DNA from: Nitrospirota bacterium
GTDB taxonomy: Bacteria > Nitrospirota > UBA9217
Direction of reading: 5' to 3'
NCBI GenBank assembly: GCA_963790205.1
Contig: CAWBNQ010000009.1
Location: 1-36,435 of the forward strand
DNA length: 36,435 nt
Part shown: positions 1 to 36,435 of the stretch, in pieces
Layout: every line of letters starts with the position of its first letter
Numbering within the stretch: the stretch's first letter is position 1
The notes under the pieces: model-generated
Seen by the model: the letters and a program-made list of their open reading frames with translations, nothing else
What the model was told of the DNA's origin: nothing
The model's database searches: none
Translations under genes and position numbers: made by a program

Positions 1-1
1 C

Positions 2-340
2 GCCGAACCACGGCTCGGTGAAATGGAGGCGGAGCAATAGCTTCCGGTGATCGAGGCGGAAATGGTATTTTAGCCGGTGCCTGCCGAACCGGTAGGTGCG
101 GTAGAGTTGCGGGATGTCGGTGCCGCGCACGGGTGTCATGGAATATCCGCAGCTCGCCAGATCGTTGGGAATGTTTTCGAAGTCATTTCCCCAACTCGTC
201 CACCCCCAGGTTTCACCCGGAAGAAATTCCTGGTCCGGCTGCCAGCGCCTTCCCGCGAGATCGCGGAAGCCCTCGTCGTCCCCGCACGAGACACGGAATA
301 GGCATGGGCCGGGGTCAGGCGGGAATGGCGCAGAGATTTT
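2..340 (-). CDS. Malectin-domain protein fragment (probably part of a GH2-type glycoside hydrolase); runs off the window edge and is absent from the ORF track
   Basis: Manual minus-strand translation gives PDPGPCLFRVSCGDDEGFRDLAGRRWQPDQEFLPGETWGWTSWGNDF...TPVRGTDIPQLYRTYRFGRHRLKYHFRLDHRKLLLRLHFTEPWFG. This matches the malectin pattern RVNCG...W..D...GT.D..LY.T.R.G...Y.F......L.F.EPW. No usable start; the frame breaks near 380. Confidence 0.7.
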
Positions 341-617
341 TGAAGTGGGCGACCTTCTCCACGGCCCCGTCGTGGACGATCAGGGCCGCGCTGGTGTACT
401 GTTTGCTGCGTGCGTGCTGATGAGCATCGTCTCGGTGCGTGATGGCAGAACGTATGGCAATTGACGCAATCGCCACCGAAATACTCGCTGCTCAAGACGC
501 AACGGATTCGTTGAAGCTCCGCAGGCCCCGCTGGTAGAGGCCCATCTCCGCGCCAGACCGAATGGACCGGCCGAATCCGCCGGTAGGCGAGGTACGGATC
601 GATGTCCTGGGCGGCGC

Positions 618-1841
618 GGCAGTGATGCGCTGATCCAAGCCGCTGCTGATGTAGCACAGGCACTGTGCGAAGGCAGTAAGCAGGCAGCCCTTTGTTACGT
701 TGTTCCGGAGTGCAACAGCATGGGCGCGGGACTCATGGGCGGAAAGAGTCTCGAAGATTTATTTACGTCTCCTTCGCTCCTTCAGGGACAGAGTCAAAGC
801 AGCGAGACCGATACCGTCATTATTCTCGAAAACGATCTCTTTCGCAGGGGCGACGAAAAAACCGTCAACACATTCCTGAGCAAGGCGAAACACGTCATTA
901 GCATCGATCATCTCATCAACGCGACATCGTCGAGATCGGAAGTGGCCCTGCCTGCCGCAACGTTCTCGGAATCCGACGGCACCCTGGTGAACAACGAAGG
1001 CCGGGCACAGCGATTTTATCAGGTCTTCTCGCCGAATCACGACGTGCGGGAGAGCTGGAAATGGATCCGTGATATAATCACGACATCGGGTCGTAACGAA
1101 GCGATCGCCTGGAATACGCTTGACGATATCGCGACTGCCGTGGCAGCGGCATTTCCGGTGTTAAAACCCATACAGGATATCGCGCCGCGTGCGGATTTTC
1201 GGATATCCGGACAAAAAGTGCCGCGCCAGCCCCATCGTTACAGCGGCCGGACGGCCGTGCTTGCGAACATCACCATGCACGAACCCAAGCCTCCGGATGA
1301 TCCCGACTCCCCTCTCTCGTTCTCAATGGAAGGAAGCGACGGCCTGCCGCCCGCGCCTCTGGTCCCGCGCTACTGGTCGCCCGGATGGAATTCCGTCCAG
1401 GCGTTGAACAAATTTCAGCAGGAAGTCGCCGGTCCGCTCAAAGGCGGAGCTCCGGCCGGCAGATTGATCGAACCGTCACTGACGGTAAAGACGCCAAATT
1501 CCATCGTCACGCCCGAAGCCTTCCGGCCAAAAACAACTGAGTGGCTTATCGTCTCCCTCTTTGAAGTTTTCGGATCGGAAGAGCTGAGTATGCTCTCTCC
1601 CGGCATCGCAGAGCGTGCGCCGAAACCCTATGCTTTGCTCAATTCAGCAGATGCTTCGCGCATCGGGGTACAGGACGCGGACATGATAGAAGTATTGCTT
1701 GCAGATATGGATCAGCAATTCAAGGCAAGGATCGTGTCAGACCTTCCGGCAGGTACGGTTGGCCTCTATGCCGGGACTGCGATGGCATTCAGCGTTACTG
1801 CTCCCGTGTATTGTAAGATCAAAAAGGTATCTTCCAAATGA
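618..1841 (+). CDS. nuoG: NADH:quinone oxidoreductase subunit G, C-terminal part only (5' end degraded or missing)
   Basis: ORF 720..1841 has [34 protein letters not shown] and WSPGWNS motifs of E. coli-type NuoG. The frame extends upstream to ~618 ([16 protein letters not shown]...VPECNSMG). The stop overlaps the nuoH start (ATGA). Confidence 0.9.
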
Positions 1842-2794
1842 ACGACATCATCCTGCATCTGATAATACTTTTCAGCATCCTGATCGCGGTGCTTTCCGTG
1901 GGAGGAGGCCTGATCTGGTACGAGCGGAGGCTCCTGGCGCTCTGGCAGGACCGGTACGGGCCGAACCGCGTGGGTCCGTTCGGCATCCTGCAGGTCGTGG
2001 CCGACATGATCAAGGTTTTCACCAAGGAGGACTGGATACCGCCCTTTGCGGACAAGGCGGTATTCATCATCGCGCCGGCAGTGATCGTCGTCATCGTGCT
2101 CATGTCCTACACCATCATCCCCTTTGCGCCCGGGATCGAGGTCGTGGACTTGAATATCGGACTGCTCTTCTTCCTGGCCATGTCCTCCCTCGGCGTATAT
2201 AGTGTGGCCCTGGCCGGCTGGGCGTCGGATAGCAAGTATTCCCTTCTGGGAGGCCTGCGGGCATCGGCGCAGATGCTGAGCTATGAAGTATTTATGGGAC
2301 TTTCGCTCATGGGAGTGGTTATGCTGGCGGGTTCCTTTAATCTGCGCGTAATCGTCGAAGCGCAGCGCCACATGTGGTTCGCTGTGCCGCAGTTCATCGG
2401 CCTGGTCATCTTCTTTATCGCCGGCATTGCCGAGACGCACCGGCTCCCGTTCGACCTGCCCGAAGCGGAGAGCGAACTGGTGGCCGGGTATCATTCCGAA
2501 TATTCAGGCATGAAGTTCGGCATGTTCTTCGTCGGCGAATATCTCGGCATCGCGCTCATCTCGGCGCTCACGGTCGCGCTTTTTTTCGGAGGTTGGCTGG
2601 GGCCTGTTCTGCCGCCGCTCGCGTGGTTCCTGATCAAGACGCTCGTGTTCATCAGCTTTTTCATCCTGCTCCGGGCTTCGCTTCCCCGGCCGCGGTATGA
2701 TCAGCTCATGTCCTTCGGCTGGAAGATCTTTTTGCCGCTTTCACTGTTGAACTTGTTGGTAACAGGGGCAGTTATTCTATTGAGAAAACATTAA
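1838..2794 (+). CDS. nuoH: NADH:quinone oxidoreductase subunit H
   Basis: ERR...[42 protein letters not shown] and PRPRYDQLM motifs; multi-TM. Confidence 0.97.
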
Positions 2795-2802
2795 CGACGC
2801 TT

Positions 2803-3318
2803 ATGTACAGCATACTCAAAACGATCTGGACGGTCTTCATGACCATGTTCCGAAAACGGGTTACGATCCAGTACCCCGAGGAGCGGCCCTATATCCCTCC
2901 CCGGTGGCGCGGCAGGATCATCCTCTCCCGCGACCCCGACGGACAGGAGCGCTGCGTGGCATGCTACCTCTGTGCAGCGGCATGCCCGGTCGACTGCATC
3001 TCGCTCCAGGCCACGGAGGACGATCACGGGCGCCGGTATCCCGAGTTCTTCCGCATCAACTTTTCGCGCTGCATCTTCTGCGGATACTGCGAAGAGGCAT
3101 GCCCAACGTATGCCATCCAGCTGACGACCGACTTCGAAATGAGCGAATATAAACGAAAGAACCTGGTGTACGAAAAGGAAGACCTGCTCATCAGCGGCCC
3201 GGGCAAGTATCATGATTATAATTTTTACCGGGTCGCCGGTTTGTCTATCAAGGGGAAGGACAAGGGCGAGGCGGAGAACGAGGATAAACCGGTCGACGTG
3301 AAATCCCTGTTGCCCTGA
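2803..3318 (+). CDS. nuoI: NADH:quinone oxidoreductase subunit I (2x[4Fe-4S])
   Basis: [19 protein letters not shown] and [12 protein letters not shown] ferredoxin motifs; operon position. Confidence 0.97.
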
Positions 3319-3326
3319 GGCGAGAG

Positions 3327-3824
3327 ATGAACTCATCTGTTTCTACATATCCGCAATCGTGGCCGTTGTTTCCACCTTCATGGTCATCACCAGGACGAAC
3401 ACGGTGCACGCGCTTCTGTACCTGATCGTCTCGCTCCTGGCCGTGGCTCTTATTTTTTTCCTCCTCGGCGCGCCTTTTGTGGCGGCGCTCGAAGTGATCG
3501 TCTACGCCGGGGCCATCATGGTCCTTTTCGTGTTCGTCATCATGATGCTGAACCTCGGCGCACAGGCGGCAAAGCAGGAATCACAATTGTTGAGCCCGGG
3601 AATATGGATAGGGCCATCGATCCTGATGGTTGTTCTCGCCGCAGAGCTCATCGTATGTATTCACGGCTGATCGCGCAAGACTGTATACGGCAAGTTTGAT
3701 CGGCCCCCAGCAGGTCGGGATCGCTCTGTTCGGACCGTATGTCCTCGGCGTGGAACTCGCGTCCATGCTGCTCCTGGCAGGCTTGATCGGCGCGTACCAT
3801 CTGGGCAGGCCGCATAAGCATTAG
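3327..3824 (+). CDS. nuoJ: NADH:quinone oxidoreductase subunit J (two single-base frameshifts, ~3330 and ~3653)
   Basis: HALLYL, ALEVIVYAGAIMVLFVFVIMML (3359..3670), then LFGPYVLGVELASMLLLAGLIGA (3630..3824). ATG 3327 is out of frame with ELICFYISA and is restored by adding one G. Confidence 0.9.
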
Positions 3825-3864
3825 CAGTGACTGCGGAGAGACGCGGAGATAATGAGGAGTTGAT

Positions 3865-4175
3865 ATGGTCACAAACGTACCCATGGAACACGGACTCATC
3901 CTTGCGGCGATCCTGTTCGCGCTCGGACTCGCGGCGTTCTCGCGCGCAGGAACATCGTGTTCATGCTTATGTCCGTCGAGATCATGCTGAACGCCGTAGG
4001 CCTTGCGTTCGTTGTCGCCGGCGCGCGCTGGGGACAGGTCGACGGCCAGATCATGTTCATTTTCATTCTTACGATGGCTGCGGCCGAGGTCTCCGTCGGC
4101 CTGGCACTTGTTCTGCAGTTCTATCACAGTTTTCGGACACTCGATGCCGACGCTGCGTCTACGATGAAAGGGTAA
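3865..4175 (+). CDS. nuoK: NADH:quinone oxidoreductase subunit K (one frameshift ~3933)
   Basis: GAGGAG RBS then [22 protein letters not shown]; after a missing G the frame continues [17 protein letters not shown]...[11 protein letters not shown]. Confidence 0.9.
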
Positions 4176-4192
4176 TTGTTCCACACTGAACC

Positions 4193-6093
4193 ATGAACTA
4201 ATTACTTTTCCTCATACCTGCCCTTCCCCTAGCCGGATTCCTTATCCTGGCCTTCATGGGCCGGCGTCTTTCGAAGCCTGCCATTGCCTCGATCGGTGCG
4301 GGTTCCGTGGGGCTGTCCGCTGTTATCACGATCCTTGCTTTCATCCGATTCATGAGCGCGCCGCCGCCGGGTCATGCCTTCACCCAGGTCCTCTGGACGT
4401 GGATGCAGTTCGACGGTTATGCGCCGACCATCTCTTTTTTGCTCGACCCGCTTTCACTCGTCATGGCGCTGGTGATCACCGTCGTGGGGTTCCTGATCCA
4501 CGTCTATTCGGCCGAACACATGCTGGACGAGGAAGGATACAGCCGTTTCTTCGCTTACATGAACCTCTTTGTCAGTTCCATGCTCATCCTCGTGCTTGCC
4601 GATAACCTGCTGCTGCTCTATCTCGGATGGGAAGGCGTGGGTCTCTGCAGCTATCTTCTGATCGGCTTCTGGTATAAAGACCCGGCCAACGGCGCTGCGG
4701 CGCGCAAGGCCTTCATCGTGACCCGCATCGGAGACACGGCCATGGCGCTCGGTCTTTTCCTGCTCTTCACGAATCTCGGCACGCTCAATATCCAGGAGCT
4801 GATGCAGAATGCGTCGAGGCAGTGGCAGCCCGGCTCGCACGATGGCGGTCCTTGCCTCGGCGCTGCTGCTCGGCGGCGCCGTGGGAAAATCCGCCCAGCT
4901 TCCGCTCCAGACATGGCTGCCGGACGCCATGGCCGGCCCCTCGCCGGTGAGCGCCCTGATCCATGCCGCGACCATGGTGACCGCGGGCGTCTACCTGATC
5001 GCCCGGACGCACGTGCTCTTTGCGCTTGCTCCCTCGGTGCAGCTCATGGTCGCCGTGATCGGCGCCGCGACCCTGCTGCTCGCGGGATTCAGCGCCCTGA
5101 CGCAGAAGGACATAAAGCGGGTCCTTGCGTATTCGACGATAAGCCAGCTCGGCTACATGTTCCTCGCCCTCGGCGTGGGCGCATGGTCCGCGGCCATGTT
5201 CCATTTCCTGACGCATGCATTCTTCAAGGCGCTCCTGTTCCTCGCTGCCGGCGTCGTGATCCTGGCGCAGCACCACGAGCATGATATGTTCAAAATGGGC
5301 GGGCTGCGCAACAAGCTGCCGCTCACGTTCTGGACATTTCTTATCGGCGCCTCCTCGCTCTCTGCCTTGCCGCTCGTGACCGCAGGATTTTACAGCAAGG
5401 ACCTTATCTTGTGGAGCGCATTGAGCCTCGGGCGCGTGCGGCACTTGGCTCTGGGCGGCCGGTCTTGCAGGTGCGTTCATCACGTCGCTCTACACGTTCC
5501 GCATGGTCTTTATCACGTTCTTCGGTGAATCAAAATTGGACGTCAGCTGGAGGCCCGGCGCCCTCTCGATGCTGCCGCTCGTCATCCTCGCACTCTTTTC
5601 TATCATCGGGGGGTTCGTTGAGCTGCCGGACACGCTCGGCGGCATTCCTTATTTTTCCAGCTTCTTGCGGCCTGTTTTCCCGGCAACAACAGCGATGCCC
5701 GGCGCCGAAGGCGGGAACGAGTTGACGTTCCAGGTCATAGCATCGCTCGTGTCTCTTGCCGGCATTTTAACTGCGTATCTGATCTTCCTGCGAAGACCCC
5801 AACTGGCGGATCAAGTCGTTCAGAATCGTGCGTGCGCTGCGCTTCATCGCTTCTGGTCCTCGGGCTGGGGCTTTGACCGTTTGTATGATGCGCTCGTTGT
5901 CCGGCCCTTTCTTTGGGCGGTGCGCGTGAACAAGGCTGATGTTGTCGATTTCGGATATGCGTGGATCGCCGCATTCAATCGCTCTGCGCACTCTGTTCTA
6001 AGTTCTACGCAAACAGGCAGTATTCGTTGGTACACCGCGGGCATCGCCGTCGGTGCCGTAATCTTTCTCGGCATAGTGCTGATCTTTCATTAG
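4193..6093 (+). CDS. nuoL: NADH:quinone oxidoreductase subunit L (TAA at codon 3; frameshifts ~4838 and ~5427)
   Basis: Pieces 4256.., 4809.. and 5503..6093 join into Nuo[61 protein letters not shown] 4193 is in frame with [13 protein letters not shown] but is followed by AAC TAA. Confidence 0.92.
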
Positions 6094-6149
6094 AATAGAA
6101 GCCTCTTGATTCAATGAACGCTGAAGAATAACGTGAGAAGAGCAACCCA

Positions 6150-7700
6150 ATGATCCTTGCATGGTTGATCATCATACCGCTTATAGGCGGCTTGCTTGCC
6201 TGGTTCGCTGCCGGGAAGAACGCGTCGGCGGCCCGATGGATATCCCTCGTCGCGCTCGCAATAGACAGCATATTGCTGGCATTGTTCTGGTCGGGATCAT
6301 CGCAGACCATGCCCGGTTCCGGCACCTGGCTGGTTGAATTGAGCACGCCCTGGATCCCCCAGCTCGGCATCGGCTTTCACCTCGCCATGGACGGCCTCAG
6401 TCTGGTGATGGTGGCACTCACCCTTTTCCTCGGCATGATATCCGTTCTCTGCTCCTGGACCGAGATCCGCGAACGCGTAGGGTTTTTCCATATGAACCTC
6501 ATGGCGATCCTTTCCGGCATCCTCGGCGTATTCCTCTCCCTGGACCTGTTCCTGTTCTATTTTTTCTGGGAGCTCATGCTCGTGCCTATGTATTTCCTGA
6601 TCAGCATCTGGGGACACGAGAACCGTGTTTACGCCTCGCTCAAGTTCTTTCTCTTTACCCAGGCGGGCGGCCTGCTCATGCTGCTCTCGATCCTCGGTCT
6701 CTACTTCATCCACGGCAGCAACACGGGCATCTATACCTTTGACTATTCCCTTCTTCTCGGGACCGCCCTGACGCCCAAGGCAGCTTTCTGGCTCATGCTC
6801 GGGTTCTTCATTTCCTTTGCGGTGAAATTGCCCATGGTGCCCTTCCACCCCTGGCTGCCGGACGCGCATACGGAAGCGCCCACGGCCGGGAGCGTCATCC
6901 TCGCGGGGCTGCTGCTCAAGACCGGGGCGTACGGGCTCCTGCGCTTCGTGTTGCCGCTGTTCCCCGGAGCCGTCCTGGCCGCTGCTCCAATGATCATGAT
7001 CATCTCGGTCATCGGCATCATTTACGGTGCAATGCTCGCGCTTGCCCAGACCGACCTCAAACGACTCGTAGCCTACACCAGCGTCAGTCATATGGGGTTC
7101 GTGCTCCTCGGCATCTTCGCGGGAACTTCGACGGCGTTGCAGGGGGCGGTCATGCAGATGCTTGCGCACGGAGTGAGCACGGGTGCCCTGTTCATTATCG
7201 TCGGCATGATACAGGAGCGCATTCATACCCGTGATATGGACAGCATGGGCGGGCTCTGGTCCTCGGTCCCCCGCTTGAGCGTCGTGGGCATGGTCTTCTG
7301 CCTGGCCTCCCTCGGGCTGCCGGGCTTCGGGAACTTCGTGGCAGAGTTCATGGTGCTGCTCGGAACTTATCACGTGAGCGCTATCGTAACCGCATTCGCG
7401 GCTACCGGGCTCATCTTCGCCGCGATCTACTCGCTCTGGATGGTCCAACGCGTCCTCCACGGAGAGCCGCGAAGGGTCTGTAGCATGCATGATCTCTCGA
7501 TGCGCGAAACCGGGATCATGGCCGCCCTGGTCATCGCCATTTTCTGGCTTGGTCTCTACCCGCGGCCTTTTCTGAACGCCACAAGCCCTGCCCTGAGTTC
7601 GATCCAATTCCGTGCGCCTGCATCGCGCATCGATACGCCGCCCGCAACCGCGATTGATGCACGACAGCAACCTACAGAAGTGCAGGGAGGATCGAAATGA
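6150..7700 (+). CDS. nuoM: NADH:quinone oxidoreductase subunit M
   Basis: DLFLFYFFWELMLVPMYFLI, KLPMVPFHPWLPDAHTEAPTAGS, KRLVAYTSVSHMG. Confidence 0.97.
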   Translation: MILAWLIIIPLIGGLLAWFAAGKNASAARWISLVALAIDSILLALFWSGSSQTMPGSGTWLVELSTPWIPQLGIGFHLAMDGLSLVMVALTLFLGMISVLCSWTEIRERVGFFHMNLMAILSGILGVFLSLDLFLFYFFWELMLVPMYFLISIWGHENRVYASLKFFLFTQAGGLLMLLSILGLYFIHGSNTGIYTFDYSLLLGTALTPKAAFWLMLGFFISFAVKLPMVPFHPWLPDAHTEAPTAGSVILAGLLLKTGAYGLLRFVLPLFPGAVLAAAPMIMIISVIGIIYGAMLALAQTDLKRLVAYTSVSHMGFVLLGIFAGTSTALQGAVMQMLAHGVSTGALFIIVGMIQERIHTRDMDSMGGLWSSVPRLSVVGMVFCLASLGLPGFGNFVAEFMVLLGTYHVSAIVTAFAATGLIFAAIYSLWMVQRVLHGEPRRVCSMHDLSMRETGIMAALVIAIFWLGLYPRPFLNATSPALSSIQFRAPASRIDTPPATAIDARQQPTEVQGGSK

Positions 7701-9130
7701 GCGCCGCGGACATGACAGCTCTCATTCCTCTCATCATTATTGCCGTCACCTCGGTCGTAGTCATGCTGATGATCGCCTTCCATCGGCACCACGGGCTCAC
7801 TGCCGCATTGACGCTCTCGGGCCTGCTTTTAGCAGCTGCTGCGCTCCCTTTTCCGTCTTCGATAACGCCTCGAGCGATAACATCACTCTTGATCATCGAT
7901 CAGTACGCGCTTTTTTATATGGGGCTGATATTCTTCGCGAGCTTCAGCGTGGCCGCGCTGGCATTCTCGTACCTCGGCATCCGGGGCGGGAACCACGAAG
8001 AGTTCTATCTCCTGCTGCTGCTCGCGACGCTCGGCACTGCGGTGCTTGCTGCAAGCACGCATTTTGTTTCGTTCTTCCTCGGCATCGAGATCTTAAGCGT
8101 GTCGCTCTACGCGATGACCGCCTATCTCAGGCACAGCGACCGCAGCATCGAAGCGGGCGTCAAGTACCTGATCCTGGCGGCAGTTTCGTCCGCGTTCATC
8201 CTGTTCGGCATGGCGCTTGTCTACGCTGAGACCGGCAACATGGAATTCGCGCAGATCGCCCTGCGCGCGCCATTGTCAGGCGGACATGGCCTTCCCTTCG
8301 CCGCCGGCCTCGTGATGATCGTCATCGGCCTGGGATTCAAGCTGGCCGTGGTCCCGTTCCATATGTGGACGCCCGATGTCTATGAAGGCGCGCCCGCTCC
8401 GGTCACTGCCTTTATCGCCACTGTGTCCAAAGGCGCTGTGTTCGCGCTCGTCTTACGGTACTTCACGCGCATCGACATCCACGCCCATCGGTCCTTGTTC
8501 ATCGTCTTCACGGTCATCGCCGTCGCGTCCATGTTCGCCGGCAATCTGTTCGCCCTGCTCCAGCGGAACGTGAAACGCATCCTTGCGTACTCTTCCATAT
8601 CTCATCTCGGCTACCTCCTCGTGACGCTGCTCGCGAGCGGTCCGATGGCGATAAGCGCCGCAGCATTTTATCTTACTGCTTACTTCGTGACCACCCTCGG
8701 TGCTTTCGGCGTTGTCACTGTGCTCTCGAATAAGGACCGGGATGCCGACAGCATGGACGATTACATGGGCCTTGCGTGGCGCAGGCCGTGGCTTGCAGGA
8801 GTCTTTACCGCTATGTTGCTCTCCCTGGCCGGGATTCCGCTTACCGCCGGATTCGTCGGGAAATTTTACGTCGTTGCCGCCGGCGTCGGGTCAGCGCTCT
8901 GGTTCCTCGTGATCGTCCTCGTGATCAACAGCGCCCTGGGACTGTTCTACTATCTACGGATCGTCGTGGCCGTCTATTCCCGCGCGGATGAAGGGGTTTC
9001 AGCCCCGCCCGCGCTCTCACGCTCGGGCAGCGCAATGCTCGCGGTACTTGCGATCGCGCTCGTCTGGCTCGGCGTGTATCCCGGGCCGCTGCTTGCCATT
9101 ATTCAGAAAACGATACAGAGCCTGATATAA
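7697..9130 (+). CDS. nuoN: NADH:quinone oxidoreductase subunit N
   Basis: EAGVKYLIL, FKLAVVPFHMWTPDVYEGAP, KRILAYSSISHLGY; start overlaps the nuoM stop. Confidence 0.97.
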   Translation: MSAADMTALIPLIIIAVTSVVVMLMIAFHRHHGLTAALTLSGLLLAAAALPFPSSITPRAITSLLIIDQYALFYMGLIFFASFSVAALAFSYLGIRGGNHEEFYLLLLLATLGTAVLAASTHFVSFFLGIEILSVSLYAMTAYLRHSDRSIEAGVKYLILAAVSSAFILFGMALVYAETGNMEFAQIALRAPLSGGHGLPFAAGLVMIVIGLGFKLAVVPFHMWTPDVYEGAPAPVTAFIATVSKGAVFALVLRYFTRIDIHAHRSLFIVFTVIAVASMFAGNLFALLQRNVKRILAYSSISHLGYLLVTLLASGPMAISAAAFYLTAYFVTTLGAFGVVTVLSNKDRDADSMDDYMGLAWRRPWLAGVFTAMLLSLAGIPLTAGFVGKFYVVAAGVGSALWFLVIVLVINSALGLFYYLRIVVAVYSRADEGVSAPPALSRSGSAMLAVLAIALVWLGVYPGPLLAIIQKTIQSLI

Positions 9131-9149
9131 ATAAGAGAAGAGGTGTAGC

Positions 9150-11052
9150 ATGAACGATCTTGAATCCATCGCCAAGCTTATCCGTTACTACAGCCTGATC
9201 ATGACCACGGAGGCGGGGTCGGGCCACCCATCGTCATCGCTGTCGGCTGCAGATCTGATGACAGGCCTCCTGTTCGGCGGGTCTTTTCGGTATGATCTTG
9301 ACGAACCTCGTCATCCGAACAATGACCGGCTGATCTTCTCCAAGGGTCATGCGTCGCCGCTCTTCTACTCGCTGTGGGCCGCTGCAGGAAAGGTCACGGA
9401 AGAGGAACTCTTGAGCTTCAGAAAGTTCAACAGCCCCCTGGAAGGACATCCCACCCCCGCATTCCGATATACGGAGGCGGCCACGGGTTCGCTCGGACAG
9501 GGGCTGTCGATCGGCGTCGGCATGGCATTGAACGCAAAATATCTCGACAAGCTCCCCTATCGCACGTATCGTGCTTCTGGGAGACAGCGAGATGGCCGAA
9601 GGTTCGCAGTGGGAGGCCATGGAGATCGCGGCCCATTATAAGCTCGACAATCTCATCGGGATCATGGACGTGAACAGGCTGGGCCAGCGCGGCGAGACCA
9701 TGTACGGTCATGACCTCTCCGTGTATAAGGACCGGGTGTCGGCCTTCGGCTGGGAACCGATCGTGATCGACGGCCACCATCTTCCCCAGATCCTTACCGC
9801 GTACAAACAGGCGCTGGAGGCCGGTGACAGGCCAGTCATGATCATTGCAAAAACGCTGAAGGGTAAGGGAGTATCGTTCATCGAGGACAAGAACGGCTGG
9901 CACGGTAAACCGCTCAAGAAGGATGAACTGGCCCGGGCGCTCGATGAACTGTCCCCGATCGACAAGACGGTCCGGGGTCAGATACCCAAACCCGAGGACC
10001 TCCATCCGATGGAACAGCCGAAACAGATGGCCCGCTCGGTCTCCTATCCCGCCGATAAGCCGGCATCCACGAGACACGCCTATGGAACCGCGCTGGCGCG
10101 GATCTCTCCCCGGTTCCCGGACATGGTGGTGCTTGACGCGGAGGTGAGCAACTCTACCTATGCGGAACTGTTCAAGGACGTGCATCCTGAGCGGTTCTTC
10201 GAAATGTTCATCGCGGAGCAGAATATGGTCGGGACGGCCCTCGGCCTCTCGATCCGCGGGAAGGTCCCTTTTGTCTCCACCTTTGCGGCTTTTCTGACGC
10301 GCGCCTTCGACCAGATACGAATGTCCCGGCACTCGCACGCCAACATAAAGTTCTGCGGTTCCCATGCCGGGGTTTCCATCGGCGAGGATGGCTCGTCGCA
10401 GATGGGGCTCGAAGACCTCGCCATGTTCAGGACGCTTTTAGACAGCGTCGTTCTCTACCCCTCGGACGCCGTCTCTACGGAAAAACTCGTCGAAGCATCC
10501 GCGCAACATGAAGGGATCGTATACCTGAGGACGACGCGGAAAGATACCCCGGTCCTGTATCACAATGACGAGGTGTTCCGGATCGGCGGGAGTAAAACGC
10601 TGAAATCGAGCAAGAAGGACGTCGCAACCATCGTGGCAGCGGGCATCACGGTGCATGAAGCGCTCAAGGCCTATGAAGAACTGAAAAATAACGATATCCT
10701 GGTCCGCGTGCTGGATCTCTATAGCGTAAAACCCCTCGATGAATGGACACTGTCCCTCGCTGGCCGTGAGACCGGCGTGATCATAACCGTTGAAGACCAC
10801 TTTGCGGAAGGCGGGATCGGAGAAGCGGTAAAAAGCGCGCTGTCTGAACAGCGGACGCCGGTCTATTCCCTCGCCGTCAGAAAGATGCCGAAGAGCGGCA
10901 AACCCGAAGAGCTTCTCGAGTACGAAGAGATCTCCCAGAAGGCGATCGTCAGAAAGGTCAAGGACATCGCCGGGCAGCAAAAAGAAAAGCGGAAGCGGCA
11001 GATAAAGCGTGATAGGGTCGAACAGGGAGGAACGACAGAGATCAGGGGTTGA
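9150..11052 (+). CDS. tkt: Transketolase (single chain; frameshift from an extra C at ~9570)
   Basis: SGHPSSSLS, FSKGHASP, LEGHPTP, ATGSLGQG; TPP motif GDSEMAEGSQWEA...DVNRLGQ; FIAEQNM; GEDGSSQM. Confidence 0.93.
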
Positions 11053-12557
11053 GGATGGAAACCCGGTTTTTCCCGCCTTGTTTTGAAACGTACATCGCGT
11101 CGTCTGCGCGCTTGACGAACGAATCTATGTTCTCGCCTTCACGCGCAACGTCCAGTCCGGCGATCCCGATGCTCACGGACATTCGGATATACTTGTCGTC
11201 CTGAAACTGCAGCTTGGTATCTCGAACAGCGGAAAGGAGCTTCTCCGCTAGGTTTTCCGCACTCTTGATCGAGGTCTCCGGCAGCATCGAGCATGAATTC
11301 ATCCCCGCCGTACCTGCCCGCGATATCGGTTTTCCGGAAGATGGTCTTCAGCGTCGCGGAAAGCGCTTGCAAGGCCCGGTCGCCCACGTCGTGTCCGTAG
11401 GAGTCGTTGATCGCCTTAAAATTATCGACGTCGAACAAAATGAGGGCGAGGTCCGAATTATAGCGCTTTGCGCGGTCGATCTCGTAAGCGAGACTGTCGG
11501 TGAGCGCCCTCCGGTTGATCAAACCCGTCAGCATGTCGGTCTTCGAAAGATGTTCCAGTTTTTCTATCAGGCGCCGTTTCTCGTCCTCGGATTTTTTTCG
11601 ATCGGTGATGTCGCGCGTATATTCAATAACGTGAGAAACCGCTCCCCTTTCATCGAGGATGGGATACGTATAGATTTCCATCCAGGTTTCCGTCCCGTCA
11701 TGAAGCACGACCCGTTTGTCCTTGGCACAGGGATCGGCGGAATGATAGGTCTTGCCCACCACGCACCCTTCGCACATACTGTCCCGCCCTTCCAGGACCT
11801 CGTAGCATTTCGCGCCGATCAATTCCTCAACCGGTTTGTTCTTCAGTTGCGCGTAGGCTTGATTCACGCGGATGATCCTAAAGTCGCTGTCGAAAATACA
11901 GAAGGGGTCCCGGATGCTGTCAAAGATGGTATTGAGAAATCGCTCGGAACGCTGCAGACGCTCCTCGCTGCGTTTGCGCCAGGTTATATCGCGGACGATA
12001 CAGACGCGACCTCCGTCTTCGAGCATGGTGATCGACGCCTCCTGGAAATACGTGCTCCCGTTCTTCCTGCGCGCAACCAGCTCCCCCCGCCATCGCTTGC
12101 TCTTTTCCAGCGTGGGCATGATCTGTTGCTGTATCCTCTGATACTCCTGTTCTTCGTATGCGATATCACAGGTCTTGCCGACGATCTCCCGGGGGCCCTC
12201 ATAGCCGTTGACCGCGGCATAGGCCTGGTTCACATAGAGATATTCTCCCGCGTTGTTGTATATGGCGATGCCGTCCATTGAAGATTCCATGGCGGCGGAA
12301 TTTTTATTGAGCTTTTCTTCGGCCTGGTTGCGTTTCGCTACGATATGGGAGATCGTCAGACCGAACAGAATGAAGCATGCCATAAAAAGAGAGCGGAAAT
12401 AGAGCTCATGATGAGACACGTTGAGGAAAAATACGTCGGAGAAGGCGCCCTGCTTGAAGAGGAATGCATCTACCAGCGAATCCATGACCCAGATCGCAAG
12501 GGCGGCAGCCACGGTCACAAGAATGATCTTGCGTTCTAGTTTAATGGTAGCCCCCAC
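11042..12557 (-). CDS. Membrane-anchored PAS-PAS-GGDEF diguanylate cyclase (frameshift ~11289)
   Basis: Two N-terminal TM helices, two PAS/PAC segments (RDITWRK, RDITDRK), DMLTGLINRR, DVDNFKAINDSYGH, RKTD I-site and GRYGGDEF. The C-terminus (SVSIG...ADDAMYVSKQGGKNRV) is in ORF 11042..11302. AGGAGG RBS before GTG. Confidence 0.92.
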
Positions 12558-12613
12558 CCCGACCTCCTGTCCTGCATGCCGTCATGCAAAATATACTCCG
12601 GGAACGAGCGCGT

Positions 12614-14023
12614 TCAGACATTCGTCTTGATGCTGTCTTCCTGGATCCCCAGGACCTTCTCCACGATATCGGCGAGCAGGATGTCGTGGTCGTGGTTCAG
12701 CGTAAATACCCGGCACTGCACTACCCGCGCGGGGATGTAGTCGAAGAAATCCCTGAGCGGCTCTTTTTCCACTTTGCGGGTTGAAGGATTGAAGACGTAG
12801 ATCTGGCGCTCTCCCATCATGAGCGGGTTGACGGGACGCGGGTCCTGGCTGGCCATGTCCACGCGGAATGGCATGTCTTTGATCTTCTGCGGCAGGTTCT
12901 TTTTGATCCGTTTGACGAGCTCCCCGGCATCGATAATGGTCTTCCCTTTTTCAAAGGCCCTCATGGAGAGCGTGACGTCGTACGCCATCTTCCATTTTAC
13001 CTCTCGGGAGAGGATCGTTGCCCACTCGCGGCCGAGCGCCGCAGTGGATCCGTTGTCCCGTGTCCTCCATTTACGGACCGCTTCGAGGAGCGACCAATCG
13101 GTAAGCTCAAGATACTGGGGAAGATTTTCTACCGGATTAAAAGGAAAAAGCGCGGCCATCGTGTCCTTGAACAATTCCTTGAGGTGCTCGTCAATGGCCC
13201 GCGTGGTGCGGTGATAGTAAACGTTCGTGTACAGGTACAGCCGGGCATTCAGGAACATGTTGAGCGCCGTGAGACCGGATTTATGGAGCGTCAACCCCTT
13301 GTCCGTAAAGAACGTATAGTACATGAGCCGCTCTACGTCAACCGCTCCGATAGCGACGCCGCACATGTAGGCGTCTCGCAGCACATAATCGAGATTGTCC
13401 ACGGTGTAGATACCGGAAAGAAGCGGCTGGAGAAAGAGAAGCCAACGCGGTTGTTTGGACGAAGCAACAGCCCCTTTGCCGATGAGGAAGGCGATCTGGT
13501 CCGGGTTCAGCCGTTCGCCCTTGCCGAACTCACCCGTAGGACTTCGACGGACGGCCTTGATGATCTCGGCGAGTTCGGTCTTTATGATATGCTGGCCGAG
13601 CTTTTCGTGCGTCAGTCCGAACTGCTCAAGATAGTTGTCGTCGAAGAAATGGCCGAACGGGCCGTGACCGATGTCGTGGAGCAGCGCGGCGACGCGGAGC
13701 AGCTCCTCGATGAAATGTTCCGAGGGACAGTCGCTGACAGCAGCTTTGAGAGAAGGATAGAGATGGCGCGCGAACTTTCCCGCGAGTTGCATGGCGCCGA
13801 GAGAGTGCTGGAACCTGCTGTGTTCCGCGGAAGGATAGACCCACCGTGCGCTCTGCAGCTGGTATATCTGCCTCAGGCGCTGCATCCACGCCGTGTCGAT
13901 CAGGTCTTTCTCGGTTTTTTCACCAGACGCGCGCGGAGTGGTGAACGTGATATATCCGTGCACCGGATCGCCGAGCAGCGCCGTGCCGTCGTAGAACTCT
14001 TCACCCCTCATGAGCTCACGCAT
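12614..14023 (-). CDS. HD-superfamily phosphohydrolase (COG1078 / SAMHD1-like dNTPase family)
   Basis: DPVHGYI, QRLRQIYQL, VYPSAEHSRFQHSLG, ALLHDIGHGPFGH, DNLDYVLRD, VYYHRT. Confidence 0.9.
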   Translation of the reverse strand: MRELMRGEEFYDGTALLGDPVHGYITFTTPRASGEKTEKDLIDTAWMQRLRQIYQLQSARWVYPSAEHSRFQHSLGAMQLAGKFARHLYPSLKAAVSDCPSEHFIEELLRVAALLHDIGHGPFGHFFDDNYLEQFGLTHEKLGQHIIKTELAEIIKAVRRSPTGEFGKGERLNPDQIAFLIGKGAVASSKQPRWLLFLQPLLSGIYTVDNLDYVLRDAYMCGVAIGAVDVERLMYYTFFTDKGLTLHKSGLTALNMFLNARLYLYTNVYYHRTTRAIDEHLKELFKDTMAALFPFNPVENLPQYLELTDWSLLEAVRKWRTRDNGSTAALGREWATILSREVKWKMAYDVTLSMRAFEKGKTIIDAGELVKRIKKNLPQKIKDMPFRVDMASQDPRPVNPLMMGERQIYVFNPSTRKVEKEPLRDFFDYIPARVVQCRVFTLNHDHDILLADIVEKVLGIQEDSIKTNV

Positions 14024-14029
14024 GGCATG

Positions 14030-14057
14030 ATTATACCGGGAAATATTCTTGAGTCAA
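14030..14057 (-). promoter_or_regulatory. Sigma70-type promoter of the HD gene (probably leaderless transcript)
   Basis: Minus strand: TTGACT, 16 nt, TATAAT, 6 nt, ATG (14023); no SD. Confidence 0.65.
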
Positions 14058-14132
14058 CCCGAAAATGCCTGCGGCGCGGCGGGCAAGGCGCGCCGTGTCG
14101 GCAGGACATCGCACGGGAAATAGGGCAAAATT

Positions 14133-14141
14133 TGATATAAT
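14133..14141 (+). promoter_or_regulatory. Extended -10 promoter candidate of the USP gene
   Basis: TGATATAAT ~57 nt upstream of the ATG; AAGGAG-like RBS present. Confidence 0.5.
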
Positions 14142-14198
14142 CTTAAGAGACATGCGATAGGTAATGAGTTGAGGTAAAGGCGCAGGAAGGAGCGAAAA

Positions 14199-15116
14199 AT
14201 GTCACAACGTTCGATCTTAGTTGCCGACGACATCGAGAACCAGACCGACTCCGGTAAACGACGTTCTCAAGCAGTACGGAAGGCCGCGTCGTTCCTGGCC
14301 CAACGCCTTAAAACGGGCATCGATCTACTGTATGTGGAAGATCTCGAGGCCTACCCCTTAAGCAAGCTCGGTTCATTCCGCTTCCCGGCATGGCACTTTT
14401 CGCACGAGGAACGACTCGAGGACATGGCCGGGCAATTCACTGTCCCCGTTTCCTGTTCGGTGAAAAGCGGTTCCCCGGCAGAGGAAATACTGAAGGTCTT
14501 GCGTTCCCGGCCGTCCCCGGAGCTTGCCGTCGTAGGAACGCAGGGCAGGAAAGGAATGAAACGTTTGCTCATCGGCAGTGTTGCGGAAGAAGTGGTCCGT
14601 CACTCCAGGCGCCCGGTGATGGTGATCGGACCGCTGGCCAAGGGCCTCTCCCGTCAGAAGCAGCTTAAATTGCTCGTACCGACCGACCTCGGGAAGAACA
14701 GCCGGGCAGCCGAGCATTATGCGCTCTCTCTTGCAACACGCATGGGAGCAAAGGTGACCCTGTTCCATTGCCTGTGGGACAGCATCAATGCGATCATGGT
14801 CAATACCGCGTACGCCGCGATGGCGGCGTTCAATATCAGTGAACTTATCGACGAGTCGCGGGAAGACGCCGTTGACGTCATGAAGCAGAAAACCGATTTT
14901 TTCCGGAAACACGGCGTAGCATGCGACTATAAGGTCGAAGACGAGGCGGTGACGTCAACATGCGCCGTGTCCCAGGAAAGTGACAGAGGCTATTCGGTCG
15001 TGGTCATGGGAACTCACGGAAGGAACGCGATGCTCAATGCTTTTTTCGGGAGCACGGCCCGGGAAACGATCTTGAACGCGTCGATCCCGGTCATCATCGT
15101 GCATTCCGGGACCTGA
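14199..15116 (+). CDS. Universal stress protein, tandem USP domains
   Basis: Two USP motifs: VVGTQGRKGMKRLLIGSVAEEVVRHSRRPVMVI and VVMGTHGRNAMLNAFFGSTARETILNASIPVIIV. Confidence 0.93.
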   Translation: MSQRSILVADDIENQTDSGKRRSQAVRKAASFLAQRLKTGIDLLYVEDLEAYPLSKLGSFRFPAWHFSHEERLEDMAGQFTVPVSCSVKSGSPAEEILKVLRSRPSPELAVVGTQGRKGMKRLLIGSVAEEVVRHSRRPVMVIGPLAKGLSRQKQLKLLVPTDLGKNSRAAEHYALSLATRMGAKVTLFHCLWDSINAIMVNTAYAAMAAFNISELIDESREDAVDVMKQKTDFFRKHGVACDYKVEDEAVTSTCAVSQESDRGYSVVVMGTHGRNAMLNAFFGSTARETILNASIPVIIVHSGT

Positions 15117-15147
15117 GGATTATCGTGCGCGCCCGGCCTATCAAGGA

Positions 15148-15667
15148 TCATCGCAAGATATACGCCTTGGCGCCTGCCTCCAGTGCGTAATAGATCGACA
15201 GAAAATCTTTTTTCGTCAACGAAAAACGCAGCACACTCGCATCAAGCCTCGCCGACGGCGCTCTCTTGCCCTGCAGTATGAGATCATTTCCGAAGAGGAG
15301 TGCGTTTCGCTCTTTCGGGCCCTCGATCTTTTTGGTCAGTGCAATGGCGCCTCGCGCCGGCATGCCGGCTCTTCCCTGACTGAAGCGTGAAGTGAAAGTC
15401 CCTCAGCACGCGATTTTTATACTTCAGCTGGCCAGTCCGCGCAGTGATGTTGATGACCAGGTACTTTGAATCCGAGGCGTACATCGTCTTCTGAAAGAGC
15501 AGGTAGTCCTGCTCCTGCGTGAGCGTATCGATCTTCGCACTCAGCTGTTTTTGCTGCTCAACAAGCGCCGGTTCGCCGATCCCCTGTTCCCCATTTTCCA
15601 TCCCCATAAGAAACAACGAGGCCGTCATTAGAACGAGTGACAAGAGATATTTGCGTAAACTCTGCAA
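15148..15667 (-). CDS. Exported coiled-coil protein with a degenerate YkuD/L,D-transpeptidase-like domain (frameshift ~15370)
   Basis: ORFs 15284..15667 and 15148..15363 join. Signal peptide, coiled coil, YLVINITARTGQLKYKNRVL and C-terminal DFLSIYYALEAGAKAYI parallel the neighbouring YkuD protein; the catalytic H/C are absent. Confidence 0.6.
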
Positions 15668-15672
15668 GCTTC

Positions 15673-15772
15673 ACCCCGTTAGAGTTTTAGTACTGACACT
15701 ATAATTCTCTACCCCGTTATTCATCCACGTCGACTGGTGTTAATCCCCGCAATGATGAAACTCTAACGGGGT
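15673..15772. repeat. 100-bp MITE/REP-like element with 15-bp perfect terminal inverted repeats
   Basis: ACCCCGTTAGAGTTT (15673-15687) and AAACTCTAACGGGGT (15758-15772); internal partial copy ACCCCGTTA at 15711-15719. Confidence 0.75.
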
Positions 15773-16449
15773 TAATAGATATACACCTTGGTCCCGATCT
15801 TCACCGTTCGGTACAGCGTTTCCAGGTCCTTGTCCCCCACGGACACACATCCGTGGGTAAAGTGCGTCCCCAGAAGGCTGGTCCATTTGGTCCCATGGAT
15901 CTTGTAGCCGTTTCCGAGCAGGAGGGCGTACTTGCCCAATACGTCCCGCACGATCCGGTCCGGGTCGTTCTCGTCTGGCACCGGCATGTTCTCTTCCACA
16001 TAGGACCAGTCCGGCCTGATCCAGACGGGATTGCGCTCTTTGCCGAGGACCGTAAGCGAACCGGTGGGGCTCTCGAAATACCAGTTCCGGCCGGTCTCCT
16101 CCTTGACGGATTGTCGGCTGCCGGTCCCCACTTTCGTCGTCAGCAAGACATCCGTGCCCTGCCTCATCGTGAGCCGGTTGTCCTCCGTATCAACGACAAG
16201 GTAGACGTCATTCGTATCCCATTCCTTGAGCATGCTTCTGAGCCCCTGGTTCTCTTCCTCCAGTTGAGCGGCCTCCTGCTCCAAGACATGAATTTTTGAG
16301 CGAAGCTCCTCGACCGAAGACATGAGGGGATCGGTTCCGGCCCAACCAGCTGAATATGAGCCGAGCAGGAATGTCACAACAAGAACGATGCCGGCCGTCC
16401 TCAGGCCCTTTTGTTTTTCACAGAGCATTCTGAGCTTCTTATTCCTCAT
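15772..16449 (-). CDS. L,D-transpeptidase (YkuD family) with N-terminal signal and coiled coil
   Basis: YLVVDT, KVGTG, SPTG, NPVWIRPDW, YKIHGT...THGCV catalytic HxxxxGC motif, GTKVYIY. Confidence 0.9.
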   Translation of the reverse strand: MRNKKLRMLCEKQKGLRTAGIVLVVTFLLGSYSAGWAGTDPLMSSVEELRSKIHVLEQEAAQLEEENQGLRSMLKEWDTNDVYLVVDTEDNRLTMRQGTDVLLTTKVGTGSRQSVKEETGRNWYFESPTGSLTVLGKERNPVWIRPDWSYVEENMPVPDENDPDRIVRDVLGKYALLLGNGYKIHGTKWTSLLGTHFTHGCVSVGDKDLETLYRTVKIGTKVYIY

Positions 16450-17815
16450 TTAAAAATATCTTCCCGGGGTTCAGGATATTGTTCGGATCGAGCGTATGCT
16501 TGATCTTCCGCATAACGCCCAGAGCGCCCGGCCCCAGTTCCAGGGAAAGGTAGGCCGCCTTGGACAAACCGATGCCGTGTTCTCCTGTGATGCTTCCGCC
16601 GAGATACAGGGTTGCCTCGAAGATCTCTTTTACCGCTGTTTCGACGCGAGCGGCCTCCGGCTCGTCAAACATGATGTTCGTATGAATATTGCCGTCGCCG
16701 GCATGGCCGAAATTCACGATCAAAAGGTCATTGCGCTTTGCGATCTTGTCGATCGCACGCAGGATATCGGGGATCTTGCTTCGCGGCACCACGATGTCTT
16801 CATTCGCTTTTTTCGACTTGATGGTATACAACGCCGGGGAAATGGCCCGACGGGCCTTCCATATCTGTTCCCGTTCAACGTCCGTCTCGGCCCTCGTGAC
16901 CCGCGTGGCCTTGGCCCGGGTCACGATTTCCTCCACGCGCCCGATGTCGCGCGCCGTCGACTCGACCGGCCCGTCTACTTCTACGATCAGCATGGCTGCC
17001 GCGCCGCTTGACAGGTCCTGCTTCAGATAGCTTTCTGCGGCGCGGAGAGCGGCCTGGTCTACGAGTTCGAGCGCGCGCGGAAGCATACGGTTCGCGATGA
17101 TGCTCGATGCGGCGATTGCGGCGTTCTCGACGGTATCGAAAAAAGCGGAGAGCGTGCGAACGCTTTCAGGCAGGGGGAGCAGTCGTACGATGATCTTGGT
17201 CGCGATGCCGAGGGTGCCCTCGGAGCCGACCATGAGCTTTGTCAGGTCATAGCCCGCCACGCTTTTCGCGGTGCGCGCGCCCGTGCGGATGATCTCTCCC
17301 GTGGGCAGCACGACCTCGAGCCCCAGCACGTAGTCCTTGGTGACCCCGTACTTCACGGCGCGGAGACCGCCCGCGCACTCGGCCACGTTGCCGCCCATGG
17401 TGCAGAATTGATGGCTGGCAGGGTCCGGCGGGTAGAACAGCCCTCGTTTCTCGACCTCGCGCTGCAGGTCGCCGGTCACGACGCCGGGCTCCACCACGGC
17501 GATCAGGTTTTCCTCATCGATCTCGAGGATGCGGTTCATGCGCTCGAAGGAAAGGACGAGGCCGCCCTGGACCGGGACCGAGCCGCCGGACATCCCGGTC
17601 CCTGCCCCGCGCGGGACCACGGGGAAGCGCTCGCGGTTCGCGAGGATAAGGATCTTTGAGACCTCTTGCGCCGCGGCCGGGCGCGCCACGGCCCACGGGA
17701 GGGACTCCCTTTGCGTGGCATCGTAGGAATAGACGACGAGTTCTTCGGGAGAAGTGTACAGGTTGTCGGGACCGACGATGTTCTTCAGTTCTGTGACGAC
17801 AGATGGCTTAAGCAT
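16439..17815 (-). CDS. glcD: FAD-linked oxidase, glycolate oxidase GlcD / D-lactate dehydrogenase family
   Basis: VPRGAGTGMSGGSVP, FYPPDPAS, KYGVTKDYVLGLEVV, GHAGDGNIH, GEHGIG, DPNNILNPGK. Confidence 0.85.
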   Translation of the reverse strand: MLKPSVVTELKNIVGPDNLYTSPEELVVYSYDATQRESLPWAVARPAAAQEVSKILILANRERFPVVPRGAGTGMSGGSVPVQGGLVLSFERMNRILEIDEENLIAVVEPGVVTGDLQREVEKRGLFYPPDPASHQFCTMGGNVAECAGGLRAVKYGVTKDYVLGLEVVLPTGEIIRTGARTAKSVAGYDLTKLMVGSEGTLGIATKIIVRLLPLPESVRTLSAFFDTVENAAIAASSIIANRMLPRALELVDQAALRAAESYLKQDLSSGAAAMLIVEVDGPVESTARDIGRVEEIVTRAKATRVTRAETDVEREQIWKARRAISPALYTIKSKKANEDIVVPRSKIPDILRAIDKIAKRNDLLIVNFGHAGDGNIHTNIMFDEPEAARVETAVKEIFEATLYLGGSITGEHGIGLSKAAYLSLELGPGALGVMRKIKHTLDPNNILNPGKIFLNEE

Positions 17816-19391
17816 ATACGCGATAATCGATATCCGGGAATATATTGTCTTTGTATTCTATATCCCCGAGCCATCCCTCGTCAATACGATTTCCTCTGAT
17901 ATCGTCGTACAACCTGGTGAAGCGGAGCACGTGGTCCCTGGTCCTCTTGACGGCGTATTCGACATGGCTGCCGGTCTTGAGGATGAAGGCCCAGTCCGAG
18001 CTCTGCGCCAGGAGCAGCTCCCGCGAAGCCTGGTTCAGCGCCCGCAGAAGGAGCCCCTCGGCCTGCGGGAAAGATTCGGCCAGCTCGACCATGCGGTCGG
18101 CGGCCTTGTGCAGGTGACGGTAGATCCAGTCGTTCGATCCGTCGAGCCAGACCTCTGAGTATCCCTTGTAGCCCCAGCTCGACATGGACGGGTTCGCAAC
18201 CTGACATTTCGGGTTCTCAGCAAGATATTCCGTCGGCGTGATCAGGCGCACGGTCTTTTGGTCGTACACGGTCTTCCGGATCAGGAAGTTGATCCAGTCC
18301 GGCCCCTCGAACCACCAGTGGCCGTAGAGTTCGGCGTCATACGGGGCAACGATGATCGGCTTCCGATCATTGAAGATGCCGGAAAGCCACTCGACCTGCT
18401 TTTCTCGGTTGAAAAGGAAATTGCCGGCATGAGCGGCGGCGCGATCGAGCGCCCATTGCCGGACATAGGGATCTTTGTGGTCCGTCTCGCCCGTGATCTT
18501 GTGGTACTTGATCCCGAGGTTCACGCGCACGCCGTCGGGATGGAGGTAGGGCTTGACGTACTCGTAGTCCAGATCGAAGCCGACATCGCGGTAGAATTCG
18601 CGGTAGTTGTAATCACCGGGGTAGCCTTCCACCGAGCTCCAGACCTGTTTCGACGATTCGAGGTCCCTGCCGAACGCGGCCACGCCGGATTTTTTGCAGT
18701 AGATCGGCGCGTAGACCCCGTATTTCGGCCGCGGCGATGCGTGGAACAGGCCGTGCGAATCCGTAAAGAAGTAGCGGATGCCCGCCTCGTGCAGGATCTC
18801 ATCGAGACCCTCGTAGTATCCGCACTCCGGCAGCCAGATCCCTTTCGGCGCCCTGCCGAGGTGTTTTTCGTGCTGCTCCACGGCGACCATGATCTGCGCG
18901 CGCACGGCCTTCTGGTTCAGCATGAGGGGAAGGAACCCGTGCGTGGCGCTGCAGGTGATGATCTCGAGCTTGCCCAGGTCCTGGAACTTTTTGAACGCGG
19001 TCACGAGGTTGCGGCCGTACTTTTCCTCGAACACGGAAAGGGCGTTCTTGAACATGCCGAGGTACATGTGCGCGATGGGATTGAACTCGGGCTGGTTCGC
19101 GGTCCTCGTGACCTCTTTTTCCGCAAGCTCGATCAGCTTCGTGATATGCCGGACATAGCGCTGCTGGAGCAGCGGGTCCGTCAGCATGGCAATGAGTGTC
19201 GGGGTCAGGCTCATGGTGATGCGGAAGTCGACGCCGTCGTTCACCAATCCTTCGAACACATTGATGATCGGTATATAGGTCTCGGTGATCGCCTCGTACA
19301 ACCAGTCTTCCTCGAGGAATCGGTCGTGCTCCGGATGCCGTACAAACGGCAAGTGACTGTGGAGCACCAACGCAAGGTAGCCTTTTTCCAT
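17808..19391 (-). CDS. GH57 1,4-alpha-glucan branching enzyme (DUF1957-containing)
   Basis: LVLHSHLPFV, EAITETYIP, GIWLPECGY (nucleophile), PYDAELYGHWWFEG (acid/base), LLAQSSDWAF. Start moved to ATG 19391 (GGGAGG RBS). Confidence 0.92.
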   Translation of the reverse strand: MEKGYLALVLHSHLPFVRHPEHDRFLEEDWLYEAITETYIPIINVFEGLVNDGVDFRITMSLTPTLIAMLTDPLLQQRYVRHITKLIELAEKEVTRTANQPEFNPIAHMYLGMFKNALSVFEEKYGRNLVTAFKKFQDLGKLEIITCSATHGFLPLMLNQKAVRAQIMVAVEQHEKHLGRAPKGIWLPECGYYEGLDEILHEAGIRYFFTDSHGLFHASPRPKYGVYAPIYCKKSGVAAFGRDLESSKQVWSSVEGYPGDYNYREFYRDVGFDLDYEYVKPYLHPDGVRVNLGIKYHKITGETDHKDPYVRQWALDRAAAHAGNFLFNREKQVEWLSGIFNDRKPIIVAPYDAELYGHWWFEGPDWINFLIRKTVYDQKTVRLITPTEYLAENPKCQVANPSMSSWGYKGYSEVWLDGSNDWIYRHLHKAADRMVELAESFPQAEGLLLRALNQASRELLLAQSSDWAFILKTGSHVEYAVKRTRDHVLRFTRLYDDIRGNRIDEGWLGDIEYKDNIFPDIDYRVYA

Positions 19392-19585
19392 CTTTTTTTC
19401 TGTTCCTCCCGGCTTCACAACGGATGCAGGGCTCACGATGTCTTCGGTATCCTTGATAGTACTATCCTCCATGATCTTCTGCGAGAGCGCGCCGGCGAAC
19501 TACAAAATAAAAGTCCATCCACAAAAGGATGGACTTCTCAAATTTCGTTGCCGCGCACTGTCCCCGCGACGCGGGTCCCCGCTCC

Positions 19586-20455
19586 CTACTTCCTCTTCGC
19601 ACGCGCAAATGTGCCGGGCGAAGTGATCTGTTGAGTGCGCCTGCGTTTGATCATTTCCTGCATCTGCGGCGAGGATGGGCCGCCCGGGAATCCGTAGAGT
19701 TTCCAGAACTCCTCATCCACGAGCATCCACTCCTCATCAAGCACATCGGACACGCCGTCCCGCGGCATCGCGATATAGTTCGATCTCGCCATGGTAAGGA
19801 ATCTTCCCTCAGGCGAAAGAAGGCCAAGGTCCGCAACGAACGAATGCGAAGGCCGCCCAACGTCGAAATACCAGGCGCCCAGACTCTCGAACACCTCCTG
19901 GTCGAAATACCCGAGGGCGTTCCTGCCGTCGAACTGGACGCCGGTTATGTCGTAGATGCGCACGGAGAGCTTGCTGTTCCACCCGAACCATGCCTTCTCC
20001 CGCTCGATACGCGCGGGCGTCACTTCCCAGTAGGCGTGGACGAGATACGGGTCCCGTACCATGAGCGCGATCTTGTCTTCGCCGTAGCCGGCGGGAAGCG
20101 CTTCATAGGGAGGGCCCGGACGATGTTCTTTCACCGGTCCGGTATAATACTTTGCCTCGGACACGCGCTCCTGCGCCATAAGCGGCTCCTCGGCTCCCGG
20201 CGGCAGTTTCCATTCGCGCACCGGCGCGGTTGCCGGAGCTTTCGCCGGTCTCCGAGCGGGCGCGCGCTTGGGCGCAGCAGGCTTCCGAGAGAGAGAGGCT
20301 TTTTTTACAACCGTCTTCTTTTTCGCCAGTGTGGGTGCTGATAATGCTTTAACGATATCTGCCTTTTTGGCCCCAGCGGGCAAGACAACTTTCATCTTCT
20401 TGGCCAGGGCTTTGAGTTCATTTACTGCCATTGCGGTCAGTTCTGATTTTTTCAT
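19586..20455 (-). CDS. DUF4912 domain protein with N-terminal Rho_N-like helix
   Basis: MAVNELKALAKKM...KKADIV N-terminus, Lys/Ala/Pro linker, LPAGYGEDKIALMVRDP...AYWEV, ARSN...PR; typical neighbour of GH57 branching enzymes. Confidence 0.85.
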   Translation of the reverse strand: MKKSELTAMAVNELKALAKKMKVVLPAGAKKADIVKALSAPTLAKKKTVVKKASLSRKPAAPKRAPARRPAKAPATAPVREWKLPPGAEEPLMAQERVSEAKYYTGPVKEHRPGPPYEALPAGYGEDKIALMVRDPYLVHAYWEVTPARIEREKAWFGWNSKLSVRIYDITGVQFDGRNALGYFDQEVFESLGAWYFDVGRPSHSFVADLGLLSPEGRFLTMARSNYIAMPRDGVSDVLDEEWMLVDEEFWKLYGFPGGPSSPQMQEMIKRRRTQQITSPGTFARAKRK

Positions 20456-20501
20456 GCTCAAACCCCCTTCCTGAAGCGATTAAGTGTCAACTCACCTTTA
20501 A

Positions 20502-20529
20502 AATATAGCATAAAACAGGCCATTGTCAA
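20502..20529 (-). promoter_or_regulatory. Sigma70-type promoter candidate for the DUF4912-GH57-glcD-ldt run
   Basis: Minus strand: TTGACA, 16 nt (ending TGC), TATATT. Confidence 0.55.
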
Positions 20530-20585
20530 ACTTAATCCAGGACCTAAATAATCGTAATCGCACGGCAAAGCTGCAAACCCCTATC

Positions 20586-20792
20586 TCGCGCAAAGCCGCG
20601 CCCTGCACTCGCGCTAAGCACTCGTATTCGCTGGGTGCAGGCAAAGTACGCAAAGAAAAAAAGCATCAGAGGCATGTAAACGGTCTTAGGCATTCAGATG
20701 CAAAGTCTAACATCAATTATTTTAATTCTATTCTTACGGCCAGCAGTTTTTTTAGGTTCATCCTTTCTTTGCGGCTTTGCGTCTCTGCGCGA
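20586..20792. repeat. Intergenic inverted repeat of CGCAAAG-type units, with a second small hairpin element nested in the left arm
   Basis: Left arm TCGCGCAAAGCCGC...AAAGTACGCAAAGAAA pairs with right arm TTTCTTTGCGGCTTTGCGTCTCTGCGCGA (20764-20792); insert CCTGCAC...GTGCAGG at 20602-20641. Confidence 0.65.
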
Positions 20793-21087
20793 ACATGCTT
20801 TTTCATTGAGGATACGCAGTCCTTTATCTATGTATGGCAATAAAGTAATTTCGACTAGAATGCAAAAGAAAAAATAAATATACGACAGACATTACAACCA
20901 CTCTCGGTCTCATAGGGAGCAACGCTACCTCCGACCGATAAGCGCCCATTCTGCACAGTTTAACAATTGCTAACCCGTGGCGCATAGATAATTCCTGTTG
21001 ACATCGCGCAGGAGAATAACTAAACTAGTGATTCATCCTAGAGGCATTTCTCACCTTGCCACGTCAGAATTATCCGGAGGCCAGTCC

Positions 21088-21267
21088 ATGAAAGAGCTAT
21101 CCCGAGATACCTGTTCCGTGTCAACCATACGCATCTCCCCCGCTGTTGCAGTCACGCATCCGTCCTACCGGAGACCCGCAGCGCAGGCCGCGGCCGCACT
21201 TCGTAATCTTGTTGCGCAATACCGGCTGAAAGGGCAACAGGACCTCAAAAAAACGGGGCGCGCTTAA
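21088..21267 (+). CDS. Putative small basic protein (59 aa)
   Basis: GGAGG RBS before ATG 21088; upstream TTGACA-18-TAAACT (from 20998); no recognisable family. Confidence 0.4.
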   Translation: MKELSRDTCSVSTIRISPAVAVTHPSYRRPAAQAAAALRNLVAQYRLKGQQDLKKTGRA

Positions 21268-21297
21268 TCGGAGCACGTTCGCTCCGGGCTATAGCTC

Positions 21298-21813
21298 ATG
21301 CCCAAACAGCTTGTCTTCATAGGCGACTCCCTCACCGAATGGTTTAACTGGCAGAAGCGCTTTCCCGATCATAACGTGATGAATCTCGGCATTTCCGGCG
21401 AGCCGGTCGAAGGCCTGCTTGCCCGACGGGAGCACATCCGCGCGACGATCCAAGACCCCGCCTTTCTCTTTCTCATGACCGGCATCAACAACCTCGCCAT
21501 GGAGCACTACGACATCGCCGTCCCCTATCGTGAGATCGTGCGAAACCTGACCACCTGGTACAAACGATCCACGGTCGTAGTCCAAAGCATCTTGCCGGAC
21601 ACGCTCGAGTGGATCAGCAACGATATCATCAAGGACACGAACCGCCTCCTCGAACAGATCGCCCGCGAGTACGACGCCGAGTATCTCGATGTCTACCGCC
21701 TCTTTGTCGATCCGCAGGGGAACCCGAAGAACGCATATCTCCAGGATGACGGCGTGCACCTGAGCAGCATGGGATATGAAGTATGGGCGGATGAAGTGGA
21801 AAGCTTTTTTTAA
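21298..21813 (+). CDS. SGNH/GDSL-family hydrolase (Lipase_GDSL_2)
   Basis: FIGDSLT (block I), NLGISG (II), GINN (III), DGVH (V). Confidence 0.92.
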   Translation: MPKQLVFIGDSLTEWFNWQKRFPDHNVMNLGISGEPVEGLLARREHIRATIQDPAFLFLMTGINNLAMEHYDIAVPYREIVRNLTTWYKRSTVVVQSILPDTLEWISNDIIKDTNRLLEQIAREYDAEYLDVYRLFVDPQGNPKNAYLQDDGVHLSSMGYEVWADEVESFF

Positions 21814-22020
21814 AAAAATAATTCAGAAGTCCAGCGGGCTTTTCAAATATACTGTCAACTGCTCCAGAATGCCATTCTGAAATAAGCATTTCCCCTCAAA
21901 AGACTATTCCATTATTGCATATTAGCTACCTTTGGAAAGCTATCCCATAAATTGAATATTAGTCAATTGATCAGATTCTAATAAATACATATAGATACGT
22001 CAAGTTTTTCCCCAAATTCA

Positions 22021-22049
22021 TTGACCATGTTAGCGAACTATGCTACTGT
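22021..22049 (+). promoter_or_regulatory. Candidate cassette-array promoter (Pc-like)
   Basis: TTGACC, 17 nt (ending TGC), TACTGT, pointing into the array just upstream of GTTAGAG at 22072. Confidence 0.55.
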
Positions 22050-22088
22050 ATTTTCGTACCGATAATAACATGTTAGAGGTTGATTGAT

Positions 22089-22559
22089 ATGATAGCAAAA
22101 CTATGTACAGTGACAACAATGTTGCTGCTTTCAGCGTTGATAATGTTGCCCACAAAGGTGCAAGCTAAATGGGTCCCTCCGATTGCCGACGGTGGTGATG
22201 TTGAACCATCATTGCCATCTGTTCAGGGTTACCTCGTTAGAGTTACTAGTAATGAAATCACTCTCAAAAGAGATAGCCGCGACGGCAAGATGAAAGACAC
22301 TGTAATTGTTCGGCTCCTGCCACGAACCGAATTCTTCTCGGCATATGGTGGCTTTTATAAATCGAACGAGCTACGTTCAGGACAATATGTGTGGGTATGG
22401 TACGTTAATGAAGATCCTAAAAAGGCAGGAACGCCGCCCCAAGCCGCAGTAGTTATGCTCTGGTCAACCGATCCATCCGATAAACCCACGGAAGAAATTC
22501 GATGGCACTTCGATAAAAAGTCGGCAGGTCGGGTAGAACGAAGTGAAACCCACCGCTAA
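22089..22559 (+). CDS. Cassette 1: exported hypothetical protein
   Basis: GAGG RBS, signal peptide ending VQA; the stop abuts attC R''. Confidence 0.75.
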   Translation: MIAKLCTVTTMLLLSALIMLPTKVQAKWVPPIADGGDVEPSLPSVQGYLVRVTSNEITLKRDSRDGKMKDTVIVRLLPRTEFFSAYGGFYKSNELRSGQYVWVWYVNEDPKKAGTPPQAAVVMLWSTDPSDKPTEEIRWHFDKKSAGRVERSETHR

Positions 22560-22619
22560 TTCTAACCATTCGGCTCGAGAGGGTCGCGGAAGCCGCGCCC
22601 CTCAGCCGAGCCGTTAGTT
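22560..22619 (+). other. attC site (canonical-looking)
   Basis: TTCTAAC-cattcg-GCTCGAG...CTCAGC-cgagcc-GTTAGTT: R''/R' AAC/GTT, L''/L' complementary with one extrahelical base, GC-rich central stem. Confidence 0.9.
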
Positions 22620-22649
22620 TAGGCTTAACCCACACGATGAGGTAAAACT

Positions 22650-23147
22650 ATGAGAACGATGCTCCTCGCAACGTTGATTCTTATTCTTTTGACCGCCATG
22701 ACCCTGGCGGTTAGCCCTTCTCAAAAATCTGAGCAAATTTCTCCTGAGGAGTATCGAATTTTCTTGGAGATTGAGAAGTCGCTCGCGAAGGTTGCGAAGA
22801 AATATCAAAAGAATCCCGATGAAGTTCATCAACTGTACCGTAGGATAACCTTGTCAGCAGATACCATCCCTAAATTTGGGAAAGGTGGAGTTTCTATATT
22901 GCGTGACAACATCTATATCGTTAACAGTGAAGAGAAGAATGAACTTGTTCTGGGTGGTGAAAGATGGGTTAGTAGTTTCGGCAATTCACCGGAACTTGTG
23001 ATTCTATCCGGACGTAAAGTTCTTGGCACATTCCCAATATCCACGTTGCCCGATAAAAGTGATTTTATCTTTATTCTGTTCAATGGCAAGAAGGCACAGT
23101 ACCTCGATTGGAAGACATTCGATGGCCAAACCACTTACAGACATTGA
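22650..23147 (+). CDS. Cassette 2: exported hypothetical protein
   Basis: GAGGT RBS, hydrophobic signal peptide, bounded by attC sites. Confidence 0.75.
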   Translation: MRTMLLATLILILLTAMTLAVSPSQKSEQISPEEYRIFLEIEKSLAKVAKKYQKNPDEVHQLYRRITLSADTIPKFGKGGVSILRDNIYIVNSEEKNELVLGGERWVSSFGNSPELVILSGRKVLGTFPISTLPDKSDFIFILFNGKKAQYLDWKTFDGQTTYRH

Positions 23148-23189
23148 AGCTGATAGCATAAGCAATCTAAAGCATAGATCGATAAAAAT

Positions 23190-23249
23190 AACTAACATGC
23201 GGGTCGCGTCCGACGCGCATGGAACGCGCGTCTCACCCGCGCCTTGATA
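23190..23249 (+). other. attC site, degenerate (R' GTT replaced by CTT)
   Basis: AACTAAC-atgcg-GGTCGCGT...CTCACC-cgcgc-CTT(23243); inner stem GACGCGC/GCGCGTC. Confidence 0.75.
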
Positions 23250-23321
23250 AGGGGAAAAAATCCCTCTATGTTGACTAGCAGCAAACTGTCAAAGGGTTTG
23301 CTTAACTTTTAAGAGGTAATC

Positions 23322-24197
23322 ATGAAACGATTTTTGATAGCAAGTTTTGCAATATTGTCTGCATCTTTAGGCATCATGTCTGTCAGTACGGTGGTTAGTT
23401 CTGGCGATAACACTAGCGCAAACCAACAACGTTTTCTCGCCAAGGGTGATGGTACGGTAATCGATCAGACAAACGACCTTGTATGGCAAGCAGCAGATGA
23501 CTCTCAGCCAAGAAGCTGGGCAGATGCTGCTGCCTATTGCAGGAATCTTACGCTCAATAATAAATCGAGCTGGAGGTTGCCTACAAAAGAAGAGTTAAAT
23601 TCGATTGTAGATCAAGAACGGAAACCAGCAATTGATACAAAATATTTTAAGATAAATGGATTAAGATATTGGACCTCAACGGTCTATGACGACAATCCCA
23701 GCTTGAAATGTTTCATATTCTTTCCAACTGGAGCTACCGCCTGCGCTGACAAAATAAACACATTTCTTGCGCGTTGCGTACGCAATGCACATGAAAGCGA
23801 GCATGTATCTGACGGAGAAAGCGACTATGCAAAATGGACCACGTCGTCAAAACTAAAATCAATAGTACGCGATATGGAAGACAACAGAATGTTTCCAAGC
23901 ACAGTAGAGGGGCGCGAAGTTGAAGGCCGTGACAATAGTGGAAAAGTGTATCAATATCGTGCTAAGTTCATTCCATTTTTACCGGATATGCTCTCTTTTA
24001 AATCGCAATGGGGCATTGTTGACAGGTGGTACAAACATTACTCCGGCCAATATATTGAAGAAGGCTACACAGAGTATTCCCACACTACCTTTGTTGATAA
24101 ATTTGGTTTTACCTTACATCAAGCAACTTGGGTGTTGATTTATAGAGAACGGGAACAGAAACAAAACGAGTTCTCTAACAGCAAACCGAATCTTTAG
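23322..24197 (+). CDS. Cassette 3: exported DUF1566 (Lcl C-terminal, C-type-lectin-like fold) protein with an uncharacterised C-terminal domain
   Basis: DGTVIDQTNDLVWQ, SWADAAAYC, WRLPTKEELNSIVD, YWTST and ARCVR are the DUF1566 pattern; signal peptide. Confidence 0.85.
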   Translation: MKRFLIASFAILSASLGIMSVSTVVSSGDNTSANQQRFLAKGDGTVIDQTNDLVWQAADDSQPRSWADAAAYCRNLTLNNKSSWRLPTKEELNSIVDQERKPAIDTKYFKINGLRYWTSTVYDDNPSLKCFIFFPTGATACADKINTFLARCVRNAHESEHVSDGESDYAKWTTSSKLKSIVRDMEDNRMFPSTVEGREVEGRDNSGKVYQYRAKFIPFLPDMLSFKSQWGIVDRWYKHYSGQYIEEGYTEYSHTTFVDKFGFTLHQATWVLIYREREQKQNEFSNSKPNL

Positions 24198-24265
24198 TGG
24201 GTTTGGTAATAATAGTGTCGTGCCTTGATGCTGACAAAACCGCCTCCGATTACGACTAGATATCG

Positions 24266-24321
24266 AACCAACTTGCGCGTCCACAGCGACGCGCCAGACG
24301 GCGGCGCGTGAGGCGCGCGTT
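24266..24321 (+). other. attC site, interrupted immediately after its GTT by IS1182 + MITE (R' tail resumes at 26351, GTTAACC)
   Basis: AACCAAC-ttgcg-CGTCCACA...CGTGAGG-cgcgc-GTT(24319-24321). Confidence 0.8.
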
Positions 24322-26130
24322 GAAGGTGTAGAAAAAGTCATTTTATGCTATACTGACGCCATCGAAACGCATTAAGGAACCACCAAAACCCCTCACCCAC
24401 GGGAGGCGTATGGCGAAGTACAAACACTACGACTATTCGCAAGGCAAGTTCATCCCGATCAGCTTCGACAAACAGATCCTTCCCGGCACTTTCGAGCACA
24501 CCCTCCACTACATCATCGACAACGACCTCGACCTTTCCGTATTTGACCTCCGCTACCAGAACGACGAGACCGGCGCACCGGCATACGACCCCGCGATCCT
24601 GCTCAAAGATCGTCCTCTACGCCTATTCCAAGGGCATCACCTCAAGCCGGAAGATCGCCGATTGCTGCAACGAGAACGTCATCTTCATGGCCCTGTCCGC
24701 CGATACCCGACCGCACTTCACCACCATCGCCGACTTCATCTCCTCAAATGATCAGGAAACGGTGAAGCTCTTCCTCGAAGTGCTCCTGATCTGCGACGAG
24801 ATGGGCCTGATCGGCAAAGAGATGTTCGCCGTGGACGGGTGCAAGCTGCCCTCGAACGCCTCGAAGGAGTGGAGCGGAACCAAGAAAGACCTCGCGCATA
24901 AAAAAGAGAAGATGGAAAAAGCCATCCGGCAGATCATCACGAAACACTAAGGAAAGAGACAGGACCGAGGCAGACAAGGCGGTCATTGAGAAGGAAGAAC
25001 AGTATATAGCCACTCTCAAGGCCAAGATCAAGAAGATCAAGACCTGGCTCAACGACAACGACGACAAGCCGGCCAGCATCAGATGCAAGCCCCGAAAGAG
25101 CAACATTACCGATAATGAGAGCGCCACGATGAAGACCTCGCACGGGGTTGTCCAGGGGTACAACGGCGTAGCGATGGTCGACAGCAAACACCAGGTCGTC
25201 GTCCATGCTGAGGCGACCGGGGAGTCGGAAACCGCGATACTGAAACCGATGGTCGAAGAAACCCGTGAGAACTTCAGCTCGATCGGGAAAGAAGAAGACA
25301 TCTTCAAAAAGACCAAGCTGTCAGGGGACACCGGCTTCCACTCCGAAAAGAACATGGAGATGTTGATCGAACAGGGCATCGACGCATACATCGCGGACAA
25401 CAAGTTCCGTCACCGCGATCCCAGATACTCAACTGCCGACAGACACAAGGAGCGTTTCAATAAGGAAGTCGCTAAACGATTCGACCGAGCCATCATCTTC
25501 CAACCCCGCGACTTCACGGTGAGCCCGGACAAGAGCTTCTGCATCTGCCCGGCCGGCAAACGGATGTACAAATGCGGCAATGCGATCCATAACGGACTGC
25601 ACGCCATCAAGTACCACGGGACCAAGAGAGATTGCATCCCTTGCCTGGTCCGGGCGCAGTGCATGAAGAACCCCGACGTGACCGTAACCCGTCAGTTCGC
25701 CCACTTTACGGGAAAGACCGACCAAAAGACCAAGACCTTCACGCAGAAAATGCGGGAGAAGATAGACTCGGTAGCAGGCAAGCTGATCTACGGACGAAGG
25801 ATGGCAACAGTCGAACCCGTCTTTGCCGACATTCGATCGAGTCTTGGCCTCGATCGATTCAGCCTAAGAGGAAAAAAGAAGGTCAGCATCCAGTGGCGGC
25901 TCTACTGCATCGTTCACAATCTTCTGAAGGTGCATCGATACGGGCCGGGATTCGCGTGAGAAGCAGAAGCGAAGGGCAGCAAAGAGCAGTAGATGAAAGG
26001 CAACCCGGATAGAAATCGGGATGTGACGAAGCCAATCATCAAGCTGAACCAATAATCTGAACAGTAGAATAGATCAAAGACGATAAACTGAAGAAAGAGC
26101 CTTTCGCAAAATGACTTTTTCTACAGACTC
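24322..26130 (+). mobile_element. IS1182-family insertion sequence (1809 bp), 23-bp terminal IRs, GTT target duplication
   Basis: IRL GAAGGTGTAGAAAAAGTCATTTT (24322-24344) versus IRR AAAATGACTTTTTCTACAGACTC (26108-26130), 20/23 match; GTT at 24319-21 and 26131-33. Confidence 0.9.
24410..25959 (+). CDS. IS1182-family DDE transposase (two single-base insertions, ~24607 and ~24948)
   Basis: DUF772-type N-terminus (GAPAYDPAILLK/IVLYAYSKGITSSRKI, RPHFTTIADF), AVDGCKL, TDNESA.MK, QGYN, GDTGF, Cys-rich insert, RRMATVEPVFADI, HNLLK; GGGAGG RBS. Confidence 0.9.
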
Positions 26131-26133
26131 GTT

Positions 26134-26350
26134 GAGTCTGTAGGAAAACCCCCAAAAGGGCTCATTTTCGCCCTTAAGGGCAGCGACGAGATTTCACTGA
26201 TAATAATAAGAATAGCGGTGAGCGCGATTCTAAGCCCGGCTGGCGAGCTTTATCTCGTTTAGCCACCATCGAGAGACATCACGCGCGATTAATCGCGTTA
26301 AACGAAGCCTGGTGCGTCGGCACTTTAAAAGGGACTTATTCTACAGACTC
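26134..26350. mobile_element. 217-bp non-autonomous MITE with IS1182-type ends, GTT duplication
   Basis: Begins GAGTCTGTAG and ends CTACAGACTC (identical to the IS right-end tip); GTT on both sides; no ORF; internal perfect palindrome CGCGATTAATCGCG (26284-26297). Confidence 0.85.
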
Positions 26351-26372
26351 GTTAACCCGATTCGGAGAGCAT

Positions 26373-27191
26373 ATGAAGAAAAAAACGATCTTATTTTTTG
26401 CTTGGTTCATCTTGGTGTCGTCCACGAGTTACGCAATGGATGCCAAACAATTTGACAGTTTGATGACAAACATCCACGAAGGGAAATTTGATTTAGTTGA
26501 AAGTTCCTTGCGTACGAATGAGACACTCCTTGGCAAGGACCCCGAATATTACGTCGTCCTGCTGAATTACGTGTTAGCCAGCTACAATCAAACGGGAATA
26601 GTTGCGGCAAAAGGAGCACCGCAACAAGATGATGTAGCCGTACGGGATCCGAAGACGGGTAAATCAGTCGGCTTTATCGGTCAACGCGCAGGACATGATG
26701 AAAAGTTGGTTGTTGACGGCATATCACGGGCAAATAAATCTCTGCCATTCTTTAAATCGAGGCTCGACATTCGTTTCGGCATCATTGCAGCGGCGGCGGA
26801 AATCAAACGATGGGATCTTCTTGGAGACCAGTTAGTAGAAACAGTGAACGTATCGAAAGAAATTGACAACAAATGGACATGGGGCTCCATTAACTCGATG
26901 TCAGGTGAGCCTGAGACATTTATGCTGGAAAATATTCAGGGACAGATTTCGTATCTCTTTAGAGCGGACGATCCAACTGCGGATGATGCACTCATTCGAG
27001 CTTCGGAAGCACTGATCAAGTGTTACCCGGAGATAACTTATGGGTATTCAAATTTGGGAGTACTCTACCTGTCTAAAAAAGAATACGATAAGGCCGACAG
27101 TTATTTAAAGCAAGCGCTTGCGATTGACCCCAACGATGAGATCGTTAAGGGAAACATTGAGTTACTTAAAAAGAACCGTAAAGGTAAATGA
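26373..27191 (+). CDS. Cassette 4: exported protein with C-terminal TPR
   Basis: Signal peptide (SYA|M); YSNLGVLYLSKKEYDKADSYLKQALAIDPND is a TPR consensus. Confidence 0.85.
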   Translation: MKKKTILFFAWFILVSSTSYAMDAKQFDSLMTNIHEGKFDLVESSLRTNETLLGKDPEYYVVLLNYVLASYNQTGIVAAKGAPQQDDVAVRDPKTGKSVGFIGQRAGHDEKLVVDGISRANKSLPFFKSRLDIRFGIIAAAAEIKRWDLLGDQLVETVNVSKEIDNKWTWGSINSMSGEPETFMLENIQGQISYLFRADDPTADDALIRASEALIKCYPEITYGYSNLGVLYLSKKEYDKADSYLKQALAIDPNDEIVKGNIELLKKNRKGK

Positions 27192-27212
27192 CCACTTACT
27201 GTTGGAAGTTCT

Positions 27213-27271
27213 AATCTGCCATTGGGATCGAGAGAGTCGCAAAGACCGGCCCCTCAGCCGAGCCGTTGTAC
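27213..27271 (+). other. attC site, degenerate left arm; relative of the 22560 site
   Basis: The 19-mer GCCCCTCAGCCGAGCCGTT (27249-27267) is identical to 22597-22615; left arm CCATTGGGATCGAGAG resembles CCATTCGGCTCGAGAG but R'' AAC is lost. Confidence 0.75.
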
Positions 27272-27286
27272 ATGGAGGAATTTTTT

Positions 27287-27661
27287 ATGAACGCTACTCA
27301 GCTACCCTTCCTCGTAGAAGGGATCCTGATTTTAGCGAGTATGCTCTTCGGACTTCTTCTTCACCGGGCAGGAAAACCTTATGGTAAAGTGAAACTGGTC
27401 ATTCACTTGTTTTTATTCACATGGTTCACCGTGGGCTTTGCCTTTATACTGTACGGGCTTTTAAAAATTGATACAATGAAGGTAATGTGGATTCCCGTTG
27501 TTACGATGGGGTTGATGATTCTGACTCAACTTGGTACCGGAATCCTGATGATAGCTTCTAAGAAAGCAGGAAAGGTACTTCCGAGGATCCACATTATATC
27601 GGCAATTTTGTTGATTTTATCCGATATCTGTGCTTACATCATCACAGGGCATCGATCGTAA
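27287..27661 (+). CDS. Cassette 5: small four-TM membrane protein
   Basis: GGAGG RBS just after attC GTT; four hydrophobic helices, with His residues in KLVIHL and PRIHI. Confidence 0.75.
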   Translation: MNATQLPFLVEGILILASMLFGLLLHRAGKPYGKVKLVIHLFLFTWFTVGFAFILYGLLKIDTMKVMWIPVVTMGLMILTQLGTGILMIASKKAGKVLPRIHIISAILLILSDICAYIITGHRS

Positions 27662-27789
27662 GGAAGCTTATGTACCTGTAAAGACGATTACTAGTCATTT
27701 GAAGCTGTGCCACTTTCCGCATTCCGACCGGGGTGATGAATGCGGAACCAGGCAGTATGATGTATGCATCCTACTAAAAGGGGGTTCTT

Positions 27790-28224
27790 ATGAATAAGAA
27801 TTTTTTTGGACTGATTATACTGTCGATCTTAATGTCCGGACCAGTATATGCCGCAGATTGGATATTTTGCGCGAATGAAGGTACGCTTTGTGATTTTACG
27901 AGTGTAAAAGCAGTACGATATGGCGCGGATGAAAAATTCGCATACAGAGTTTCCTCACATGGCGTAAGTTGCAACAATAAAGAATTCGGCGATCCGGCAA
28001 CCGGGATAGTGAAACATTGCGATAAAGCTAACTTATCGCAGTGGAAATTCTGTTCAAATGAAAACGGCCGCTGTGATTTCAAGGGTGTAAAAGCTGTACG
28101 GTATGGCGCAGAGGGAAGATACGACTACAGAATCTATTCGGACGGCGTAAATTGCAATAATAATGAATTAGGTGATCCGGCGCATGGGATAGTGAAACAT
28201 TGCTATACAGCGGATCTACGATAA
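27790..28224 (+). CDS. Exported Cys-rich protein made of two tandem ~60-aa repeats (putative lectin-like)
   Basis: Signal peptide; two copies of W.FC.NE...CDF..VKAVRYGA......R..S.GV.CNN.E.GDPA.GIVKHC. Confidence 0.8.
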   Translation: MNKNFFGLIILSILMSGPVYAADWIFCANEGTLCDFTSVKAVRYGADEKFAYRVSSHGVSCNNKEFGDPATGIVKHCDKANLSQWKFCSNENGRCDFKGVKAVRYGAEGRYDYRIYSDGVNCNNNELGDPAHGIVKHCYTADLR

Positions 28225-28367
28225 GGCCCCTCGGTTCTTAATCAAGCTTATAACAACCCAAAAAGTAGAAGCCTGATAAATACCGGGGGTATTTATTTCA
28301 ATAGGCACGTGAACAAGCTAGCAGATGATTCATCGGGACGGATCGGTTAATTTTTTATTACTTCATC

Positions 28368-28832
28368 TTACCCGACCATCCCCGGCACGACCATCCACTC
28401 CAGTGTCCATCTCCCGTCATCGGACCTCTTTAAACAAACGATCCCGCCCATCTTGAAATCGACGAACATTTTCTCCTTGTCCCCGCACAGGAGCAGGCCC
28501 GCGAGCTTCGCCAGATACGGGAGATGCCCGACAAGCATCACGTCTTCCTGGGTCTCCGACAGTCCCTTGGACCAGATCGCTGGATCGTCCATCGGCGCAA
28601 GGTCGTTGGCCTGGCATATTCCCCTTCCGGGCTTGAGGCGGTCTGCCAGTACCTGCGCGGTCTGCATGGCCCGGGTCTTGTCGCTGTGCATGATCCGGTC
28701 CACCTGAATGCCATGCTCCTCGGCATACAAAGCGGCCAGCGTGACGTCCCTGAAGCCTTTGTCCGTCAGGCCCCGCTGCGGGTCCTCCTCTTCTTTCTTT
28801 GCCTCGCCGTGCTGTACCAGATAGAGAAACAT
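28368..28832 (-). CDS. sixA: Phosphohistidine phosphatase SixA
   Basis: LYLVQHGEA, RGLT..G, HS.KTRAMQTA, MLVGHLPYL. Confidence 0.9.
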   Translation of the reverse strand: MFLYLVQHGEAKKEEEDPQRGLTDKGFRDVTLAALYAEEHGIQVDRIMHSDKTRAMQTAQVLADRLKPGRGICQANDLAPMDDPAIWSKGLSETQEDVMLVGHLPYLAKLAGLLLCGDKEKMFVDFKMGGIVCLKRSDDGRWTLEWMVVPGMVG

Positions 28833-28951
28833 GGAGACACCCCTTTCGTTTAGATACGGATAGAATTCAAAGATTCACGTTCCAGGGGAATAACGAAAAA
28901 CTCAACAATAATAGTATAGTCGAGAAACAGCGGTTAGGGTAGAACGAGGGA

Positions 28952-29335
28952 TCATCCCTGTGGAAAGAGATGCTTTAATACTTTTCTTCTCATATCGCTC
29001 CAGTTGACGGGCTTGGTGCAGTATTCGTTCGCGCCGAGTGCAAGCCCCTGGTCCCGGTCGCCTTCTTCCCCCATGGTCGTGAGGATCACAATGGGGACGT
29101 CCTGCTCCAGCTCGGTGCGTATCTTCTTGACCAGCTCGGCGCCGCCCATCAATGGCATGTTCATGTCAGTGACCACGAGATCGTAGCGGTCCTTTTGAAG
29201 CTTAGTCAACGCGTCAACGCCGTGGACCGCCTCGGTAATGGAAGCCGCGATCATTCTCCTCAGGTTCATGCAGAGGAGCATCCTTACGGTAGTTGAATCG
29301 TCGACGACAAGTATGCGCTTCTTGGCCTGATCCAT
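28952..29335 (-). CDS. Single-domain response regulator (CheY-like)
   Basis: ILVVDDS, LVVTDMNMP (phospho-Asp), ILTT, TKPV. Confidence 0.9.
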   Translation of the reverse strand: MDQAKKRILVVDDSTTVRMLLCMNLRRMIAASITEAVHGVDALTKLQKDRYDLVVTDMNMPLMGGAELVKKIRTELEQDVPIVILTTMGEEGDRDQGLALGANEYCTKPVNWSDMRRKVLKHLFPQG

Positions 29336-29475
29336 TGCAGTAGATACGCCTGTCCTTTTGGGTGTCACAGGAAATTTTAGGAAAGTATACTCTTTTTTTT
29401 GGGGAGTGAAAAGGTATTTGTTCTGTTCCGGCGTTCGAGAGGAAGGACTCGCAATAGTCAGATACTAGCTGATAG

Positions 29476-30411
29476 TTATCGAAGGATCCCTTTCACGATC
29501 ACATCCACGGCCTCTTCCGGGGACAGGCCGTGCGCCATGAGCGTTTCCATCTGGCGTTTGTCCACGCTGCCGATAGCGGCCTCGTGGGTCACCTTCGCAA
29601 GGGGATTGTTCACCTGCACATAGGGGAATGCCTTTGCAACTGCACGGTCTTTCACGATCTCCATGCAGTCCACGTGGCCGCGAGCGCCCGCGGCATTGCC
29701 CACGGTGATGCCGGTGATCTCTGCGGTGGCATCGTCCTCGACCGCGACCCTCGCCTTGATGAGCCCCCGGGCATTATCGCCGGCAAGCGTGACCTTTTCC
29801 TTGATCTTTACATCGTCGTTCGCATGGCCGAAGACGCGGGCGGTGAGCTCAACCACGGAACCTTCGCCCGCTTCCACGTCGTAATCGATCGCGAGTGTTC
29901 CCACCCTGCCGTTCACGAGCGTGAAGTCAGTATAGTACCTGCCGTTCTTGGCAACGTGCACGACAAGCTTCGGTACGACCTCGATGCCGCCGTACAGGCC
30001 GTGGTAATGGGTCTCTGAATAGCGCATCTCCGCGCCCTCGCCGATATCGACCACGGCGTCCATGAGGTGCCGCACCTTCTCGGCCTTGGGGAATATGCAG
30101 TGGGCGATGATGGATGCCGACGAATTCTTTTCGAGCTTCACGTCCATCTTGATCTTCTGCGTGCCTTTTTTATGGAGCACGCCGAAGCACAGGTGCACCG
30201 GTTTTTGGAGCTTCACGCCTTCGCGGACCACGACCTTGACGCTCACGCCGTTCCGCATCTCCTTCGCCTGCACGTCGATCCCCTCGACCTGGCGGCTGCT
30301 CAGGATGTTGCTTCCGCTCACGGACAGGTGCGCGATGCCCGCGTCGGCGAGCGCGCCCCTGTTGCCGCCCGCCTCTCCGAACGCCTGCATCAGTTCGTCA
30401 AGTTCAGACAT
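29476..30411 (-). CDS. SufB/SufD-family scaffold of a minimal SUF-like system (SmsB-type)
   Basis: PVHLCFG, AHCIFP, ARGHVDCMEIV, AKVTHEAAIGSV; short 311-aa archaeal-type form. Confidence 0.9.
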   Translation of the reverse strand: MSELDELMQAFGEAGGNRGALADAGIAHLSVSGSNILSSRQVEGIDVQAKEMRNGVSVKVVVREGVKLQKPVHLCFGVLHKKGTQKIKMDVKLEKNSSASIIAHCIFPKAEKVRHLMDAVVDIGEGAEMRYSETHYHGLYGGIEVVPKLVVHVAKNGRYYTDFTLVNGRVGTLAIDYDVEAGEGSVVELTARVFGHANDDVKIKEKVTLAGDNARGLIKARVAVEDDATAEITGITVGNAAGARGHVDCMEIVKDRAVAKAFPYVQVNNPLAKVTHEAAIGSVDKRQMETLMAHGLSPEEAVDVIVKGILR

Positions 30412-31126
30412 AATGGCACTCCGCGCCGTTACAGGTCAGGCAATGACGCGCCTTGTAATGCTCGGCAACTTTTTCAGGACTGCCGGAGCAGATGATCTTC
30501 CCGTAGCAGAGCTGTGACGCCCGGTCGGCGATCTTCGCGATCTCCTCCCGATGCGTGATGAGCAGCACGGCGGTCCCGTGTTCTCTAAATGCGGTGATGA
30601 CGTTTATCACGTCCTGGATCGAGAGCATGTCGATGCCGGAGTCGGGCTCATCGAGAACGGCGAGTCGTGGTTTCAGCGCAAGTATAGACGCAAGCTCGAT
30701 CCGCTTACGCTCGCCGCCGCTCAGGGATTTATCCACCATGCGTGCCAGGTAGAGCGCGGGCGTAAGACCGACCAGTTCGAGGTACGGCGCAGGATCTGCG
30801 TCGGCCTGTTTGATGCAAAGATAATCCCTGACGCTCATGCCCTCAAAGCGCACCGGCTCCTGCCAGGCCATGGTGATCCCGAGCCTGGCGCGCTCGTGGA
30901 TGGCGAGCGTATTAATCGTCGCACCGTCAAATCGGAACTCCCCCGCTCGCGGGCGATATCCTTCGCATCCCATGAGAAGATAGGCCAGCGTGCTCTTTCC
31001 CGTGCCATTCGTCCCGAGGAGCGCATGCACCTCCCCGCCCTCGATGAACAGGGACAGTCCCGAAAGGATCGGCGCTGTATCGGGTCCTATCCCAAATACG
31101 AGATTATTTATATCAAGGAGCGGCAT
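30404..31126 (-). CDS. SufC-like ABC ATPase of a minimal SUF-like system (SmsC-type)
   Basis: GTNGTGKST Walker A, AWQEP, LSGGERKRIELA, LDEPDSGID, C-terminal HCLTCNGAECH Cys cluster; overlaps the partner gene. Confidence 0.9.
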   Translation of the reverse strand: MPLLDINNLVFGIGPDTAPILSGLSLFIEGGEVHALLGTNGTGKSTLAYLLMGCEGYRPRAGEFRFDGATINTLAIHERARLGITMAWQEPVRFEGMSVRDYLCIKQADADPAPYLELVGLTPALYLARMVDKSLSGGERKRIELASILALKPRLAVLDEPDSGIDMLSIQDVINVITAFREHGTAVLLITHREEIAKIADRASQLCYGKIICSGSPEKVAEHYKARHCLTCNGAECHYV

Positions 31127-31520
31127 AGTTATATTCTAGCAGACATTCGAGAATGGAATTTTGAAACCTTCTGCAACGCCCGAGAAACATGTCTCACGCG
31201 GAGTCGCGGAGGATGCGGAGAAAATTTTAAGGAACATCCTATCCGCGGATAACGTAGCCTGTACTCGTTTATGGCCGCGTTTTCACAAGAGCAGGCTACG
31301 TCAGGCATGCCGCCTCGAGACACTGAAAAACAAAAATCTAAAAGCAGCGCGACCTGCTTCCAAAGGGGAAGCGCTGCAGGATTCGCACACAGCGGGAAGA
31401 AGCAAAAACCGGCTTAGGGGCATGCAAAGACGGCTCAGCGATGAGCCCCCAAAAAAAACAAGGGTCTTGAACATCTGAGGTGATCTGATCCTTTTTTTGT
31501 CTCGAGGTAAGGCAGAAACG

Positions 31521-31554
31521 AAAAAAATCGCCGCACTCTTTTCAGAATGCGGCG
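31521..31554 (-). terminator. Rho-independent terminator after the HesB-like gene
   Basis: Minus strand: CGCCGCATTCT-GAAA-AGAGTGCGGCG followed by ATTTTTTT. Confidence 0.75.
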
Positions 31555-31584
31555 GTCATTGTAATCATCGAAGGTGAGCGGAAC

Positions 31585-31890
31585 TTAGCAGGTGCTGCAC
31601 GAAGAGCCGCAGGAACTCTGCTTCATGCCGGCGAGAACGAAACCCTGACTTTCCACGAAATCGATGTTCGTGTTCATCAGCATGTCGTTGGCCTTTTCCT
31701 CCAAGAAGAGCTTAAGGCCTTGCACCTCGAGGGTCGTATCCCCCCGCAGGGCTGCTTTGGCTATGTCCATAGCCAGAGAGGGGCTTCAGCCGCCGGGGAC
31801 AACGAATATCCGTACCCCGTCTCCCTCAGTCCCTTGTTTTTCCACAACTTCTTTAAACTTTTTTACCGCGCCATCCGTTAAACTTACCAT
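31585..31890 (-). CDS. HesB/IscA-like Fe-S carrier, probable selenoprotein (Sec35 at in-frame TGA 31786-31788)
   Basis: AGGAGG RBS then MVSLTDGAVKKFKEVVEKQGTEGDGVRIFVVPGG(U)SPSLAMDI...IDFVESQGFVL...SSCGSSCSTC. The TGA sits at the conserved GGC cysteine of A-type carriers; the ORF track shows only the downstream 61 aa. Confidence 0.88.
31755..31778 (-). promoter_or_regulatory. Candidate bacterial SECIS hairpin
   Basis: After UGA + 10 nt: UGGCUAU-GGAC-AUAGCCA, a 7-bp stem with a G-starting apical loop 18 nt downstream of UGA. Confidence 0.7.
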
Positions 31891-31946
31891 ACTTCCTCCT
31901 TGCAAAATTCTGAGCACGTGCCGCCTCAGACATATAACTTGTTACT

Positions 31947-31975
31947 ATATTACCAATATATTCAATTGACCGCAA
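31947..31975 (-). promoter_or_regulatory. Sigma70-type promoter candidate of the HesB-like gene
   Basis: Minus strand: TTGCGG, 17 nt (ending TGG), TAATAT, in an AT-rich spacer. Confidence 0.45.
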
Positions 31976-32072
31976 CTGTTTTTTCTGCATTCAGAAAGTT
32001 TTATCCTTCGTCAATGAAAGATATCATTTTGCTCCTAAGCAGCATCCTCATCGGATTTTTTTCGGCAACCTG

Positions 32073-32453
32073 CTAATGCGCGCATCCCCCGTCCTTGCTG
32101 TGGCCGCCGCAGCAGCCCTGGACCGTCAACACGGGAAGGCTTTTATCTTGAACCATCGAAAGATTCTTTCGTATCGTCTCCCCCTGCGAGCGATGCACCG
32201 TGATGCCCATCTGGTTCAGCCTCGTGAGCGCGCCCGCTCCGATCCCGCCGACCACGATCGCGTCAACCTTCTGGTTATCGAGCGCCTTCATCGGGTTGCA
32301 TGCGCCATGCGTGTGGTGCTGGTCTTGATTGTTGATCGACGCAACACCGTTCGTGTCCGTATCGACGACAACAAAGACCGGCGCAGAGCCGAAATGATTG
32401 TACACCATGCTGTCTAACCCATCATCTTTCTGGACCGGAAAACAGATCTTCAT
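32073..32453 (-). CDS. NifB/NifX-family (FeMo-cofactor-binding-like domain) protein
   Basis: MKICFPV...HFGSAPVFVVVD...HGACNP...DAIVVGGIGAGAL; C-terminal CCGGH...CAH; start at ATG 32453 after CAGGAGG. Confidence 0.88.
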   Translation of the reverse strand: MKICFPVQKDDGLDSMVYNHFGSAPVFVVVDTDTNGVASINNQDQHHTHGACNPMKALDNQKVDAIVVGGIGAGALTRLNQMGITVHRSQGETIRKNLSMVQDKSLPVLTVQGCCGGHSKDGGCAH

Positions 32454-32466
32454 AATTTCCTCCTGA

Positions 32467-33279
32467 TCATTTTTTTGCCGAAGGCGGTGTCGGGATGTTC
32501 GTCCCGTGGCATTCGGTGCAATTTTGCTGTGCCGTGATCCCCATGTCCCTTGCGGCGGCCCAATCCGCTTTCGAAATATATTTGCCGTCCTTCCAGGCAT
32601 TCAGATCCTGAACGAGCTTGTAGGCGACGCTCGCCGCGACCCGCGCGCAACGGTCCTTCCGTTCCGGACTGGAAAGGACATAGCCCGATTCCTTCATCCA
32701 TTTACCGACCGATACATGGCAGAGCGGCGACTGGCTCGTTGTCTGTACGATCCTCGTCTTTTGCTTCGGCTCCTTAGGAGTATACACGGGAAGCGCCGTT
32801 TCGGAATACCATTGCATCATTTCCGAACCGATAAGAGCTCCGTTCTCGCAATCCGGGCCGACGATCCGAGGTCCGATGATCATATTGCTCACAATATTCG
32901 CTCCTGCGTTCGAACCGCAGATCGTCCCCCATCCCGCCGTCCCGCCCTCAAGGAAAACGAATGCATCAATCGGGAATGACGTATAGGGCTCGCCCACTTT
33001 GTCCCGAAGCTGGCTAAATACGCTGCTGATGACCGCGGCGCCGCAGAAGACACGATACCATTCGTTATACGCTATCTTCGCTGTCTTTTCGGGGTCCAGC
33101 TTCACATACGGCCACGGCCATTTCTCGGTCGATCCGCCGACAGCTTCGGCTTTGGCTGTAAACCCGGGGACCACGGATGCCAGAGCCGTGAAGCCTGCGA
33201 CGCCGATGGCGCATTTCCCCGCATTGATGAGAAGATTTCTTCTGGTCAACCCGCTTTCAGAAAGCTTTTCGTTTTCCAT
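32467..33279 (-). CDS. C-GCAxxG-C-C family protein, split-Soret cytochrome c-like, Tat signal
   Basis: TRRNLL twin-arginine signal, FCGAAV, GGTAGWGTICGS, SPLCHVSV, RKDRCARV, C-terminal CTECH heme-c motif. Confidence 0.82.
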   Translation of the reverse strand: MENEKLSESGLTRRNLLINAGKCAIGVAGFTALASVVPGFTAKAEAVGGSTEKWPWPYVKLDPEKTAKIAYNEWYRVFCGAAVISSVFSQLRDKVGEPYTSFPIDAFVFLEGGTAGWGTICGSNAGANIVSNMIIGPRIVGPDCENGALIGSEMMQWYSETALPVYTPKEPKQKTRIVQTTSQSPLCHVSVGKWMKESGYVLSSPERKDRCARVAASVAYKLVQDLNAWKDGKYISKADWAAARDMGITAQQNCTECHGTNIPTPPSAKK

Positions 33280-33348
33280 AAGTTCATCCTTGGTTGCAGA
33301 TACGTGATGTAAAAAATCCGCAGAGCGATCCTTTTCTGTCGCCCCTAT

Positions 33349-33849
33349 TCAGTTCATAACTGCATCAGCTGCAGTGTCCACAATCTTGTAACTGACCCTT
33401 ACATCCATGTCTTTTCTCAGCGAGTTATAGACCGAGCAGTATTTTTCGTGCGACAAGGACACGGCGCGGGCGACCCTCTTGGGATTCAGGTTTTTCCCTT
33501 TCAGATGCAGGACCAGGTCAACTATTTTAAAATATTGCGGCGGAGTCGGATTCCGCTCGCCGACAATGTCCACTTTGAAGCTCTCCAGTTCCATCTTCAT
33601 CTTCTGCAGGAACATGACCACGTCAATTCCCATGCACCCGGCAAGACTCAAGAGAAGGCCGTCCGTCGGCTTGCAGCCCCACTGGACATGGGCGTCAAAC
33701 TCCATTTCATATCCCTCCTGGGTCCTGCCGACGAATATGAGTTCCTTGTCCCAGGTCAATGTTGCTTTGGACACATGGTTGATTTTTTGTTTATATCCTG
33801 TTAAGGACCCTTCCAGTTCTTCCTTCTCACTCTCAGGCATACTCCCCAT
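33349..33849 (-). CDS. OsmC/YhfA-family protein
   Basis: KPTDGLLLSLAGCMGIDV...SHEKYCSVYNSL two-Cys pattern. Confidence 0.88.
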   Translation of the reverse strand: MGSMPESEKEELEGSLTGYKQKINHVSKATLTWDKELIFVGRTQEGYEMEFDAHVQWGCKPTDGLLLSLAGCMGIDVVMFLQKMKMELESFKVDIVGERNPTPPQYFKIVDLVLHLKGKNLNPKRVARAVSLSHEKYCSVYNSLRKDMDVRVSYKIVDTAADAVMN

Positions 33850-33913
33850 CGCTATCGCTCCCTTTTTATCAAGGAAAGGGCCCGCCCCGCTGAGAACGGG
33901 CCTCTTTTATTTT

Positions 33914-34369
33914 CTATCTTCTCCATCCTGCCCATGAGGGAACGCCCGTGCTGTCCCGCAGGACGAGGACACTGTCGCCTTTTTTGCACTCCGCCGCGAT
34001 GATGGCTGGTTTGCCATCGAAGGTTATCCGCGATCCCTTCACGTCGATCTTGTCGCCTTTTTCAATTTTGACGTCCTGCCGCTCGATGTACCATTCCGGG
34101 CCGAGATGAACGGCGATGGTCTCCTTATCTGTCTTCAGCACGAGATGGACACCGGCGTACATCCCCTTCCTCGGCGTTATCTTGTCCACGGACTCAACGA
34201 CGCCTGAAACAGTTTCCACCGTTGCCGGGTTGTACATCCTCTGGTAAGACGAGCCCATGCCCCATCCACCACTCCCGCGCCCGCCTTTCGACGGGCCCGC
34301 AAGGCCGATTGAAGAGACAAAAAAAACTGATAGCGCAAATCCCACGATGACAATTCTTGCCGTTCTCAT
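33914..34369 (-). CDS. Exported OB-fold-like protein, copy 1
   Basis: Signal peptide, Gly-rich GSGGWG, YNPATVETVSG...GVHLVLKT...VHLGPEWY...KGDKI.VKGSR; AGGAGG RBS. Confidence 0.8.
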   Translation of the reverse strand: MRTARIVIVGFALSVFFVSSIGLAGPSKGGRGSGGWGMGSSYQRMYNPATVETVSGVVESVDKITPRKGMYAGVHLVLKTDKETIAVHLGPEWYIERQDVKIEKGDKIDVKGSRITFDGKPAIIAAECKKGDSVLVLRDSTGVPSWAGWRR

Positions 34370-34446
34370 GACTGCCTCCTTTTAGCCGGGATTAATGACG
34401 CGGTCGATCAGCCGACGAACGTTTACGAGCATAGTATGGCACGGCC

Positions 34447-34638
34447 TTACTTGCAGGACTTGCAAGTCGAAATACCAAGCAAGTGGTAGGGTGGGCACCA
34501 TCCGATCAGTCCTGTAGCAAGCGGTATGAGCCCGAGATAACCCCACTTTGTTTCAGGTCCGATAAAAACCAGTGAAAGGATCCCAAGACCAGCTACTATC
34601 CTTATGATTCTTTCAATACCATCGATGTTCTTTTTCAT
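34447..34638 (-). CDS. DUF2892 (YgaP-like) small membrane protein
   Basis: MKKNIDGIERIIRI...GLIPLATGLIGWCPPYHLLGISTC. Confidence 0.9.
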   Translation of the reverse strand: MKKNIDGIERIIRIVAGLGILSLVFIGPETKWGYLGLIPLATGLIGWCPPYHLLGISTCKSCK

Positions 34639-34776
34639 TAGTTCTGTCTCCTTTTGCGTTAGTGTGAAATCTCACGTTCAGTGAATGCATTTTGTTATCG
34701 CTCATCCCCATAATGAGCGAGGTTGTTCAGATACTCGGGAAACACAGACTGGTTGAAGACAGACGCCATAATGTGG

Positions 34777-35145
34777 TTAAAATGTTACATTCTGGCGTTT
34801 CATGAGGAGTTCTCCGAGGTAGGAGCCGGGTTTGACCTCAGCGTTCTTTATCCACTCCGCACCCTCAAGGCCGTACGGCTTCACACAGGATGCGCATATA
34901 TAGAACTTGCAGTCAAAGTCGTTCACCAGGCTTTTCATGAGTTCCGCCACAGGTGAAAATCCCTTCTGCCACGTAACCGATTCAGCAAACCCTTTTTTGG
35001 CGAGATGCACGCCTTCGTTCATCAGGAAGAAATCTATCTTGGCATCGAAGGCCGCCATGTTGGTGGCAAGCTGAAGCGCAGCCGCCGCTCGTTCAATTGC
35101 ATCGTACGAGTGGGTTATGACAAATACGAATTCCTTGTTTTCCAT
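34777..35145 (-). CDS. DsrE/DsrF-like sulfur relay family protein
   Basis: VITHS...ERA...FFLMNEGVHLAKKG...FYICASCV; AAGGAG RBS before ATG 35145. Confidence 0.85.
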   Translation of the reverse strand: MENKEFVFVITHSYDAIERAAAALQLATNMAAFDAKIDFFLMNEGVHLAKKGFAESVTWQKGFSPVAELMKSLVNDFDCKFYICASCVKPYGLEGAEWIKNAEVKPGSYLGELLMKRQNVTF

Positions 35146-35226
35146 CTTCTGCTCCTTATCAGTTTGAAGATTATTAATGTGCGCAGCCGCCGTCATTGCT
35201 GTGGCCCCGCAGCATCCTTGGACCGA

Positions 35227-35502
35227 TTATTCAAATACGATAGCCTGGCCTTTGCTCAGGGCTTTCGCAACCTTTTTCCTCGCAACGGCAAGGATCCTCT
35301 GAATGGTCCCCCGAGACACGCCCATCTTCGCGCCGGCCTCAGCCTGCGTAAGGTCATCAAGGTCACAGAGCTTTAACGCCTCAAGCTCTTCCCGCAGCAG
35401 CGCTATCTGCTCGACCTCGGACATCGGGATGCAAGTGGGCTTGAACGCCTTGCCTTTAAACTTGCATTTACAATTCCTCGGCTTTTTACATCGTGGAGAC
35501 AT
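35227..35502 (-). CDS. DUF134 (UPF0251) HTH DNA-binding protein
   Basis: MSPRCKKPRNC...FKP...EELEALKLCDLDDLTQAEAGAKMGVSRGTIQRIL..ARKKVA.AL. Confidence 0.92.
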   Translation of the reverse strand: MSPRCKKPRNCKCKFKGKAFKPTCIPMSEVEQIALLREELEALKLCDLDDLTQAEAGAKMGVSRGTIQRILAVARKKVAKALSKGQAIVFE

Positions 35503-35520
35503 CTTGCTCCCCCGCCACCA

Positions 35521-35568
35521 TTATGTGCATATGCACATAACAGTAACAGGCACGACGCGTCTTGTCAA
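35521..35568 (-). promoter_or_regulatory. Sigma70 promoter with a perfect 20-bp palindromic operator candidate over the transcription start
   Basis: Minus strand: TTGACA (35568-35563), 17 nt, TACTGT (35545-35540); palindrome TTATGTGCATATGCACATAA at 35521-35540. Confidence 0.8.
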
Positions 35569-35735
35569 GTTTAATTCGGCACGTGTTGGACTTTTCAGCT
35601 GCAGCCCTCAAAATACAATATCGTTCTATTTTGCGTTAGAAATCGCCCATGGCGCGCAGACTGCCTGTGACGCCATTCCCGGGAAAGTCAATGTGCAATA
35701 TGATGCCTAATCCGCCCTCATGCCTGTTTTCCGCT

Positions 35736-35999
35736 TCATCTTCGGGTCAACTCAAGCGCCGCGGTATCTGGGTCATTCGTGTTCATATCGCATGGGTAAC
35801 CCTTTCCCCCGCAGTATCTCGCCAGTCTCTCGATCGTGTCCTTGAATTCCTCTTTCAAGGTCATAAGTTCGCCGGTCCCTGAACAGCCCTTATGCCGCTG
35901 CTTCGCGAGCAGATAGACCTGCGCGTATTCCCTGGCTTCGTCCACCAGGACGGCAAGATGAGTGTCCGATCTTGATGCGTTGATGATAGCGTCGATCAT
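35736..35999 (-). CDS. Hypothetical small helical protein
   Basis: GGGAGA RBS-like element before ATG 35999; co-oriented with neighbours; three Cys; no family recognised. Confidence 0.55.
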   Translation of the reverse strand: MIDAIINASRSDTHLAVLVDEAREYAQVYLLAKQRHKGCSGTGELMTLKEEFKDTIERLARYCGGKGYPCDMNTNDPDTAALELTRR

Positions 36000-36059
36000 A
36001 AGAGGATCTCCCAACAAATCGGCCCCGCCCCGGCTCAGAACGGGGCCGCTTGATTTTAT

Positions 36060-36435
36060 TTACTTCCTCCAGCCCGCCCATGCGGGAATTCCGCTACCGT
36101 CTCTGAGAACGAGGGTGCTGTCGCCCTTCTTGATCTCAGCGGCGATAAGAGCAGGCTTGCTGGCAAAAGTCACCCGCGAGCCCTTCACCCCAATCTTGTC
36201 GCCTTTTTCGAGCTTCATATCCTGACGCTCTATGTACCATTCCGGTCCGACGTGAACCGAGATCGCCTCCTTCTCCGTCTTGAGCACGACGTGAATACCG
36301 GAGTTCATTCCCTTCATGGGCGTAATCTTATCCACCGATTCGATGACACCCGACACGGTCTCCACCGTTGCCGGGTTGTACATCCTGTTATACTGCGACC
36401 CCATGCCCCAGCCGCCGCTGCCGCGCCAGCCCTTC
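36060..36435 (-). CDS. Exported OB-fold-like protein, copy 2 (5' end beyond the window)
   Basis: Close paralogue of 33914..34369 (RMYNPATVETVSGV.ESVDKITP.KGM, GPEWYIERQD.K.EKGDKI, WAGWR). Confidence 0.85.
   Translation of the reverse strand, partial: KGWRGSGGWGMGSQYNRMYNPATVETVSGVIESVDKITPMKGMNSGIHVVLKTEKEAISVHVGPEWYIERQDMKLEKGDKIGVKGSRVTFASKPALIAAEIKKGDSTLVLRDGSGIPAWAGWRK

Follow-up and report, generated by a model that had tools for sequence, protein, structure and literature searches.

An IS1182-family insertion sequence and a 217-bp MITE lie one behind the other at the crossover triplet of a single integron attC site in a Nitrospirota genome, and the insertion sequence belongs to a lineage that very probably targets the GTT of attC sites. 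More than 100 insertions of the lineage (kin included) were collected, and 66 of 101 targets scored as attC, which bears out the earlier note on this DNA in its proposal of an attC-targeting DDE lineage within IS1182. Insertion at the attC GTT is probably led by the sequence of the target, with the attC hairpin acting as a booster.

Two elements at one attC site

The window (the whole stretch of 36,435 nucleotides that was analysed) contains the following features around the two elements.

22560 to 22619, plus strand: first attC of the integrase-less array, detected by the covariance model and a member of its training set
23190 to 23249, plus strand: attC with a G-to-C change at the crossover (CTT), likely inactive (37.3 bits)
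23322 to 24197, plus strand: upstream cassette gene, 291 aa, with an Lcl C-terminal domain (ORF and Pfam)
24266 to 24321, plus strand: attC (R'' AACCAAC, L'' box, variable stem, L' box, spacer, R' GTT), from the covariance model
24319 to 24321, plus strand: GTT crossover triplet, first copy of the 3-bp target duplication, read from the sequence
24322 to 26130, plus strand: IS1182-family insertion sequence, 1809 bp, in cassette direction, with imperfect 23-bp terminal inverted repeats (20/23)
24410 to 25959, plus strand: transposase pseudogene (DUF772 and DDE_Tnp_1_6) with +1 frameshifts near 24601 and 24948
26131 to 26133, plus strand: GTT, second copy, separating the IS and the MITE, read from the sequence
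26134 to 26350, plus strand: non-coding MITE, 217 bp, of the same clade as the IS, with a 217-218-bp family in other Nitrospirota genomes
26351 to 26357, plus strand: GTT (third copy) and AACC, the probable original core site and start of the next cassette, judged from cassette anatomy
26373 to 27191, plus strand: downstream cassette gene, 272 aa, with a C-terminal TPR; the IS and the MITE are formally within its cassette
27209 to 27271, plus strand: degenerate attC ending the TPR cassette (R'' AAT, 5-nt insertion; 17.4 bits, E 0.059)

On recheck, every coordinate of the order that the earlier note had claimed (attC-GTT, IS, GTT, MITE, GTT-AACC) was exact. The four attC sites (22560-22619, 23190-23249, 24266-24325 and the degenerate 27209-27271) run in the same direction, no intI gene was found in the window, and the three IntI genes of the genome are all located on other contigs; the array is a CALIN (an attC cluster without an integrase). 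It occupies 22080-27661 and holds about five cassettes (three ORFs without a Pfam match, one Lcl_C and one TPR), most of whose ORFs have N-termini that look signal-peptide-like by eye, and no attC was found in the window beyond 27661. The CTT site at 23190-23249 likely locks its two neighbouring cassettes together. Further along, a 144-aa ORF without a Pfam match (27790-28224) contains two 183-nt repeats with Cys pairs, and two paralogous small genes (33910-34369 and 36056-36404) are 74% alike across 300 nt.

The 4.34-Mb assembly contains one copy of the IS and one of the MITE. Short-read contigs from a related organism span the attC-IS junction; among sequencing runs, the best share of the window stretch was 0.11, and four examined runs yielded relatives only. 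A DNA search of 64 family genomes with the downstream cassette gave attC matches only and no empty allele of the site. A scan for promoters and terminators was at chance level (12 vs 8.9).

The interrupted site

To score the site, a covariance model was built from the aligned bottom strands of 27 element-free attC sites selected by a structural heuristic: 17 from other contigs of the same genome, of which several adjoin its three IntI genes, one from the window and nine from related loci. The strict version of the heuristic scan gave 2 sites, and the relaxed version was used for the collection. In the training alignment the L helix covaries in 8/10 pairs. The interrupted site (24266-24325), which is absent from the training set, scored 55.8 bits (E 5e-11) with one L-box mismatch; 24266-24321 is thus an attC, as the earlier note had called it, and it is of the same family as the attC sites adjoining the IntI genes of the genome. 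By plain folding its structure is modest (z -1.83; 8/200 shuffles were equally good). The complete attC is retained to the left of the element, in agreement with the suggestion that insertion leaves the fold intact. At E<0.01 the model detects about 38 sites genome-wide, against 112,356 GTT triplets, and an element that was merely GTT-specific would therefore reach an attC with p ~3e-4.

The insertion sequence and its transposase

The element belongs to the IS1182 family, judging from its sequence. Hallmarks of the family are present at the locus, with a 23-bp inverted repeat with 3 mismatches and a 3-bp GTT duplication. The left end is GAAGGTGTAG, which matches the right end at 20/23 positions; the version in the earlier note, GAGTCTGTAG, was wrong. 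The transposase and an intact relative of 515 aa share about 81% identity; the intact relative at locus L010 scored 278.9 bits on NF033551 (cut-off 270), and the transposase fragments of the window match the same model below the cut-off. Nine residues (D142, D232, D255, D304, D327, D334, E466, Y458 and R461) are invariant in 73/73 aligned relatives, and the catalytic DDE triad is presumably drawn from the D and E residues among them. Four Cys (C377, C406, C409 and C415) are likewise invariant and may mark an insertion domain that binds metal. An AlphaFold model of the transposase reached a pLDDT of 38.8, a PDB sequence search gave no match, the Pfam matches of the ORFs of the element included no reverse transcriptase or maturase domain, and no named IS element occurred among 10 protein clusters.

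The frameshifts could be real or long-read errors; the extra base at 24601 is missing in the contigs of relatives. The window carries a pseudogene copy and the assembly yielded no intact one, so that the element would at present move only if complemented. In other genomes, relatives occur as identical or near-identical copies at several sites, which suggests recent transposition.

Relatives of the element and their targets

Relatives were gathered from 42 genome loci, 30 loci from 25/401 Nitrospirota genomes, the best 80 of 561 metagenome matches and one viral contig, a sample that is biased to the best-scoring relatives and in which kin are not independent. The 158 transposase matches gave 135 non-redundant rows with at least one end, and 7 without any end; the outgroups L073 and L074 (27% identity) and the flipped L043 were excluded from the counts. 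Ends were placed by an inverted-repeat motif with no GTT in it, and a blind inverted-repeat search agrees for many. The closest relatives come from Nitrospirota genomes. Elsewhere, viral contigs gave 1 locus, and none with a second query, phages gave one distant match, and plasmids gave 3 records.

The elements are 1669-1866 bp long (n=91). Their left flanks end in GTT in 114/116 cases, the exceptions being an intron in the end and a contig edge, their right flanks begin with GTT in 100/103, and GTT is on both sides in 86/90. After removal of tandem copies and flanks <100 nt, 101 targets were left. An attC structure test was passed by 58 of these, compared with 96/3000 genomic GTT and 71/2020 shuffles, and its strict version by 43/101 compared with 16/3000 genomic GTT. 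The corresponding Fisher p of 3e-53 is overstated, as kin are not independent, and the enrichment is inflated by an unknown factor because selection removes insertions in genes. A covariance-model match ended at the junction in 47 of the 98 targets searched, 40 of them at E<=0.1; with the structure test and the model combined, 66/101 targets score as attC. The search of the genome and related MAGs for further copies, which the earlier note had called for, thus found attC-GTT flanks to be enriched.

The orientation and the downstream side are equally regular. At all attC targets except L138 the transposase runs in cassette direction. In the right flank, GTT is followed by R in 90/95 cases (background 34%), and an RBS with an ATG-started ORF lies within 80-90 nt in 23/78, compared with 156/3000. 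Outside the main counts, GTT-flanked members occur in the phyla of Desulfospira (22/301 genomes) and of a spirochaete (13/251), as well as in Pseudoalteromonas, mostly at the same junction, with single-base exceptions at L205 and L209. The cultured Desulfospira joergensenii encodes an intact transposase of this kind (WP_022665671.1). Three spirochaete members in one array (L222, L234 and L238; G853) differ in their terminal bases (CTGGCTGTCG) and still show a GTT duplication behind attC-like arms.

Neither test identifies the remaining 35/101 targets as attC. Of these, about 10 have a hairpin or are intron-interrupted, about 25 have no strong hairpin, and a few lie in open frames (4/17). Group II intron-like sequences were seen in the same attC or in an IS end at four loci (L025:1790-1885, L034:2050-2183, L049:1700-1808 and L022:2250-2351); they are putative group II intron ends. 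If so, two kinds of parasite, the IS and the intron-like sequences, would occupy one attC site.

How the target is read

In the consensus of the targets, T[CGT]A occupies -14 to -11, position -4 is Y (98/101) and R follows the GTT (90/95). The non-scoring targets largely keep it: T[CGT]A-N7/8-GTT is present in 27/35 of them compared with 10,493/112,274 genomic GTT (9%), and Y at -4 in 34/35. At L138 (2042-2121), the sole such case among the 101 targets, the element lies at the R'' foot with the array on the other strand, and the bottom strand there carries the same arm motif. We therefore favor readout of the arm as duplex DNA, given the motif at off-target sites, the opposite arm at L138 and the fact that attC stays intact next to a direct repeat of GTT.

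The transposase would accordingly be expected to read duplex DNA at the right arm of attC, where the L' box (T[CGT]A) is followed after 7-8 bases by Y-GTT-R. The hairpin of attC or its context probably strengthens the preference, and a staggered 3-nt cut around the GTT would join the element ends. Since the GTT occurs twice and the attC is kept complete on the left, strand transfer would engage the two strands of a single site and not the arms of a folded hairpin. The GTT target would be rebuilt after each insertion, and further elements could therefore stack.

Alternatively, the transposase might recognize an extruded attC hairpin or cruciform and insert at its 3' foot, with the off-target motif being secondary; the earlier note had likewise proposed recognition of the hairpin. 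About 38 attC sites compete in the genome with about 740-3000 motif-only sites, yet two thirds of the insertions are in attC; hairpins with z<-2 occur in 46/66 attC targets; and IS1272 and TnSha1 are described as targeting DNA secondary structures in two reports (PMC4923244, PMC5678879). As the sole reading, however, the hairpin does not account for the 25/35 non-scoring targets without a strong hairpin (median z -0.4, equal to that of controls); the arm motif is kept in 27 of the 35. In addition, the product retains the whole attC and a direct GTT repeat, whereas IS1272, as described in these reports, removes the stem-loop without creating a duplication. Recognition of the hairpin as the primary signal is therefore unlikely, although the excess of motif sites over attC indicates that the fold or a GC-rich context probably adds preference to a sequence-led choice.

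It is less probable still that the elements have only a short-motif preference (about TNA-N7/8-YGTTR) and no specialization for attC, the excess of attC being due to selection and to neutral intergenic landing. Off-target insertions do exist (among them 3-4/8 Desulfospira copies, and one within a gene, L012), and most motif sites are inside genes: 352/500 motif-matched controls were in open frames, compared with 4/17 and 3/39 targets. However, if only motif sites outside long frames (30%) were allowed, hundreds would still stand against about 38 attC, and the preferred motif is the conserved IntI-binding arm, fitting the attC types present locally in groups as diverse as Nitrospirota, Pseudoalteromonas and spirochaetes. 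That an integron integrase inserts circularized elements into attC, or that the stack is an assembly artefact, is very improbable: the junction coincides with the triplet at which IntI crosses over and the genome has three IntI, the frameshifts could be long-read errors and the flanks of L139-L141 are swapped around an identical IS, but the lineage has terminal inverted repeats and a full IS1182 transposase, its duplication varies by transposase sub-lineage (GTT, GCT, TGC, CTAG), off-attC insertions and flipped members occur, and independent short-read contigs span the junction.

Clade structure and target switches

In a tree of 36 natural ORFs, the members form a 27-row clade (support 100/100), and in a second tree the clade comprises 38/50 rows (SH-aLRT 100), with imperfect outgroup rooting. 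GTT members are on both sides of the first fork of the clade. Flipped members with AAC on both sides were found at L043 (1302-1304), L161 (1696), L164 (2869-4326) and L221, and L227 (2520) is also AAC-flanked. Such members appear to have inserted at GTT in reverse, a habit that would have arisen in at least two branches. The covariance model, built mostly from Nitrospirota-type sites, gave no attC match at four flipped loci, where the flanks are attC-like by eye only.

A nested branch with the same type of inverted repeat duplicates GCT or TGC/TTGC (L188:1297-3154, L204, L191:1328-3158 on the minus strand, and L197 by its ends), has no attC close by and may represent a natural target switch. 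Outside the clade, CTAG or CACT duplications were seen where ends could be placed; several outgroup ends were not placeable. None of the 9 non-GTT or outgroup loci gave an attC match.

The MITE and the order of insertion

The MITE contains no ORF of 70 aa and has GTT on both sides. Matches to it were found in 11/61 genomes, including that of the window, and the relatives with a located left end adjoin an attC match in 6/6 cases, with a seventh case in L013. The description of the MITE in the earlier note as cognate to the IS holds for the clade but not for the adjacent copy: the ends of the MITE align better to other clade members (46 and 50) than to the adjacent IS (20 and 34). The two share only the terminal 15-25 nt, and blastn of the MITE against the adjacent IS gave no match. 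A deletion derivative of this IS is ruled out, as the sub-terminal sequence is not common to both. Covariation in favor of a structured RNA was weak (4/57 pairs).

In the window, the MITE likely came first and the IS later. Stacked elements also occur elsewhere, with two identical IS in L010, MITE/IS/MITE in L132, an IS and a MITE remnant in L023, and a further case in L159. The remnant (L023:3992-4026) is a 32-bp MITE right end 3' of the IS that begins at a MITE-internal GTT, possibly reflecting an adjacent deletion.

Predicted movement with cassettes

IntI strand exchange falls between the G and the TT of the GTT. The first bases of the element (GAR...) replace the RRRY of the core site, and a full GTTRRRY is present in 49/101 targets; in the window, the core-like junctions are GTTGAAG (IS) and GTTGAGT (MITE). 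The element would thereby come to stand at the head of the downstream cassette, with which it could be excised and re-inserted. Given the point of exchange and the untouched attC fold, it would be expected on geometrical grounds to hitch-hike with the downstream TPR cassette, whose own attC is the degenerate one.

Two loci, L139 and L141, have the same IS and downstream flank and different upstream sequences; they were not counted as cassette movement. L139 and L140 have a common upstream side and the IS copies of L139-L141 are identical to 1 nt, so chimeric assembly or copy-to-copy recombination explains the swap equally well. A more ambitious reading, that a DDE clade spanning several phyla reads the L'-R' arm bound by IntI, inserts at the crossover, spares the site, supplies a near-consensus core and is spread by IntI, is tentative, and we rate its chances as somewhat short of even.

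Relation to known systems and significance

The attC-targeting elements named in the relevant parts of the literature are the IS1111-attC group and the group IIC-attC introns (PMC9137128, PMC12444791, PMC11089894, PMC3575428, PMC7232470, PMC11187229, PMC3001079, PMC8876359). The former (ISPa21, ISPst6 and ISKpn4, of the IS110/IS1111 family) is described there as a monophyletic group that targets the attC of cassette arrays (PMC3001079, PMC11187229). Its members have DEDD transposases (IS110-type) and insert antisense, near the 5' end of attC, whereas the lineage described here is DDE and inserts at the R' GTT in cassette direction. The group IIC-attC introns are portrayed in the corresponding passages as retroelements that use the bottom strand, insert antisense and split the gene from its attC (PMC3001079, PMC8876359). 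Like the present lineage, they are specialized for attC, and they probably occur in the same arrays, sometimes at the same site (L025, L034, L049).

Within its own family, the lineage resembles IS1272/TnSha1 (Staphylococcus, NF033551) in having DUF772 and DDE_Tnp_1_6, a length of about 1.8 kb and terminal inverted repeats. According to the parts of the reports concerned, IS1272 targets stem-loops (PMC5678879, PMC4923244), and palindrome-targeting members of IS1182 are attributed to Siguier 2015 (cited in PMC4923244). IS1272 is described as deleting part of the stem-loop; here the hairpin stays intact, a 3-bp GTT is duplicated and attC is the chosen target. Insertion sequences are frequent in arrays, with reported values of 12% of CALIN and 23% of complete integrons (PMC4889954); that study counts IS in arrays, and in the parts of it consulted IS1182 has 0 occurrences and no site-specific target is named. 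Searches of the full-text literature returned no report of an IS1182 group that targets attC, in accordance with the statement of the earlier note that none was known. The attC-GTT habit thus seems to add a hitherto undescribed target specificity to the IS1182 family.

As characterized in the cited parts of the literature, both known kinds of attC-targeting element insert antisense and are RNA-guided. If true, a DDE transposase that works in the attC niche by protein alone would have solved the same problem independently and would offer a tractable model for target reading by DDE enzymes, for which the switches within the clade (GTT to GCT/TGC, and the flips in orientation) are ready contrasts. 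For integron biology, the lineage may interrupt or re-route the transcription of arrays, its repeats could delete or split arrays, and its elements could move with cassettes; it would also explain the transposase 'cassettes' reported in arrays by automatic annotation. If the more ambitious reading is true, the lineage would be a parasite specialized for cassette arrays that stacks on itself, and would offer a natural means of attC-specific delivery.
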